A DNA stretch of 64,000 nt from Akkermansia muciniphila (GTDB lineage Bacteria > Verrucomicrobiota > Kiritimatiellia > RFP12 > UBA1067): assembly GCA_945870145.1 (NCBI GenBank), contig CAMBQV010000001.1:495-64494 (forward strand), read 5' to 3'. This document shows, piece after piece, positions 1 through 64,000 of the stretch. How positions within the stretch are numbered: the first letter of the stretch is position 1; every line of letters starts with the position of its first letter. The notes below the pieces were generated by a model, which had not been told where the DNA came from, ran no database searches, and was given only the letters and a program-made list of their open reading frames with translations. The translations under genes were made by a program, and so were the position numbers.

Positions 1-1074
1 CTTTGGCGAGGTCAAGCCCAGATCCTTGATCAGCATGCCGGGACGGAAATCAAAGACTTCGCCAGACATCAGAATCTTCTCGATCTTCGTCTCTTCAATT
101 TTTCCGGTACCATACGTACTGACATTGATGCTCAGCGGCTTTGCAACACCGATGGCATATGCCACTTGAATCTCGCACTTTTCTGCCAAGCCAGCAGCAA
201 CGATGTTCTTCGCGACATAGCGTCCATAGTAGGCCGCGGAGCGGTCCACTTTCGAGGGATCCTTGCCGGAGAAAGCTCCACCGCCATGGGACCCGACACC
301 GCCGTAGCTGTCAACAATGATCTTACGACCTGTAACACCCGAGTCGCCGCAAGGACCACCGATGACAAAGCGTCCGGTGGGGTTGATGAAGAACTTGGTC
401 TTGTTCGTCAACATCCCTGTGTCTTTCAGGAGAATACGAGCATTCTCTTCCAGATCCTTACGGATTTTTTTAATGGAAATGTCGCGGGTCTGGTGTGAAA
501 CCACCACAGCTGTGATCTCCTTCGCCACCCCATCGTCATGCAGAACGCTCACTTGGGCCTTGGAATCGGGGCGGAGATAAGGGATCTCGCCGTTCTTGCG
601 CAGGGTGGTGAACATCTGGAGCAACTGATGGGAGAAGATGATGGGCGCGGGCATCAACTCCGGAGTGGAGGTCGTTGCATAGCCAAACATCATTCCTTGG
701 TCACCAGCACCTTGTTCTTCGAGCGTCTTCTTGTCCACGCCTTGGTTGATGTCAGGAGACTGTCCATGCAGCGCACTCACATAGTTAAACGTGTCAAAGC
801 TAAAGCCTTCGGAGGGATCATCATAGCCAATGTCGGCGACTACCTCTCGGGCGATGTTCTGCGGGTTGATCTTGTCCCAGTTCTTGCAGGTAACTTCACC
901 TACATTGACCACCAGATTGGTGCCGACAGCAGTCTCGCAACCAACATGTGCATTCGAGTCTTGCGCCAAACAGGCGTCCAGAATCGCATCAGAAATCTGG
1001 TCACAGACCTTGTCTGGGTGACCTTCCGACACGGATTCGGAAGTAAACACATGACGTGTATTCAACTTACTCAT
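1..1074 (-). CDS. metK: S-adenosylmethionine synthase (MetK), C-terminus truncated by window start
   Basis: Reverse-strand translation from ATG (revcomp of 1072-1074) gives MSKLNTRHVFTSESVSEGHPDKVCDQISDAILDACL...GYATTSTPELMPAPI...GGPCGDSGVTGRKIIVDSYGG...GAFSGKDPSKVDRSAAYYGRYVAKNIVAAGLA, canonical MetK motifs. The ORF runs off the window edge, so it is absent from the ORF track. Confidence 0.9.
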   Translation of the reverse strand, partial: MSKLNTRHVFTSESVSEGHPDKVCDQISDAILDACLAQDSNAHVGCETAVGTNLVVNVGEVTCKNWDKINPQNIAREVVADIGYDDPSEGFSFDTFNYVSALHGQSPDINQGVDKKTLEEQGAGDQGMMFGYATTSTPELMPAPIIFSHQLLQMFTTLRKNGEIPYLRPDSKAQVSVLHDDGVAKEITAVVVSHQTRDISIKKIRKDLEENARILLKDTGMLTNKTKFFINPTGRFVIGGPCGDSGVTGRKIIVDSYGGVGSHGGGAFSGKDPSKVDRSAAYYGRYVAKNIVAAGLAEKCEIQVAYAIGVAKPLSINVSTYGTGKIEETKIEKILMSGEVFDFRPGMLIKDLGLTSPK

Positions 1075-1340
1075 CTTATTCCTTTTTTTTGTTTAGTTCT
1101 GCACGCAACATGCGGGCAAAAAAGACAGTTTTCTCCTCAGCCAACAGAATAACGGTAGACTCCGTCCCCGAGAATTACGCAAAAAGAGCCCTTTTGAATA
1201 ATTCACAATCTGTTAACAATGAGAATGTTATAAACATTATAAACAAGGATTATCTCAACAGAAAATCCTCTGCTTTTCAGTGTTAAAATGTACCATAATT
1301 TGGCTTGTTTAGCAAGCAGAACTCTTTCAAATCTCCTGCT

Positions 1341-1369
1341 GACAAAAGCCATCACTTGTGATACTCTTT
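1341..1369 (+). promoter_or_regulatory. candidate sigma70-like promoter (CTGACA-N17-TACTCT) for the lipoprotein gene
   Basis: -35-like CTGACA at 1341-1346, 17-nt spacer, TACTCT at 1364-1369, then GGAGG RBS at 1380-1385 and ATG at 1390. Sequence-only prediction. Confidence 0.3.
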
Positions 1370-1389
1370 CTGACCTTTTAGGAGGTTTT

Positions 1390-1752
1390 ATGACTCATAT
1401 CGTATCCCTATTTCTACTCGCCCTGTTCCTGTTGTCGGCTGGCTGTATCACGTCAACACCTGTGGCTGACTCCCGTGAACCTGAAATTCAGGTCACCTCT
1501 TCAGGGGAGATTCTCTTTGAAGAACAGACGACTACACAAGAGAATATTCTTTCCTTTTTTAAGGAACGCCAAATTACACGCGACCAGACCATCTTTATCT
1601 TGGTTCCCTCGGATCCATCAGAACGAAACACTCAAGTCATGCGCTCGCTTGTCGCCACATTGAAGCGAGCCGGTTATGGGAGAACGGTCTTTACCACGCA
1701 CCGCAAGGCCGTCTCCAATCTGAAAGGGGAAAACACAAAAGTACCCCACTAG
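1390..1752 (+). CDS. hypothetical small lipoprotein
   Basis: GGAGG RBS 5 nt upstream of ATG 1390. N-terminus MTHIVSLFLLALFLLSAGC is a lipoprotein signal with lipobox Cys. The track ORF 1288..1752 is in the same frame with an earlier, less likely start. Confidence 0.5.
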   Translation: MTHIVSLFLLALFLLSAGCITSTPVADSREPEIQVTSSGEILFEEQTTTQENILSFFKERQITRDQTIFILVPSDPSERNTQVMRSLVATLKRAGYGRTVFTTHRKAVSNLKGENTKVPH

Positions 1753-1758
1753 TTATGT

Positions 1759-1933
1759 GCAGCGGCAGTTGGCAGTGGCAGTTGGCAGTTAGTAGACTCC
1801 GTCAACACTAGGGCTACGGAGGGCAGGCGAAAAGCCCGAAACTGTATTTGTCTCTGAGTGCGTTGACGACCAGTGAGCGACGCCGCCCCGCAAGTGAAGC
1901 TAACTGCCAACTGCTACTGCCGACTGCTACTCT
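1759..1933. repeat. intergenic hairpin with arms made of tandem GCAGT(N)GCAGT units (arms 1759-1797 and 1899-1933, about 100-bp spacer, no ORF inside)
   Basis: gcagcggcagttggcagtggcagttggcagttagtag is the imperfect reverse complement of agctaactgccaactgctactgccgactgctactc. The same unit family recurs at 4994-5030, 5434-5479 and 56226-56256. Confidence 0.6.
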
Positions 1934-1949
1934 CCATGAACCCTAATAC

Positions 1950-2939
1950 TTGAAGCCATCCACCTTTAACTTTATGAAGCCAAATCCCCTGCCCATGTTA
2001 GCGTCCTGTGACTTATGCCCTCGGGAATGTCATGTGGATCGGCTTTCCGGAAAGACTGGCTACTGCAAAGCTGGCATGAACCCCCGTGTCTTCCGTCATG
2101 GACCTCATTTTGGGGAGGAACCCCCAATCAGTGGGGCTCGCGGTTCAGGCACAATCTTCTTTTCTCACTGCACGTTACGTTGTATCTATTGCCAAAATCA
2201 CCCGTGGAGTCAGGCTAACCAAGGTGAGGATCTGACGATTGAGGATCTGAGGGAACTCTTCAAGGGAATAGCCCTTCGAGGCTGCCATAACTGGAATCTG
2301 GTCTCCCCTACCCCATGGCTCCCTCAGATAAAAGAAGCGGTAAAACCCTTAATTCAGGCTGGCATCTCTCTCCCATTTGTGTATAATACATCGGGTTTTG
2401 AGTCGCCAAAGGTCTTGGCTGCGTTTTCTGAGCTCATCGATATTGCGCTCGTGGATTTGCGCTATGCCACGGCCGAAGTGGCCTCGGAAGGTTCAGATGC
2501 TACTCACTATGTTGAGGCTTCACGTCAGACATTCCAATGGTTCTGGCAGAGGCTAGGCCCTTTGGTGACCAACGAAGAAGGGCTCGCCAAAAAGGGTGTG
2601 ATCTGTCGCATTTTGGCTTTGCCAGGGCATATTGAGGAGGCGATAGCTAACCTTCATTGGTTGGCAGACACCGTAGGAACCGAAGTGGCGGTGAGCGTCA
2701 TGTCGCAGTATACGCCGGTACATGTGGCGTGCCAGCGCGAGGGGTGGAACAGGAAAGTCTCGCCAGACGAGTATACGCGATTGACTGACGTAGCCGAAGA
2801 ACTCGGCTTCGAGAACGGATGGATACAGGATTTTGAGGGCGATGCGCCGTCCGACCTGCTAGGGCAAGCTATGCCAGCGGGGGAGGGTGTCGTCGGAAGA
2901 GGCGACGAACAACGAACAGGTGAGCAAAGTTTTAGATAA
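1950..2939 (+). CDS. radical SAM protein, PflX-like (COG1313)
   Basis: N-terminal CDLCPRECHVDRLSGKTGYC cluster followed by the radical-SAM CxxxCxxC motif (CTLRCIYC). Start ambiguous among 1950, 1977 and 1995. Confidence 0.7.
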   Translation: MKPSTFNFMKPNPLPMLASCDLCPRECHVDRLSGKTGYCKAGMNPRVFRHGPHFGEEPPISGARGSGTIFFSHCTLRCIYCQNHPWSQANQGEDLTIEDLRELFKGIALRGCHNWNLVSPTPWLPQIKEAVKPLIQAGISLPFVYNTSGFESPKVLAAFSELIDIALVDLRYATAEVASEGSDATHYVEASRQTFQWFWQRLGPLVTNEEGLAKKGVICRILALPGHIEEAIANLHWLADTVGTEVAVSVMSQYTPVHVACQREGWNRKVSPDEYTRLTDVAEELGFENGWIQDFEGDAPSDLLGQAMPAGEGVVGRGDEQRTGEQSFR

Positions 2940-2964
2940 CTGGCTCAAATAAGCGAGGAAGACG

Positions 2965-3726
2965 ATGAGCGGTCATAGTAAATGGGCAACGATTAAGCAT
3001 AAAAAGGGCGCGGCAGATGCCAAGCGCGGAAAAATCTTTTCGAAAATCGCCAAGGAAATGACGATTGTCGCTAAAAACGGTGGCGGTGACCCAGGGAACA
3101 ACCCGACGCTCCGCACGTTGCTCGCCAAGGCAAAGTCCGTGAACATGCCGAATGATAACATCGAGCGTGCTATCAAGAAGGGAACTGGCGAACTGGCAGC
3201 AGACGCACTCGAAGAAATTACGTATGAAGGTTACGCGAGTGGCGGGGTTGGATTGGTCGTTAAGGTTCTGACCGACAACAAGAACCGCGCAGCCTCAGAA
3301 GTTCGAAACATCTTTAAAAAGAATGGTTCCGATTTTTCAGGTCAGGGTTCTGTTTTCCGTAGCTTTGAACGCAAGGGAACTATCATGATCCCAGCAGCCG
3401 CAGACCTCACAGAAGACAAGATCATGGAGGTCGCTTTGGGCGCAGGGGCGGATGACCTTTTGACTGAAGAGGGTGGTTTCACCGTCACCTGTCAACCGAA
3501 TGCCTTTGCTGAAGTCAGTGCGGCCATCGAAGCCGCTGGTATTGCGTTTGACCGCGAAAATTCGCAGGTCGGACTAGTCCCTCTGACAAAAGCAAATGTT
3601 AAAGATGTCGCCGTCGCCAAGGCCGTCAATAAGTTCGTCGGAATGCTGGAAGAGCACGATGACGTACAGGATGTCTACTCCAACATGGAAGTTGATGACT
3701 CCATCGCCGACCAAGTGGATGAATAG
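2965..3726 (+). CDS. yebC: YebC/PmpR family DNA-binding transcriptional regulator
   Basis: MSGHSKWATIKHKKGAADAKRGKIFSKIAKE... full-length YebC signature; 253 aa. Confidence 0.9.
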   Translation: MSGHSKWATIKHKKGAADAKRGKIFSKIAKEMTIVAKNGGGDPGNNPTLRTLLAKAKSVNMPNDNIERAIKKGTGELAADALEEITYEGYASGGVGLVVKVLTDNKNRAASEVRNIFKKNGSDFSGQGSVFRSFERKGTIMIPAAADLTEDKIMEVALGAGADDLLTEEGGFTVTCQPNAFAEVSAAIEAAGIAFDRENSQVGLVPLTKANVKDVAVAKAVNKFVGMLEEHDDVQDVYSNMEVDDSIADQVDE

Positions 3727-3865
3727 CGGAATAGCTGGAATAGCGGAATAGCTGGAATAGTGGAATACTGAGAAGCTCCGCAATCGGTGTACAGTTGTCT
3801 GTACTCCATCGTATTGAGCTTTTTAAAATATTCCTACATTCCACTATTCCAACATTCCATAAACA
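3721..3865. repeat. intergenic hairpin with arms of tandem GGAATAG(C/T) units (3721-3770 and 3828-3865), no ORF inside
   Basis: gaatagcggaatagctggaatagcggaatagctggaatagtggaatactg pairs with ttcctacattccactattccaacattccat. A related one-sided copy is at 27037-27078. Confidence 0.55.
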
Positions 3866-3891
3866 TTATACTCAAGGGGTGCTGTCTCTCA

Positions 3892-4988
3892 TGCGTATTC
3901 TTTCACGCTATATTCTTCGTGAATTTTTGGTGCCCGTGGTATATTGCCTAACCATGTTTTTGGGCATCTATATCCTGTTTGATTTGCTTAGCTCTTTTGA
4001 TGAATTGCTCGCGGCTAAGCCACCCTTCCTCACTGTACTCGCTTACTTTATTGGATACCTCTCTCCCTACTTTATCTATCTCTTTCCCGCGACGCTGATG
4101 CTCTCAGCGCTCTACACGATGTGGAATTTCTGCCGTCACAGTGAAGTCACCGCGATGCGCGCAAATGGGATTGGGTTCATCGTCATTGTACGTCCTCTAT
4201 TACTCGTCGCCACCTGCGCCATGATTCTGGTCGCCGTCCTGAATGAGGTATACACGCCAGGGGCTGCGGAGTGGGCATCGAAATTCAAGCATGATGATTT
4301 CAAGCAGAACACGAAGACCCTCTGCGATTTCGTGGTCTACAAAAACCAGCTGGAACACCGTTACTGGACGATCAATCGCATGGATACCCAAAAACCCGGC
4401 ATCCTGGAGGGCGTAGTGCTCACGCTGCTCCGAGAGGACGGGAGCTTAATGCTGAAGATCACGGCCCGACGAGCTGAATATCTCGATGGCGTGTGGTGGT
4501 TCTTTAATCCCCAATATCAGTACTTTGATGAACTCAACGAGCCCGTCGCCAACCCTTATAAGGCTCTAGAGTCCCTCTCAATCCGTTCGTTCCCGGAGCT
4601 TTCCGAGACGCCTCGTGATTTTTTGGTCATGAATAAAAAACCCGAGCATAGCACAACACGGGACCTGTTGGTTGACCTAAAACAAAATTCACTTCTCAGC
4701 AAGCAGGAAAGATGTGTCAAGCTCTATGATATTGGAGCGCGTCTCATCGCGCCGTTTTCCTGTCTGGTCATCACGCTCTTTGCGATTCCAGCAGGGGTTG
4801 TCACAGGACGTCAAAGTGTATTCTTTGGTATCGTCTCTGCGGTGGCCATGTTTTTCTCCTTTTATGGGACGGTCATTCTCTGCGAAATCCTCGCAAAAAA
4901 CATGTTTCTCCCTGTCTCCTTTGCGGTCCTCTTCCCAAATCTATTATTCCTCTGCATCGGGATCTATCTCTTCTACCGCCAGCGGTAA
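3892..4988 (+). CDS. LptF/LptG family LPS export permease (YjgP/YjgQ)
   Basis: MRILSRYILREFLVPVVYCLTMFLGIYILFDLL... typical LptF/G N-terminus with 6 TM segments. The track ORF starts earlier at 3795 inside the repeat; ATG 3892 preferred. Confidence 0.8.
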
Positions 4989-4993
4989 AGGGT

Positions 4994-5479
4994 CAGTTGG
5001 CAGTGGGCAGTAGCAGTCGGCAGTGGCAGTTTTTATTACAACTTGTCTGAGCAGAGAACACCAAATTTCTCGGGGTGATCCATCATATATCCCAAAAGTT
5101 TTCCAACATCTCCATAACGGGAAGCGAGTTGCTCAAATTTTTCTGGTGTTATGTAACCGCAATCCTTTGCAAAGCGCAACCAAACACCTGTCTCACTTGC
5201 TTCGCCATCTGCATCTGTAAGTTTCGATAAGTAATGCTTCAGATAACTTCTCTTACGATAGGCTTCAGCCGTATTCGCGCATACCGAACGAGATGAACGT
5301 CGAATCTGATCAGTCAGCGAATACCTTTCCTCAACTGGAAAGTTTTTTGACAATTCAAAAATCTGCATTGCGCCTTCGTAAGCTAATTCAAAAACCTTTA
5401 ACCCTTCAACACCTTTTTGCATCTCTATCCTTTCACTGCCGACTGCTACTGCCAACTGCTACTGCCGACTGCTACTGCC
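4994..5479. mobile_element. IVS-like hairpin element: GCAGT-repeat inverted arms (4994-5030 and 5434-5479) enclosing a four-helix-bundle protein gene
   Basis: Left arm cagttggcagtgggcagtagcagtcggcagtggcagt is the reverse complement of right arm cactgccgactgctactgccaactgctactgccgactgctactgccc. The enclosed gene belongs to the 23S-rRNA intervening-sequence protein family. Confidence 0.5.
5036..5422 (-). CDS. four helix bundle protein (23S rRNA intervening-sequence protein / DGR Avd-like family, PF05635/TIGR02436-like)
   Basis: MQKGVEGLKVFELAYEGAMQIFELSKNFPVEERYSLTDQIRRSSRSVCANTAEAYRKRSY... The ERYSLTDQIRRSSRSVxANIAE motif is diagnostic. The track ORF extends to 5455 into the repeat; ATG at 5422 preferred. 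Confidence 0.8.
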   Translation of the reverse strand: MQKGVEGLKVFELAYEGAMQIFELSKNFPVEERYSLTDQIRRSSRSVCANTAEAYRKRSYLKHYLSKLTDADGEASETGVWLRFAKDCGYITPEKFEQLASRYGDVGKLLGYMMDHPEKFGVLCSDKL

Positions 5480-5484
5480 CTCCC

Positions 5485-6375
5485 TTACTCGACATTCTGG
5501 ACCTGTTCACGGGCGGCTTCTAGTCCAGCCTTAAAGACAATCACGAGGCGTGTAATTTCGGCATCATTTGCCTTCGAGCCTGTCGTGTTAATCTCTCGAA
5601 ACATCTCTTGGCAGAGAAAGTCGAGTGTGCGACCTGAGGCGTGACCTTCCAGAAGCGCCTTCTCGACTTGCACAAAGTGACTGGCGAGTCGGGTCATCTC
5701 CTCGCTGACATCACAGCGATCAGCAAACACCGCAACCTCGCGCGCGAGCAAGGCGGGATCGACCACGTTCTTTGTGCCGTCCCCCAGCAACTCTACCAGA
5801 CGCTTTTCAAGCGTGGACTGATACCGTTTGGGCACTGCCAAGGCTAACGGTGCAAGCGCCTCGCTCAAAACCTTCAGCTCTTGAAAACGTTGCTTTAGGT
5901 CCACAGCCAAGGCCTCGCCTTCATGGGCACGCATCTGGCAAAGCTTCTCTAAGGCAAGCTTGGTCGCCTTCTCAAGCAAACCCCACAACGCCTCTGGGTC
6001 TTCAAAAAGCGCGATGTTATTCATGGCCTCTGGAAGTTGTAAGAGAGACGTGATCGAGAGATCATCCGTGAGCGCCAGTTGGCCTGCAGCCTCTCGCAAC
6101 TCGGCGATCTGCGCCTTGACACGTTCCATATTCAAAAGGCGTGACGTCTGCCCCTCTTGCGCGGCCTTGACCATGACGTTCCCCTTCACATACCCGCGTG
6201 AGATCCTTGCATGCAACAGTGCATGAATCTTGGACTCCAGACAGCCCAATTCTCGGGGGAGCGAGAGCGAACAATCAAACTGTTTGCGATTCACGGTACT
6301 GAGCTCAACAACAACTTTAATCCCTTGCTCACTGATCTCGCCTCGCCCGAAGCCTGTCATGCTGATAATAGCCAT
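5485..6375 (-). CDS. yicC: YicC/YloC family endoribonuclease
   Basis: MAIISMTGFGRGE... N-terminal YicC signature plus C-terminal DUF1732-like region; 296 aa. Confidence 0.85.
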   Translation of the reverse strand: MAIISMTGFGRGEISEQGIKVVVELSTVNRKQFDCSLSLPRELGCLESKIHALLHARISRGYVKGNVMVKAAQEGQTSRLLNMERVKAQIAELREAAGQLALTDDLSITSLLQLPEAMNNIALFEDPEALWGLLEKATKLALEKLCQMRAHEGEALAVDLKQRFQELKVLSEALAPLALAVPKRYQSTLEKRLVELLGDGTKNVVDPALLAREVAVFADRCDVSEEMTRLASHFVQVEKALLEGHASGRTLDFLCQEMFREINTTGSKANDAEITRLVIVFKAGLEAAREQVQNVE

Positions 6376-6391
6376 ACGTTACCTCGAAGGA

Positions 6392-6429
6392 ATTGCCTTA
6401 TTGCGTGATTGCCTTATTGCCTTATTGAA
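6392..6429. repeat. tandem ATTGCCTTATTGC repeats upstream of kor operon
   Basis: attgccttattgcgtgattgccttattgccttattg. The same unit recurs at 36531-36613. Confidence 0.5.
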
Positions 6430-6573
6430 AATCCAAATACAACATTGGATGTGTTTTATATTTTAACTTTTTTTGATGGAGAAAGCCAATCTGAAAACAT
6501 AAAACAGGCTTGTTATTTTGGCTCATTTGCGTTAAGGTAGAGGTCTATTTTTTTATATCGGAGAACCGAAAAC

Positions 6574-6807
6574 ATGGCGAGTACGGAGACCCTGAGGACA
6601 GGCATTCCCCATCCCGTAATTAATGCAGATGAATGCAAAAGTTGCACGCGGTGTATTGTGGCCTGCCCAAAAAAATGTCTACGCCTCTCTGACCACCTCA
6701 ATCGTCGAGGGGTCAAGCCTGTCGAGTACAGTGGCGAGGGATGCGTCGGCTGTGGCATCTGCTTCTACACCTGTCCGGAACCGTATGTCCTTGTGATCGA
6801 GAAGTGA
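6574..6807 (+). CDS. korD: 2x[4Fe-4S] ferredoxin, delta subunit of 2-oxoacid:ferredoxin oxidoreductase
   Basis: Two CxxCxxCxxxCP motifs ([24 protein letters not shown]); 77 aa; immediately precedes the alpha subunit. Confidence 0.8.
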
Positions 6808-6812
6808 GACCT

Positions 6813-7862
6813 ATGACCAAGTTTATCAAAGGTAATGAAGCGGTCGTTATCGGAGCCCTCTATGCAGGGGCTGATGTCTATTTTGGGTATCCCATCACGC
6901 CCGCCAGTGAGATCGCTCATGCAGCGGCTGACTGGTTCCCGGCCTTGGGACGCGAATTCTTGCAAGCGGAGTGCGAGACCGCCTCGATCAACATGATGTT
7001 TGGGGCAGCTGCAGCGGGTAAACTCGCCATCACCGCCACCTCTGGACCTGGCATGAGCCTCATGCAGGAGGGGCTCTCCTACATGGCTGGTGCGGAACTT
7101 CCAGGCGTGATTGTCAACATCATGCGTGCTGGACCGGGACTCGGAAACGTCTATCCTGAGCAAGCGGACTACAACCAGGCGGTCAAAGGCGGAGGGCACG
7201 GCAACTATCAGTGTGTCGTCCTCGCACCCGCCAGCATTCAAGAAATGTGCGACTTTACCCAGCGCGCCTTTGCTCTCTCCTGTAAGTACCGGACGCCTGC
7301 TATTGTTTTGTCAGATGGCTTGCTCGGTCAGATGATGGAAAACTTAATCCTGCCACAGTCGATCATGCCGCGTCCAGACCTACAGGCTTGGGCCGTAGCG
7401 GGAACCGCTGAGACTCGCAAAAATCTCGTCAGCTCAATCTTTTTAAATGCACCAGAACAAGAGTTGCACAACCAGCGGTTACAAGCCAAGTACGACAGCA
7501 TGCGACCGGATGCGGCGCATGAAACCTACCTCTGTGAAGATGCGGAAGTCGTCTTGGTCTGTTATGGCATCTCCAGTCGCATCGCCCGCACGGCTGCTGA
7601 AACCCTTCGTTCAGAGGGCGTGAAGGCGGGTGTCTTTCGGCCCATCACGCTGAATCCCTTTCCTGCAGAGGCGCTCTGCAAAACCTTGGTAGGACGTAAA
7701 GCCTTAGCAGTGGAACTCAGTTGCGGCCAATTCCGCGATGATCTGCTGATGCATCTTGCTAAGGAAGGGAAACGTTATCAGGAGGTCGCCCTCGTCAATC
7801 ACATGGGGGGCATCGTCATGTCTGTTGAAGAGATCGTCGCTGCAGCAAAGAAGTTGCGATAA
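6813..7862 (+). CDS. korA: 2-oxoacid:ferredoxin oxidoreductase alpha subunit (KorA/VorB-type)
   Basis: MTKFIKGNEAVVIGALYAGADVYFGYPITPASEI...ATSGPGMSLMQEGLSYMAGAELPGVIV. ATG at 6813, 6 nt after the ferredoxin stop. Substrate (2-oxoglutarate versus branched-chain) not resolvable from sequence. Confidence 0.85.
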   Translation: MTKFIKGNEAVVIGALYAGADVYFGYPITPASEIAHAAADWFPALGREFLQAECETASINMMFGAAAAGKLAITATSGPGMSLMQEGLSYMAGAELPGVIVNIMRAGPGLGNVYPEQADYNQAVKGGGHGNYQCVVLAPASIQEMCDFTQRAFALSCKYRTPAIVLSDGLLGQMMENLILPQSIMPRPDLQAWAVAGTAETRKNLVSSIFLNAPEQELHNQRLQAKYDSMRPDAAHETYLCEDAEVVLVCYGISSRIARTAAETLRSEGVKAGVFRPITLNPFPAEALCKTLVGRKALAVELSCGQFRDDLLMHLAKEGKRYQEVALVNHMGGIVMSVEEIVAAAKKLR

Positions 7863-7897
7863 CCGTTGAAAGCCATTGAGAGGAATGTGAGAAAACG

Positions 7898-9304
7898 ATG
7901 ATCACGAAACAAACCCTTGGAATGTATAAGGTCTTCACCCGGGGCGGTGACGCCACCCGCGCAACACACTATTGCGCAGGATGCGGCCATGGCATCATCA
8001 ATAAACTCATTTCCGAAGCCCTCGCAGAGATGGGGCTTCAGGATAAGGCCATCATGGTCGGACCTGTCGGCTGTGGCGTCTTTGGTTATTACTACTGGGA
8101 TTGCGGTAACATCAGCGCGGCTCATGGACGAGCGCATGCCGTGGCCACAGGCGTCAACCGTGTTTTGCACGATTCCGTTGTCCTCTCGTATCAAGGGGAT
8201 GGTGATCTTGGCGCGATCGGCTTTAACAACGCATTTCAAGCGGCAAGTCGAGGGGAACACTTTGCAGCCTTCTTTGTCAACAATGCCACGTATGGCATGA
8301 CTGGTGGACAGATGGCGCCCACGACCCTGCTGGGTATGGAGACCCTGACCTCCCCGCTCGGACGTAGCGCACAACACGATGGGTACCCGCTTCATGTCTG
8401 CGAGGTCTTTAATCAGCTTGCCGGACCTGTTTATATCGAGCGTGTCTCTGTTGCAGATTCCACGCGTATTCTAAAGGCGAAGAAGGCGATCCGAAAGGCG
8501 ATTGAGATCCAGCGCGACAAAAAGGGATATGCCTTTGTCGAAATTATCGCCCCCTGCCCCACCAATATGGCGATCGACGCCATCAAGTCTGCTGAGTTTT
8601 GTATGACGGTCATGGAGAAGGAGTTTCCGCTTCACTGTTTCCGCGATAAGAGCGCAGAGGCACTTCCTCGTGAAGAAGCCCCGACGCCTCCTGACATCAA
8701 TACGTTTTTTGCCGCGGACCAAACCTTGGACGTTCCTGCGGCTTTAACAGACGACAGTTTTGGTGAAGTCCGTCTTAAATTTAGTGGTTTTGGAGGCCAA
8801 GGTATTTTAAGTCTGGGACACTTAGTTGCGGATGCCGCCCGCCTTGAGAGGCGCTTCACCTCTTGGTTTCCGACCTACGGACCTGAACAGCGCGGTGGCG
8901 CGGCAGCCTGCTCGGTCGTAATCTCGGGCAAGCCGATCGGCTCGCCCTCGGTTGACACCCCTGATGTCCTCGTCTGCATGAATCAGCCCTCTTACGAAAA
9001 GTTCGTGGGGAGTGTCGTGCCCGGCGGCACCGTGATCGTAGATGCGACAGTTACGCGCACCATCGAGCCGCCTGCAGGGGTAAAGCTGGTCGTGATGCCT
9101 GCCATCGACCTTTCGACCCAACTGGGCATGCCCAAAGCAGCAAACACTCTAATGCTCGCTGCCCTCTCCAAATATGGCGTGTCGCGTCTCAAACGCGAGA
9201 GTTTGCTCACGATTATGGCAAACAACTTCCGCAAGAAACCCGCCTTCGCCGAAAAAAATCTCGCCCTCTTTGAAGCAGGCGAGAAAAGCGTGGCGAACAC
9301 GTAA
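7898..9304 (+). CDS. korB: 2-oxoacid:ferredoxin oxidoreductase beta (TPP-binding) subunit fused to gamma subunit
   Basis: N-terminus has the TPP-domain CAGCGHG motif. C-terminal 180 aa (VRLKFSGFGGQGILSLGHLVADAA...) is a POR gamma-type domain. Confidence 0.8.
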   Translation: MITKQTLGMYKVFTRGGDATRATHYCAGCGHGIINKLISEALAEMGLQDKAIMVGPVGCGVFGYYYWDCGNISAAHGRAHAVATGVNRVLHDSVVLSYQGDGDLGAIGFNNAFQAASRGEHFAAFFVNNATYGMTGGQMAPTTLLGMETLTSPLGRSAQHDGYPLHVCEVFNQLAGPVYIERVSVADSTRILKAKKAIRKAIEIQRDKKGYAFVEIIAPCPTNMAIDAIKSAEFCMTVMEKEFPLHCFRDKSAEALPREEAPTPPDINTFFAADQTLDVPAALTDDSFGEVRLKFSGFGGQGILSLGHLVADAARLERRFTSWFPTYGPEQRGGAAACSVVISGKPIGSPSVDTPDVLVCMNQPSYEKFVGSVVPGGTVIVDATVTRTIEPPAGVKLVVMPAIDLSTQLGMPKAANTLMLAALSKYGVSRLKRESLLTIMANNFRKKPAFAEKNLALFEAGEKSVANT

Positions 9305-9317
9305 AACGGTATGACGG

Positions 9318-10364
9318 CTAGAAGTATTTCCTGACAGCTTGCTGGAACTGTTCCATGAATAGGGCCTTGAAGTAGGAAACATTGTTCTGTTCATAAAAGA
9401 GCAACATTCCTTTCTTATATTCCACTTCATCCACACTTCGATAGGACAAAGGACAATAATGGTATGCTAGCAAAAGGGCATTGCCAAGAATACGCGACGT
9501 ACGTTTGTTTCCATCTTCAAACGGTTGGATATACGAAAGCATCAGGACGGTGATAAGCGCCTTCTCTATCGGGTGCATCGTCTGATTGACAAGGACGCAT
9601 AAGTCACGCAGGGCCTCTTGGATTTGAAAAACATTATCCAATGGCCTATAGTTTGTCCCTGTAATGCGAACCAAGTTCTTGCGTATGCCATGCATCACCC
9701 CAAGATCTTTGACCAGCAAACGATGAACCTCCTCAATCTTTGCAACCGTGAGTTCTTTGAAAAGATCAGCGCTTTTGATGACAAAGTCCAACGCATCTTT
9801 GTGGTTCAGAATCATGATGGCCTCTTCCTTAGTCTTCCCTGTTGCTTCGACATGTTCTTTTAAGAGTCGCTCCGTATCGAGCAAGGTATAGGTATTACCC
9901 TCAATTTTTGAGGATTTCCAGGAGAGTTCAATGGTCAACCGCTCCAGCTCTTTCTGAAGTACGACAGGTGTGAGGGCCGCCCTGTTCTTCCGATATTGCT
10001 CATTCAGGAGGTCACTTTCACGCTTCTCCTCCTCTGTCAGCAACCCTGTTAAATGTGGCCAAATTTCAAAATTGAAGTTCTCGGATCGCAAGACACGTTG
10101 ATCAGACTCCTGCTCAAAGTAGGACTTCACATCCAAAGTATCGAGAAGGAGCGACCTTGCGGAGGGCTGATAGGTCGTTCCCCTACCCGCTCCGAACTTT
10201 ACAACAAGGCGATCTTCAATTAAAAGCTCCAAATCCCGCAATATTGTAATACGGGAGTTTTTTTCAGAAAAGGCTTTTGCTACAGCGCCCTCAAGCTCCT
10301 GCCGAGAGACCTTCTTTTGTGACTTGATATACCCAAGTATCCACTCTTGCCGTTTATTGTACAT
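9318..10364 (-). CDS. Fic/DOC family protein with N-terminal winged-helix domain and degenerate Fic motif
   Basis: Core IQPFEDGNKRTSRILGNALL aligns to the Fic motif HPFx[DE]GNGRxxR, with His replaced by Gln and the second Gly by Lys. N-terminal region ELEGAVAKAFSEKNSRITILRDLELLIEDRLV is wHTH-like. The track ORF extends to 10409; ATG 10364 (MYNKRQ) preferred because the upstream palindrome would otherwise be coding. Confidence 0.7.
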   Translation of the reverse strand: MYNKRQEWILGYIKSQKKVSRQELEGAVAKAFSEKNSRITILRDLELLIEDRLVVKFGAGRGTTYQPSARSLLLDTLDVKSYFEQESDQRVLRSENFNFEIWPHLTGLLTEEEKRESDLLNEQYRKNRAALTPVVLQKELERLTIELSWKSSKIEGNTYTLLDTERLLKEHVEATGKTKEEAIMILNHKDALDFVIKSADLFKELTVAKIEEVHRLLVKDLGVMHGIRKNLVRITGTNYRPLDNVFQIQEALRDLCVLVNQTMHPIEKALITVLMLSYIQPFEDGNKRTSRILGNALLLAYHYCPLSYRSVDEVEYKKGMLLFYEQNNVSYFKALFMEQFQQAVRKYF

Positions 10365-10378
10365 AGCTAAAAGCTCTT

Positions 10379-10420
10379 TCGTATCATTTTTGCACCCGAA
10401 TCGTATCATTTTTGATACGA
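10379..10420. promoter_or_regulatory. candidate operator: direct repeat TCGTATCATTTTTG x2 (22-bp spacing), the second forming perfect palindrome TCGTATCA-TTTT-TGATACGA
   Basis: Repeats at 10379-10392 and 10401-10414; palindrome at 10401-10420, about 40 bp upstream of the preferred Fic start. Confidence 0.35.
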
Positions 10421-10455
10421 AAGCGCAAGGTCTTTAGCTATATTTGGGGCGAAAT

Positions 10456-13212
10456 TTACGTAAAGAAGGTCTCCACGGAAGCGAGGAGTTCGTCGGGTGA
10501 GGTGATTTTGCGCACGGGGCAGGGCAGGCTGCGGCTGAAGACCGTTCCGTAGCCACGCGTGACGAGCCGCGGGTCAGCCACAATGACAACCCCCTTGTCG
10601 GTACAGGTCCGAATCAGGCGTCCAAAGCCCTGACGGAAACGGATCACAGCCTGCGGCATGGAGAACTCGCGGAAGGAGCTGCCACCTGCTTGGTCGATCT
10701 GCTCGCAACGTGCCTCGACAATAGGGTCCCCCATGGATAAGAAGGGCAAACGCGCCATCACCACACAGCTCAAGGCATCCCCTGCTACATCAACTCCCTC
10801 CCAGAAGGACTGCGCGCCTAAGAGCACACAGGGACCATCCTTGGCTCGGAAAAGACGGGTGATCTGATCCCGCGTGCCACTCGAACCATGGACCAAGAGT
10901 CGAATCCCAGCCTCTCGCAGCGGTGTCTCTAAGAGTTGAACCACCTTCTTCATCATCTCGTAACTGGTAAAGAGTCCCAAGGCGCGACCCTGGGTTTTAA
11001 TAAAGACATCAAGCATGAGCGCACTGAGTTGCTCGACATAACTTCCGCCATCGGATCCCGAGGGCTCCGGCAGGCAGGTCAAGGCATAGGTAGCGCACTG
11101 CCGCACATAATCAAAGGGACTCTCGGCAACACAGGTCACGATACGCCCCTCTTCAACCTTATCGAGTCCCAATCTTTTTCCAATAAACTCAAAACTTCCT
11201 CCCACCCGAAGCGTGGCGGAGCAAAAGATAATCGAAGTCTTCTTGGCATAGAGCCGTTCCGCCAGCGCCGTTGAAATCTTGAGGGGCGCTGCGACTAGGC
11301 TGGCTTGTCCATGCCAAAACCGTCCAGCGGGTTCCGCCCAGAAGACATACGAGGAATCCTGTGCATCCAAGACAAAATTGACCTCTGTCATAAAGCCTTG
11401 AAGCGAGGCGATCGCGCCTTCAATGTTTGAGGCTTGATCCCCATACAAAGCCAATTCGCCCTCAGAGGCTTGACGCAACGTGTCGGCCAGATAGGTCAGC
11501 TGCTCCGACGATTTCTTAACCGCGAGACGCAAGGCTTCACGCTCCTTGGCTAGAGCTTGTTCATCCAAGCGTTTCTCAGCGGAGAGAAAGGCTTTGTTGT
11601 TGAAGATCAGGCGTCTTAAGGGCGGGAGAGCGGACTCTCCAGTCAACATGGCGGGTGTTATTTCCATCCCTTCTGTTTCGCAGCGATATCGGGTGGCGTG
11701 ATTCTCCTCGCCAAGTAATCCAGAGAGGCGTTGAAAGAGCTGATGCGCAACATCATGCACGTCGGAGAGTGCCTGTTTGGAGCCCCGAATATGCTGACGA
11801 ATTTTTTGGGCAACGGTCTCATCATTTGTCAGCGCACCCTTTTCAAGATGGGTGTTCAGCACTTCGAGCGTCCCGCTGCTCCGCTTGCCTTTGGTTCTGC
11901 TCAAGCGATGGAGTAGCTGGCTGAGGCGATATGGCGAGACCTCGACCGAGAGATGGCGCGTGGCAGCCTCTTCCAAGTTATGCGCTTCATCAAAAACCAG
12001 TTGCGCATGCGGGGGAAGCATCCCGCCATCGGCTTGAAGATCAGAAAAGACCAACGCATGATTGGCCACGATGACATGCGCTGCCAAAGCCTTTGCGCGG
12101 GCCTTCTGTAAAAAACAACGCCGATAGAAGCGACAGGCACGACCGGTACACTCCTCACCAACAGAGGCGAGCTTTGACAAAAAAGCAGGTTCTGCATGAC
12201 TCGCCCCAGCAAAGGCATCCAAATCACCATCCGGCGATTGGATCGCCCAGGCGACCACCTCGGTAAAGAGTCTGAGCTCCGGACGATCCATCTCAAACTG
12301 CGAGTGTTCCAACAGGATGCTGAATTGACGCAAGCAGAGATAATTGGAACGCCCCTTCAGGACCGCCAAGCGTAACTGCGAACCCTCTTCCTCGCCAAAT
12401 TCAGCACGGATGGCTTCACGGACCATGGGAAGGTCCTTCTCGATGAGCTGGGACTGGAGATTACGGGTATTGGTGCTGACCACGACAGGCACATCGTTTA
12501 GACGCGCCCAGGCTGCTGCAGGAATGAGATAAGCAAGGCTCTTTCCTACACCTGTACCAGCCTCAACCACCAAATGCTTGCCTTCATTAAACGCACGGAT
12601 GACCGCTTTCAGCATCTGCAATTGTCCAGTCCGCGCCTCATACCCTTTCATGAGTTGAGCAAAGATGCCCCCAGGCATCAAATGGCTGGAGATGCGCTCA
12701 ATGGAGAGTGGTGAGCAGTCCTCATGCCGAGGCTGATCCTTGCGTTCATGATGACTCTGCTCAGCCTTAAAGGACTCCAGCCACGAACCACACTTTGCCC
12801 CTGACTGACGAACACGATGAGCAAAATCCCCAAAGAGTTTGGCCAGGGCTTTATCATCGAGATCACGCAACAAAAGCTCAATAGTCTCCAAAGCCCACAG
12901 CGGAAAAGTGAGCAGGCGTTTCTCAATCTGGAGCCAGACCTTCCAGAGCTCTTCGGAGCTCGGGGTCACCCCCTCCAAAAAGAGTTGTGAGGGCCGTTCT
13001 AGCGGAGCTTCTGGAAAGGCGTAAGCTCTCAACGTCATGATATTGATCATGCGCGCGTGACACTCGGGGAGGTACTCCTCAAACGCGGCGAGGTCATTCG
13101 TCAAATAAAAGGGCTGTTCAGGAGTTGGGGATGTTTTCTGAGGAAAAACAACGAACGCAGGTTTTTTACCTGCGTTTGTTGAGGGAATCCATACAGCCTG
13201 AACAGAGATCAT
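10456..13212 (-). CDS. ATP-dependent DNA helicase, DinG/Rad3 (DEAD_2) family, with about 150-aa N-terminal extension
   Basis: Walker A AGTGVGKSLAYLIPAA and DEAH box VFDEAHNL, with a Cys cluster (CLRQF...C...C). The C-terminal helicase domain ends 4 bp before the upstream gene. Confidence 0.8.
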   Translation of the reverse strand: MISVQAVWIPSTNAGKKPAFVVFPQKTSPTPEQPFYLTNDLAAFEEYLPECHARMINIMTLRAYAFPEAPLERPSQLFLEGVTPSSEELWKVWLQIEKRLLTFPLWALETIELLLRDLDDKALAKLFGDFAHRVRQSGAKCGSWLESFKAEQSHHERKDQPRHEDCSPLSIERISSHLMPGGIFAQLMKGYEARTGQLQMLKAVIRAFNEGKHLVVEAGTGVGKSLAYLIPAAAWARLNDVPVVVSTNTRNLQSQLIEKDLPMVREAIRAEFGEEEGSQLRLAVLKGRSNYLCLRQFSILLEHSQFEMDRPELRLFTEVVAWAIQSPDGDLDAFAGASHAEPAFLSKLASVGEECTGRACRFYRRCFLQKARAKALAAHVIVANHALVFSDLQADGGMLPPHAQLVFDEAHNLEEAATRHLSVEVSPYRLSQLLHRLSRTKGKRSSGTLEVLNTHLEKGALTNDETVAQKIRQHIRGSKQALSDVHDVAHQLFQRLSGLLGEENHATRYRCETEGMEITPAMLTGESALPPLRRLIFNNKAFLSAEKRLDEQALAKEREALRLAVKKSSEQLTYLADTLRQASEGELALYGDQASNIEGAIASLQGFMTEVNFVLDAQDSSYVFWAEPAGRFWHGQASLVAAPLKISTALAERLYAKKTSIIFCSATLRVGGSFEFIGKRLGLDKVEEGRIVTCVAESPFDYVRQCATYALTCLPEPSGSDGGSYVEQLSALMLDVFIKTQGRALGLFTSYEMMKKVVQLLETPLREAGIRLLVHGSSGTRDQITRLFRAKDGPCVLLGAQSFWEGVDVAGDALSCVVMARLPFLSMGDPIVEARCEQIDQAGGSSFREFSMPQAVIRFRQGFGRLIRTCTDKGVVIVADPRLVTRGYGTVFSRSLPCPVRKITSPDELLASVETFFT

Positions 13213-13216
13213 CTGT

Positions 13217-14599
13217 CTATGCCTTTAAGACCCAGCCATTGAACATGGGGGATGCCTTCAGCTTGTCAGCTTCGGGATCGTTCACAAAACACTCGGTCTT
13301 GGGATTCCACTGAATCTTGTTGCGTCCAAGGCGCAACCCGATATTGGCCAAATGCGCAATCGAGATCGAGCGATGTCCAATTTCACACGTGCAGATGGTG
13401 GGTTCGCCGCCGTAGATACAGTCAATGAAGTTGCCCTCATGGCGGGCGCTCTTGTAGAGGCGAACAGACTTGTCATCCAACTTGGTACGGATGAGCTCCG
13501 CGGGCGTGGTCTCAAGATTGCCACGTGTCACAAAGATCTTTTTTCCTCCCTCGCCGTAGAAAGTAATCCCATTCGTAAACGCATCACTCACAAAGACACG
13601 CGTCCCTTCCTCATAGACCACCTCAAAGGAGTAGTGCGCAGCAGTGTTTAGAATCTTGTCGCGAGAGGGCATGTCGCTCTTGAGATTTTCAATTGCGACG
13701 GGGCCCGAGTCATCCTTGCCCAAGGCCCACTGAACAATGTCCAAGTGATGCGCACCCCAGTCCGTAATTGCACCGCCAGAATAATCCAGATTATTACGCC
13801 AGGTCATGTTGCGATGCAAGGCAGGGATGTAAGGGCGTTTCTGAGCTGGGCCCAGCCACAGATTAAAGTCCGTCATCCATTCCGGTATGGGTGCCGGTTC
13901 TTGCGAAAAGTCTGCATCGCTCTTCTTCCAGCGGAAGTGGCCTCCTGGGAGACCGACCTCAATCTTCTCAAGTTTGCCGATCACGCCATTACGAATAAAT
14001 TCGCACGCCATACGAAAATAATTGTCAGAACGTTGCTGGGAGCCGACCTGGAAGGTTACTTGGTTCGCCTTGACCGTATCAGCCATATAACGGCCCTCGG
14101 CAATGCAATAGGACATCGGCTTCTGACCATAAATATGAAGGCCCTTGCTGGCGGCATAGACCGTCTGGAGTCCATGCCAATGATCGGGTGTGCTGATCAG
14201 CACGGCATCTAATTTTTCCTTTTCAATCATCTCTCGAAAATCAACGTGGGTGGTACAGGCCTTGTAGCCTGGCTGGTTTAGCTGTTTGGCATAAAATTCA
14301 TCAATGATTCGCTTTCCGGCAAGACGTCCACCCTTGCGGTTCGGATCTGAAGAATATCCATGACATCCTGTTTCGGAAACAGGATCCGCCACGGAGACGA
14401 CCTGAACCTTGTCGTTATTTAAAAAATTGCCGATGTTATCCCCTGCCATGGTACCAAATCCGATCACCCCGAGCTGGATACGTGCGGAGGGAGCGGGGCG
14501 TCCCTTACCCAAGGCTCCGATCGGAATGATATACGGAGCGACAGCAGCAGTCCCTAATCCTGAAACAAAGGAACGACGTGAAACATGTATTTGATTCAT
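13217..14599 (-). CDS. Gfo/Idh/MocA family oxidoreductase with twin-arginine (Tat) signal
   Basis: SRRSFVSGLGTAAVA Tat motif; Rossmann GxGxxG region; conserved STPDHWH, GxQxRS, VGLPGG and HHLDIVQW blocks shared with the other two paralogs in the window. Confidence 0.8.
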   Translation of the reverse strand: MNQIHVSRRSFVSGLGTAAVAPYIIPIGALGKGRPAPSARIQLGVIGFGTMAGDNIGNFLNNDKVQVVSVADPVSETGCHGYSSDPNRKGGRLAGKRIIDEFYAKQLNQPGYKACTTHVDFREMIEKEKLDAVLISTPDHWHGLQTVYAASKGLHIYGQKPMSYCIAEGRYMADTVKANQVTFQVGSQQRSDNYFRMACEFIRNGVIGKLEKIEVGLPGGHFRWKKSDADFSQEPAPIPEWMTDFNLWLGPAQKRPYIPALHRNMTWRNNLDYSGGAITDWGAHHLDIVQWALGKDDSGPVAIENLKSDMPSRDKILNTAAHYSFEVVYEEGTRVFVSDAFTNGITFYGEGGKKIFVTRGNLETTPAELIRTKLDDKSVRLYKSARHEGNFIDCIYGGEPTICTCEIGHRSISIAHLANIGLRLGRNKIQWNPKTECFVNDPEADKLKASPMFNGWVLKA

Positions 14600-14822
14600 A
14601 ACAGACTCCTGATAGGTGACACCCTTTTGAAAAAGAATCTTTTTAGTATGAACCTACAGCCCTCATAAATCAACAAAAAAGGGGAGTGAAAAACGGGCTC
14701 ATGCTTGTATTCACAACGGAAATACGTTATCCTATGGCACCTATGAACCTCTGTTTTATGACGCATAAAATGGAGTTGTGAAAAATTAACATGCGGAAAC
14801 CCGCATTTAGGAGGAAAACCCC

Positions 14823-16403
14823 ATGACAACACAATTTGCATGGTATGACGTGAGTGATGCAACGGTTGCATTACTCTTTGGATTGGCTGGTGTTCTGGGC
14901 GGTTTTGCGCTTCGGGGACTTATTGGAAAATGGCAAGCCAATACGATCGAGAAACAAGCCAAACTGAAGTTGGATGAGGTGGATGTCGAGGTCAAGAGCA
15001 AAATGAAAGAGGCCGACATCTTGGCTCGCGGGGAGGTCGTCAAGGCTAGAGAAGAGTTTGAAAAGGGCACCAAGACGAGACGCAAGGAGTTACAGGACAT
15101 CGAAGACCGACTCACGATCCGCGAAGAGAACATGGATAAAAAGGCTGCCCTCCTCGACAAGAAAGACCAGACCGTTACACAGAAGCAGGAAGAGGTGCTC
15201 CGAAAAGCCGAGGATATCCAGCAGAAGCGCCTAGAGACTGACCGTCGTGTGCAAGAGGCGGATGCCCGTTTGCAAAAATTAGCCAGCATGACGTACGAAG
15301 AGGCAAAGCGCGAACTCTATCATCGAGCTGAAATTGAGGTGAAGAGTGAGTCTGGCAACCTGATCCGAAAACTTCAGGAAGAGGCCAAAGAGACCGCAGA
15401 AAAAGAGGCCACACGTATCGTCACCATGGCGATCCAGCGATTTGCCATCGCTCATGCGAGCGAAACGGTCACCACGACGGTTCATCTTCCGAGCGACGAT
15501 GTCAAGGGACGCATCATCGGTCGCGAGGGACGTAACATCCGAACCCTTGAGGCGTTGACTGGTATGACCATGTTGGTGGATGATACACCCGAAGCCGTCG
15601 TCATCTCCGGCTTCGACCCGATTCGGCGTGAAGTGGCTCGCCAAACCCTTGAACTGCTCGTCGCAGACGGACGCATCCACCCGGCACGCATCGAGGAGAT
15701 CGTCAAGGATGTCACCGACAATTTGGACAAGACCATCCGTGAAGCCGGGGAAGCCGCTGCGTATGAAGCCCAAGTCCAAGGGGTTTCGGCTGACCTGTTA
15801 CAACATATTGGACGCCTCAAATTCCGTACTAGCTTCTCGCAGAATGTTCTGCGCCACTCCATCGAAGTCGCACACCTCATGGGACTGATGGCTGCAGAAC
15901 TGGGGCTCGATCCCGTCATCGCTCGACGCATCGGGTTCTTCCACGACATCGGCAAGGCTTTGGATCATAACGTAGAAGGCGCGCACGCGGTGATTGGCGC
16001 GGACCTCCTCCGGCAAAACGGCGAGAGTGAAATGGTCTGCACCAGTGTCGGAGCGCATCACGGTGACCTCCAGGCAGAGGGCGTCTATGGCGTGCTTTGC
16101 TCAGCCGCGGATGCGATTTCAAGTTCCCGCCCAGGTGCACGTAGCGAAAACATGGGACTCTATGTCCAGCGTCTAGAAAAGCTGGAGGCGATTGCCAATG
16201 CCTTCCCGGGAGTGAAAAAGACCTTTGCTGTCCAAGCAGGACGCGAAGTCCGGATACTTGTTGATCCTGTCCAAGTGAGTGATAACGACGCCATGGTGAT
16301 GGCACGCGAGGTTTGTCAACAGATCTCCGCAAACCTCCAGTTCCCTGGACAAATCCGCGTGGTGATCGTCAGAGAAACCCGCTGCGTTGAATACGCAAAG
16401 TAA
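14823..16403 (+). CDS. rny: ribonuclease Y
   Basis: N-terminal TM helix, coiled coil, KH domain (GRIIGREGRNIR), HD domain (HSIEVAHLMGLMAAELGLDPVIARRIGFFHDIGKA). Confidence 0.9.
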   Translation: MTTQFAWYDVSDATVALLFGLAGVLGGFALRGLIGKWQANTIEKQAKLKLDEVDVEVKSKMKEADILARGEVVKAREEFEKGTKTRRKELQDIEDRLTIREENMDKKAALLDKKDQTVTQKQEEVLRKAEDIQQKRLETDRRVQEADARLQKLASMTYEEAKRELYHRAEIEVKSESGNLIRKLQEEAKETAEKEATRIVTMAIQRFAIAHASETVTTTVHLPSDDVKGRIIGREGRNIRTLEALTGMTMLVDDTPEAVVISGFDPIRREVARQTLELLVADGRIHPARIEEIVKDVTDNLDKTIREAGEAAAYEAQVQGVSADLLQHIGRLKFRTSFSQNVLRHSIEVAHLMGLMAAELGLDPVIARRIGFFHDIGKALDHNVEGAHAVIGADLLRQNGESEMVCTSVGAHHGDLQAEGVYGVLCSAADAISSSRPGARSENMGLYVQRLEKLEAIANAFPGVKKTFAVQAGREVRILVDPVQVSDNDAMVMAREVCQQISANLQFPGQIRVVIVRETRCVEYAK

Positions 16404-16416
16404 GGAGGAGAGCCTC

Positions 16417-17190
16417 ATGAAAATATTATTTGTCGGGGATATCGTCGGCGGGCCCGGTAGAAGGATCTTTGCGGAGGTGGTGAAAAAGCTCCGTTCCGAG
16501 AATGCTGTGCATGTTGTCATTGCAAATGCCGAGAATGCAGCGGCGGGCAATGGTATTACGCTCGCCTTGGCCAACGAACTCTTTAAGGCTGGCGCGGATG
16601 TGCTGACGCTTGGCGACCATGCATGGGGACAGAAGGATTTGGAGGCAGGTATCAGCGGGGAGAAGCGATTGCTTCGTCCGGTGAACTATCCGCCCAATGT
16701 CCCTGGCAACGGGTGTGGCACTTACCAAACCTCTCTGGGGCCTATCTCCGTTGTCAACCTGCAAGGTCGTGTCTTCATGGGCCCAATGGACTGTCCTTTC
16801 CGAGCCATGGATGCTGTACTGAAGACGTTGCCGGCCAATGCCCCTGTCGTTGTTGACTTCCATGCAGAGGCAACCTCGGAAAAGATTGCTATGGGCCACT
16901 ACCTCGATGGCCGTGTCGCGGCGGTTGTGGGTACGCACACACACGTGCAAACCAGCGATGCCGTACTCCTGCCCAAAGGAACGGCCTACATGACCGACCT
17001 CGGCATGACAGGTCCTTCGCTCTCGGTCATTGGTCGTGAAATCGAACCTGTGACCCGAAAATTTCTAACGGGTATGTCGACCAAATTTGATGTGGCTGGC
17101 GGACCGGCCGTACTCGAGGGCGCTCTCCTCGAACTTGAAAATGGCACCGGCAAGGCCCTCTCGATCACGCCGTATCGCTTCAGGGAGTAA
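16417..17190 (+). CDS. ymdB: YmdB-like metallophosphoesterase (TIGR00282 family, 2',3'-cNMP phosphodiesterase)
   Basis: MKILFVGDIVGGPGRRI...ANAENAAAGNGIT...; conserved rny-ymdB gene order. Confidence 0.85.
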   Translation: MKILFVGDIVGGPGRRIFAEVVKKLRSENAVHVVIANAENAAAGNGITLALANELFKAGADVLTLGDHAWGQKDLEAGISGEKRLLRPVNYPPNVPGNGCGTYQTSLGPISVVNLQGRVFMGPMDCPFRAMDAVLKTLPANAPVVVDFHAEATSEKIAMGHYLDGRVAAVVGTHTHVQTSDAVLLPKGTAYMTDLGMTGPSLSVIGREIEPVTRKFLTGMSTKFDVAGGPAVLEGALLELENGTGKALSITPYRFRE

Positions 17191-17197
17191 CACTCTC

Positions 17198-18466
17198 ATG
17201 CACGAGACCCTCAAACCCCTCTCGATCACCGAACTGACGCAGCGCATCCGTTCTGCGGTTGAACCTTCGTTCAGTTCGGTCTGCGTAGAGGGGGAGCTCT
17301 CGGGCTTCAAGACCTATACGAGTGGCCACAGTTACTTTACACTCAAAGACGCCGGGGCTCTGCTAAACGCTGTTCTTTTCTCGAGCGCTCGTGCCAAGCT
17401 CCCAGCGGAGCTCGTGCTGAAAGATGGACTCAAGATCCGCGCACAGGGCTCCATCACCGTCTACCCAGAACGGGGCCAATATCAGCTGGTGGTCCGACAC
17501 CTTGAACTGGCTGGCGCTGGTGACCTGATGCAACAATTTGAGGAGCTCAAGAAGCGGCTTCAACAGGAGGGGCTCTTTGCGCCTGAACAGAAAAAGCCCT
17601 TACCTCTCCTACCCCAACGTGTTGGTATCGTGACCTCTCCCTCTGGCGCGGTTATCCATGACATCATCACTGTCCTCGGCAGGCGCTTTCCCAACCTCCA
17701 TATCCGCCTCGCCCCTGTCAAAGTCCAAGGCGAGGGTGCCTCGACCAGTATTGCCAATGCCATACGCTTCTTTAATGCGTCAACAGAATGGGTTCCTGAT
17801 GTCTTGATTGTGGGACGCGGGGGCGGGAGCATTGAAGATCTCTGGGCTTTTAACGAAGAGCCTGTTGTGCGCGCGGTTGCAGCATCGCGGATTCCGATCA
17901 TCTCCGCAGTGGGACATGAAACGGATTTCACACTCTGCGACTTTGCCGCTGACCTCAGGGCCCCAACACCCTCTGCCGCAGCGGAACTGGTGATCCTTCC
18001 TAAAACCGAGTTCCAAGCAAGACTCCAACGCCTGCAGGAAGACCTCCGCCAAGCCCTCTCCCGTCGTCAAGAGAAGAACATGCAGCGCTTGGACGACATA
18101 GATGGTCATCTACGCTCGGCGCTTCAACAAAAGGGCCAGCAATTCCGTAAGCGCGTCGAACAGGCTAGCGCACGCCTCGGAGTCTTGCGGGAACGTCAGA
18201 CGCGCACCTTGGAGTCACGTCTCGGACTTCACGAACAACGCCTAACACAAGCCGCACACCGGCAGATCGAACGTTCGCGGGCTCGCCTTGAGACCCTGAA
18301 ACGCCAGTTTGAGTTGCTGAATCCACTCGCTGTACTCGACCGCGGGTACAGTTTGACCCGCACGGCAGACGGACGACTCGTACGCTCTGTCAAAGATGTC
18401 TCCTCGGACACCCCCTTGCTGACGCAAGTTAAGGACGGCACTATCGCAAGCCGTGTCACACCATGA
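17198..18466 (+). CDS. xseA: exodeoxyribonuclease VII large subunit
   Basis: N-terminal OB fold (LSITELTQRIRSAVEPSFSSVCVEGELSGFK) and catalytic region (IVGRGGGSIEDLWAFNEE, AVGHETD); ATG at 17198. Confidence 0.9.
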   Translation: MHETLKPLSITELTQRIRSAVEPSFSSVCVEGELSGFKTYTSGHSYFTLKDAGALLNAVLFSSARAKLPAELVLKDGLKIRAQGSITVYPERGQYQLVVRHLELAGAGDLMQQFEELKKRLQQEGLFAPEQKKPLPLLPQRVGIVTSPSGAVIHDIITVLGRRFPNLHIRLAPVKVQGEGASTSIANAIRFFNASTEWVPDVLIVGRGGGSIEDLWAFNEEPVVRAVAASRIPIISAVGHETDFTLCDFAADLRAPTPSAAAELVILPKTEFQARLQRLQEDLRQALSRRQEKNMQRLDDIDGHLRSALQQKGQQFRKRVEQASARLGVLRERQTRTLESRLGLHEQRLTQAAHRQIERSRARLETLKRQFELLNPLAVLDRGYSLTRTADGRLVRSVKDVSSDTPLLTQVKDGTIASRVTP

Positions 18467-18870
18467 TCAGTCCTGGAACCATCGAGAAGATTAAAGAGCT
18501 CATGACCCTCGCAAGTCTCTTTGAGGAGGACCTGGAGGAGAGCTTCATCCTCGGTTCAGGTCCAGGCGGGCAGAAGGTCAACAAGACCTCCTCAACGGTT
18601 CGCCTCTATCATGCGCCGAGTCAACTCACGATCAAGTATGGGGCAGGACGGTCACGCGAGATGAACCGTTGGCTCGCCCGGCGCGAACTCGCTGAGAAGA
18701 TTTTAGAAAAGGAAAAATCCGCTCTCTCCTCGCGCAGGCAGGAGGTCGAGCGGATTCGTCGCCAAAAACGGCGTCGTTCACGTCGTCAAAAGGCCAAAAC
18801 CGTGGCTGAGAAGCGGATACATGGCGAAAAGAAGGTTGATCGCCAACGCGTCACCTCTTTTGACGAGTAA
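18463..18870 (+). CDS. arfB: ArfB-like peptidyl-tRNA hydrolase (RF-1 domain, GGQ motif) with basic C-terminal tail
   Basis: GSGPGGQKVNKTSSTVRL GGQ motif; Arg/Lys-rich tail; 135 aa. The ATGA start overlaps the xseA stop. Confidence 0.6.
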   Translation: MISPGTIEKIKELMTLASLFEEDLEESFILGSGPGGQKVNKTSSTVRLYHAPSQLTIKYGAGRSREMNRWLARRELAEKILEKEKSALSSRRQEVERIRRQKRRRSRRQKAKTVAEKRIHGEKKVDRQRVTSFDE

Positions 18871-18878
18871 ACGCGTGG

Positions 18879-19688
18879 TTACTTCGCGAGATAGTCGTTA
18901 TACCACTTCACGCATTCAGCGACTTCGTCCACCAGCTTGTCAGACATGTGCTCATATTCACAGGTCAGGACGCCATTGAACTTTTGACGCTTCAGTTCAT
19001 CCATCACCTTTGAAAGATCTGCGCAACCTTTGCCATAGGGTACGACACGTCCTTTGGCATCCAAACTTGCCACATCCACCAGATGCAATGTGGTGATGCG
19101 TCCTTCGAGCTTCTTAACACCCTCCAATGCGGGCTTGCCAGCATTGATCCAGTGTCCAACATCTGCGCCAGCGCCGATCGCGGGATACTTCGCCAGCACC
19201 GCAGCCATCGCGTCCGGGAAGCCGGCAGGCTGCTTATGATTATGCAGGGCGACCTTGATGCCAGTCTCTTTTGAAAGCGTGCTCAGAAGCTCCATATCTT
19301 TGTCGCTCTTGCCGACCTCGACTTGCAGTGTCTCGATGCCCATCTCCTTGGCGAAAGCAAAGAGCTGCTTCCAGCCCGCCTCATCCTTCGCGCCGCAGAC
19401 ACCGTAGTTAACCATCTTGATGTTCTGTTCCTTGAGGAAGGCTTTGATCTGATCCCGCGTGGCTTGGTCCATCGAGAACTGCGTGTTGCCCGTCATATCG
19501 CCACCTAGCTTCTGGCCAGGGTACGCCTCGACATATTCGAAGCCAATCTTTTTGGCTGTCTTGACGGCGTCCACGAACGACATGTTCCGGAACGAATAGA
19601 GCTGGAGCGCCAATTTTGGCTTCCAGGTTTCACACATGCCCGACAACGCCACACCAGCAACCATCATCCCCATGATTAAACGCTTCAT
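18879..19688 (-). CDS. secreted sugar phosphate isomerase/epimerase (xylose-isomerase-like TIM barrel)
   Basis: Signal peptide MKRLIMGMMVAGVALSG; QLYSFRN...GFEYVE...HNH...E motifs of the AP-endonuclease 2 / xylose isomerase-like fold. Confidence 0.7.
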   Translation of the reverse strand: MKRLIMGMMVAGVALSGMCETWKPKLALQLYSFRNMSFVDAVKTAKKIGFEYVEAYPGQKLGGDMTGNTQFSMDQATRDQIKAFLKEQNIKMVNYGVCGAKDEAGWKQLFAFAKEMGIETLQVEVGKSDKDMELLSTLSKETGIKVALHNHKQPAGFPDAMAAVLAKYPAIGAGADVGHWINAGKPALEGVKKLEGRITTLHLVDVASLDAKGRVVPYGKGCADLSKVMDELKRQKFNGVLTCEYEHMSDKLVDEVAECVKWYNDYLAK

Positions 19689-19815
19689 ACGAGTCTCCCC
19701 TAATCCTTTAATTTTTTAGCGAAACAAGGGGCGGCATCCAAAAAGCCACTCCCTTTATTCATCGTTGTCCAGTATAGTTAAAACCCTCTCCCCATTCGAG
19801 CCTTTTTTTAGCTCT

Positions 19816-20355
19816 TCACACCATCGGGCAGTCATTGCAATGTTTCTTGCGGTCGCAGGCGACACAGTGATCGCCACGCCACACCGCATCGAACTGCTCG
19901 ATCAGCGGGGTCAGAAGTGCAGCAGAGTCCGTCAAAATACCATTCTCAAAGTTCCGGCGCTTCACACTCTTGGCGCCCATACCTGCACCAGTGAGATTCG
20001 CACTGCCGAGATAGGCAATCTTGCTGTCGCAGATGACACACTTAAAATGGACCCTCGGACAGAGCATCCTTTCAAGTCCGTCAATGAGAAGCGGATATTT
20101 ATCAAAGTCCTCTCGAAAGGCTGGGCCTGGTTCCTTGGCATGGATGAGGCGAACCTCCACTCCCCGCGCAATCAGGTCAGCGAGAACTTCCAGAAACGGA
20201 ATCATCTTGCGCCCCTTCCCCGGATGCTCCGTATACATATCTTTAATATCCGCTGTCGCAATCCACAATTGACGTTCCACCTGCGGGACAAGATCCCGAA
20301 TCACTCGTTCAAAGATCTGTCGGTCTGAAACAAATTCGGTCATAGGCCCTCCCAT
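19816..20355 (-). CDS. phospholipase D-like (HKD) domain protein, Nuc-like
   Basis: Single HxK(x4)D(x6)GSxN motif HFKCVICDSKIAYLGSANLTGAG; 179 aa; C-terminal Cys cluster CVACDRKKHCNDC. Confidence 0.7.
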   Translation of the reverse strand: MGGPMTEFVSDRQIFERVIRDLVPQVERQLWIATADIKDMYTEHPGKGRKMIPFLEVLADLIARGVEVRLIHAKEPGPAFREDFDKYPLLIDGLERMLCPRVHFKCVICDSKIAYLGSANLTGAGMGAKSVKRRNFENGILTDSAALLTPLIEQFDAVWRGDHCVACDRKKHCNDCPMV

Positions 20356-20576
20356 TCAACGGGCCCACATCGTCCATCTCCCACTTGCGCATATCTTTTC
20401 CCTTTTGCCATAATGATAGGATAACCCAGTAATCGTGCATTGACAAGGTTAACCATTTTCAACGTGATTATTTCACACTTTTTACACTTGCCCCTGTGTT
20501 CCGTAGGGACTATACTTCTACAAGATATTCATGTTTTTAACATTCCTATTATTCACGAATAGAAGGGGAATTCATT

Positions 20577-21914
20577 ATGTCCACAGGTTACACTACAAGT
20601 CGTCGTTCATTGCTTAAAATGCTGGCCGCTTCAACAGCGGCGCCTATGATTGTACCTTCCCGCCTCTTTGGCGCGGATGCGCCTTCCAACAAGATCACAC
20701 TGGGCTGCATCGGTGTAGGCTGGCAGGGCGGCGGCAATCTCCATGCTTTTCTTGGTGAAGATATGTGTCGTGTCGTGGCCATCTGCGATGTGGATGAAGG
20801 CCACCTTAAGAGTGCCATTGACTCTGTAAACAAGCGCTATGGCAATCAGGACTGCAAGGGCTATAAGGATTTCCGCGAACTGCTCGCCCGCAAAGATATC
20901 GATGCAGTCTGCATCAGCACACCGGACCACTGGCATTCCATCCCGGCCATTGCTGCCGCCAACGCAGGCAAGGATATCTTCTGCGAGAAGCCGCTCTCGC
21001 ATACCCTGAACGAGGGCATCGCCATGGTCAATGCAGTTCAAAAGAACAATCGGATCTGGCAAACCGGCTCCTGGCAGCGCAGCCAAGGTCAATTCCGCTG
21101 GGCAGCTCAAATTGTCCAGAATGGCTTCCTGGGCAAGGTCACGAATGTAGAGGTTGGCCTGCCCTCGGGTCATGCAGATTTCGGGAAGACCGGCAAGGAC
21201 AAGCCTGACGGACCTGTTCCTGCTGGCGTAGATTATGATTTCTGGGTCGGTCCTGCGCAGATGATGCCGTTCAACCCCTGCCGCTTCCATAAGAACTGGC
21301 GCTGGAACTACAACACCGGTGGCGGCCAACTGATGGACTGGATCGGCCATCACTGTGACATTGCTCATTGGGGTCTTGCCAATCCGAAGTTCGGGTGCGG
21401 ACCCGATGACGCAATCGGACCCCTTGAGGTATCTGCAACAGCCGAGTACCCAGACAAAAACGCTACCTGGAACACCGCCACAAAATTCCGGCTTGATTGC
21501 AAATATCCAAATGATGTCTCTGTTGTCATTGCCGGTGGTCATAGCGAGATCAAGGGGGGCGCAAAATGGATCGGACCGAATGGCTGGGTACGCGTGGATC
21601 GCGGTACCATCGAGGCCTCTGACAAGCAGTTTATTCGCGACATACAGGATCGCGAAAAGAAGGGCGATCTTGATATCAAACTGTACAAGAGCCCGGGTCA
21701 CATGAGAGAGTTCCTTGACTGCATCAAGTCACGCAAACGCACGCTGACGCCTGTTGAGATTGCACACCGTTCGCAGACGCCCGGTCACCTGGGACACATT
21801 GCCGCAACGGTTGGACGTAAAATCAAATGGGATTCTGTCCAGCAGGTCATTGTTGATGATGCCGAGGCCACTAAGATGCTCTCCAAGAAGATGCGGGAGC
21901 CCTGGCAGCTCTAA
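20577..21914 (+). CDS. Gfo/Idh/MocA family oxidoreductase with Tat signal
   Basis: SRRSLLKMLAASTAAPMIV Tat motif; STPDHWH, GSWQRS, VGLPSGH and GHHCDIAHW blocks. Confidence 0.8.
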   Translation: MSTGYTTSRRSLLKMLAASTAAPMIVPSRLFGADAPSNKITLGCIGVGWQGGGNLHAFLGEDMCRVVAICDVDEGHLKSAIDSVNKRYGNQDCKGYKDFRELLARKDIDAVCISTPDHWHSIPAIAAANAGKDIFCEKPLSHTLNEGIAMVNAVQKNNRIWQTGSWQRSQGQFRWAAQIVQNGFLGKVTNVEVGLPSGHADFGKTGKDKPDGPVPAGVDYDFWVGPAQMMPFNPCRFHKNWRWNYNTGGGQLMDWIGHHCDIAHWGLANPKFGCGPDDAIGPLEVSATAEYPDKNATWNTATKFRLDCKYPNDVSVVIAGGHSEIKGGAKWIGPNGWVRVDRGTIEASDKQFIRDIQDREKKGDLDIKLYKSPGHMREFLDCIKSRKRTLTPVEIAHRSQTPGHLGHIAATVGRKIKWDSVQQVIVDDAEATKMLSKKMREPWQL

Positions 21915-21950
21915 GGCATGACAAAACACAAAACATTGCTTTGTTAAGAT

Positions 21951-22186
21951 TTTAACGCGAAAACCGCAATAAGAAGGGTGGTTATCACGTCTGCCTCACG
22001 CTGAATACAGCACGGCAGAACGGATAACCACCCAGATAAAGTGACTTTCATTTTCATCAGCAAAAAACGAGTTTTTTGCTGATGAAAATTAGTATGATTC
22101 AGCGCAAATGTCCGCTCCGCCGTCCATGTATTCATGGGTGAGGCGGGCGTGACATTTGCGCTCTTCTTTGCGGCTTTTGCGTTAAA
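21951..22186. mobile_element. MITE-like composite repeat, copy A (about 25-bp TIRs TTAACGC(G/A)AAAACCGC...; internal hairpin modules)
   Basis: 5' tttaacgcgaaaaccgcaataagaag versus 3' ctcttctttgcggcttttgcgttaaa are inverted. Internal 60-nt module gcgcaaatgtccgctccgccgtccatgtattcatgggtgaggcgggcgtgacatttgcgc is shared with copy B at 29830-30068. Confidence 0.6.
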
Positions 22187-22285
22187 GTATTCAGTCTTAG
22201 CTTAACACGTATGGGTTAGACCCCGACCATAGCACAGATGTAACCGTGCCCTCCATTACCACAACATCCTCTCACCGAAAAGGCT

Positions 22286-23767
22286 CTACTCCCGGATCTT
22301 CTTCGGGGTATAGACCTTGCGCTCATTGCCCGTGATCACCTTTTCGCTGTAGGGGGCGGATTGACCCGGTTTAAACGGGAACCCCCAACGGCTGAGGGCT
22401 TCACTTGCTGTCGGGAAGTCATCGCCGATACGCTTCAACTCTGCATCGAGTTGGGTTTCCAGTTTTGCACGCACGGAAGCAGTCGCCGGTTTTTCAGCAA
22501 GGTTATCCATCTGATGGGGATCTTTTTGATCATCAAACAAGAGCGTGTCACCGCCTTTTTGACGGATAAGGGTATACGAGGCTGTACGAATGGCACGATA
22601 CGGGGCAACATTGGAAATGAAGGGACTGACCTGCATATAAAGAGCGGCCCGGTCAGATTCAGAACCTGCGTTAATCAGCCCTGAGAGGTCTTCACCCTCA
22701 AGGGTTGTCGGTTTTGTAACGCCTGTCAACCCGAGCAAGGTCGGGAGGATGTCAGGTGTCGTCAGCGGTGTCGAGACCGTCCTCGGCGCAACAGACCCTG
22801 GCAGGCGCATCAAAAAGGGGACACGAGCCGATTCATCCCAGGCCACCTGTTTGGATGTGGGCCTTATGCCCTGCGAACCCATCATCTCACCATGATCAGA
22901 AGTAAAGATAAAGATCGTATTCGTGGTCAACCCCGTCGCATCAAGTGTTGTCAGCAGCTCCCCTACACACCGATCCAGCGCCGTACAGTGGGCATAATAT
23001 CCTTGTAACTCCGTGCGGATCTTCGTTTCATCACCCTTCACATTCGGCGCAAGACGCAGGGACTCCAGGGGGTACAGCTTCTTCATGTCTTCAGGCGCAC
23101 TATTATGGGGAAAATGTGGCGTGCCGTATGAGAGCATCAAAATAAACGGTTTATCCTCTTTAGTACGGGACTTGATATAGGCCTGGGCATCACGGGTTTG
23201 GGCATAAGCATCATATCCGTCCCAGAATTTTTTAACCTCTGAATCACCCTCATAGTAGTGCGAATTCTGATAGTTGTGGTCGCACTCTGCGACCTTCCAG
23301 TACTCCCACCCCTGGCGACGCTCGCGTGGAATAAAAGCGCTGCGACCTTGGCCATCCAGATGCCACTTGCCGATATAGGCCGTTGCATACCCTGCGGTTT
23401 TGAAGATCTCGGCCATACACAGTTCTTCGTCCGGCAGATGCAGATCGTTCAGAAACATACCTGTCGAGGTCGGGAAACGGCCAGTAAGGAGTGACGCCCG
23501 GTAAGGCGTGCAAACGGGGCAGACAGAGACTGTATTCCGGAAATTCAGTCCGTTTTTCGCCAGTCGGTCGAGATTTGGCGTCTTGATATTCGGATCGCCC
23601 TCATATCCCATAGCCTTCGCGCGCCACTGATCAGCAAGCACAAAAACGATGTTCTGTTGTTTGCCCGCTGGCGCATTCTGCGCAACGGAGGTCAGCGGCT
23701 GAAGAGCGATCATGGCTGTCACACAAGCTCCGCCCAGAATAAAGGATCGGCAATTTCTACCATTCAT
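22286..23767 (-). CDS. sulfatase (formylglycine-dependent arylsulfatase family), secreted
   Basis: CTPYRASLLTGRFP (C-x-P-x-R sulfatase signature), VFVLADQWRAK, signal peptide from MNGRNCRSFILGGACVTAMIALQ. The track ORF extends to 23818. Confidence 0.85.
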   Translation of the reverse strand: MNGRNCRSFILGGACVTAMIALQPLTSVAQNAPAGKQQNIVFVLADQWRAKAMGYEGDPNIKTPNLDRLAKNGLNFRNTVSVCPVCTPYRASLLTGRFPTSTGMFLNDLHLPDEELCMAEIFKTAGYATAYIGKWHLDGQGRSAFIPRERRQGWEYWKVAECDHNYQNSHYYEGDSEVKKFWDGYDAYAQTRDAQAYIKSRTKEDKPFILMLSYGTPHFPHNSAPEDMKKLYPLESLRLAPNVKGDETKIRTELQGYYAHCTALDRCVGELLTTLDATGLTTNTIFIFTSDHGEMMGSQGIRPTSKQVAWDESARVPFLMRLPGSVAPRTVSTPLTTPDILPTLLGLTGVTKPTTLEGEDLSGLINAGSESDRAALYMQVSPFISNVAPYRAIRTASYTLIRQKGGDTLLFDDQKDPHQMDNLAEKPATASVRAKLETQLDAELKRIGDDFPTASEALSRWGFPFKPGQSAPYSEKVITGNERKVYTPKKIRE

Positions 23768-23840
23768 TTTATGTCCCCCAAAAATCGAATAATACTCTTT
23801 TGCGGTTGGCTTGGGCAAGACGCAATTTCAAACTGTGATC

Positions 23841-24557
23841 CTATGCCAGGCGCTCGCGCAGATAGGCTTCAAGTTGTCGGACAAGGACAGGATCAGCGGC
23901 GGGGACATCGGGAAGTGGCAGGTCGCGTCCGAGGGCCTGATATTTTTCCGCGGCCATCGTGTGATAGGGCAACAGCTCGACCCGCTGAATACAGGTATAG
24001 GGTTTTAACAGGCGCGCCAAGGCATCCATCACCTCTCGCGTGTCGCTCCAGCCCGGAACCACCACATGCCTGATCCAGACAGCTTGGTGCTGTTCTTCAG
24101 CTTGCTGGAGAAGTTTTAAAGGCCCCTCGAGTCTGCCCCCGGTCAAGGCGTGGCATTTCTCGGAATCAGGATGTTTAATATCCAACAACAAAAGATCTGC
24201 TAGCCGAGCAGCCTCCAGTGCAGGAGCTGTCACGCACACGCCACTGGTATCAATCGCTGTATGAATGCCCTTCGCCTGGCAGGCCTTGAGGAGCTCGGCA
24301 ACCGCCTGAGGCTGCGCCAGGGGCTCACCGCCGGAGAGTGTCACCCCTCCCCCCGGTCCAAAGTACGGACGCGTCCGCTCGATTGTATGCATGAGCTCTG
24401 CAAGGGCCATCTCATGTCCACCCGCAAAACTCTGGGTGTCCGGATTCTGGCAATAGAGGCAACGCAGCGGACAGCCCTGAAAAAAGATGACACAACGCAC
24501 CCCGGGACCATCCACACCCCCGAGTGTCTCAATGCTATGGATACGGCAGTTGTTCAT
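23841..24557 (-). CDS. pflA: pyruvate formate-lyase activating enzyme (glycyl-radical activase)
   Basis: GGVDGPGVRCVIFFQGCPLRCLYCQNP radical-SAM motif; 238 aa; start codon abuts the pflB stop. Confidence 0.9.
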   Translation of the reverse strand: MNNCRIHSIETLGGVDGPGVRCVIFFQGCPLRCLYCQNPDTQSFAGGHEMALAELMHTIERTRPYFGPGGGVTLSGGEPLAQPQAVAELLKACQAKGIHTAIDTSGVCVTAPALEAARLADLLLLDIKHPDSEKCHALTGGRLEGPLKLLQQAEEQHQAVWIRHVVVPGWSDTREVMDALARLLKPYTCIQRVELLPYHTMAAEKYQALGRDLPLPDVPAADPVLVRQLEAYLRERLA

Positions 24558-26804
24558 TTAGAGTCCTGTGTGAAAGGTGCGCGCAATCACTTCATCCTGC
24601 TGTTTGCGGCTCAAGCGTGTAAAGTTGACTGCATACCCGGAGACGCGAATGGTCAACTGCGGGAAACGTTCCGGATGGGCCTGCGCCTCCAGCAGTTGTT
24701 TCCTATTCAAGACATTCACATTGAGGTGATGGCCAGCCTGTCCGAAATACCCATCGAGAATCTGAGTCAGGTTGGTCGTCTGTTCTGGAAGGACAGGACC
24801 GAGGCTCTCGGGTGTGATGGTAAAGGTGCAACTGATGCCGTCACGGCAACTATCATACGAAATGCCCGCCACAGAGTTCAGCGAAGCCAAGGCTCCGCGA
24901 CCATCGCGATTGTGCATGGGATTGGCCCCGGGCGCAAAGGGCTTACCCGCAGGGCGTCCATCGGGGGTCGCGCCTGTCGCGCGTCCATAGACCACATTCG
25001 AGGTGATGGTCAATACGGAGAGGGTGTGAATGGCATTGCGATAGGTGGAATTCTTTTTCAGTCCTTGTTCAAAGTCTTTGACCAACTCTTGCGCCATGCG
25101 ATCCACGCGCTCGTCATCATTCCCGTAACACGGGAACTCCCCCTCGATCCTGAAATCAATAGCCAGTTCACGGTCATCCTGCACAGGCGTCACGCGGGCA
25201 AAGCGAATGGCGCTCAAGCTGTCCGCCATGACCGAGAGACCTGCCAGTCCGAAGGCCATGAAGCGTTCCACGTCAGTATCATGCAGGCTCATCTCCAACT
25301 TCTCATACGCATACTTGTCGTGCATGAAGTGGATAATGTTCATGGTATTGACATAGAGCTCGCAAAGCCAGTCGGCATAGAACTGGAATTGCTCTTTCAC
25401 CTGCTCATAGTTTAGCTTTGCTCCTGTCAGCAATGGACGCTCCGGCGCAATCTGAAGTCCAGAGGGTTCATCCCTGCCTCCATTGATCGCGAGCAGCAAC
25501 ACCTTGGGCAAGTTACACCGTGCGCCGAAGTACTGCATCTGCTTGCCGATCTTCATGGCCGAGACGCAACAGGCGATGCCGTAATCATCACCGTATCGGG
25601 GACGCATCAAGTCATCATTCTCATACTGAATCGAATCCGTCTCGATGCTGACCTTCGCGCAATACCTGCGAAACGCGACGGGCAACTGCTTCGACCAGAG
25701 GATCGTGAGATTAGGTTCCGGTGCATGTCCAAGCGTATAGAGCGTATTCAGGAAGCGATACGTGGTCCGCGTCACCAAGGTACGGCCATCCTCGCCCATG
25801 CCTCCCAACGCCTCTGTAATCCACATCGGATCCCCGGCAAAGAGATCATTGTATTCGGGTGTCCGGAGCTGACGCGCCATTCGTAACTTCATCACAAACT
25901 GATCCACCAGTTCCTGTGCCTGAGCCTCCTGAAACAAACCATTTCGCAGATCGCGCGCAATATAGATGTCCAGAAATGAACTCACACGGCCGAGGGACAT
26001 CGCTGCGCCATTCTGCTCTTTAATAGCACCTAAGTAGGCGAAGTAAACCCACTGGAAAGCCTCTTGGGCCGTGCGGGCAGGAGTGGATATATCCAGTCCA
26101 TACGCAGCCGCCATCTCTTTGAGTTTCTGGAGGAAATCCATCTCCTTCCACAACTCCTCACAGCGCCGGATCGTCTCTTCGGTCATGGGTGTCGCAGCAA
26201 GAGTGTCTTTGTCCTGTTGCTTATCTTTGATCAACGCGTCAACCCCGTACAGTGCGACACGCCGGTAATCGCCAATGATGCGTCCGCGGCCGTAGGCATC
26301 CGGGAGGCCCGTGATATACCCATACTTTCGCAAGAGCAACATGGTTTGGTTATAGACATGAAACACGCCATCATTGTGTGTTGTCCGATAAGCGCACGCC
26401 CGTTCCACCTCTTCACCCAGCTTGTATCCATAAGCCTCGCACGCCTGGCGCGCCAGTCGCAGACCGCCAAAGGGATTAACGCCACGGCAGAGCGGCTTCT
26501 CAGTCTGCAGCCCCACAATCAGCTCATTCTCGCGATCCAGATACCCCGGCGTATATGTCAGGAGGGAGGAGACCACATTGACATTCACATCAAGAACGCC
26601 CCCTTTTGCAGCCTCCTGGCGCAAGAGCTCCTGAAGCTTCAGGTTCAAGGCCTGCGTACGGGGGGTCGGTCCGGAAAGAAAGGACTCATCACCCCCATAA
26701 GGGGTCACGTTTTGCTGGATAAAATCGCGGACGTCGATGGCGTGTTGCCAACCGCCGGAATGGAAGCCTTGCCAGGCTGTTTCACATACTGCCGAACTCT
26801 TCAT
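24558..26804 (-). CDS. pflB: formate C-acetyltransferase (pyruvate formate-lyase)
   Basis: 748 aa; glycyl-radical motif RVSGYAVNF near the C-terminus; PFL fold throughout. Confidence 0.9.
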
Positions 26805-27036
26805 GCTGGGCGTACTCCTTGTCTCTTATGACATTGATCAGGGCGCCCAGGCGGTCGGCAGTTAAACGATACAGTCCCTCGTGGTGTCAACCCACACACA
26901 ACATGTCGTTGCGTTTCCGCCAGTCCTGTATCGAAGAAATTGTTTTAAAGTGTACCTGATTTTCTCTTCGGATGCCACTCTTTTTAGGTGACAACCGCGG
27001 AACCATGATTTATCCTTAACCCCGACGAAAGATAGA

Positions 27037-27078
27037 CTGGAATATTGGGATGCTGGAACAATGGAATACTGGAAGAGG
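27037..27078. repeat. tandem (C)TGGAATA(T/C)TGG units just upstream of P-type ATPase start
   Basis: actggaatattgggatgctggaacaatggaatactggaagagg; same unit family as the 3721-3865 hairpin. Confidence 0.4.
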
Positions 27079-27094
27079 AGAGGTGGAGAGAACG

Positions 27095-29791
27095 ATGAAT
27101 AGCTGGCATACTTTGGATACCGAGGCCGCACTGAACCATTTGCAAACAAACATGCACCAGGGCTTGTCAACAGCACAAGTAACCGAGCGTTTAGCGAAAG
27201 ACGGCCCTAATGAATTGATTGAAAAAGGAGGGCGCACCCCCTTTCAAATTTTATGGGAACAGGTGACGGCAACCATGGTTCTGATCTTGGTTGCCGCTGC
27301 CGTCATTTCAGGTTTTCTGGGCGACACCAAAAATCTCATCGCCATCCTCTCGATCGTCGTCCTCTACGCCTTCCTGGGCTTCATCCAGGAGTACCGTGCC
27401 GAGCGCGCGATCGCGGCACTCAAGAAATTGTCGGTTCCCCATGTGCGCGTCAAGCGAAATGGACAGATCGTTGAATGTTCTGCAAGCGAACTTATTGCTG
27501 GTGACATCCTGTTGCTTGAAACAGGAAATCTCATCCCTGCGGATGTGCGATTGCTTGAAGCGGTCAATCTGCAGGTGCAGGAGGCAGCGTTGACAGGGGA
27601 GTCCGAACCCGTCGAAAAGCAGACCCGTCCGTTACCCGTGCTGGAACTTCCGCTCGGCGATCGCCGCAACATGGCATACATGGGGACCATCGTGACACAA
27701 GGACGCGGAGAAGCCGTCGTGGTGGCCACAGGCATGAATACCGAGCTGGGCAAGATCGCCAACTTGATCCAACAGGTTCCTCAGGAGGCGACACCGCTCC
27801 AGAAGCGACTCGACCGACTCGGCAAAAGCATGGCCTTGGTGGGTGTCATTATCGCAGGTCTTATTTTAGTTATCGGCCTCTGGCACGGCGATGATATCCG
27901 CCACATGCTGTTAACCGCAGTCAGCGTCGCTGTGGCAATCGTTCCCGAAGGGCTGCCTGCCGTGGTGACCATCACCCTGGCTCTCGGCGCTCAGCGCATG
28001 CTCGCACGGAAAGCATTGATCCGGAAGCTGCCCGCTGTCGAAACGTTGGGTTCCGTCACCGTGATCTGTTCGGATAAAACAGGGACCCTGACTGAAAACC
28101 GCATGACCGTCGTGGTACTCGATGTAGTCGGTCACTCCGTTGACCTGACTGAGGAGATGAAAAATTCAGGCAGTTTTCAATTCCAACGCTGGAGCACGCA
28201 ATCAGCCTCTGCTCCTGAAAGCGCATTGGATCTGCTTTCGGTCGGTGGCGTTTTATGTAATGACGCCAAGCTCATTGAGCAGACCGAAGGACGTTATCAT
28301 ACTTTTGGCGATCCGACCGAAAGTGCGCTGGTTGTCGCGGGCGCCAAGCGCGGCTTCTGGAAAGAGGAGATGGAAACTGATTTTCCGCGCGTCTCCGAGT
28401 TGCCGTTTGACAGCGATCGGAAGCGGATGACCACCCTTCACACCGTTGCCAAAAAAATACCCGCATGGGGAATCACCAGCCCGTATCTGGCCTTCACAAA
28501 GGGGAGCGCAGATGGATTGCTGGAGGTCTCCTCGCATGTCCGAGTCAACGACACGGTCGAGGTAATGGATGATCAATGGAAAGGACGCATTATCGCCTCC
28601 GTAGAGAAGATGGCCGCACGCGGCATGCGGGTCCTCGGCGTCGCTTATCGGACGCTTGATCAAATCCCTGCCCCTGCAGAGACAGAGAAAGACCTCATTT
28701 TTGTGGGGCTCTTTGCCATGATTGATCCCCCGCGGCCAGAGGTCAAAGATGCTGTGGCGTTAACCAAGAGCGCCGGAATCCGCACCGTGATGATCACGGG
28801 CGATCATCCGCTGACCGCGGTGGAGATCGGACGGCAACTCGGTATCTCAGAAAACAATCAAGCGCTGACCGGGGTGGAGATTGAGCGGATGTCCCCTGAA
28901 GAGCTCAAGGCCAAAGTCGCAACTGTGAATGTCTTTGCACGCGTCTCGCCCGAGCACAAGATTAAAATCGTCCAAGCCTTGCAGGAGCTCGGACATATCG
29001 TCTCCATGACAGGTGATGGCGTCAACGACGCCCCGGCGCTACGGCGTGCCAACATCGGTGTGGCCATGGGTATTACCGGCACCGATGTTTCAAAAGAGGC
29101 GAGCGACCTGGTGCTTCTGGATGATAATTTCGCGACCATCGTGGCGGCGGTCAAGGAGGGCCGCACCATTTACGACAACATCCGCAAGTTTGTGCGCTTC
29201 AGCGTGGCAGGAAATATCGGCAAGGTGCTCGTGATGCTGATCGCGCCCTTTTTGGGCAAACCCATTCCGTTGCTGCCCTTGCAGCTGCTCTGGCTAAACT
29301 TACTGACCGATGGCTTGCTGGGATTAGGGCTCGGCGTGGAAAAATCCGAGAAGGATACAATGCAGCGTCCCCCCTACTCGCCTGCGGAGGGCGTCTTCAG
29401 TCAGGGGTCCGGTCGCCAGACCCTTGGAACCGGACTCCTGATCGGTCTTTTGTGCCTCGGGATCGGTACGTGGTATTACGCCAACAATCGCGACGAGTGG
29501 CAGACTATGATTTTCAGTTCGCTCGCCTTTGCGCAAGTCGGGCAGGCGCTCTCCAGCCGTTCCAACCGTGAATCCCTTCTGCAACTCGGTTTAGGAAGCA
29601 ACCCGCTGATGACAGGCATGGCCCTGCTGGTCACAACACTCCAGCTCGGCGTGCTCTATATTCCGCCAGTGGCCTCCTTCTTCTCTGTCGTCCCTCTGGG
29701 ACTCCTCGATCTCGCAATTGCGTTGGGGGCTGGCCTCTTGGTCCTCGTCATCCTGGAGCTTTTCAAAGCCAGCCGAGCTGGAAAACTCTAG
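27095..29791 (+). CDS. cation-transporting P-type ATPase, Ca2+-type (type IIA-like)
   Basis: DKTGTLT phosphorylation site, [11 protein letters not shown] hinge, TM4 PEGLP motif typical of Ca-ATPases; RBS GGAGAG then ATG at 27095. The track ORF starts earlier at 27050. Confidence 0.85.
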
Positions 29792-29829
29792 TCTTTTTTT
29801 ATCACAGTTTGTCAAAAAACTGCTGAAGC

Positions 29830-30068
29830 TTTAGCGCAAAAACCGCTAAGAAGAGCTCAAATGCCTCGCCCGCCTCACCCGTGAATACACGGACGGCGGA
29901 GCGGGCATTTGAGCTGGCAATAAATCTTCTACATTTAATTACTGTGAACACTAGTCATGAGTAATTTAACGCTTTCTTAAACTTCCGCGAGGCTATCCAT
30001 TCCGCCGTCCATGTATTCATGGGCGAGGCGGATGAGATAGCCTCGCAAAATTTGCGGTTTTTGCGTTA
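29830..30068. mobile_element. MITE-like composite repeat, copy B
   Basis: TIRs agcgcaaaaaccgctaagaag and gcaaaatttgcggtttttgcgttaag. Contains the 60-nt hairpin module twice, once inverted (29851-29912) and once direct with a different stem (29984-30045). Lies between convergent ATPase and cstA ends. Confidence 0.6.
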
Positions 30069-30094
30069 AGATTTCTTAGAATCGCTAGCAGCCA

Positions 30095-31948
30095 TTAATC
30101 CGAAATCGTCACAGGAGGAGGTTCCTCCGGTTCAGGCGGATATTCAGCCATTCCTGGATTCCGCATGAGCCGTATCCACGCCACAATACTTTCAAGCGTG
30201 ACAATCACGACCAAGAGGATCAACAGCGCAGAGATAAACACGAGGAGATAGTTCTTCTTCGGCAGAAAATTATCGGTGATATTGAGTACCGCCGCCGTGA
30301 GCGTGACGACCAGCACAAAGGCCATCGGCAGGAGTGTGACCCACAGATACTTCGCCTTGCCGATCCGGATGAGAAATGCTGTGCCAACGCCAAAAGCGAT
30401 GATGGCCAACATCTGGTTTGCCACGCCAAAGAGCGGCCAAATCGTCTTCACATCACCCGTATACAGCAACCAGCCCCACGCACCTGAAAGGAGCGCGGAG
30501 AAGACGACAATATTTCCAATATGCGACTTATCCCCCAACGGCTTCCACAGGTGCCCCGCGAAATCCTGAAGCAGGTAGCGGCCTACGCGTGTCCCCGCAT
30601 CAATCGTCGTGAGGATGAAGAGCGCCTCGAACATGATGCAGAAGTGATACCAAAAGCCCATCAGCCGCTCCAGGTACGGAATCTTGTGGAAGATCCACGT
30701 CATTCCCGCAGCGAGGGTCACAGCCCCGCCTGGACGGCCCGCAAGTTCCTCCCCTGCTAGTTTCGAGAGTTCAGCGAGTTGCTCCGGCACCATGCCGAGC
30801 TTCGCAAAAGCCTCTGGACTGACGTTGATCGCGAAGTAATCAGGCATGGGGAGCACCACTGCGGCCACCAGCGCCATAATCGCGACAAAAGCCTCCAGCA
30901 ACATGGCACCATAACCAATGGGCAGAATATCGCGCTCGTTACTAATAAGCTTGGGAGTGGTACCCGAGCTAATCAAGGCATGAAATCCGGAGAGCGCACC
31001 GCACGCGATCGTCACGAAGAGGAAGGGGAAGAGCTTGCCCGGGATCACAGGTCCGCCACCGCTGATAAATTGTGTCAACGGTGGCATTTTGATTTCGGGA
31101 TGGACAATCAAGATGCCGATGGCCAAACCAAAGATCACCCCGAGCTTCATATACGTACTCAAATAATCACGAGGAAGGAGCAAAAGCCACACCGGCAAGG
31201 CGGCCGCCATGAACCCATACACAGCTAGCGCCACCGACATCGTCTTCTCATTCAAGGAGAGATAATGGGCCCAGGAGAGTTCTTTCACATAAGGACCAGC
31301 GGCCACACCGAACAAGATCAAGGTCATGCCGATCACCGTGGCCTCGACGATCTTCCCGGGACGGATGAACTTCAGGTAGAGTCCGATAAAGATGGCAACC
31401 GGGATAGTAAAGCCGACCGTAAAGGTTCCCCACGGCGAATCTTTCAACGCATTGACCACGGGAATGCCGAGGCCAGCCATGGCAATGATCAAGATGATCA
31501 GGATCGCGATGGATGTCACAAAGCCCATACGCGGACCAATAATCTCACGCCCGATCTCTGCAATGGAACGTCCTTGATGTCTCACCGAGGCGAGGAGAAT
31601 AACCACATCATGGACTGCTCCCGCCATCACCGCGCCGATAAGAATCCAGAGTGTTCCCGGCAGCCACCCGAACTGCGCAGCCAACACAGGTCCGATCAAG
31701 GGTCCCGCCCCTGCAATCGCGGCGAAATGGTGTCCCATTAAAACCCATTTATTGGTGGGCAAATAGTCATGTCCATCCTGATGCGTTTCAGAAGGCACCT
31801 TACGTTTAGGATCCAAGGCCAACACTTTCGCCGCCATAAAGGCACCCAAAAAGCGATAAGCAAGCACAAGCACCAGAGCCGAGACTAAGACCAGATAGAT
31901 TGAATTTATCATGTTGACAGTATAAGCATTCGGAGCTAACTTGGACAA
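30095..31948 (-). CDS. cstA: carbon starvation protein A (CstA family peptide/pyruvate transporter)
   Basis: YRFLGAFMAAKVLALDP...GHHFAAIAGAGPLIGPVLAAQFGWLPG and the rest are collinear with E. coli CstA. Alternative start at 31912 (MINSIY). Confidence 0.85.
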   Translation of the reverse strand: MSKLAPNAYTVNMINSIYLVLVSALVLVLAYRFLGAFMAAKVLALDPKRKVPSETHQDGHDYLPTNKWVLMGHHFAAIAGAGPLIGPVLAAQFGWLPGTLWILIGAVMAGAVHDVVILLASVRHQGRSIAEIGREIIGPRMGFVTSIAILIILIIAMAGLGIPVVNALKDSPWGTFTVGFTIPVAIFIGLYLKFIRPGKIVEATVIGMTLILFGVAAGPYVKELSWAHYLSLNEKTMSVALAVYGFMAAALPVWLLLLPRDYLSTYMKLGVIFGLAIGILIVHPEIKMPPLTQFISGGGPVIPGKLFPFLFVTIACGALSGFHALISSGTTPKLISNERDILPIGYGAMLLEAFVAIMALVAAVVLPMPDYFAINVSPEAFAKLGMVPEQLAELSKLAGEELAGRPGGAVTLAAGMTWIFHKIPYLERLMGFWYHFCIMFEALFILTTIDAGTRVGRYLLQDFAGHLWKPLGDKSHIGNIVVFSALLSGAWGWLLYTGDVKTIWPLFGVANQMLAIIAFGVGTAFLIRIGKAKYLWVTLLPMAFVLVVTLTAAVLNITDNFLPKKNYLLVFISALLILLVVIVTLESIVAWIRLMRNPGMAEYPPEPEEPPPVTISD

Positions 31949-32033
31949 GTCCAGAATTCTGCAGTGGCAAAATTCTCAAAAACACTCTAATCCAGAACCA
32001 TGCTCTGTGAGAACCAATGAGTTACGCTTTTCC

Positions 32034-32076
32034 GAAAACAAAAAAAGCCCCGCAGAGCACGAATGCTCGCGGGGCT
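32034..32076 (-). terminator. intrinsic terminator downstream of PFOR gene
   Basis: Minus-strand GCCCCGCGAGCA-TTCG-TGCTCTGCGGGGC hairpin followed by TTTTTTTGTTTTC. Confidence 0.6.
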
Positions 32077-32099
32077 TGTTCTTTTATAAGAGGTAGACC

Positions 32100-35000
32100 T
32101 TATGACTGGGGCATATTCGCCAAGTTCTGAAGCATGGTGTAGTTGTCCCTGAAGAGCGCCTCTGCATTCTTCAACATCGCTTCGCCATTCGGGTTGAGCG
32201 CGAGGAGCTGCTTAAAGCGGTTCTCCTTGAGTGCGGTCTCCGCGAAGGACTGGGTCGGCGCCTTGCTGTCCAACTGCAACGGATTCTTGCCTTCGGCCTT
32301 GAGTTCCGGATTGTAGCGATACAGCGGGAAGTGACCTGTCTCGACAGCGATCTTCTGGTGTTCAAAACCAGCGACCATGTCGATACCATGCGCGATACAG
32401 TGCGAGTACGCAATGATCAAAGCCGGACCGTCATACGCTTCTGCTTCTGCAAAGGCCTTGACCGTTGCAGCCGCATTGGCGCCCATGCTGACCTGCGCGA
32501 CATAGATGTTCTTGTAGGTCATGGAGATCATGCCGAGGTTCTTCTTCATCTGGCCCTTACCGGAAGCAGCGAACTTCGCGATCGCGCCGAGCGGCGTGGA
32601 CTTTGAAGCCTGTCCGCCAGTGTTGGAATAGACTTCGGTATCGAGAACGAGGATCTTGATATTACGGCCCGTCGCGAGCACGTGATCCAGACCGCCGTAA
32701 CCGATATCATAAGCCCAACCGTCACCGCCGATCGCCCAGACCGACTTACGGATGAGATAATCAGCGACACCCAACAGGTTCTTGCAGATTACGCAGTCAC
32801 AACCGCAGGCGCTGAGCTGCTTCTTCAGTTCAGCCACGAGTGCGCGCATCGCTTCAACACCTTCAGGAGCCGTTTGATCAACACCCTTGATCTTCTGTGC
32901 GACGTCCTTCAGAGCGGCAGGAGCCTTCTCTGTAGCAATCACCTGATCGATCAGCTCGAGCGCATAGACATTGAGCTTATCTGCAGTCAGACGCATACCC
33001 AACGCGAACTCTGCGTTATCCTCGAAGAGCGAGTTGGCCCATGCGGGTCCGCGTCCATCTTCGCGCTGGCAGTACGGCGTGGTGGGCAGGTTACCACCAT
33101 AGATTGACGAGCAACCCGTGGCGTTACCAATGAGCAACCGATCACCGACCAACTGGGTGAGCAGCTTGATGTAAGGCGTTTCACCACATCCTGCGCAGGC
33201 GCCCGAGAACTCGAAGAGCGGACGCTTGAGCTGGCTGCCCTGGATCGTGGTCGAACTGATCTTCGAGCCATCGGCTTCCGGCAGGGAGAGGAAGAAGTGG
33301 AAGTTGGCTGCCTCAGAGGCGCGGAGCGGGATCTGATCCGCCATGTTGATCGCCTTCTTCGTCGCATCAGCCTTGTTCTTGGCTGGGCAACGCGCTACGC
33401 AGAGTCCGCAACCTGTGCAATCTTCCGGAGCGCACTGGATCGTGAACTTCATACCAGGGAAGGCCTTGCCGATCACACCCTTTGCATCCACTGACTTGAA
33501 GGTCGCAGGTGCGCCGGTGAGTTTCGCCGGATCATAAACCTTGCCGCGGATTGCGGCATGGGGGCAGACCAGGGAGCACTGCGTGCACTGGATACAGGTG
33601 TCAGGATCCCAAACCGGGATCTCGGTGGCAATATTACGCTTTTCCCACTGCGTGGTTGCGGTCGGCCAGGTACCATCATTAGGCATCTGGGAGACAGGGA
33701 TCGCATCGCCACGCTGAGCCATAATCTCAGCCGTGACACTCTTGACAAAGGCTGGGGCTTCATCCGACACAACCTTCGGCATCTTGATCTTGCCAGCGGG
33801 TGTGGAGGGATAGCTGACCTTCTTCACAGCGTCAGAAGCAGCGTCGATAGCGTCCCAATTCTTCTTGACGACTGCCTCGCCCTTGCTTCCGTAGCTCTTC
33901 TTTGCAGCCTTCTTCAGGGCGTTGATCGCCTCATCTGGAGGAAGGATACCGGAAATCTTGAAGAACGCGGTCTGCATGATGGTGTTGATGCGTCCGCCAA
34001 GATTCAATTCATGATCGAGCTTGAGGGCATTGACCACATAGAAGTTGAGTTTCTTGTCGATGATCTGCTTCTCGATTTCGTCGGGCATCTTGTCCCAGAC
34101 TTCGTTCGCCTCAAAGGGCGAAGCGAGCAGGAAGGTGCCGCCGGGCTTGATGTTCGCGAGCATGTCATACTTCTCAAGGAAGGAGAAGTTATGGCAAGCC
34201 ACAAAGTCAGGCTTGGTGCAAAGGTAGGTGCTGCGGATCAGCTGGGGACCGAAACGGAGATGAGAAACCGTGATTGCGCCAGCCTTCTTTGAATCATAGA
34301 CGAAGTAGCCTTGAGCAAAGTTCTCGGTGTCATCGCCAATGATCTTGATCGAGTTCTTGTTCGCGCCAACGGTTCCATCTGATCCGAGACCGTAGAACAT
34401 GCACTCTTTACGGCCTTCATCCGCGAGGGTGAAGGGCAGAACCTTAAGGCTCAGGCCAGTAAGATCGTCGTTGATGCCCACGCAGAAGTGGTTCATCGGC
34501 GTTGCTGTCTTGGCATTGTCAAAGACAGCCTTGACCATGGCCGGGGTGAACTCCTTGGAGCCCAGGCCGTAGCGACCACCAAAGGTCGGGATCCAGGACT
34601 TGATATCCGCCAGCTTGTACTGCATGATCTCGCCCATGGCTGTACGGACATCCACATAGAGCGGTTCGCCGATGGAGCCAGGCTCTTTCGTGCGATCGAG
34701 AACGGTGAGCGTCTTGACGTTGGTCGGAAGCGCCATGGCGAAGGCCTTCGCATCGAACGGACGGAAGAGACGAACCTTGATGACGCCGACCTTCTCGCCC
34801 TTTTGGGTGAGTTCTTCGACGGTTTCATGAACGGTCTCAGCGCCGGAACCAATGATCACGATGACGTGTTCAGCATCTGCTGCGCCAACATAATCGAAAA
34901 GCTTGTATTGACGGCCCGTGAGCTTGGCAAACTTGTCCATCTGCTTCTGGACGATCCCGGCGGTCGCGTTGTAGAAGGTGTTGACTGTTTCGCGGCCCTG

Positions 35001-35675
35001 GAAATAAACGTCCGGATTCTGAGCCGTACCGCGGATAACAGGCTTCTCAGGATTCAGCGCGCGGGCGCGATGCGCGGAGATGAGGTTGTCGTCAATCATC
35101 GCGCGGATGGTCGCCTGCTCAACCTGATCAATCTTCTGCACTTCATGGGAGGTACGGAAACCGTCAAAGAAGTGAAGGAAGGGGATGCGGGATTCAAGGG
35201 TCGCCGCGTGGGAGATGGTGGCCATGTCCATGACTTCCTGGACGCTGTTCGAGGCCAACATGGCAAAACCGGTCTGGCGGCAAGCCATGACGTCGCCATG
35301 ATCGCCGAAGATCGAGAGACCCTGCATTGCAAGGGCGCGGGCCGTGACATGGAAGACGGTCGGCGTCAGTTCGCCAGCGATCTTATACATGTTCGGGATC
35401 ATCAGGAGCAATCCCTGGGAGGCTGTAAAGGTGGTGGTGAGTGCGCCGGTGGTCAACGCGCCATGCACTGCGCCAGCTGCGCCGCCTTCAGACTGCAACT
35501 CGATCACATGTGGCACGGAACCCCAGAGATTCTTCACGCCCTTGGCGGACCACTCATCGGACCATTCTCCCATGGGCGAGGAGGGGGTGATCGGATAGAT
35601 AGCAGCGACTTCACTGCATGCGAATGCGACTTCGGCAGCGGCTTGATTGCCGTCAACCATGATTTTCTTAGCCAT
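32100..35675 (-). CDS. nifJ: pyruvate:ferredoxin (flavodoxin) oxidoreductase, single-polypeptide PFOR
   Basis: 1191 aa; N-terminus MAKKIMVDGNQAAAEVAFACSEVAAIYPITPSSPMGEWSDEW; two ferredoxin CxxCxxCxxxCP motifs; TPP domain; AGGAG RBS. Confidence 0.9.
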   Translation of the reverse strand: MAKKIMVDGNQAAAEVAFACSEVAAIYPITPSSPMGEWSDEWSAKGVKNLWGSVPHVIELQSEGGAAGAVHGALTTGALTTTFTASQGLLLMIPNMYKIAGELTPTVFHVTARALAMQGLSIFGDHGDVMACRQTGFAMLASNSVQEVMDMATISHAATLESRIPFLHFFDGFRTSHEVQKIDQVEQATIRAMIDDNLISAHRARALNPEKPVIRGTAQNPDVYFQGRETVNTFYNATAGIVQKQMDKFAKLTGRQYKLFDYVGAADAEHVIVIIGSGAETVHETVEELTQKGEKVGVIKVRLFRPFDAKAFAMALPTNVKTLTVLDRTKEPGSIGEPLYVDVRTAMGEIMQYKLADIKSWIPTFGGRYGLGSKEFTPAMVKAVFDNAKTATPMNHFCVGINDDLTGLSLKVLPFTLADEGRKECMFYGLGSDGTVGANKNSIKIIGDDTENFAQGYFVYDSKKAGAITVSHLRFGPQLIRSTYLCTKPDFVACHNFSFLEKYDMLANIKPGGTFLLASPFEANEVWDKMPDEIEKQIIDKKLNFYVVNALKLDHELNLGGRINTIMQTAFFKISGILPPDEAINALKKAAKKSYGSKGEAVVKKNWDAIDAASDAVKKVSYPSTPAGKIKMPKVVSDEAPAFVKSVTAEIMAQRGDAIPVSQMPNDGTWPTATTQWEKRNIATEIPVWDPDTCIQCTQCSLVCPHAAIRGKVYDPAKLTGAPATFKSVDAKGVIGKAFPGMKFTIQCAPEDCTGCGLCVARCPAKNKADATKKAINMADQIPLRASEAANFHFFLSLPEADGSKISSTTIQGSQLKRPLFEFSGACAGCGETPYIKLLTQLVGDRLLIGNATGCSSIYGGNLPTTPYCQREDGRGPAWANSLFEDNAEFALGMRLTADKLNVYALELIDQVIATEKAPAALKDVAQKIKGVDQTAPEGVEAMRALVAELKKQLSACGCDCVICKNLLGVADYLIRKSVWAIGGDGWAYDIGYGGLDHVLATGRNIKILVLDTEVYSNTGGQASKSTPLGAIAKFAASGKGQMKKNLGMISMTYKNIYVAQVSMGANAAATVKAFAEAEAYDGPALIIAYSHCIAHGIDMVAGFEHQKIAVETGHFPLYRYNPELKAEGKNPLQLDSKAPTQSFAETALKENRFKQLLALNPNGEAMLKNAEALFRDNYTMLQNLANMPQS

Positions 35676-35869
35676 GTTCTATTTCTCCTTAGTTTAAAAC
35701 TGTAGGTCTATCTCTTTCGGTCCACGAAACATGAATTTTAATTCCGTCTCTTCTCCTGAATCCAGAACAAAAAGAAACCTATTTTTATAAAAAAAACGAG
35801 CTTATAAGTTACCCCAATTAGGGGGTAATGTCAATCTGCGAACCCCTGAAAAGGAGTTTTTTCGCCTTT

Positions 35870-36502
35870 TTAGCCTTGGACTCCCCTTTTTTTGCATATT
35901 AGCAAGAGGAGGCCGGAGACCAAGATGGCTGCACCAAAAGCAGGAAAGAAGGAGTCCGTCACTTTTCCCCAGGTCCCTATCGCGGCATAAACCGCTGAAA
36001 CTGTCAGGTTACCGATCGATGCCACCCCCATCACGTGCAGGAAGGGTTGTCGGGCCACCCCGCTGAAGAGCACAGAGGTTTCCGCCAACATCGGAACAGG
36101 GCGGAGGGCCAGCAGCATCCAGAGTCCGTAACGGTCATAAAAGGATGCCATCAGCCTCTTTTCCCGCTCGCCAAGCCAGCGCGTGGCCTTGCCTGAGGCG
36201 GCAACACCCAGCAGGTAACCGAGGATTGTGCTGATGGTCATCCCTAAGAACGAGGCGACCAAACCGCCCCAGAAACCCAACGCGAGGCCACACGCCACGC
36301 TTGCTAGGCTGGAGGGGACCGGGAGGAGAATGTCCAAGGCCAGCAGAGCCGTCAACCACCCACCCGCTTGCCACGGATGGGAGGAGGCTTGCTGGATCAC
36401 ACGGTCGGTCCATGCGTCAATCGCTGGACCATAGAGCCAAAAGGAAACCCCAATCAGGACAAGGATGACCAGAGCCATTAAAATTGTACGTTTATAAGGC
36501 AC
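35870..36502 (-). CDS. DedA/TVP38/TMEM64 family membrane protein
   Basis: 210 aa, multiple TM helices; LLPVPSSLASVACGLALGF resembles the SNARE-associated/DedA core. Confidence 0.65.
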   Translation of the reverse strand: MPYKRTILMALVILVLIGVSFWLYGPAIDAWTDRVIQQASSHPWQAGGWLTALLALDILLPVPSSLASVACGLALGFWGGLVASFLGMTISTILGYLLGVAASGKATRWLGEREKRLMASFYDRYGLWMLLALRPVPMLAETSVLFSGVARQPFLHVMGVASIGNLTVSAVYAAIGTWGKVTDSFFPAFGAAILVSGLLLLICKKRGVQG

Positions 36503-36530
36503 ATGCCCCTTCCCTATAACTTCGTTTAGA

Positions 36531-36646
36531 ATTGCCTTATTACCGCTTCGCTTTCGGCGTTCGCCTAATGGTTACGGCTACGTAACGAGCCTCATTGCCT
36601 TATTGCCTTATTTTTAACATTCGTGTGGTTCGTGCCATTCGGATGC
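36531..36646. repeat. ATTGCCTTATT repeats plus dispersed 34-bp repeat (inverted copy of 62586-62616)
   Basis: attgccttatt at 36531 and 36592-36613. cattcgtgtggttcgtgccattcggatgct (36617-36646) is the reverse complement of agcatccgaatagcacgaaccacacgaatg at 62584-62613. Confidence 0.45.
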
Positions 36647-36692
36647 TAAAAAAGTTGGCAGTCAGTTTGTCCCCGTTTGGCGAGCGGGGAGC

Positions 36693-38228
36693 TTACTTTA
36701 ATGGCGCGGCTTTTTCGAGTTCGCGGATGAGGGGCAGGAGCTTGTCGTAGATCGCGGCGGTCTCGGACTGAGGCAGGCAGACATCGCTCACAGGCGAGAA
36801 GGCCTCGGTCATCTTGGCCAGCGGGACGCCGTCAGCATGAGCAGCCATCATCGCGCCACCCAAAGCCGCAGAGTCAGCAACCGCGATACTCTCCACGCGG
36901 GCTTGGAAGACGTTCGCCAGTGTCTGGCGGATACCAGGACTCTTTGATGCGCCGCCGGTCACACGAATACTCTTGAAGGTACCGATCCAGGCTGCATGGC
37001 TCCTGAGGGCCAAGGCCTGGCCTTCCACAGTCGCACGGATACGCACCTCTGGCTTGGCTGCGGCAAAGTCAAAGTTCGCACGCAATCCAGGCGTCAGCAC
37101 AGGCGGGGTGATCTCGGCCTCGAACCAGGGCAGGGCCAATTGTCCGTTATTCCCGGCGGGGGTCAGCTCAAAGGCTGTCTTATCAAAGAAACTCCATTCC
37201 GCACCGGCCTCCTTGCGCACACGGTCGCGGGCCAGCGAACCATTCTTGAAGCAAGCGAGACTCATGCAACCACCGGCAGGATTTCCGAAGACGTGGCCAC
37301 ACCCCTCAGGATCCGTGCTAAACCGCTCTAACGAGGAGAAGAAGGTATCGCTCGTCCCAAGGCTGATCACGGCAACGCCAGCGCTCCAAGCGCCTGTACC
37401 AACCAAACTGGCGGGATTGTCACCCGTCCAGACCGCCACAGGGATACCGGCCTTGAGACCGTATTTTTCAAAATAGGGCTGTAACTTCCCTGCCACGCCA
37501 CCAGCAACAGGAGGCAACTTCGAAAGCAAGCCAGGGGCGGTAAACTCCGTAATCGCCGAATCCCACGTGTTGGTCTTGAGATTCAGAAGATTCATGCCTG
37601 CGCCGTCACCACGATCAATCGGCGCGTCCTTGCCGATTAGCACCGAGCAGAGGAAGGAGCTGACCAAGTGGATACGGGCGGTCTGCGCATAGTGTTCAGG
37701 CTCCTGCTTGGCGAACTTACGGATCTGGGGACCTGTAAAACGCTCAATGGCGGGAGACCCTGTATCGGCCTGGAGGCGCGCCCCAAAAGCCTTGTCCAAT
37801 TCGCGGCACTCGGCAGAGGTCGAGCTGTCCATCCAGATCGGCGAGGTCGGACGCGAGAGCGTTCCCGTCAACTGTTCCGACAGCGACGCACTTGAATTCA
37901 ACGTGGCCACAACCGTCGTGAAGGTGCTATTGAGATAGACTGAACCATGCTGCTGGCCGTCACCACCAATGGCGGCAATCTTCTCCATGGCTAGGCCGCT
38001 CTTCTGCAAACGGGACAACATCAGATCCAAGGCCGCCAGCCACATCATCGGATCCGAATGCTTCACCAGTGGATCCGGATTCGCGAGAACTCCATCCGGG
38101 CAATTGAAATGGGGCAGATCCGCCTTGAAGTTGACGCTTGCGCTACCGACGATTTTTCCTGCTGAAGGGTCAATGACAAGTCCCTTCAAACTCTGTGTGC
38201 TACTATCAATCCCTAAATAATATGACAT
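36693..38228 (-). CDS. D-xylulose kinase, eukaryotic XKS1/XYLB-like FGGY kinase
   Basis: GIDSSTQSLKG, GGDGQQHGSVY, PIWMDSSTSAECRELD, ERFTGPQIRKF, GMNLL, WTGDNPASLVG, SLGTSDT and CFKNGSLARD blocks are collinear with human XYLB and yeast Xks1 rather than bacterial XylB. Confidence 0.8.
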   Translation of the reverse strand: MSYYLGIDSSTQSLKGLVIDPSAGKIVGSASVNFKADLPHFNCPDGVLANPDPLVKHSDPMMWLAALDLMLSRLQKSGLAMEKIAAIGGDGQQHGSVYLNSTFTTVVATLNSSASLSEQLTGTLSRPTSPIWMDSSTSAECRELDKAFGARLQADTGSPAIERFTGPQIRKFAKQEPEHYAQTARIHLVSSFLCSVLIGKDAPIDRGDGAGMNLLNLKTNTWDSAITEFTAPGLLSKLPPVAGGVAGKLQPYFEKYGLKAGIPVAVWTGDNPASLVGTGAWSAGVAVISLGTSDTFFSSLERFSTDPEGCGHVFGNPAGGCMSLACFKNGSLARDRVRKEAGAEWSFFDKTAFELTPAGNNGQLALPWFEAEITPPVLTPGLRANFDFAAAKPEVRIRATVEGQALALRSHAAWIGTFKSIRVTGGASKSPGIRQTLANVFQARVESIAVADSAALGGAMMAAHADGVPLAKMTEAFSPVSDVCLPQSETAAIYDKLLPLIRELEKAAPLK

Positions 38229-38304
38229 CTTCTAGCTCCTTTTTTTAATGAGAATATGAGTTTTTATTGAAAAATACAAGTTCAGAGTCAGGGGGTGTCT
38301 GGTT

Positions 38305-39768
38305 TTAACCAAGCTCCTCAAATTTTCCTGACACAACGAGGAACTTCTTAAACAACTCATCATACTGCTGCGCAACAACCGAATCCGGCTGGTGACGTTC
38401 CGCTGGCTGGGCCAACGTGTCCATGATTGAGAAGTCCTTCCAGACACCCGTGCCAATTCCCGCCAAGACCGCTGCACCCAGCGCGGCACATTGTTGCCCG
38501 ATCGTAGTACGCATGACTTCTACGTTATAGATATCCGCCGTGAGCTGTCGTGTGAAGGCCGCGTTGGCCCCGCCTCCCACAAGAATGAGGGGCTCTTTGA
38601 CCTCTGTCAGCTTTTTCAACTCGGTCAGCACATTGCGCAATCCCAGTGCGATGCCCTCTTGGGTGGCGCGCAAAAGATCCGCGCGCGTGTGGCGAAGTTC
38701 GAGTCCAACAAAGCCCCCTCTACCCTTAGGACCTGAAAGCGTAGGTATGAAGAAAACCCCGTTTGCTCCAATCGGCGAGGTCGCGGACTCCGCATCAATT
38801 TCTTTGTAGCTCAGTTCTTTGGCCATGATGCCCTTGACCCAGTTGAAGGCCGTACCTGCCGAAAAGATGGCCAATGCGGAGACATACTGTCCGGGCGCAA
38901 CATGGTCAAAGACATACGACCGTTTCACATCGTCTAGGAGCGGCTTGGAATCGGAGACTGCGATCCAGCTCGACGACCCGAGCGAATTATAGGCGCGTCC
39001 GTCACGGAAGGCTCCTGCGCCCAAACTCATGCACGAGTTGTCCACACCACCTGCAACCACTTTGACAGACTGCGACAAACCCAACGCCTGTGCAGCTTCA
39101 GACGTCAGCGTGCCGAGCACCTGCGTGGAGGGGACGATCTTCGGCAAGACCGATGGCGGCAGCCCAGTCGCCGCAACCAAGCGCTGCGAATAGGCGCGCG
39201 CCTTTAAATCATAGACGCCACTGCCCGAGGCATACGATTGATCCGTGGCACAGACGCCCGTCAGTTTGTAGTTGATGTAATCCTTGGTGCCGAGCACAAC
39301 CGCAATCTTCTGAAACATCTCAGGTTCATGTTCCTGAAACCACATCAGCTTGAAAGCGGAATAGAGCGCGGCAGGGAAGCCGTTCCCCGTCATGCGATAC
39401 CACTCGATTTCTGGGATAGCCTTAAATACACGCTTGGCCTGTTCACCTGCGCGAGCATCCGACCAGATCGGCGTGCGGGCCCTCAGTAACATGCCCGACT
39501 TGTCCAAGGGGACGACCCCGAGGCTATGGCCTGAGATACCAATGCCGACAATCTGTTGTTTCACTTCTGCGGTAAGCGTGTCCAAGAGTTTACGGGTACT
39601 ACTCAACGTCGCTTGCCACCACGCCTCGGGTTCCTGCTCATGAAAGCCAGGGGCTGGATAATAGGTCGGGTAACTGTCGAAACCATCAGCGATGCAGGCT
39701 CCCTTTTCATCATAGAGCGAGACCTTGATGCCACCTGTGCCAAAATCATACGCCAAGAGATAGTTCAT
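38305..39768 (-). CDS. FGGY family carbohydrate kinase (pentulose/fuculose/gluconate-kinase-like; substrate unresolved)
   Basis: MNYLLAYDFGTGGIKVSLYD N-terminal ATPase motif and ILVGGGANAAFTRQL C-terminal motif. Confidence 0.75.
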   Translation of the reverse strand: MNYLLAYDFGTGGIKVSLYDEKGACIADGFDSYPTYYPAPGFHEQEPEAWWQATLSSTRKLLDTLTAEVKQQIVGIGISGHSLGVVPLDKSGMLLRARTPIWSDARAGEQAKRVFKAIPEIEWYRMTGNGFPAALYSAFKLMWFQEHEPEMFQKIAVVLGTKDYINYKLTGVCATDQSYASGSGVYDLKARAYSQRLVAATGLPPSVLPKIVPSTQVLGTLTSEAAQALGLSQSVKVVAGGVDNSCMSLGAGAFRDGRAYNSLGSSSWIAVSDSKPLLDDVKRSYVFDHVAPGQYVSALAIFSAGTAFNWVKGIMAKELSYKEIDAESATSPIGANGVFFIPTLSGPKGRGGFVGLELRHTRADLLRATQEGIALGLRNVLTELKKLTEVKEPLILVGGGANAAFTRQLTADIYNVEVMRTTIGQQCAALGAAVLAGIGTGVWKDFSIMDTLAQPAERHQPDSVVAQQYDELFKKFLVVSGKFEELG

Positions 39769-39831
39769 GCGTCATAGTATACGCGTTTGATGCGCTTATA
39801 TTCAAGGTGCATTTTTTCAATAAATCCGTAC

Positions 39832-41643
39832 TTACGTTGCCGGGATCAGGCGCAGGGCAGAGACGCGGATGTTTCTGCCCTCTGCGGTGGTCGGGCCGAA
39901 GACGAGTTGCTGCGCGCCGGGTTTCGGAAAGTCAATGACGCCCACGCGGGTGGTGCGGAAACGTGGCAAGGCACCGCCAAAGGCTTTGCGGGTTGCCCGC
40001 TCACCAGTGTCAATCAAGGGGAAGGTCACACGGGTGTCACCGCAGTTTATACCCCACTCCGAGTAATCGTCGTCAGCAGGGCAGGTGTACTCCACATCGA
40101 GGTAGAAGGAACCGGGTGCGACGGTATTGAAGTTCCACGTTACAGAAGGCTCGCTCCCTTTCCAGTCACCCACGCACTCCATGTGTTTCCAGTCGCCGAA
40201 CTTTTCCATCCAGTTGACAGCCTTTATTTCGCACCCCTTCAAGTTCGCCATGCCCATTTCCAGGGTATTGTGGCAGCCGTTCAGCACATACAAGTCACGG
40301 CGCGCATCGATGGGTCCTGACAGTTCCAATGTGATGACTGGAATGAGCGTATCAGGACGCAGCTTCGGAACGTGGAGGATGAGGAGTTTCTCTTCATGTA
40401 CGACCTTGATGATCTCCCCTTCCAGTGTCGCCCGCTTGACCTTGGACTGGAGTCCCGGCAAGATGAGCTTGCCGTTCGAGGGCCATTGGAATACATGCAT
40501 AAAAAGTGTGTTGCCGCGTGCGGTACACTCGCCCCAGGGGATCGGGCCGAAGGGGGTTGAGTCTGTACCGTGAATCGCGTCTTTATGCGCATGGACCCAC
40601 GTGCCGACCTCGCGCAGGATGCGAGCCGACTGCTCGGGGATGTGTCCCTGACCGTCAGGTCCGACATTCAGCATGTAGGTTCCGCCGCGGCTGACCACAC
40701 GGACCAGCCGTTCAGCGATCTCGCTGGGGCTTTTCCAGTTGCGGTCATACCAGGCGTAGCCCCAAGTGTCGTTGGCGGTGTCAGGTGTCTCCCACAGGCC
40801 GGGACGTGGGAGGCGCGGAATCTCCTGGTCGCCAAGCGTGTCGTAATCGCCAAGCCCGTTGCCGATGCGGCTGTTGGCGAGACACTGAGGCTGGAGTTTG
40901 TGGACAAGGTCGACGAGCATCTTGGACTCCTCGGGTGTGATGGGTCCTGGAGTGTCAAACCAGACGCCGGCAATCGGACCGTAGTTCTTCAGCAACTCCT
41001 CAAGCTGAGGAATCGCCTTGCCTTTGAGATAACGTTGGAAATCGGCTTCGCTCTCTTTAAAATCCCAGTCATTGCCGATGGCGTCGCGCTCATGCCAGTC
41101 CTGCGATTGCGAATAGTAGAAGCCCAGCCGCAGACCGCCCGTGCTACAGGCCTCAGCCAGCTCTTTCATGGGGTCACGCTTGAAGGGCGTGGCATCCACG
41201 ATATTGTAGGGGCTGGTAGCAGACTTGAACATGGCGAACCCCTCGTGGTGTTTCGCCGTGATCATGACGTGGCGCATCCCGGTGTCTTTCGCAAGCTGGA
41301 CCCACTCCTTGGCATCGAACCCAACGGGGTTGAAACGGGATGCCACCTTCTCGTATTCAGCGACCGGAATTCGAGCTCGTTTCATGATCCACTCGGCGAT
41401 TCCATACTGGGACGTGTTGTTCCATTTGTTTCCTAGTTCGGAATAAAGTCCCCAGTGGATAAACATCGCAAAGCGCGAATCCTTTAGCCACGCCCCGCGT
41501 ACGGTGTTGGTCATTGATTTCCCCGTGCCCCACATGGCTGTCGAGGTGCCATCCACGGAGATCACACGCTCAGCCGCGCAGGAAAAAATGCACGAGAAGA
41601 TCAGCAAGCCTGCTGTGGTTCGGAATAATAGATTATTGTTCAT
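39832..41643 (-). CDS. alpha-L-fucosidase, GH29, secreted, with C-terminal beta-sandwich domain
   Basis: Signal peptide; FAMFIHWGLYS, ITAKHHEGFAMF and GNDWDFKESE motifs typical of GH29; 603 aa. Confidence 0.8.
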   Translation of the reverse strand: MNNNLLFRTTAGLLIFSCIFSCAAERVISVDGTSTAMWGTGKSMTNTVRGAWLKDSRFAMFIHWGLYSELGNKWNNTSQYGIAEWIMKRARIPVAEYEKVASRFNPVGFDAKEWVQLAKDTGMRHVMITAKHHEGFAMFKSATSPYNIVDATPFKRDPMKELAEACSTGGLRLGFYYSQSQDWHERDAIGNDWDFKESEADFQRYLKGKAIPQLEELLKNYGPIAGVWFDTPGPITPEESKMLVDLVHKLQPQCLANSRIGNGLGDYDTLGDQEIPRLPRPGLWETPDTANDTWGYAWYDRNWKSPSEIAERLVRVVSRGGTYMLNVGPDGQGHIPEQSARILREVGTWVHAHKDAIHGTDSTPFGPIPWGECTARGNTLFMHVFQWPSNGKLILPGLQSKVKRATLEGEIIKVVHEEKLLILHVPKLRPDTLIPVITLELSGPIDARRDLYVLNGCHNTLEMGMANLKGCEIKAVNWMEKFGDWKHMECVGDWKGSEPSVTWNFNTVAPGSFYLDVEYTCPADDDYSEWGINCGDTRVTFPLIDTGERATRKAFGGALPRFRTTRVGVIDFPKPGAQQLVFGPTTAEGRNIRVSALRLIPAT

Positions 41644-41663
41644 CGAGTTTTATCCTTTGTCTA

Positions 41664-44126
41664 CTATTGGGTTTTCAGTCGCCATGTGGAGGTCGGTTTG
41701 TTGTCCAGCGGCAGATTGTAGGTCAAGCTGTAGGTTCGGCTGTCATCGTCATAGTCGGCCTGCCAAAAATCATTTCCGTGGACGCTCTGATCGAGCCGAA
41801 CCTCTTTGCCATCCACCACTTCCGACAGCACGGCATCCTTGATCGATGCGAGCCCTTCAATGCGGAGTGGTACATATCCGAGGCCGCCTGCGATGGTAAC
41901 CTCGACAGCGGGCTTTTCGGCCTGGATCAAAATTGGGTAGCGGTTCAAGAGCTTTCCACCGCGCGCCGTCACACGCAGGTCGTTTCCGATCGCCTCGCGA
42001 TAGGTCGTCTTCCAGGATGACGGATTTTCGACGAGATGTTTTCTGAAATTTTCGTTCGGGCCATAGTAGTCATCAGCCGTGCGGTGAAGGGTAATCCACT
42101 CGACATCCATCTCGATCATGTCGCCGGGTTTGAAGGCCGTGACCTCGCGTGGCGGCACGAGGAGAAGGTCCACGTTCGAAATCTCCATTTTGGGGCCGTG
42201 CACAGGTACGGAGACTGGGAAGGAGACCGTCGGCTGCGTATAGATCTTGCCGTTGATCATGGCCGTATAGGAGCGGATCACAAAGGCGCGGTAGCCGGTT
42301 CCCCAGTCACGTCCATTGGTGTGTTTCGCGCCCGGGAATGCGCCCCACCAGGGACCCTTTCCTTCCAAGGCGAGACGGTCGATGAAGCACTGGCCGGCCT
42401 TCAGGCCTAAGGGGACGTCCTGCTCGGCGAGGAGTCCGTCCCGGTTGCCGTAGGCGACTTTGGGCGTGGCGTACTGGCCTGTCTTCCCCTGTCGATAGAA
42501 GGAGATGTTCGTGTTTGCGACAGGCACGTTAAATGTGTATCGGAAGTGCTGGAAGGTCCGCGCATAGTCGTCCGTGCGCAGGGTGTGAACTTCAGCCTTC
42601 ATTGCAACTTCACGCTGTGCGCCATAGAATCCTGAGTAACGGACATCGGTGAGGCAGGGACCCTGCGACAGATAGGCGGTCTTGAGATCTTTGAACGCGA
42701 GCTTGTTTCCCTCCGCATCCAGCATCTCGAACCAGTCGCCGCCCCAGCCGGCATCGGTCCAGTTCCACTTCTGGCCATTCAGGCCGTTTCGTGCCATGAG
42801 CATGCGCACGTCCGTCACGACCAGATTCACAAGACTCATGTCCATATCGAAGCAGATCGTCTCGCCCCAGCAGCCGATGGCCAGCTGGTCCCAGCGTCCG
42901 TTGCCGCCTTTGTTGTGATAGCCAATCAGGGACAACTGAGCATGACTCGAAGAGGGCAGCGTGCCATAGAAGCCATACGCCACGCGCAGGAGGTACTCCG
43001 TACGTCCCGGCTTTACGAGCAGGGAGGTGTAGGCCATCAGATAGGCGCCCATGGCCTCATAATGCCAGTTCTTACTCAGTTGCACAGGGATGCCCGTGGG
43101 CCGTCCCTCCTTGTCGCAGAGCATGGGGCAGAGGCCAGTGATATTGGCCGGCGAACGGAAGTCGAGCAGGAAGGGAATCTCTTTTGTCTGCGTCTCCGTA
43201 CTGTCAACCGTAATCAAAAAATCGTCATAGTCCCGGATGTCCGTATACCCAGCCTTGAACGTACGCTTGATTTTTGGCGCCTTTGCTACAAAGCAACTCT
43301 TTGTCGGCTCATACGCCACAGGGAAGACGTTGTTCGTCCCTGAGGTCACTTGAACAGAGAACTTTTCCGTAGAAATGACTCTCCCAGGATATGCATACGT
43401 CAGGGTCACCGCATTCGTTATCGAAGGAAGCCATACGTCAGCAAATGCTTTTTCACTCCGGCAGTCAACGCCGCTTCCCTTGAGCTGAAAAGCAATTTTT
43501 GCATTGTTCCATCCAGCTCCGTCTCCTACGGCCGGCGCGAGTGAAGCGGTCAGCGTCAGGGAGTCCGGCCAGGCGACCAGGTCCAAGTTTGCTTTGCAGT
43601 TCAACGTTTTTCCTGAAGCGGTTTGAAACTTGAGATCTTCAAACTCGAAATGTTGAACAAAGCGTCCTGATTCCCACATTTTTGCGAAGCCGAGTCGCCT
43701 GGGGTCAGGATCTGTGCCTGCTGCGCAACTGACCGCGCGATACTGCTCGCCGTTCACCTCGAGCATGAGGAGTAGCTCTGGCGTGGGGAGCCGGTATAAG
43801 GGATCTGTACTGGCCGTCAGCATGGATGTGTAACTCAAAGGCCCTGCCACTTCGGAGGAGAAGCCCGCGTTTACAAAGTTGGCCATGTCCAAGGTAAAAG
43901 CATAGCAGCTGGCCTGGATCGCTAGAATCTCCGGGCTCTTATCCGTCTTGTACTTGCGCCAGCCGTTCAGCCAGCAGGCGTATGTGTAGCCGGAGGCACG
44001 CAGGGGTTGTATTGCCGGAATAGGTTCCGCTTTCTTTTCGATCCCTTGCTTGCATCCGAAAAACAGGCCTGAGAAGGAACCCAGAATAACAATCATCACT
44101 ACAGTCATTAAATAGTTTTGCCTCAT
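41664..44126 (-). CDS. hypothetical 820-aa lipoprotein, no recognisable family (possible novel glycan-active enzyme)
   Basis: Lipoprotein signal MTVVMIVILGSFSGLFFGC. Full-length ORF with no overlap conflicts, embedded between the GH29 and GH95-like genes on the same strand. Confidence 0.55.
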   Translation of the reverse strand: MRQNYLMTVVMIVILGSFSGLFFGCKQGIEKKAEPIPAIQPLRASGYTYACWLNGWRKYKTDKSPEILAIQASCYAFTLDMANFVNAGFSSEVAGPLSYTSMLTASTDPLYRLPTPELLLMLEVNGEQYRAVSCAAGTDPDPRRLGFAKMWESGRFVQHFEFEDLKFQTASGKTLNCKANLDLVAWPDSLTLTASLAPAVGDGAGWNNAKIAFQLKGSGVDCRSEKAFADVWLPSITNAVTLTYAYPGRVISTEKFSVQVTSGTNNVFPVAYEPTKSCFVAKAPKIKRTFKAGYTDIRDYDDFLITVDSTETQTKEIPFLLDFRSPANITGLCPMLCDKEGRPTGIPVQLSKNWHYEAMGAYLMAYTSLLVKPGRTEYLLRVAYGFYGTLPSSSHAQLSLIGYHNKGGNGRWDQLAIGCWGETICFDMDMSLVNLVVTDVRMLMARNGLNGQKWNWTDAGWGGDWFEMLDAEGNKLAFKDLKTAYLSQGPCLTDVRYSGFYGAQREVAMKAEVHTLRTDDYARTFQHFRYTFNVPVANTNISFYRQGKTGQYATPKVAYGNRDGLLAEQDVPLGLKAGQCFIDRLALEGKGPWWGAFPGAKHTNGRDWGTGYRAFVIRSYTAMINGKIYTQPTVSFPVSVPVHGPKMEISNVDLLLVPPREVTAFKPGDMIEMDVEWITLHRTADDYYGPNENFRKHLVENPSSWKTTYREAIGNDLRVTARGGKLLNRYPILIQAEKPAVEVTIAGGLGYVPLRIEGLASIKDAVLSEVVDGKEVRLDQSVHGNDFWQADYDDDSRTYSLTYNLPLDNKPTSTWRLKTQ

Positions 44127-44182
44127 TTTTAACCTTCCTTCTCCAGTGGCTCTCTGCGCGGATCATATCCCGACCAGAGATC

Positions 44183-47023
44183 TTAAATGGTTTGAGGCAC
44201 CTTAGCCTCCTTTAAAGAATGCATAGCTTCTTCCATGCCCATGACGATGACATCTTTTCTCCGCGCTTCTGGCGTGACCTTCAGTTCAGCCAGTTTCCCA
44301 TTTTGTACCCGGCCCTCGACAATGGTGTTCAACGGCGCGTGCAGCTTGAAATTCACATCCCACTCCTTCGGCCAGGCTGGCAAAAGACGGATGGTACCTC
44401 CGTCACACAGCATCAGCATGCGCTGAAGAGCGATGAGGGTGACGGAACCGTGGTCTTGATCCGGCGTCCAGTCGAAGTTCGGGCCCCAGAATGCAGGGAA
44501 GCGGGGCTCGACAGCCGGCCGGCCGGCCGGAGCTCTGTCGGTTGCGTTGATCACCACATAATCCTTGGCTTCCTGCGTCAAGCCGAGCATCGCGGCCTGG
44601 ATCGGGTCCTGCGTCCAGCCGCCTGTTCGCTTCACAAGCCTCCGGCGCCAAGTTTCGAGCGCACTTTTCATATCGGGTTTACCTACCGTATACGCCCGAT
44701 ACGGAAAGACCGCGTACAACTCGGGATTCTCGGAGTTTCTAAGATCCGAATAAACATGTGCAGGCTTGATCCATTTTTTGCCGTCTTCCTCGCCCAGGGG
44801 GATTTCCGGCAGTTCAGAACGGAACCGCTTCCAGCGTGCGCGCTGGTCCGGAACGGCCAGTGTTTCAGGAAGTTCGAGGAGTCGATCCAAGACCGTCATG
44901 AGTCCGGCAACGACAGGGAGGGGATTCTCGGCCGTATGCCAGGTTTCAAGACTTTGCGCTGGAGAGAAGAGCACCTTGCCCTGTGCGGTGCGTTTGTGGT
45001 GCTGGTCGTAGAACTTCACCACCTCATCGGCGAGCGGGATGAGCGTGCTGGTGACAAAGGCTCTGTCCTGAGTATGCGCATAGAAGTCAAGCATCATCAT
45101 GGAAAGCTCAAGGCCGCTGTCCCAGTAGTAACGGATGTAGGCATTGTTGGGATAAAAGCCTTTGTTGGCATAGCCGAAGTCGTGGTTGGCGTTGAGGCCC
45201 CAAGGATAGATCGTTTCAGAGCAGAAGATCCCCTCGTGGTTAAAGTACGTTTGGGTGCGCTCCTTCAGCATCGGCAGGGCGTCCCGGTACATCCGCCAAA
45301 GCGGCTCCATCTGGTCAAAGTCGCCGGAATAAAGCATCGACCAGTACGGCAAGCGCGTATTCTGAAACCAATAGCAGCCACCCCATTGACGGGCATCCGG
45401 ACCCAATTTCTGCACAGTTCCGTCAGCTTGGCGGTGGACATAATCCACGGTAAAAAGCGAACCGTTAAACTTGATGGGGGAGTTACCCCGCCCGGCGCAG
45501 GCCTGGATAAAGCGTTGCAGCACGTAGGCTCGCGTGACAACAAACGCCTCGTTTGGTTTTCCCACCGGACCACATCCGGCAATCCGCTTTCCATCTAGAT
45601 ACATTTCCAGACGCCCTGTCTCTGCGTCCACAGCCACCGCAACATGATGCCACTGGCCCGCTTTCAGGCAATCAGGAACAGAGAAGCGCCTCTCTCCGAT
45701 AATGAGCCGCAGGCTGTTACCAGGGTGGGTGTCCAACAGGAAGCCGTTATCTTTGCCCGGCGTAGAATTGTCAATGATTCGTGTACCAGGGTTATCGGAC
45801 GTCGGGTTGACCCACGCCTCCACCGTGAGTTGCTTTAAACTCGTCCAGATTGAGGATTTTCCGATCTCGCTATACAGCACCGGAGTGCCGCCATGCAGGA
45901 TCTCCGCCGGGGCCAATCCGCTGTCTGCCGCTTGAGTGCCCGCAAGCGTCTTGATTTCAGCCTCGGTCAGCGCGCGCTTTAAAATGGTCACTCTGCCGAA
46001 CTTGCCCGTGAAGCGATTGCCTCCATGGGTATCGCCTCCGATCCAGAAATTATTGTTATTGGTCGGGATCATAGAGGGCGTTAATCCATTTATGGCGCCC
46101 TTACAGGAGGAGATAAAGATCCAACTGCGGTTCCAGAAACTTGCCCAGTAGGCTTCGTGCTTCGCGCGAGTCTCTTTGACGGAAAGCCCCTCGACGCCCG
46201 CACGTTGGCCTTCTAACTTTTTCAGCCACTCCTCGGGAGTCGCTGTCTGGGCTGCCAAGGCGTGTACACGCAGGCGCAGGTTCTGCAACGGCTTTTTAGT
46301 AACGAGTGTCTTCGCGTCTTTGCTTGTTAGCCCCTCCCCGGAAATCAGGCAGCCGAAGGTTCTGTTCAGAAGCGGATCTGGATACTTCCCGATCAACTGC
46401 TCGAGATGCTGGTTCTTGAGGGTCTCATTAAAGATGCTGTGCGTATTACGCTGGTACCAACGGATTGAGTCCCCTTCCGCGGGCAGCACCACATCGGGTT
46501 CCGCCGCGCCGTACCGCTTGGCGTCAGCCGTGCGCCATACGTCCAGCGACACTTCTGCTGTGAACGCCGTTGAACGCTCGATCTCAATGTTGATAACCGG
46601 ATTATTGGCGTCGACCCAGAAGAGGATTCGGCCCGACTGTCCGCTCGCCGTAGAGCGAAAGGAGATGGAGGCTGATTTGAGATCCAACTCCTGCCGGAAG
46701 TCGGCTCTATCCGCCGTGAAGTCACTCTCAAGACGAATACGCACCCGGCCCAGTTTCAGAAGCTCCTGGGTTCCGCTCCAGCTATCGCTCTTAGAGAGAT
46801 AGAAGACAAGGTCACCCGTGGGCTCCAGCCAGACATTCGCTGCCAGATCACCGTTGCCGATCGGCATGGACCCATGACAGTCCTTGCTCGGTGAATCCCA
46901 GATAACGTTGTAGGCATCGAGCTGAGGAGATGAGGCAATCGCTTCTCCCAACCACCCGTTCAAAACTGCAAAAAAACAGCCGAAAGTCCCTAATGTGAAT
47001 CTACATGTTGAAAAATCTTTCAC
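44183..47023 (-). CDS. putative glycoside hydrolase with GH95-like N-terminal domain, inserted LamG-like (ConA-like) domain and (alpha/alpha)6-like C-terminal region
   Basis: SMPIGNGDLAANVW resembles the GH95 N-terminal motif. Residues about 300-480 carry WHHVAVAVDAETGRLEMYLDGKRIAG, a LamG_3 signature. GTG start at 47023 with RBS-like GAGGGG. Confidence 0.55.
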   Translation of the reverse strand: MKDFSTCRFTLGTFGCFFAVLNGWLGEAIASSPQLDAYNVIWDSPSKDCHGSMPIGNGDLAANVWLEPTGDLVFYLSKSDSWSGTQELLKLGRVRIRLESDFTADRADFRQELDLKSASISFRSTASGQSGRILFWVDANNPVINIEIERSTAFTAEVSLDVWRTADAKRYGAAEPDVVLPAEGDSIRWYQRNTHSIFNETLKNQHLEQLIGKYPDPLLNRTFGCLISGEGLTSKDAKTLVTKKPLQNLRLRVHALAAQTATPEEWLKKLEGQRAGVEGLSVKETRAKHEAYWASFWNRSWIFISSCKGAINGLTPSMIPTNNNNFWIGGDTHGGNRFTGKFGRVTILKRALTEAEIKTLAGTQAADSGLAPAEILHGGTPVLYSEIGKSSIWTSLKQLTVEAWVNPTSDNPGTRIIDNSTPGKDNGFLLDTHPGNSLRLIIGERRFSVPDCLKAGQWHHVAVAVDAETGRLEMYLDGKRIAGCGPVGKPNEAFVVTRAYVLQRFIQACAGRGNSPIKFNGSLFTVDYVHRQADGTVQKLGPDARQWGGCYWFQNTRLPYWSMLYSGDFDQMEPLWRMYRDALPMLKERTQTYFNHEGIFCSETIYPWGLNANHDFGYANKGFYPNNAYIRYYWDSGLELSMMMLDFYAHTQDRAFVTSTLIPLADEVVKFYDQHHKRTAQGKVLFSPAQSLETWHTAENPLPVVAGLMTVLDRLLELPETLAVPDQRARWKRFRSELPEIPLGEEDGKKWIKPAHVYSDLRNSENPELYAVFPYRAYTVGKPDMKSALETWRRRLVKRTGGWTQDPIQAAMLGLTQEAKDYVVINATDRAPAGRPAVEPRFPAFWGPNFDWTPDQDHGSVTLIALQRMLMLCDGGTIRLLPAWPKEWDVNFKLHAPLNTIVEGRVQNGKLAELKVTPEARRKDVIVMGMEEAMHSLKEAKVPQTI

Positions 47024-47103
47024 TTTTTTAACTACCCCTCGCTCGCTTCACAAACACCCCTTACTGTTCAGGAAGTTTGAACGCTCTGTCGAAGACCGAT
47101 AAA

Positions 47104-49902
47104 CTAACGCTTCAGTTTGGACCACACCTTGACGAGTAGCACCTTTTCTTTCCCTATATTAAACGGCCCCGGCGAGGGTGTTTCCGCATTCCTCTTCTCG
47201 CCGAAGTAGTCGGTGTCAAGCCGATAAGGCGTTCCATCTGGCTGCTCGAAAGGCGCATCCGAACGGGTTGCCTTGCCGAGCAGGGCGCTGGTGATGAGGG
47301 TTCGTTTGACCTTTTCCTGCCAAGAGGGGTCCACGTTCATCTCCAGCCACCAGCCATCGGCTTTCTCAACAAGTAGGATGTCTGGCTCAAAGGTTTCCGC
47401 AACAACCGCGTCCTTGTCTTGTACTGAAGGTTTGGCTCCTGCAAGAAAAACATTGCCGGTTGCCGTGATGGCGAACGTGTGTTCGTTGTAAACAGAGAGC
47501 TTTTTGGGATGGCTGAACAGATTGTTGTAGAACCGGTCGTCATGCTGATCAACCCCCACGCCGACCCCGCCCCACTGATCCATCAAGGCTTTACGGGACT
47601 CGGCAGTCACCACTTCGAAATCAGCGACAAAATCTTTCCAGGCCTCGCCGCCACAATTGATCCGAAGGGCAAAGGGCTTCGATGGCTCACGCTCTTGGGT
47701 TCCGACGACCTCAATCCCGGCAATGCTTGGAAATTCACGCTCCCGGATAAACCCGATGCGCAGCACCCCATCCTCAACCCGCACCTTCTCCTCGACAAGA
47801 TCAAGCGCCCGATTCTTGCCAGCTACTGCTATGAGATCCAACCCGTTCGTCAGGGTTCGTCCTTGGAGCGTAATCCCGAAGCGGCGTTGTCCTGGCTTGT
47901 TATAGAAGGGTTCGTTGAATTTGAGTGTCACGCAATAGAGCCCTTTGGGGACATCCAGACGGTAGCCTTCGCTTCCGTAACGAATGGTCTGATAGACTGG
48001 GTCCTGTTCTGTTTTCTCAACAGGCTCAGTAAAGAGCGCCTTCTGTCCGCCTAGTGCACCGAAGTTGCTTGATGCTAGTTTAGTACTCACGATATCTGTA
48101 CTGTGCGGTTTAAAAACAGGTGTTTTTCGCGCCGTGAGATCCGCCCAGATATCTTGTGTGCCGCGAATCAGATTATGCACATAAGCACCACCACCACTCG
48201 CATCCAATACGCCGCGATTGGAGAGGAGAATATTGTTGTCGATGAGCATCGGGCCATGATTCATCTCGAACATGAAGTCATTGCTGTTGTCATGCAACAG
48301 GTTGCCGGTCACGCGCGCGCCCTGCGCCATCCAGTCGAGCCAGAGACCGCCCCAGTGTCCGCAGCGGTAAATATGGTTTCGGCTGATGACAGTATCCACT
48401 GCGCCATGCAGCTTGATGCCAGCGGTTTCGCAACCTCCGTAGGGATGGTGCTGCGTGATGTCATGGATTTCGTTCCCTGTGATCAGTGAAAAACTACAGC
48501 CCAGGCTCCCGTTGATTCCACCTTGGTCGCAGTTGTAAATATGGTTGCCTCGTACAACATGGCTCCCAATGTTCTCGCGCATCCAGCCCTTTTCCAGGCC
48601 AAGACGGATCGTTCGGTTATAGTTGAAGGTGTTATCAAACTCGTCACCGTGCTTTCCGAGCGTCACGCCGACACACGTGGAAAAACGGACCGTGTTGCTC
48701 TCGATGATCCAGCCCTTTGACCAGTGCGTGCCGATCAAACCGATCTGCTCAGCGGTCGGCGGTGACCACGGCGTGGCAGCCTGCTCCAAGGTAAAGCCCC
48801 TGACCGTAATGTAATTCCGTCCCGGCTTGTCGGGATAAAAGACCGTCTTGCGCACATTGACCTCCACGAGCGCCTCGTTCGGGTCAACACCCTTGAACTG
48901 CGCCCAGAGGGTGGTGGTGTCCGTGTCGACCTTGGCAAACCAGTAGCCAGGATCGTTCGCACTGTTCGCCGGCGCGCTCGGTTCGGCCCTGCAAACCAGG
49001 ACAATCCTCTGCTTTCCGGCAACCTTTGTGATCGGCGTACGGAAGGATTGGAAATGAGTCCATTCCGCGGTCACGGTCGGACGGCAGATCCCCAGCACAA
49101 CGCCTTCGGGACTCTCTCGGCGGATCTCCAAAAAACCCCCGCCGACCGGTGAAGCGAGCGAGAGCGTCAGGAACTCCGTGCCGTTTCCACAGTCCACGTC
49201 ATCATAAGCTAGCCAGTTCCCGTTCTCTAGGTGTCCTACACAGCTCTTGCCCTCCGGCAACTCAAGAAACTTAACCTCCCCTTTCTTGGACGAAAACCGA
49301 GACGCCTGAACAACCCCCGATCCTTCCGGTTGAAGGGACACCACATTCAGCAGTTCCTGTTCGTCCTTGTCTGTGGCACCCGTGAGTGCGGACTTCACAA
49401 CAACGGACTTGCGGGCCGCCTCTTTGAGCCAGATGCCATTCACATACACAGCACCGGTGTGATAGGGCTGCCGGGTTTCATACCAATCCCCCTTGATCAG
49501 GTCGCGGCACGGATTGAAATCGCCGAAGAACCTGTTCGGGAGCGTGACACACCAGGTATCGTCCTCTACCTTCTTCCATCCTGTCACGCGCTCAGAGCCC
49601 TTGATGGTGACCTTTTCGCCAGGGGCCGCCTGATAAACAATACGCTTGTCATCAGATGTTCCGCCGCGAGGCGGATTGACGCGCTCGCGGTAAACCCCTT
49701 CGTGTATGGTGATCACATCCCCGGGTTGCGCCAGGGCCGATGCCGCGGAAATCGTCTTCAAGGGTGCCGATGCCCTCCCGTCATTGCCATCGCTGCCCGT
49801 GACTGATACGTGGTAGGTCTGTATACCTTCGGCTCCTTCTGTTGCACAGACGAACAGTGATAGGCTGGCTAGCACAGCCAGATTAAATAGCAGTCTCTTC
49901 AT
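47104..49902 (-). CDS. secreted right-handed parallel beta-helix protein (pectate-lyase-like fold) with C-terminal malectin-like carbohydrate-binding domain
   Basis: Signal peptide; N-terminal SVTGSDGNDGRASAPLKTISAASALAQPGDVITIHEGVY (beta-helix cap). Repeated NxxxxGxxxHN-type coils (GNHIYNCDQGGINGS, GNEIHDI, RNHIYRCGHWGG). C-terminal YRLDVPKGLYCVTLKFNEPFYNKPGQRRFGITLQG is malectin-like. Confidence 0.6.
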   Translation of the reverse strand: MKRLLFNLAVLASLSLFVCATEGAEGIQTYHVSVTGSDGNDGRASAPLKTISAASALAQPGDVITIHEGVYRERVNPPRGGTSDDKRIVYQAAPGEKVTIKGSERVTGWKKVEDDTWCVTLPNRFFGDFNPCRDLIKGDWYETRQPYHTGAVYVNGIWLKEAARKSVVVKSALTGATDKDEQELLNVVSLQPEGSGVVQASRFSSKKGEVKFLELPEGKSCVGHLENGNWLAYDDVDCGNGTEFLTLSLASPVGGGFLEIRRESPEGVVLGICRPTVTAEWTHFQSFRTPITKVAGKQRIVLVCRAEPSAPANSANDPGYWFAKVDTDTTTLWAQFKGVDPNEALVEVNVRKTVFYPDKPGRNYITVRGFTLEQAATPWSPPTAEQIGLIGTHWSKGWIIESNTVRFSTCVGVTLGKHGDEFDNTFNYNRTIRLGLEKGWMRENIGSHVVRGNHIYNCDQGGINGSLGCSFSLITGNEIHDITQHHPYGGCETAGIKLHGAVDTVISRNHIYRCGHWGGLWLDWMAQGARVTGNLLHDNSNDFMFEMNHGPMLIDNNILLSNRGVLDASGGGAYVHNLIRGTQDIWADLTARKTPVFKPHSTDIVSTKLASSNFGALGGQKALFTEPVEKTEQDPVYQTIRYGSEGYRLDVPKGLYCVTLKFNEPFYNKPGQRRFGITLQGRTLTNGLDLIAVAGKNRALDLVEEKVRVEDGVLRIGFIREREFPSIAGIEVVGTQEREPSKPFALRINCGGEAWKDFVADFEVVTAESRKALMDQWGGVGVGVDQHDDRFYNNLFSHPKKLSVYNEHTFAITATGNVFLAGAKPSVQDKDAVVAETFEPDILLVEKADGWWLEMNVDPSWQEKVKRTLITSALLGKATRSDAPFEQPDGTPYRLDTDYFGEKRNAETPSPGPFNIGKEKVLLVKVWSKLKR

Positions 49903-49945
49903 AAACTATTGTCTCGGACGTGGATGTTGCCAAGCAAGGTGCCGC

Positions 49946-52900
49946 TTATAAGAAACTGATCATCGTACCGACGGGCGAATACTTCAGGAGTAGCGCATTG
50001 CTGTTTGTCTCGACTTTGTAGTCCCCATGAGGACCCGCCAATGCGCTTTTGTCCACCACGAAACGGTCAGATGAGAAACCAATGATCCCGCCACTTGCCA
50101 CTGCCAGCGTCCATGTATAGCTCCGGCCTGAGGTAAAATTCGCCGGCTGGCCTGGCACGGCGCCATTTAGCGTCACCAGCTTGACGGTGCAGGTTGTGGC
50201 GGCGAAAAGATCCAGCACACCGTTGACGGTCATTGTGTCGTATCCCGTGCCTGCGGCACCTGTCGCATCATTCATCTCGCAGGTGAGTTTCCCTCCCGTG
50301 TTCCAAACCTGTCCGCCTGTCGTCAGCGTGCCGATGAGTGAACCGGGGGAGAGGGTTCCGCTGTTGGTCACGATCCCTGAAACCGTTCCGTTTCCGGTCA
50401 AGGTTCCCAAGGAGGTGATGAGCACGGAGCCGCTTCCCGTGGCGCTGCCTGCGGTATTGCTGACGCAAAGCATACCCCCACTGATCGTTGTCAGTCCTGA
50501 ATAGGTGTTGTTAGTGCCACTCAAGACAAGCGTGCCGGTGCCGACCTTGGTCAGCGCTAGCGTACCCGCGGTATTCTTGATCGCGCCGCCGAAGGTCGTG
50601 GTGTCGTTGTCGTTACCCACCGTCAGGGTGGCGACACCGGAGATCGTGTTATTCACCACGCTGCTGCCGGTGCCGCTGCTGGAAAGACCATTGATGGTTT
50701 CATTGTTTCCGGCAAGGTCGAAGGTCGCAGTATTGGGGCTGATGGGGTCGAAGGAGAGGTCGCCTTTTCCGGAACCGTCCGGAATGACGCCTGCCGCCCC
50801 GAGTTTCAACGTGCCACTAGCGATCCTGGTGCCTCCGGCGTAGGTGTTGGCGCCGCTTAGAACCTGGACAGATGCCCCAGCTCCCGCAATATACAACTCG
50901 CCTGGGCCGTTGATGGTTCCGCTGAAGATCGCCCCGCTGAAGTATGAGGGCATACTCAGCGACAGGCTGGAGCCTGAAGGCAGGTTACTCACGCTACCGG
51001 CTCCGCTGAGGTATCCAACCCCTTCGGCCTTGCTATTCAGGTCAAAGGTGCTGCCGACTGCGATGTCAACGCGCACGTAGTCGCTGATGCAGTGCTGATT
51101 CTGTGCCAGCTTGACGGTGCTGTTTCCTTTGACAAAAAGGGTCGCAGACCCGTTTCCATAGATACCTTCCATGAACTTGTTGTATCCCTCATACAAGAGA
51201 TTCAGGGTTCCGCCTCCGGTCACAATGACAGAGTAGTTCGGGTTCGCGACTGCCAGCTTTCGCGTAGTCAATGTCTGGCCGCTCGCAATGTTAATCGTCA
51301 GGTTGCCGGACGCGAGTTCCATGCGGTCGTCACCGCCCTCGGCCTGAGCGATCGTGGCGCTGGTATTGACAATAATGGACGGCCCCGTACCGCCAAAGGA
51401 GAGCGTATTGACCCCGGCCACCGCACTCTGGTCAATCGTGTAGTTTCCGGAACCCGGCGCGTTAAAAACGAGACCGTTGAGGGTGATGGTGCCGCTTTGG
51501 GTGATGCTTCCCGCTGCGCCGCTGTTAGCCCCGATAATTGCCACGTCCGTTATTGTGTTGCCCCAAGCACCGTATGTGGAGCCGTTGAGCCAGTTAGCGC
51601 CGCCTGAAGCGACCCAGGAACCAGCACCGTCATTCAACGGCGCCACGCCGTCTGCATCCCAGGTATACGCCTTCGGGCCGGTCTGGACTGTTAAGACCCC
51701 TGTGCCCTGAAAATACATATCGCTCTTGTTGTCGGCTGCGCTGGAGGTCGACCCCCAGGTGCCTGCTGCCTTCGGAACGCCATCGAGCATGAGCTGCTTT
51801 ACGGTCTGATTGATACTGCTGTCCAGATCCAATTTTCCGGGATAATCAATAGAGACTACTGTGGCCGGATTCAGGCTGGCTCCGGTGGCAAGCCGCAGCA
51901 CACCGTTATTGATCGTCGTTGCCCCGGCATATTGGCACAGACCCGAGAGCGTCTGCATGCCACTGCCCGTCTTCACAAGATTCATCACCGTGCTCAATGC
52001 GGCCGCATTCGTCACGATTGTTCCCGAAAACGTTCCGCTCCCATTGTCCACACCGACTGTAACTGTGACATTGTTCCACTGCTGCGCCTTGGTGATGATA
52101 CCACTTCCCGTAAGCGCATCGACATACACCGCATTCCCGTCCCGGAGATCGAACTTACCATCCACATTCATATCCGCGAGATTCTGCAAAAGCCTTATTT
52201 TTTGCCATTCCCCGTTGTAGAGTTCGCTGCCAGACTGAATGTCAATCACGCCGCCGGAACCGAGCGAGAGGTTAACAATGCCACCGTTACTACCTGCGAA
52301 CCGTCCGCCTGATATACGAAGCGTGCCGGAACCTGAAATTGTATGCGTGCCCGGCGGGGTCTGTCGATCACCTTCAAGATGTAACACCGACCCGGAGGCG
52401 ATCGAGTAGTTCAGAAACTTGTTGTTCCAATAATCCCACAAAAGACGTAGCGTCCCGCCTCCTGTAACAAAGGCGGTCGAATTCGCGTTGGCACCCTTCA
52501 TCCTTCGCGTGGTCAACGTCTGTCCACTGGCGATGTTCACCGTCAGTGTATCCCCAGCGAACGCAATGTTGTCGTCGTCTTCCCATTGATTCTGATCGAT
52601 CAAGGCGCTGCTATTGACTTCTATGGCCGGTGCCGTGCCGCCAAAGGAGAGCACATTGGCTCCTGGCGAGTACTGGCTAAGGGTGTAGCTACCGGATCCA
52701 GGGGCGTTGAACGTGAGTTTGTTGAGGATGTTGGTGCCGCTCTGCCAAATGGTGCCCCCAGCTCCGCTGCCCACCCCTATGATGGCTTTGTCCGCCGTGG
52801 TATTGCCCCAGGCGCCGTAGGTGGATCCGTTGAACCAGTTGGCACCGCCGGAGGAAACCCACGCGCCGCCACCGTCATTCAGGGGTGCCCCGCCGCTGGC

Positions 52901-52999
52901 ATCCCACGTGTAGTCTGTTGCCCGGATAGTCGAACTCACTGACAGAATAAAGAGTGAGCTAAGCGCCATACATTTCGTCTTTTGATTTCTTACGTTCAT
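49946..52999 (-). CDS. giant secreted autotransporter-associated beta-strand (PATR) repeat protein
   Basis: Internal duplication TDYTWDASGGAPLNDGGGAWVSSGGANWFNGSTYGAWGNTTADKAIIG / KAYTWDADGVAPLNDGAGSWVASGGANWLNGSTYGAWGNTITDVAIIG. Repeated GGGTLxL and GTLTL units. GGGAGGA RBS then ATG at 52999 (MNVRNQKTKCMALSSLFILS signal). The track ORF starts at 53149. Confidence 0.7.
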   Translation of the reverse strand: MNVRNQKTKCMALSSLFILSVSSTIRATDYTWDASGGAPLNDGGGAWVSSGGANWFNGSTYGAWGNTTADKAIIGVGSGAGGTIWQSGTNILNKLTFNAPGSGSYTLSQYSPGANVLSFGGTAPAIEVNSSALIDQNQWEDDDNIAFAGDTLTVNIASGQTLTTRRMKGANANSTAFVTGGGTLRLLWDYWNNKFLNYSIASGSVLHLEGDRQTPPGTHTISGSGTLRISGGRFAGSNGGIVNLSLGSGGVIDIQSGSELYNGEWQKIRLLQNLADMNVDGKFDLRDGNAVYVDALTGSGIITKAQQWNNVTVTVGVDNGSGTFSGTIVTNAAALSTVMNLVKTGSGMQTLSGLCQYAGATTINNGVLRLATGASLNPATVVSIDYPGKLDLDSSINQTVKQLMLDGVPKAAGTWGSTSSAADNKSDMYFQGTGVLTVQTGPKAYTWDADGVAPLNDGAGSWVASGGANWLNGSTYGAWGNTITDVAIIGANSGAAGSITQSGTITLNGLVFNAPGSGNYTIDQSAVAGVNTLSFGGTGPSIIVNTSATIAQAEGGDDRMELASGNLTINIASGQTLTTRKLAVANPNYSVIVTGGGTLNLLYEGYNKFMEGIYGNGSATLFVKGNSTVKLAQNQHCISDYVRVDIAVGSTFDLNSKAEGVGYLSGAGSVSNLPSGSSLSLSMPSYFSGAIFSGTINGPGELYIAGAGASVQVLSGANTYAGGTRIASGTLKLGAAGVIPDGSGKGDLSFDPISPNTATFDLAGNNETINGLSSSGTGSSVVNNTISGVATLTVGNDNDTTTFGGAIKNTAGTLALTKVGTGTLVLSGTNNTYSGLTTISGGMLCVSNTAGSATGSGSVLITSLGTLTGNGTVSGIVTNSGTLSPGSLIGTLTTGGQVWNTGGKLTCEMNDATGAAGTGYDTMTVNGVLDLFAATTCTVKLVTLNGAVPGQPANFTSGRSYTWTLAVASGGIIGFSSDRFVVDKSALAGPHGDYKVETNSNALLLKYSPVGTMISFL

Positions 53000-53103
53000 A
53001 ATCCTCCCTTTTTCGTTTCGGAATACCCGCTGCATTCTAGCCAGCATAAATAGCCCCATACGACTTTCTGTCAGTATCGCATAACCGTTCCTCTTTGAAT
53101 ACA

Positions 53104-53150
53104 GACAATTTGTGCAAATATCGGACAATTTGTGCAATTGGACGTGCAAA
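53104..53150. promoter_or_regulatory. direct repeats GACAATTTGTGCAA x2 (20-bp periodicity) plus partial third, in divergent promoter between PATR gene and XylR-like regulator
   Basis: 53104-53117 and 53124-53137 are identical 14-mers; GACGTGCAAA follows at 53141-53150. Direct-repeat half-sites are typical of AraC/XylR operators. Confidence 0.4.
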
Positions 53151-54310
53151 GTCTTCAGGGATCTGTTAGAGTAACCACCATCATAAAGAGGAAAACGTCT
53201 ATCCTGTTTCTACTCGCCTGGAATGATTATCGTATCTTTCAGGGGATCAGCCGTTATGCCCACCAGGCTGGGTGGCAGATGGATACGCGCCATTTTTTTC
53301 TGAATCTCTTTCCCAAAGATCGCACGTTCCAGGGCATGATCGCCATGTATCACAATGACCCTGCCGTCAGGGCTTACATCCGGGAGAAGGCGGAGCACGT
53401 GCCGACTGTGATCCTTGGGACCCAGAACCCCGGTGTCAAGGCACCTATGGTCATGCCGGATAATCGCGCGGCCGGTTGCTTGGCAGCTGACCATCTGTTT
53501 AATCTTTTCCATAAGCATTACGGATGGTTTGCCTGTGACTCCTGTCCGTCAGGCAAAGAGCGAAAGCTTGCCTTTGAGGGACGTCTTCGTGAACAAGGCT
53601 TCTCCTGTGTTGATCTTTCGTGTGGCAAAGCTCCTTTCAATGCAACAACGGTCATGCACAAACTGAAGCAGAGCCCTAAACCCTTAGGCGTGATGGCCCG
53701 TGATGACCATGACGCCGCCGTGCTGCTCGACCTCTGCCAGCGCGCCGGACTTTGCACGCCCGAAGAGGTCGCTGTGATCGGGGTGGGCGATCTAGAGTCG
53801 CTCTGCGCCTTCTCCCCCTTGCCGGTTTCCAGTATCAGCCTGAACATGGATGAGCTGGGCTTTCAATCTGCGGCGGTTCTCGATCAGCTTATGCGTGGCA
53901 AGCCTGTGCCTGATAAATCCGTCATCCCGCCAGGTCCGCTGACACAACGCCTCTCGACCGGATGTCTGGCTATCACCCATCCTGACCTGCGGGTCGCGGT
54001 CAACAAGATCGACAAGGAGTATAAAACACTCCTGACGATGGATGACCTTGCCCTAGCAGCCGGCATCTCCCGTCGCCAACTCTATCTGCTGTTCGAAAAC
54101 GAAATGCGCTGTTCGCCCTGTGATTATCTGCTAAACGTACGCCTGGAGTATGCCCGAAAACTTGTAACAGAAAACAAACTTCACTTAAATGAGATCGCGC
54201 AGGTGTGCGGGTTCAACACGCCGCGTACCCTCCACCGGGTCTTTCTTCAGCGCTTTGGGCTCTCTCCTTCCAAATGGGCAAAAAACTATGATCTTATCAC
54301 GCATACCTGA
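53132..54310 (+). CDS. XylR-like transcriptional regulator (periplasmic-binding-protein-like sugar-sensing domain plus AraC-type HTH)
   Basis: N-terminus KRKTSILFLLAWNDYRIFQGISRYAHQAGWQMD is collinear with E. coli XylR RITLLFNANKAYDRQVVEGVGEYL. C-terminus LAAGISRRQLYLLFENEM...LNEIAQVCGFNTPRTLHRVFLQRFGLSPSKW is an AraC HTH. The track start is a GTG inside the operator repeat; the true start is probably slightly downstream (for example GTG 53144). Confidence 0.75.
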   Translation: MQLDVQSLQGSVRVTTIIKRKTSILFLLAWNDYRIFQGISRYAHQAGWQMDTRHFFLNLFPKDRTFQGMIAMYHNDPAVRAYIREKAEHVPTVILGTQNPGVKAPMVMPDNRAAGCLAADHLFNLFHKHYGWFACDSCPSGKERKLAFEGRLREQGFSCVDLSCGKAPFNATTVMHKLKQSPKPLGVMARDDHDAAVLLDLCQRAGLCTPEEVAVIGVGDLESLCAFSPLPVSSISLNMDELGFQSAAVLDQLMRGKPVPDKSVIPPGPLTQRLSTGCLAITHPDLRVAVNKIDKEYKTLLTMDDLALAAGISRRQLYLLFENEMRCSPCDYLLNVRLEYARKLVTENKLHLNEIAQVCGFNTPRTLHRVFLQRFGLSPSKWAKNYDLITHT

Positions 54311-54560
54311 AAAAGTATTCGAAGTGGCTGGGGTCGTTATCGGTTTTATAGGGCCGATTCTGATCGCGCTCCAAATCCGTGTCGAGTGGCTCAGTCAGAC
54401 GCCCTCATCACTCTCTCCCGCCTATCTCGGAGGTTTTCTCTTGGTCTATTTCTTCTGGTTTCTCTATGGTGTCCGGTTCAACCGCTTTGCGGTCTGGTTC
54501 GGAAACCTTATGGGGATTATCTTACAAACGATCCTCTTAATCCTTGTGTTAGCACTCTGA
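54283..54560 (+). CDS. small 3-TM membrane protein, SemiSWEET/PQ-loop-like (tentative)
   Basis: MILSRIPEKVFEVAGVVIGFIGPILIALQIRVEWLSQTPSSLSPAYLGGFLLVYFFWFLYG... 92 aa; WFLYG matches the SemiSWEET WxxYG motif; ALQ sits in place of the PQ motif. Overlaps the 3' end of the xylR-like gene in another frame. Confidence 0.4.
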
Positions 54561-54610
54561 CTACCGCAACAATTCTAATTATGGCGTGGGATACGGATAC
54601 GCTATACCCA

Positions 54611-55294
54611 TTAATAACTGTCACCGCTGGTTACAGCGCCTTCGAGAATCGCACGGGCGGTCCGTACGCCGATCCCGAAGCGGCGGACACCTCGTTCGTA
54701 CATCGCGAGGAGCGTCTGGAGATCCTTCACGCCACCCGCTGCCTTGACCTGACAGCGGTCACCTACGGCCTGCTTCATCAGAGTCACATTCTCCAGTGTC
54801 GCACCTGTAGGTGCCCAGCCTGTACCGGTCTTCACCCAGGAGGCGCCTGCTTCGACACACCATTCGCAGGCCCGGACAATCTCGTCAGGCGTCAACCAGT
54901 GACACTCCAAAATGACCTTGACTGGCAGACCCCTGGAAGCTTGTATCACGGAGCGGACATCGTTCACGTAGGCACCTTTGTTATTGGCCTTGAGCCAGGC
55001 GATATTATTGACCATGTCAATTTCCCGACACCCCATGGACACAAGCTCCTTCGCGACGACCACCTTGGTCGCAGTGGTTTCTGCTCCGCCCGGAAATCCG
55101 ACTGCTCCTCCAGCAAAGACTGTACTCCCGCCCAATTTTGAAATCAGGTAGGGCGTATGTGCCGGAAGCGCGAAGACGCAGATACAACCATACTGCTTGG
55201 CCAGCTCAGCAGATTCTTTGATCTCTTCCATCGTACTATCCGCGCGCACCGCGCTGATATCCATCAGCTTCGCAATCTCATTCGTTGTCATCAT
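54611..55294 (-). CDS. deoC: deoxyribose-phosphate aldolase (DeoC/LacD family)
   Basis: LMDISAVRADSTMEEI..., ...VKTGTGW..., catalytic-Lys region VKAAGGVKDL; RBS GGGGAGA then ATGATG. The track ORF extends to 55336. Confidence 0.8.
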   Translation of the reverse strand: MMTTNEIAKLMDISAVRADSTMEEIKESAELAKQYGCICVFALPAHTPYLISKLGGSTVFAGGAVGFPGGAETTATKVVVAKELVSMGCREIDMVNNIAWLKANNKGAYVNDVRSVIQASRGLPVKVILECHWLTPDEIVRACEWCVEAGASWVKTGTGWAPTGATLENVTLMKQAVGDRCQVKAAGGVKDLQTLLAMYERGVRRFGIGVRTARAILEGAVTSGDSY

Positions 55295-55341
55295 CGTCTC
55301 CCCAACTAACGCACTAACGCAATAACGCACTAACACACTTC

Positions 55342-56076
55342 TTAAATCGCCGTATACCCGCCATCAATAATCAAATCACTCCCCGTCATATACCCAGAAG
55401 CATCGCTTGCCAAATAAATGAAGAGGCCTGTCAACTCATCTGGCTTTCCGAGACGGCCCAAGGGAATGCGCGGTTTCCAGATCGCATGATAGTCGGTGAG
55501 GGGTTCGACCAGTTCGGTCATGATATAACCGGGGCTGATGCTGTTGACGCGGATGTTACGGGTAGCCAACTCGATGGCCAACGCCTTCGTCAACATCAGC
55601 ACGGCCCCTTTGGAAACACAGTAGTGACCAATGTCCTGAGGCGTGTTGACCACATGTCCTGACATCGAGGCCGTGACAATGATGCTCCCGCCTGACTTCA
55701 TCTCTTTCGCACAGGTTCGTGCGACAAGGAAGACACCTGTCACATTCGTCTTTTGGACGCTTTCAAACTCCTCCACTGGCATATCGCAGAGTTTCGCCAG
55801 CGTGACAATGCCGGCATTACAAACGGCAACATCAATTCGACCCCACTTCTTCATGACCAAAGCGACCATGGAAGCAACCGAGGCTTCATTTGTCACATCA
55901 CACGATACAGCAAAGGCGGACTCACCCAACTCGTTTTCAGTGTCCGTCAGTTTCGTCGTGTCGCGCGCAACCAGCGCGACCTTGGCACCCATCTTGACAT
56001 ACGCCCGCGCCACAGCCTTGCCAATGCCACTGGTCGCGCCCGTCACAATCGCCACTTTATTCGTCAGTTCAAACAT
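55342..56076 (-). CDS. SDR family NAD(P)-dependent oxidoreductase
   Basis: VAIVTGATSGIGKAVA Rossmann motif; NAG; YxxxK (YCVSKGAVLMLTK). Confidence 0.85.
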   Translation of the reverse strand: MFELTNKVAIVTGATSGIGKAVARAYVKMGAKVALVARDTTKLTDTENELGESAFAVSCDVTNEASVASMVALVMKKWGRIDVAVCNAGIVTLAKLCDMPVEEFESVQKTNVTGVFLVARTCAKEMKSGGSIIVTASMSGHVVNTPQDIGHYCVSKGAVLMLTKALAIELATRNIRVNSISPGYIMTELVEPLTDYHAIWKPRIPLGRLGKPDELTGLFIYLASDASGYMTGSDLIIDGGYTAI

Positions 56077-56114
56077 AGTTCTCTCCTTAACCTATAACTT
56101 GGCTAAATTATCTC

Positions 56115-56275
56115 GCACAAAGCCACGAAGCCACAAAGAATATGAGACTGAAGCTTCATTTCTTAACTTTGTGGCCTTGAGTCTTTGTGCGATACAGTTA
56201 TTCATTCGTTTATTCCCGGGTCTTAACTGCCAACTGCTACTGCCGACTGCTACTGTGCCGCCCCCAGGCGGCACG
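56115..56275. repeat. intergenic hairpin with CCACAAAG-unit arms (56115-56139 and 56166-56190), then a GCAGT-family tandem repeat (56226-56256) and GC hairpin GTGCCGCC-CCCA-GGCGGCAC (56254-56275)
   Basis: cgcacaaagccacgaagccacaaag pairs with ctttgtggccttgagtctttgtgcg. ctgccaactgctactgccgactgctactg belongs to the same family as 1899-1933 and 5434-5479. Confidence 0.45.
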
Positions 56276-56276
56276 A

Positions 56277-57074
56277 TTACCCCTGATATCCAAAAATGCG
56301 TGAGATTTTCAAAGCCCCGTCCCGAATCTGTTCACCAATGCTTGGATACTGGCTCGGCGTGACACGATTATCCGGACCCGTCACCCAGATCGCCGCAATC
56401 GGAAACCCGTTACGGTCAAAAATCGGGGCCCCTAAGCAGTAAATGCCAGCGTACTCCTCGCCATGATCAATCGAATACCCTTTTTCGCGCACAGTCGTAA
56501 GCTCCTGCTGAAACGCCTTGAGCGAGGTGATCGTGTGATTGTTGTACTTCACAAACTTGATATTCTGAATTGTGCGATCCCGTTGATCCTCTGGCAGAAA
56601 TCCCAGCATTGCCTTGCCAGGCGCAGAGGCATGGAGACCGATCCGGTGTCCGGCAGTCAATGAAAACCGAAAGAGATGCGAGCCCAAGACGCTTTCGAGC
56701 ACAATGATTTCCATCGCATTCAGCACGCCCAAGGCGACTGTATCCTGCAAGGCATCACGTAGCTTACGCATGGTGGGCAACGCATTGCCCACCAGGTCAA
56801 TCTCCGAGATGGCCTTCTGACCCAACATCAGCAGCTTCATCGTATGACGAAAGGCTTTAGTCTGCGGATTGCGGATCAGATATCCCGCCTTTTCGAGGCT
56901 CAGCGTCATGCGAAACACACTGGCAGAGGGGCATTTCAACGCCTCCGCAATCTCATTTTGGGTCTTGCCTTCAGGATGTTCCGCAAGGTATTCCAAGATG
57001 GCCAAGCCCCGTTCGAGTCCGGGCACCGAATAGGTCGTATCAGATTTCTTTTTTTTACTGCTTGTCGCCGTCAT
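56277..57074 (-). CDS. IclR family transcriptional regulator
   Basis: LERGLAILEYLAEHPEGKTQNEIAEALKCPSASVFRMTLSLEKAGYL HTH plus C-terminal IclR effector domain. ATG at 57074 (MTATSSKKKK) overlaps the upstream gene end by 20 nt. The track ORF extends to 57194. Confidence 0.75.
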   Translation of the reverse strand: MTATSSKKKKSDTTYSVPGLERGLAILEYLAEHPEGKTQNEIAEALKCPSASVFRMTLSLEKAGYLIRNPQTKAFRHTMKLLMLGQKAISEIDLVGNALPTMRKLRDALQDTVALGVLNAMEIIVLESVLGSHLFRFSLTAGHRIGLHASAPGKAMLGFLPEDQRDRTIQNIKFVKYNNHTITSLKAFQQELTTVREKGYSIDHGEEYAGIYCLGAPIFDRNGFPIAAIWVTGPDNRVTPSQYPSIGEQIRDGALKISRIFGYQG

Positions 57075-60015
57075 AGATCTTCTTTCCGGTTCGAATAGCT
57101 TCATAGATTTTACTTTCAGCCGCAAGCCGTTCCTGATAACGGCGCTCACGCACCAGATCCGCTTCACAAGGCTGAAAGCCAGGTGCGTCAGCATCTGGCT
57201 TTTCGGCGAGACGCTTTTTGCCTTCGCTGATCAATGCGACAGCTTTCTTGTAGTTTTCGGAAAGTGGATCCATCTTGCCAAGCATGCGGCTCTTCTCCGA
57301 ACGCGTAAAGCTGATTTGTGAACGCTGCCGCGCACCATGACTGCCGGCAACCTTGCCACCTGTCAATCCTGAAAGGGTTTTGAGCTCACCACCCGTGAGT
57401 GGTGAACGGCCCCCCGGATTGCTCGGATAGGCACACTCATAGCGCGGATAGTAGGGCGCATTGATATCTACCCACGTAATAAGCCGGTCCATCTCCTCTG
57501 TCGACAACTTCACACCGTGATGACCCTTCTTCAGTACCTGAATCAGCGGCGAGAGGTGACTACCCCAACTGTAGGCTTCCTGAAGTTCAGCGAGTCCGCC
57601 CCCTACACACTTGACCATGTTCAAGGCCCAGAGATCCACATACGAGGTGGCAAAATAGACATCGCGATCCCCTGCGAGGTTGAGTTTTTCGCCTTCCTTC
57701 TTTCCATAGTCGTGACAAGTGATGCAGTGCTTGTTGAAGACAGGCTGGACCTCCTGCTGAAAACTGAAGAGGCGTGCGGGTCCGTACCACCCATTCAACT
57801 GATCCGCTTTGCGTGACAACGCCTTGGGCTTCTGCTTCACGGGCGGAATATCCCCTACTCGGTTCTCATGGCAACCCACACAGCCGTAGGTCTCGCCGGG
57901 TTGCACATAGATGCCTGAGCGCATAGACTGGATCAGCATGCCATCCTTGTCGAGCGCCTGAAAGTAAAGGTAAGTGTTGCCGGGTGCTGCGAAATAGGCG
58001 CTGCCATCGGCCTCCACAGGCACTATCCCTAAGATCCGCTTATTCTCAAAACTATGCCAGTTCATGGCGGCTGCCTGCGCTCCTTGCCCTCCCCAATCGC
58101 CCTGAGACCAGCTACGTTTCTCAGGGGATTCGACCACGCGTAAAAATTTAATCGCCCCTGGCTCTACACCCTTCATATGTGTCCCGATGGCCGCATTCTG
58201 AACATAAAAATAACCCGCTCCATTTACATCGGAGAAATTACGGCGCGTCGGTTGCACAGCCGGCTTTTTGCGCGGACGTATCGGCATCGGGTCATAGCAG
58301 CCGGGAGCTTCCGCAACCACCAACACCTCATTGCCATGGAGGTCTAAATAATAGATGCCCATCTCCTCGCCCTTGCCCGTCATACGGGAACAGAGAAAAT
58401 GTTCATCATCTAAAGGGATGGGGTCTTCGTATTTAATCTTGAGCCTGCCTGGCGAATCAAAGTTCTGTCCCTTCGTCGAGATCTGTTCGCGAAACTCAAC
58501 CGGCCATGTCCTGAGTACAGGCTCCTTGCCGTCCACACCCTTTGAACGGTCAATGAGGCCCAAGGCGCCCCAGGGACGGTCATGGCAAGCCGCAAGGACT
58601 GCGATACAGAGATTGGCCTTTGAAAGGGTCCGCGCATCAATCACGCCGCCGGGGCTTGTGGTGTTGTTGCCCCAATAAATGGCATGGCCTGTTCCATCCG
58701 GGTTGCAGACCCAAAGCCCCTGGGCGTCCCCGAAGTTGCGATCTACATACTCCCAACGGTCATAGAGGATACGTCCATCGGGCATTACGGAGGAATGACC
58801 CTCAAACAAGGTGGACTTTCCGATCTGGTGGATGTTTGCACCGTCTGGCTCCATGCGATAGAGATTGCACATGATGTGGCGGTTGCACATGCAATATTTG
58901 GGTTCACGCGAGCTGGAGAAGAGGATGTGGCCGTCCTGCAACCAAATCGGATCAATATCCGAGACTTGCGGCTTCGAGGTGAGCTGTTTTGCCTCCGGCT
59001 TCTCAAGTGAAAGCGTATAGATGTGATAATCATCTGTCACGCTCTTGCGCATTGAAAAGACAACCTTCTTCGCATCAAAGTCCACGTCCGGGTCACGGAC
59101 CGTCATTCCTTTGCCTGGCGCAAACAGTGTTGTGACCATGTTGGAGCGCACATCCAGAATCTTCAAGGCGCCCTCGGTATCATATTTTGGGGTATTGATC
59201 TCCTGAGTCTGAAACATCGTCTCGGTATTGTGATGATCGGAACGATACTGTTTGCGTGTGACAAAGAGGATGGGGGCACTATTGACAATCGGATTCAGCG
59301 TCACAAGCGCCTTGCGCTGGAAAGACGCGAGGTCCTGGGTCGTCTCCAACTCCTGAAGCAGTTGAGCAGCAGGATACTGCGGATAGAGCCGTCCCAACTC
59401 CTCAATCGCGGCCTTCGTCGGCGCCAAGACCTTGGCACTCAAGGCAGCCTTCTGCTGGGCAACGCGCTCCGCCATCTGGGTCGCATCAACTTTTCCGGAG
59501 CAGGTGATGTCATCCACGATAATATGTCCCCACCCTCCTGTAGCATGATCGACGACGCGGAAAAAGAGCGGCTTGCCCAGAGCTTCAGCCGGTACTGTCC
59601 AGCTGACCTGCTCCATCACCTGGTTGTCTTTACCACGGGCATAGAGGATCTCCTTTCCGTCGCTCGTGCAGAGCGCCACATAGACCTCCTGAGCGCTCCC
59701 CCCGCACACGCGCAACTTAACCGTGGGCGAATCGAGCATGACGATTGGCGATTCAATGATGCCCGTAAAGTCATCACTAGGGCCGTTCTGTGTATCCAAG
59801 GTCGAGAGAAAATAGGTGCCGGCCTTACCAAAAGGCGTTGCAGTCTGGTACTGCGTCTTGCGGTCGCTGATCAACTTGCCAAAACTCCCCTCAACAATCT
59901 GCCAACCCTGCAAATCGCCAGTCTCAAAACTAAAGTTTACCTCCGCTGCGCTGCAGACCTGCGCGAGGCAAAACAAGACGCTCATGGCCAGTACCACTTT
60001 TTTCATAAGTAACAT
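57055..60015 (-). CDS. secreted multidomain protein: N-terminal ConA-like/LamG-like domain, TolB/PD40-like beta-propeller region, C-terminal di-heme cytochrome c region (two CXXCH; PSCyt1-like)
   Basis: Signal peptide MLLMKKVVLAMSVLFCLAQVCSA. CVGCHENRVGD and CITCHDYGKKEGEKLNLAGD, the latter matching the Planctomycete cytochrome C (PSCyt1) CxxCH...L.L.D pattern. Propeller-like repeats DGHILFSSSRE and DGRILYDRWE. Confidence 0.6.
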   Translation of the reverse strand: MLLMKKVVLAMSVLFCLAQVCSAAEVNFSFETGDLQGWQIVEGSFGKLISDRKTQYQTATPFGKAGTYFLSTLDTQNGPSDDFTGIIESPIVMLDSPTVKLRVCGGSAQEVYVALCTSDGKEILYARGKDNQVMEQVSWTVPAEALGKPLFFRVVDHATGGWGHIIVDDITCSGKVDATQMAERVAQQKAALSAKVLAPTKAAIEELGRLYPQYPAAQLLQELETTQDLASFQRKALVTLNPIVNSAPILFVTRKQYRSDHHNTETMFQTQEINTPKYDTEGALKILDVRSNMVTTLFAPGKGMTVRDPDVDFDAKKVVFSMRKSVTDDYHIYTLSLEKPEAKQLTSKPQVSDIDPIWLQDGHILFSSSREPKYCMCNRHIMCNLYRMEPDGANIHQIGKSTLFEGHSSVMPDGRILYDRWEYVDRNFGDAQGLWVCNPDGTGHAIYWGNNTTSPGGVIDARTLSKANLCIAVLAACHDRPWGALGLIDRSKGVDGKEPVLRTWPVEFREQISTKGQNFDSPGRLKIKYEDPIPLDDEHFLCSRMTGKGEEMGIYYLDLHGNEVLVVAEAPGCYDPMPIRPRKKPAVQPTRRNFSDVNGAGYFYVQNAAIGTHMKGVEPGAIKFLRVVESPEKRSWSQGDWGGQGAQAAAMNWHSFENKRILGIVPVEADGSAYFAAPGNTYLYFQALDKDGMLIQSMRSGIYVQPGETYGCVGCHENRVGDIPPVKQKPKALSRKADQLNGWYGPARLFSFQQEVQPVFNKHCITCHDYGKKEGEKLNLAGDRDVYFATSYVDLWALNMVKCVGGGLAELQEAYSWGSHLSPLIQVLKKGHHGVKLSTEEMDRLITWVDINAPYYPRYECAYPSNPGGRSPLTGGELKTLSGLTGGKVAGSHGARQRSQISFTRSEKSRMLGKMDPLSENYKKAVALISEGKKRLAEKPDADAPGFQPCEADLVRERRYQERLAAESKIYEAIRTGKKIYDGDKQ

Positions 60016-60097
60016 CCTCTTTTATTGATGAAAAGATGGTACACCGATTACTCTAAGAATTCAAGCGGATTTTTGTCTCAAGACGAATCAAATATCA

Positions 60098-61160
60098 CGT
60101 CTGATCGATTGAGCGACTGAACGATTGAACGAGGAAACCCAAACTGGCGGCCTTGGACCAAGGAACAGCCGACCTACTTTGTTTCCACATTGCGAAGGCC
60201 GTTGCACTGAGGATATTTTGAGCACCCCCAGAATTCGCCTCCCGCATTCTTGCCGGCTTTTGCTTTCCGCTTACGCATGGGCGCTCCACACTCTGGACAC
60301 ACAGGCGCCGCCTCCTGACCAGCCAAGTTCTGACGGCGAGCCACCGAAAGCTTCTCCCTAAAGCCACCCTCTTCCCTAAATGTTTTCCCTAATGATTCGA
60401 GTTGCCGATTGAGCATCGTAATAGCTCGCTCGATCATAATGAGCAAAGCATTTGCAACCACCACATCATCTTCCGCATCTAACCACTGGACAAATTTCTT
60501 TCTCTGCGTAAGAACATGCCGGCAAGCATCGTGTAGCACATCATCGCCATACTCGGCTCGGTCGAGCTTGAGTGAAAAGACCTGCCTCGACATCTCCGTT
60601 TGCTTAGACCACGGCACCTGATTGAGTTTCATCAACCAGTTTAAGTAATCACCCTGTAACTCTGCAAAGGATGCACGGGCTACATCAATTAATTTCATCT
60701 CACTTTCCTTAGATGTCATGCCACGTGAAGAACCTTCTGCAATATTTGCCACACCTGAGCGCGCAGCTTGCGTCATCTGATCGTATTGCCGTCCTTTCGG
60801 ATCACTTTTGAATGTCAGGAAAGTTTCACAAAAGCGTTGTGTTCCCAACTGAATGAGGTTGGCCATCACCCATGAGTCGAGCCTGAAATGGCCGACCGTG
60901 CCGCCGAACATGCCCATTGTCACTCCTTATTTTCGACTGACCGATTAAACGACTGATCGATTGAACGGAACGACCCACGCTCCGTTTTTCGCTCTTTTTT
61001 CGAAGTATTTCAAAAGCTCGCACTTCAGACAAGCCCATTTTTATGTTCACTCGTCTTTAGCGCGTATTTCCTTAATCGTTCAGTCGATCAGCCATTCAGT
61101 CGATCAGTCGTCTCCCTCACACTCGTTCAGTCGCTCACTCGATCAATCGTTCAGTCGCTA
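60098..61160. mobile_element. IVS-like hairpin element: CGATTGAACGACTGA-family inverted arms (60098-60132 and 61074-61160, extra direct copy 60926-60968) enclosing a four-helix-bundle plus zinc-ribbon gene
   Basis: cgtctgatcgattgagcgactgaacgattgaacgag pairs with aatcgttcagtcgatcagccattcagtcgatcagtcg...cgatcaatcgttcagtcgc. Confidence 0.45.
60174..60923 (-). CDS. four helix bundle protein (Avd / 23S-IVS protein family) fused to C-terminal topoisomerase-type C4 zinc ribbon
   Basis: QMTQAARSGVANIAEGSSRGMTSKESEMKLIDVARASFAELQGD matches the 4HB ANIAEG motif. C-terminus CPECGAPMRKRKAKAGKNAGGEFWGCSKYPQCNG matches the zf-C4_Topoisom pattern. Confidence 0.7.
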   Translation of the reverse strand: MTMGMFGGTVGHFRLDSWVMANLIQLGTQRFCETFLTFKSDPKGRQYDQMTQAARSGVANIAEGSSRGMTSKESEMKLIDVARASFAELQGDYLNWLMKLNQVPWSKQTEMSRQVFSLKLDRAEYGDDVLHDACRHVLTQRKKFVQWLDAEDDVVVANALLIMIERAITMLNRQLESLGKTFREEGGFREKLSVARRQNLAGQEAAPVCPECGAPMRKRKAKAGKNAGGEFWGCSKYPQCNGLRNVETK

Positions 61161-61240
61161 TTTCACCTTCTTTTTACTCGCCTTCAAAAGCCCTTTCGTC
61201 TTATACTAAGCTCTTATTATTTAACAAGGGAGTCACACTT

Positions 61241-62587
61241 ATGAAGAGTTCACGTCGCACATTTCTAAAGACAGCCGGGGCAGCCATCACATTCCCGACG
61301 ATTATTCCTTCCCATGTCTTAGGGGAGAATGCACCTAGCAAGACGATTGCGCTCGGCCAGATCGGGTGCGGACGCATTGCACGCGACATGGACATCTCGG
61401 GCCTCATGAAGTGCAAAGGTGCCCGTTACGTCGCTGTGGCAGACTGTGACATCACTCGCGCAAATCTGGCGAAGACGCTCACCAAGTGCGAGAAGTCCTA
61501 TCAGGACTACCGCGAGCTCATCGCCGACAAGAGCATTGACGCTGTCGTGATCTCGACGCCCGACCATTGGCATGCACAGCCTGCTATCGAAGCCTCCTTC
61601 GCCAAGAAGGATGTCTACATGCAGAAGCCCACCTCCCTCACCATTGACGAGGGACGTTGTTTCGCGAACGCCATGGCACTTAACAAAACCGTCTTCCAGC
61701 TCGGTTCCCAACAACGCTCCACCTCGCAATTCCAACGCGCCTGCACCCTGGTGCGCAATGGCCGTCTGGGCAAGGTCCACACGATTGAGATCGGACTCCC
61801 TGGCGACCCCGGTGGTGGCAAGACGGATAAGATGGCTGTCCCTGAAAATCTGAACTATGATTTGTGGCTCGGCTCGACACCTGATGTGTTCTACACAGAA
61901 GATCGCGTCCATCCGCAAAAGGGATTCAGCCGTCCCGGCTGGCTTCGTTGCGAGCAGTTCGGCGCCGGCATGATCACAGGCTGGGGCTCCCACCATCTCG
62001 ACATCGCTCACTGGGGTATGGGCTGGGAAGCCATGGGACCTGTCACCATTGAGGGCAAGGGCGTGTTTCATACAACAGGCCTTTGGAATGTACATGGCGA
62101 TTATGATATCACCATGACCTATCCTGGGGACGTGAAGATGCATATCTGGGAGAAGTTCCCGAACGGCATCCGCTTCATCGGCGAAAAGGGCTGGATCTTT
62201 GTAAGCCGCGGTGGTGCAAAGATGACGGCCTCTGATCCGACCTCTCCGGGCAAGGCGCTCAAGGCTCTTGATGCCAGCGATCCAAGTCTCCTCGCCAGCG
62301 ATCCCGCCTCGGAACTGATCAAGCTCAACTGTTGGAGTGGTATTCACCAGCAGAACTGGGTCAACTGCATCAAGACCCGTGAAGAGAGCAACGTTCCCGC
62401 CGAGACAGCTCATCGCTCCTGCTCGGCTTGCCTAGTCGCCCATATCGGCATGAAGCTGGGACGCAAACTGACCTGGGATTACAAGACCGAGACCTTTGTC
62501 GGCGATGAAGCGGCCAACAAGCTGCTCAAGCGCGAAGAACGTGCCCCCTACGGCGCACGCCGCGCCTTTGAGAGACTTTCCTCTTAG
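61241..62587 (+). CDS. Gfo/Idh/MocA family oxidoreductase with Tat signal
   Basis: SRRTFLKTAGAAITFP Tat motif; STPDHWH, GSQQRS, IGLPGD and GSHHLDIAHW blocks. Confidence 0.8.
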   Translation: MKSSRRTFLKTAGAAITFPTIIPSHVLGENAPSKTIALGQIGCGRIARDMDISGLMKCKGARYVAVADCDITRANLAKTLTKCEKSYQDYRELIADKSIDAVVISTPDHWHAQPAIEASFAKKDVYMQKPTSLTIDEGRCFANAMALNKTVFQLGSQQRSTSQFQRACTLVRNGRLGKVHTIEIGLPGDPGGGKTDKMAVPENLNYDLWLGSTPDVFYTEDRVHPQKGFSRPGWLRCEQFGAGMITGWGSHHLDIAHWGMGWEAMGPVTIEGKGVFHTTGLWNVHGDYDITMTYPGDVKMHIWEKFPNGIRFIGEKGWIFVSRGGAKMTASDPTSPGKALKALDASDPSLLASDPASELIKLNCWSGIHQQNWVNCIKTREESNVPAETAHRSCSACLVAHIGMKLGRKLTWDYKTETFVGDEAANKLLKREERAPYGARRAFERLSS

Positions 62588-62620
62588 CATCCGAATAGCA
62601 CGAACCACACGAATGAAAAA

Positions 62621-62660
62621 CATCGAACATTCAACATTGAACGTTGAACGTTGAACTTTT
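62621..62660. repeat. tandem (CA)TTGAACG units
   Basis: catcgaacattcaacattgaacgttgaacgttgaac; related to the repeats flanking the 60174-60923 gene. Confidence 0.4.
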
Positions 62661-62676
62661 AATAGGCAATTCTCTT

Positions 62677-63711
62677 ATGACACAGACACACTGGGAACAA
62701 CTCATCGCCGTGGTCAACGGACAACGGCTTGATAAACCGCTCTGCGGGTTCATCGCGGACAGCCCCTGGCTGCCAGGATGGACCAAGAAATATTCGATCC
62801 TCGACTACTTCACCTCGGACGAGATCTGGTTCAAGACAAACCTTGAAGCCATCAAGACCTTTCCCGACGCGATCTTCCTGCCGGGCTTCTGGTCCGAGTA
62901 TGGGATGTGCACGGAACCTTCCGCCTTTGGTTCGAAGCTGATCTGGCATGAGAACGAACTGCCCTTTGCCGCACCGATCGCCCCTCCTGGCGAGAAGGCA
63001 CTCGTTCTTGAAAAGCCGGATGTGACCTCCTCAGGGCTCCTGCCCTTCGCCCTGCGTCGCTTGGTGCGGATGCGTCCTGCTATCGAGGCTGAGGGACATG
63101 CCATACGCTTCGCCGTGGCGCGGGGTCCGCTCAACATCGCCTCCTTCCTCATGGGTACGACTGAGTTTCTGATGGCGATGCAGTTTGATCCTGAAGGCAC
63201 GCATGCCATGCTCAATGTGATTACAGCCTTCCTCGAGGATTGGCTGAAGCTTCAGGCCAAGAGCATCCCGACGATCAAAGGCACGATGTTGCTGGATGAT
63301 ATTGTCGGCTTCCTCGGACCAGAAGATGTCGAGACCTTTGCGGTCCCCTACCTGAAGCGCGCCTTTGCCGCAATTGACAGTGACGTACGGCTCTTCCACA
63401 ACGATGCGAACGGCACGAGCTGCGCGTCGCAAATGGGCGGCTGCGGCATCAACCTCTTCAACTTCGCCTTTGACCATCCCATCCAGGAGATGCGCGAATG
63501 GGTCGGTCCGAAGGTGTCGCTGCTCGGCAACATCCCGCCCCGGGACGTGCTGGCCGCAGGAACACCTGAGGATGTGCGCAAGGCAGTGGCAGCGATGAAG
63601 ACCGCACTGGGCAACGACTATTCCCGCGTGATCTTCTCCTGTGGCGGCGGCATTCCGCCAAATGTCTCTACTGCGAACATGAACGCCTTCCTCGCGGAAT
63701 CTATGTTGTAG
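62677..63711 (+). CDS. conserved hypothetical protein (possibly URO-D/MtaA-like TIM-barrel; function unresolved)
   Basis: 345-aa ORF with strong coding periodicity; no canonical HemE PVWxMRQAGR motif seen. The track ORF starts at 62644 inside the repeat. Confidence 0.4.
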   Translation: MTQTHWEQLIAVVNGQRLDKPLCGFIADSPWLPGWTKKYSILDYFTSDEIWFKTNLEAIKTFPDAIFLPGFWSEYGMCTEPSAFGSKLIWHENELPFAAPIAPPGEKALVLEKPDVTSSGLLPFALRRLVRMRPAIEAEGHAIRFAVARGPLNIASFLMGTTEFLMAMQFDPEGTHAMLNVITAFLEDWLKLQAKSIPTIKGTMLLDDIVGFLGPEDVETFAVPYLKRAFAAIDSDVRLFHNDANGTSCASQMGGCGINLFNFAFDHPIQEMREWVGPKVSLLGNIPPRDVLAAGTPEDVRKAVAAMKTALGNDYSRVIFSCGGGIPPNVSTANMNAFLAESML

Positions 63712-64000
63712 CAGGCCCTAATCCAGAAGAGATTATACCGCCCCCCAGAAGGCAGTCGCCGTCGTAGAGGACGAGGGACTGGCCGGGGGTGATGCCGAAG
63801 ACGGGCTCGGCGAAGCGGACGCTGACGTGGTCGGCCTCCTGTTTTTCCAGGATCGCGGAGACGGGTTTCTGGCGATAGCGGACTTGGGCCATCAGGGCTG
63901 TCCCGGGGGGCGGGGGTTCGCATTGCCAGAGGAAGTCGTTTGCCGTGCAGGCACTGCCCATGACCGCATCGGGTCGGCTGCTGATGACAATGGTTCCGGT
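63701..64000 (-). CDS. mnmA: tRNA 2-thiouridine(34) synthase MnmA, C-terminal part (gene continues beyond window end)
   Basis: C-terminus VRYRQKPVSAILEK...VRFAEPVFGITPGQSLVLYDGDCLLGGGII is collinear with the E. coli MnmA C-terminus (TRYRQ...[29 protein letters not shown]). Confidence 0.8.
   Translation of the reverse strand, partial: TGTIVISSRPDAVMGSACTANDFLWQCEPPPPGTALMAQVRYRQKPVSAILEKQEADHVSVRFAEPVFGITPGQSLVLYDGDCLLGGGIISSGLGPATT

Follow-up and report, generated by a model that had tools for sequence, protein, structure and literature searches.

In the window (the whole 64,000-nt stretch of DNA analyzed here), a GFO/IDH/MocA oxidoreductase gene and an HZS_alpha-domain gene flank a four-helix-bundle (4HB) gene whose product ends in a zinc ribbon. 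Arrays of short tandem repeats lie on both sides of this gene and form the arms of a cassette, with the following features.

60097-60136, minus strand: arm C (downstream), four TCGNTCA(N) octamers on the gene strand, oriented as arm B
60174-60917, minus strand: zinc-ribbon 4HB gene, 247 amino acids, ATG at 60917
60923-60928, minus strand: Shine-Dalgarno sequence AAGGAG, 5 nt before the ATG at 60917, predicted to be unpaired, just 3′ of arm B
60934-60968, minus strand: arm B (proximal upstream), four TCGNTCAG octamers immediately before the Shine-Dalgarno sequence
60969-61075, minus strand: spacer of ~107 nt, the loop of the inner hairpin, with predicted internal structure
61076-61111, minus strand: arm A1 (inner half of the distal upstream arm), CGA(C/T)TGAN octamers on the gene strand
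61113-61157, minus strand: arm A2 (outer half of the distal upstream arm), predicted to pair with arm C and close the whole cassette

The open reading frame call (60174-60923, minus strand) begins at a GTG and gives 249 amino acids. The nearest homologs are 247 amino acids long with the N-terminus MGMFGG, and the true start of the gene is likely the ATG at 60917, giving 247 amino acids. The protein consists of an S23p-type four-helix bundle, a 4HB suffix domain and a Topo-I-type C4 zinc ribbon. The first and last of these had been proposed from the sequence alone (the original prediction), and profile searches recovered both: NCBIfam TIGR02436 (4HB) scored 29.5 bits (cut-off 24), and Pfam Zn_ribbon_Top1 (PF01396) scored 36.4 bits on amino acids 209-246 (gathering cut-off 32). 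Pfam PF05635 scored 28.4 bits against a gathering cut-off of 33.8, and precomputed PF05635 matches are present for many homologs and absent for some. The suffix domain, C-terminal to the bundle at amino acids 154-199, scored 58 bits with NCBIfam TIGR04258 (cut-off 40).

Conserved residues mark both the ribbon and the bundle. The ribbon cysteines 207, 210, 232 and 238 (247-residue numbering) are invariant and make up a predicted metal site. Helix 2 carries a signature of the RS-x-S-(I/V)-x-x-N-I-A-E-G type, found here as ARSGVANIAEGSSR, and A52, R53, S54, G55, N58, A60, E61 and G62 are invariant in 16 of 16 homologs. An AF2 monomer model of the 247-residue protein (pLDDT 82.7) built the zinc ribbon as three short strands. 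The best Foldseek matches of this model were 2gsc (E = 5.9e-3, TM-score on target 0.66) and 2rld, and 2gsc was also found weakly by a profile search with the protein. Judged by the model, the fold is S23p-like, resembling the solved members 2gsc and 2rld, in agreement with the proposed 4HB core.

The fusion had been thought undescribed, which did not hold. A homolog search returned 5,250 matches, the best 120 of which were all full length (59-97% identity), and species-representative genomes contained at least 524 loci of the fusion. Homologs are already named "four helix bundle suffix domain-containing protein" by NCBI and JGI. The zinc-ribbon fusion is a large, strongly conserved and widespread family that NCBIfam TIGR04258 covers. 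Pfam, NCBIfam and PADLOC gave no recognizable catalytic domain in the protein, and the PADLOC defence models had 0 matches for either 4HB protein of the window.

Repeat arms of the zinc-ribbon cassette and of a sister cassette

Arm B is a direct copy of arm C and is complementary to A1, the inner half of the distal arm A; arm C is complementary to A2, its outer half. TRF and a repeat search placed period-8/16 arrays at 60097-60132, 60934-60967 and 61076-61157, which are the three places where the original prediction had put arms. The outer arms are inverted over 36 nt with 83% complementarity, and the arms as a whole are arranged as convergent pairs, with arm B 5 nt from the Shine-Dalgarno sequence and arm C 38 nt from the stop codon. 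Allowing up to two mismatches, TCGNTCAGTCGNTCA matched the window 14 times (2.15 expected; 0 of 100 shuffles reached 14), and all 14 matches fell inside arms A, B and C. Within the 64 kb, the TCGNTCAG unit is confined to this locus, which counts against the explanation that we favor below. The arms matched nothing in Rfam, either at the gathering threshold or at E <= 5.

Syntenic relatives (97% and 83% protein identity) retain the three-arm layout despite altered units, the arm units of one relative, L002, being CGACTGAC x4. Arm C is kept both in L002 and in the 97%-identical relative (L001) while the flanking non-coding sequence diverges, and the ~107-nt spacer is conserved with L001 and partly with L002. 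A2 is a 34-nt duplication relative to L001.

In the minimum-free-energy fold of the 1086-nt sense RNA, 60097-60136 paired with 61113-61150, such that A2:C closed the whole cassette. This pairing spans a translated 750-nt ORF and at such long range is a prediction only, a weak point of the explanation favored below. The upstream region folded with -90.4 kcal/mol as sense RNA (z = -6.9), compared to -61.4 kcal/mol as antisense.

The window also carries a classical 4HB gene with the same arm-gene-arm layout, as had been predicted, in which the arms are of GGCAGT type. Its features, and other members of this repeat family in the window, are as follows.

5000-5480, minus strand: sister cassette, a classical 4HB gene in inverted arms
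5000-5031, minus strand: downstream arm of the sister cassette, (NACTGCC)n on the sense strand
5036-5422, minus strand: classical 4HB gene, 128 amino acids, PF05635 101 bits
5434-5480, minus strand: upstream arm of the sister cassette, (GGCAGTN)n on the sense strand
1759-1931, plus strand: GGCAGT-family hairpin lacking a gene, loop of 107 nt, flanked by two co-directional genes
56225-56256, minus strand: orphan arm of the GGCAGT family

Three loci within the 64-kb window carry the GGCAGT unit. With the zinc-ribbon fusion protein as query, tblastn detected no 4HB remnant in the loop of the gene-less hairpin (1793-1899). Strain-level variation in copy number was considered for the arms of the classical cassette and set aside: five strain-level contigs were identical but for one small change, confined to the outermost part of the upstream arm.

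Association of 4HB genes with their own repeats

We examined 85 homologous loci of the zinc-ribbon family, from PVC phyla and Bacteroidales, and 80 homologous loci of the classical 4HB family. At zinc-ribbon loci, arrays of period 6-20 occurred at 3.7/kb within 200 nt of the gene versus 0.38/kb elsewhere, and 67 of the 85 loci had at least one near array. At classical loci, the densities were 4.9/kb near the gene versus 0.41/kb far from it.

The two families use different cores. Zinc-ribbon loci had TCGA at 25.5/kb upstream and 24.1/kb downstream, versus 5.5/kb far away, and this core recurred every 8-10 nt, mostly every 9 nt. Classical loci had CAGT upstream (24.4/kb) and ACTG downstream (21.0/kb), a strictly polar arrangement with a spacing of 6-7 nt; across the 80 loci, these arrays take the form (GGCAGTN)n upstream and (NACTGCC)n downstream. 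Near arrays contained TCGA in 76 cases versus CAGT in 3 at zinc-ribbon loci, and CAGT in 65 versus TCGA in 1 at classical loci. Solo arrays far from the gene also kept the core of their own family (31 versus 2 for zinc-ribbon loci, 16 versus 0 for classical loci). For paralog pairs within one MAG (L010 versus L038, L028 versus L039, L014 versus L026), unit flavour tracked protein clade. The variable unit positions and the period were specific to a locus and matched between its arms, and an arm matched its own partner better than it matched other loci with the same core (19.9 versus 11.7, p = 3e-11; 27.0 versus 13.2, p = 7e-10). The gene-repeat association is family-wide and subfamily-specific, and the complementarity of the arms is private to the locus. 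The original prediction had given each 4HB gene a private repeat unit; this stands for the variable positions and the period but not for the core, which belongs to the protein subfamily (TCGA versus CAGT/ACTG) rather than to the gene.

Slippage readily makes short tandem repeats, and unit number does differ between close relatives (by 34 nt between the window and L001), so simple repeats could have arisen by slippage near a small gene and co-occur with it by chance. Shuffling controls and conservation in relatives contradict this, as do the enrichment, polarity and core specificity over 165 independent loci and the cross-locus controls, and we give chance almost no weight.

The association extends to cultured organisms. 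On cyanobacterial plasmids, 6 of 6 inspected 4HB genes were flanked by short tandem-unit arrays, and 5 of the 6 had inverted arms. The arms on Nostocales plasmids were of the (GCAGGGGA)n / (TCCCCTGC)n type and those in Leptolyngbya of the GGAGAG type; at the Oscillatoria plasmid gene, the arrays on both sides share one orientation.

Arrays also adjoin ordinary genes. Array loci number at least 10 in the window and represent at least 6 unit families. Most lie directly after stop codons or directly before the RBS of ordinary genes, and the genes tagged in this way include YebC, LptF/G, YicC, a deoC-like gene and URO-D. In Bacteroidales, arrays of the same CGAGATAT type as at the 4HB gene punctuate a kdgK-eda operon. 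Because many window arrays, with other units, precede ordinary genes that have no 4HB gene nearby, which counts against our favored explanation, the arrays could be a general host feature. They would then be generic STRR-type cis-elements that work without the 4HB protein, as mRNA-stabilizing, processing or terminator-like hairpins or as slippage-prone spacers, and 4HB genes would land or persist in the loops of such hairpins. STRR-type (short tandemly repeated repetitive) sequences have been known in cyanobacteria since 1990. The class includes the Nostocales STRR and the GGGAATC and GGGGA(C/T)T heptamer arrays of Xanthomonas and Nostoc, which are abundant, transcribed, intergenic arrays of 7-nt-class tandem units near ORF ends, often in convergent, hairpin-capable pairs; they have no known protein partner, and the reports mention neither such a partner nor a link to S23p/4HB (PMC2670836, PMC4692102). 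The arms of the zinc-ribbon cassette are likewise short tandem units in intergenic DNA, near ORF ends and in convergent pairs. One PVC unit, GGGAATCGA, includes the Xanthomonas heptamer, and the 4HB arms on Nostocales plasmids resemble G-rich heptamer repeats reported from Nostoc.

The arms described here differ from STRR in their period (8 here, 6-10 in relatives), in their PVC and Bacteroidales hosts and in being tied to a specific gene family. If the arrays were host elements alone, the core should not track the protein family instead of the host from phylum to phylum (TCGA in PVC and Bacteroidales alike), nor track protein clades inside one genome. The tenfold enrichment at the gene and the strict polarity relative to it also argue against this view, and a purely structural hairpin needs no conserved 4-nt core. 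We therefore consider host elements that are independent of the protein an unlikely explanation.

Promoter and strand signals and genomic context

A scan of the locus for sigma-70 promoters and intrinsic terminators yielded no terminator-like site and one promoter-like match at chance level, which also counts against our favored explanation. In Bacteroidales, the TAnnTTTG -7 box, where present, preceded the array by 13-32 nt (5 loci) and was never found between the array and the ATG. Thus, wherever a promoter is recognizable, the array lies between the promoter and the RBS.

Family-wide, the folding energies of sense and antisense strands showed no overall bias, and arm-arm mismatches were mostly uncompensated; both results count against the explanation that we favor. 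G:U-compatible mismatches between arms were as frequent on the sense as on the antisense strand (65 versus 65 and 90 versus 91), giving no strand-specific RNA signature, which likewise counts against that explanation; the G:U strand-bias test for RNA-level selection is uninformative or negative.

Mismatches without an RNA-strand bias fit a view in which the arrays are DNA operators. By analogy with the omega repressor, which binds contiguous heptads on pSM19035, the protein would bind cooperatively to double-stranded units and repress its own promoter, and the potential to form hairpins would simply follow from the converging orientation of the units. In several subfamilies the 4-bp core is a palindrome (TCGA; CTAG in Prevotella nigrescens; GTAC in L050), the zinc ribbon belongs to a type known in DNA-binding proteins, and a protein bound to the Bacteroidales arrays, 13-32 nt after the -7 box, could block transcription. 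However, arrays are also present past the stop codon and at many promoterless sites, the core of the classical family is non-palindromic and strictly polar, and operator function has no need of locus-private complementarity between arms ~0.4-1 kb apart. Operator arrays would thus be a rather improbable explanation.

Genomic context raised the possibility of mobility. Neighbours vary across the 85 zinc-ribbon loci, the only recurrent one being a large paralogous family found in 9 loci. Close homologs (83% and 75% identity) occupy unrelated contexts as compact inserts inside operons, and the 83%-identical 4HB homolog lies between Wzy_C and a GHMP kinase with its arms abutting both neighbours. 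GFO homologs at 75% and 68% identity have no adjacent cassette; a clean empty site for the window cassette was sought at these genes, and their rearranged surroundings define no junction. Several MAGs carry two paralogs each, within the window the GGCAGT family also takes the form of gene-less hairpins and an orphan arm, and solo arrays with a matching core or flavour cluster near the gene. Mobility of intervening sequences with an S23p ORF (IVS-S23p elements) has also been proposed (Ralph and McClelland 1993, as cited in PMC4990558).

These observations favor a mobile or once-mobile selfish cassette, comparable to RAYT/REPIN or autonomous/MITE pairs, with the arms as terminal inverted repeats. 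Solo hairpins would be non-autonomous or decayed copies, the 4HB protein would aid mobilization or maintenance, and gene-repeat specificity would reflect co-transfer and not regulation. In RAYT/REP-REPIN systems, gene-less repeat copies are dispersed and different gene clades pair with different repeat families. The zinc-ribbon cassette resembles them in having a gene flanked by its own hairpin-forming repeat family. RAYTs are HUH/Y1 transposases and REPs are single palindromes; by contrast, the zinc-ribbon protein has no transposase domain in Pfam or NCBIfam, and its repeats are tandem arrays. Recombinase and nuclease domains are absent as well, PADLOC gave 0 matches, the inspected boundaries show no visible target-site duplication, and no genome has near-identical copies. 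The strain-level copies are nearly identical and stable in position. Searches for the fusion found none in IMG/VR viral contigs and phage records, and it is nearly absent from plasmids, where a distant suffix-domain protein, on a Prevotella replicon, was the one match. The protein is under strong purifying selection in different phyla, with 55-65% identity and many invariant residues, which is unusual for a decaying selfish gene, and according to Rehm et al. (PMC4692102) heptamer arrays keep their positions between Xanthomonas species. A selfish cassette is a possibility that we take seriously and would nonetheless bet against.

Known systems and a proposed mechanism

IVS elements with an S23p (PF05635) ORF occur in the 23S rRNA of Coxiella, Leptospira, Brucella and Haemophilus. 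In the Coxiella IVS, the S23p ORF lies within a 28-bp terminal inverted-repeat stem that is cut by RNase III, and tandem GACAGAT heptamers precede the start codon (PMC4990558). The zinc-ribbon cassette shares this layout of an S23p ORF in the loop of a terminal inverted-repeat stem. It differs in location, since an Rfam search of the window was negative for rRNA and the cassette has protein-coding genes on both sides instead of being set in 23S helix 25 or 45; in its protein, which is twice as long and has a suffix domain and a zinc ribbon; and in its arms, which are octamer arrays in nested double stems. The IVS-S23p layout, the STRR/heptamer class of the arms and the gene-less repeat hairpins are all points beyond the original prediction.

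Avd, the accessory variability determinant of diversity-generating retroelements (DGRs), acts as a pentamer together with the DGR reverse transcriptase on template RNA, and we know of no tandem-unit arms associated with it. PF05635 resembles this DGR accessory protein (review PMC10053308). In contrast to DGRs, no reverse transcriptase gene adjoins the zinc-ribbon cassette, and Avd has neither the suffix domain nor the zinc ribbon. A second comparison is offered by TRAP and HutP. These proteins form ring oligomers that read leader RNA with one short core per subunit, the cores being spaced by non-conserved bases; their likeness to a putative 4HB repeat reader is an analogy of working, without homology.

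Our best explanation is that the locus is an IVS-like hairpin cassette whose protein probably reads its own repeats, and for this explanation as a whole our confidence stands at the midpoint. It would be a self-contained cassette that follows the design of the 23S IVS but sits between protein-coding genes, with an extended S23p protein and STRR-like arrays. The arrays would be transcribed with the gene as its 5′ leader and 3′ trailer and would fold into nested stems, A1:B just before the free Shine-Dalgarno sequence and A2:C closing the cassette. By bracketing the mRNA, the stems may serve as substrates for double-strand-specific processing or as stabilizing ends. The protein would be a likely oligomeric nucleic-acid binder, related to Avd, with an added zinc ribbon that binds single- or double-stranded nucleic acid. 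It probably recognizes its own repeats, a binding step that we infer; the target would be the TCGA/TCG core, every 8-10 nt, in its own arms and in nearby solo arrays of the same family. Through such recognition, it would regulate its own gene and perhaps neighbours tagged with arrays. The gene and its arms would be inherited and transferred as one. We likewise infer that the arms are transcribed in this organism, that the stems form in vivo and that RNase III cleaves them.

Members of the S23p or "four helix bundle" family number in the tens of thousands and include solved structures, and to our knowledge the family has no function beyond that of the DGR protein Avd. The arm-gene-arm layout across relatives suggests a protein partner for long-unexplained bacterial intergenic repeats. 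In its general form, this reading holds that S23p/Avd-like 4HB proteins are the missing partners of STRR-type repeat hairpins, that each protein clade reads its own 4-5-nt core every 6-10 nt, that the gene lies inside its own repeats and that solo arrays at ordinary genes are targets. Taken jointly, these statements are tentative, and we think them more doubtful than probable. If true, they would imply either a widespread, unrecognized level of control, acting post-transcriptionally or on transcription, or a system for dispersing repeats. The gene-repeat association also recasts the 23S rRNA IVS as a special case, a single insertion site of a far more general cassette. In the searchable literature, which leaves most subscription journals outside it, we found no link between 4HB genes and tandem arrays beyond the rRNA IVS. 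The association is specific, polar and clade-matched across 165 loci from several phyla, as well as in cultured cyanobacteria; therefore, binding of the protein to the repeats and the effect of removing the protein on array-tagged genes become directly testable.

Two further ideas about the units were set aside. The modal number of units per arm was considered as a hint of a pentamer, and exact-core chains were mostly of 3-5 units with no clear mode. Period-8 units could supply stop codons in all three frames, which fits some of them (TGA, TAG or TAA every 8 nt); this idea was dropped, as the period-9 arrays and the GGCAGT family do not fit.

The fusion protein and its family

The predicted ORF at 60174-60923 (-) is present in the window, and its start is probably the ATG at 60917, which yields a 247-amino-acid protein. 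A Shine-Dalgarno sequence (AAGGAG, 60923-60928) lies 5 nt before this ATG, and the closest homologs are also 247 aa long, with the N-terminus MGMFGG. Pfam detected a topoisomerase I-type C4 zinc ribbon at residues 209-246 (PF01396, 36.4 bits; gathering score 32), and PF05635 (the S23p/23S-IVS family) scored 28.4 bits, slightly under its gathering score of 33.8. Two NCBIfam models passed their cut-offs: "four helix bundle protein" (TIGR02436, 29.5 vs 24) and "four helix bundle suffix domain" (TIGR04258, 58 vs 40, residues 154-199). In an AlphaFold2 model built with 16 homologs (mean pLDDT 82.7), helices extend to residue ~202 and are followed by three short strands; the top PDB matches are both solved S23p proteins, 2gsc (XCC0516) and 2rld (BT_0352). 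As the four zinc-ribbon cysteines are also invariant in the homolog alignment, these results together confirm that the gene fuses a four-helix bundle (4HB) to a Topo-type C4 ribbon.

The fusion is not an undescribed architecture, as the original prediction had proposed, since it belongs to a large family with several members already named by NCBI. A protein search returned 5,250 matches, the best 120 of which were all full length, 59-97% identical and annotated with PF01396. Several of these 120 are named "four helix bundle suffix domain-containing protein" (Lentisphaeria, Kiritimatiellia and Verrucomicrobiota). A scan of species-representative genomes revealed at least 524 fusion loci, including many in Bacteroidales and several cases of two paralogs within one MAG. 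Conservation is very high (mean column identity 72% in the homolog alignment). Neither IMG/VR contigs nor phage records contained the family, a plasmid search found it essentially missing from plasmids, and PADLOC gave no match for the protein.

Across 85 zinc-ribbon loci, no gene neighbor was conserved except an HZS_alpha-like gene (9/85 loci; cassette identity 59-97%). In the window, this gene (57055-60015, -) lies directly downstream of the cassette; its product is large and secreted, with an HZS_alpha domain in its middle part. Counterparts occur in homologous loci L001, L002, L004, L008, L009, L014, and L015. The adjacency may be coincidental, given how many paralogs this family has in PVC bacteria, or could reflect a weak functional link.

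Repeat arms around 4HB genes

TRF and a repeat finder identified three arrays of period 8/16 around the zinc-ribbon gene:

60097-60132 (-), arm C (60097-60136 in the cassette fold)
60934-60967 (-), arm B, a direct copy of arm C
61076-61157 (-), arm A, in two halves (A1, A2), with units in the opposite orientation to those of B and C

A degenerate two-unit pattern matched the window 14 times, always inside these arms, compared to 2.15 matches expected; none of 100 shuffles reached 14. We regard chance as a scarcely credible explanation for the arms. In the predicted sense RNA upstream of the gene, A1 (61076-61111) pairs with B to form a ~37-bp stem with a 107-nt loop, and the Shine-Dalgarno stays unpaired. 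The folding energy of this region is -90.4 kcal/mol (z = -6.9) for the sense strand and -61.4 for the antisense strand. When the whole 1086-nt cassette is folded, A2 (61113-61150) is predicted to pair with C, closing the cassette. The proposed arm-gene-arm layout proved real, conserved and general: the order A, B, gene, C is retained in the syntenic relatives L001 (97% protein identity), L002, and L003 (both 83%) despite changed units. Arms are more conserved than the surrounding non-coding DNA, and arm A of the window carries a 34-nt duplication relative to L001.

The generalization of the arms across homologs, rather than the fusion, is the actual finding. Most PVC zinc-ribbon homologs have arrays on both flanks, 10-40 nt away from the start and stop codons, with a TCGA core every 8-10 nt. 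Units run forward and then reverse, so that each flank is a hairpin and both flanks are mutually complementary. In Bacteroidales homologs the octamers are ATATCGAN or ATAACGTN. For comparison, 80 loci were collected by a metagenome scan with the classical 4HB gene of the window (5036-5422, -; PF05635, 101 bits); their arrays are strictly polar on the sense strand, with CAGT upstream and ACTG downstream.

Arrays and cores at 85 zinc-ribbon and 80 classical 4HB loci
Array density near gene: zinc-ribbon 3.7/kb (within 200 nt); classical 4.9/kb (within 150 nt)
Array density elsewhere in loci: zinc-ribbon 0.38/kb; classical 0.41/kb
Loci with one or more near arrays: zinc-ribbon 67/85; classical 68/80
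Core density upstream: zinc-ribbon TCGA 25.5/kb; classical CAGT 24.4/kb
Core density downstream: zinc-ribbon TCGA 24.1/kb; classical ACTG 21.0/kb
Core density far from gene: zinc-ribbon TCGA 5.5/kb; classical CAGT 3.0/kb, ACTG 3.0/kb
Core spacing: zinc-ribbon mostly 9 nt (8-10); classical 6-7 nt

The two families share no core. Near arrays carried TCGA rather than CAGT at zinc-ribbon loci (76 vs 3) and CAGT rather than TCGA at classical loci (65 vs 1), and far, gene-less arrays also carried the cognate core (31 vs 2 and 16 vs 0, respectively). Within a MAG encoding two paralogs, unit flavors differed and tracked the protein clade. When loci with one core were compared, an arm matched its own partner much better than it matched arms from elsewhere (19.9 vs 11.7, p = 3e-11; 27.0 vs 13.2, p = 7e-10). 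Because of this core specificity and these match scores, the idea that each 4HB gene has a private repeat unit survives in altered form: the core is specific to the subfamily, and the variable positions and period are private to the locus.

Known systems, possible movement and the proposed recognition of the arms

We give an even chance to our favored model, in which gene and arms are inherited together as an IVS-like cassette, with transcribed STRR-like arms that bracket the S23p-type zinc-ribbon gene and would probably be recognized by its protein. The same design is found in the 23S rRNA intervening sequence (IVS) encoding S23p. In Coxiella, the S23p ORF lies within a 28-bp terminal inverted-repeat stem that is cut by RNase III, three or four GACAGAT heptamers (copy number varies between strains) precede the start codon, and mobility of such elements was earlier proposed (PMC4990558). 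The arms belong to the class of the Nostocales STRR, whose tandem 7-bp units fold into intergenic hairpins of unknown function (PMC2670836), and match the heptamer arrays of both Nostoc and Xanthomonas. In X. campestris, GGGAATC arrays number 186 and include 70 convergent pairs; in its sister species X. axonopodis, most corresponding arrays lie within transcripts, positions are largely kept between the two species, and a protein partner is not mentioned (PMC4692102). Our literature coverage was incomplete and a prior description is possible, but we found no published link of 4HB genes to tandem-repeat arrays outside rRNA. The interest lies less in the fusion than in a testable link between two long-standing orphans, 4HB proteins and tandem-repeat hairpins.

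PF05635 proteins resemble the DGR accessory protein Avd (PMC10053308); no reverse transcriptase gene adjoins the zinc-ribbon cassette. Membership failed for rRNA IVS, DGR and RAYT/REPIN systems alike. In its working the cassette most resembles the rRNA IVS; its likeness to RAYT/REPIN is one of logic.

We consider it doubtful that the cassette is mobile in the manner of RAYT/REPIN systems. A classical 4HB gene 83% identical to that of the window is flanked by the Wzy_C and GHMP kinase genes of a polysaccharide operon, as a ~490-nt cassette with arms abutting its neighbors' stop and start codons; another (75%) adjoins an exosortase gene. Homologs (75% and 68% identity) of the GFO/IDH/MocA oxidoreductase gene beside the zinc-ribbon cassette lack it. 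These differing contexts fit horizontal movement of gene plus arms. However, the cassettes showed neither a transposase nor a target duplication, we saw no near-identical copies within a genome and no clean empty site, and strain-level copies are stable.

A canonical Bacteroidetes -7 box (TAnnTTTG), where one can be recognized, precedes the array by 13-32 nt in 5 loci and by a greater distance in 2; in none does it fall between array and ATG, which places the array within the 5′ leader. For the window and its close relatives, sense-strand folding is far stronger than antisense folding. Across families, there was no overall folding-energy bias and no strand signal in arm mismatches, which are mostly uncompensated (G:U-compatible, sense vs antisense: 65 vs 65 and 90 vs 91). 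The strand data are therefore compatible with pairing as an RNA stem, with a cruciform or operator array at the DNA level, or with single-strand recognition of oriented units, although we think it quite improbable that the arms are double-stranded DNA operator arrays.

Arrays elsewhere in the window and in other clades

Repeat hairpins in the window also occur away from 4HB genes, and hairpins or lone arrays of further unit families sit directly past stop codons or ahead of the RBS of ordinary genes:

1759-1931, gene-less GGCAGT-family hairpin
3721-3767/3829-3859, GAATAGCG-type octamer hairpin between YebC/TACO1-family and LptF/LptG-family genes, no 4HB gene inside; the first arm starts within the YebC/TACO1 stop codon, the second stops ~20 nt ahead of the LptF/LptG RBS
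6392-6427 and 36589-36612, arrays of one unit family (ATTGCCTT = GCCTTATT; sense strand AATAAGGC), the former ~20 nt upstream of a YicC-like endoribonuclease gene start
27036-27074, array with a GGAAT core related to the GAATAGCG hairpin, immediately before the RBS of a 913-aa ORF
55305-55339, ACTAACGC x4.4 array directly ahead of a deoC-like gene RBS
56106-56199, CACAAAGC-unit hairpin
56225-56256, orphan GGCAGT-family arm
62619-62656, AACATTG x5.4 array ahead of a URO-D gene

With about 10 array loci and at least six unit families in 64 kb (~1 per 6 kb), such arrays are a genome-wide intergenic feature, as expected if they were generic host hairpins independent of the 4HB protein. We consider this unlikely for the arms; enclosure by matched, inverted arrays of one family is peculiar to 4HB genes.

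REP-like palindromes are a distinct repeat type (21976-22033, 22101-22162, and 29854-30053, the last with several nested copies); these 20-36-nt inverted pairs share AGC(G/T)CAAATG...GGCGG / CCGCC...CATTTG(A/C)GCT. Rfam identified a full-length ZMP/ZTP riboswitch (RF01750, 26838-26937, -; 55.4 bits, gathering score 39) in the non-coding gap directly upstream of a 748-aa ORF (24558-26804, -).

Other 4HB clades have other cores. In Bacteroidales loci L049 (5123-5558) and L050 (4904-5395 and 6067-6096), a second, classical 4HB gene near the zinc-ribbon gene has GTAC-core heptamers (AAGTACA / CATTGTA / TTGTACT) that differ from the CGAAATAT arrays flanking the zinc-ribbon gene ~1 kb off. In L045-L051, the CGAGATAT unit flanking the zinc-ribbon gene recurs throughout the next intergenic spacers, punctuating apparent kdgK and eda genes (in L051, for example, at 3724-3867, 4926-4977 and 5678-5712). 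A Prevotella nigrescens protein (NZ_CP082843.1) named "four helix bundle suffix domain-containing protein" in RefSeq lacks the zinc ribbon; CTAG/CCTAGG-core nonamers follow its gene (3140-3225 of the locus), and no array was evident upstream.

Short tandem-unit arrays flank 6/6 inspected plasmid 4HB genes of cultured cyanobacteria, as inverted arms in five: four Nostocales genes with (GCAGGGGA)n / (TCCCCTGC)n-type arms and a Leptolyngbya gene with GGAGAG-type arms. In the sixth, from Oscillatoria, arrays of both sides share one orientation. Cyanobacteria account for 21 of 22 plasmid records with classical 4HB homologs; 17 are from heterocystous Nostocales (13 from Nostoc), from which STRR repeats were originally reported.
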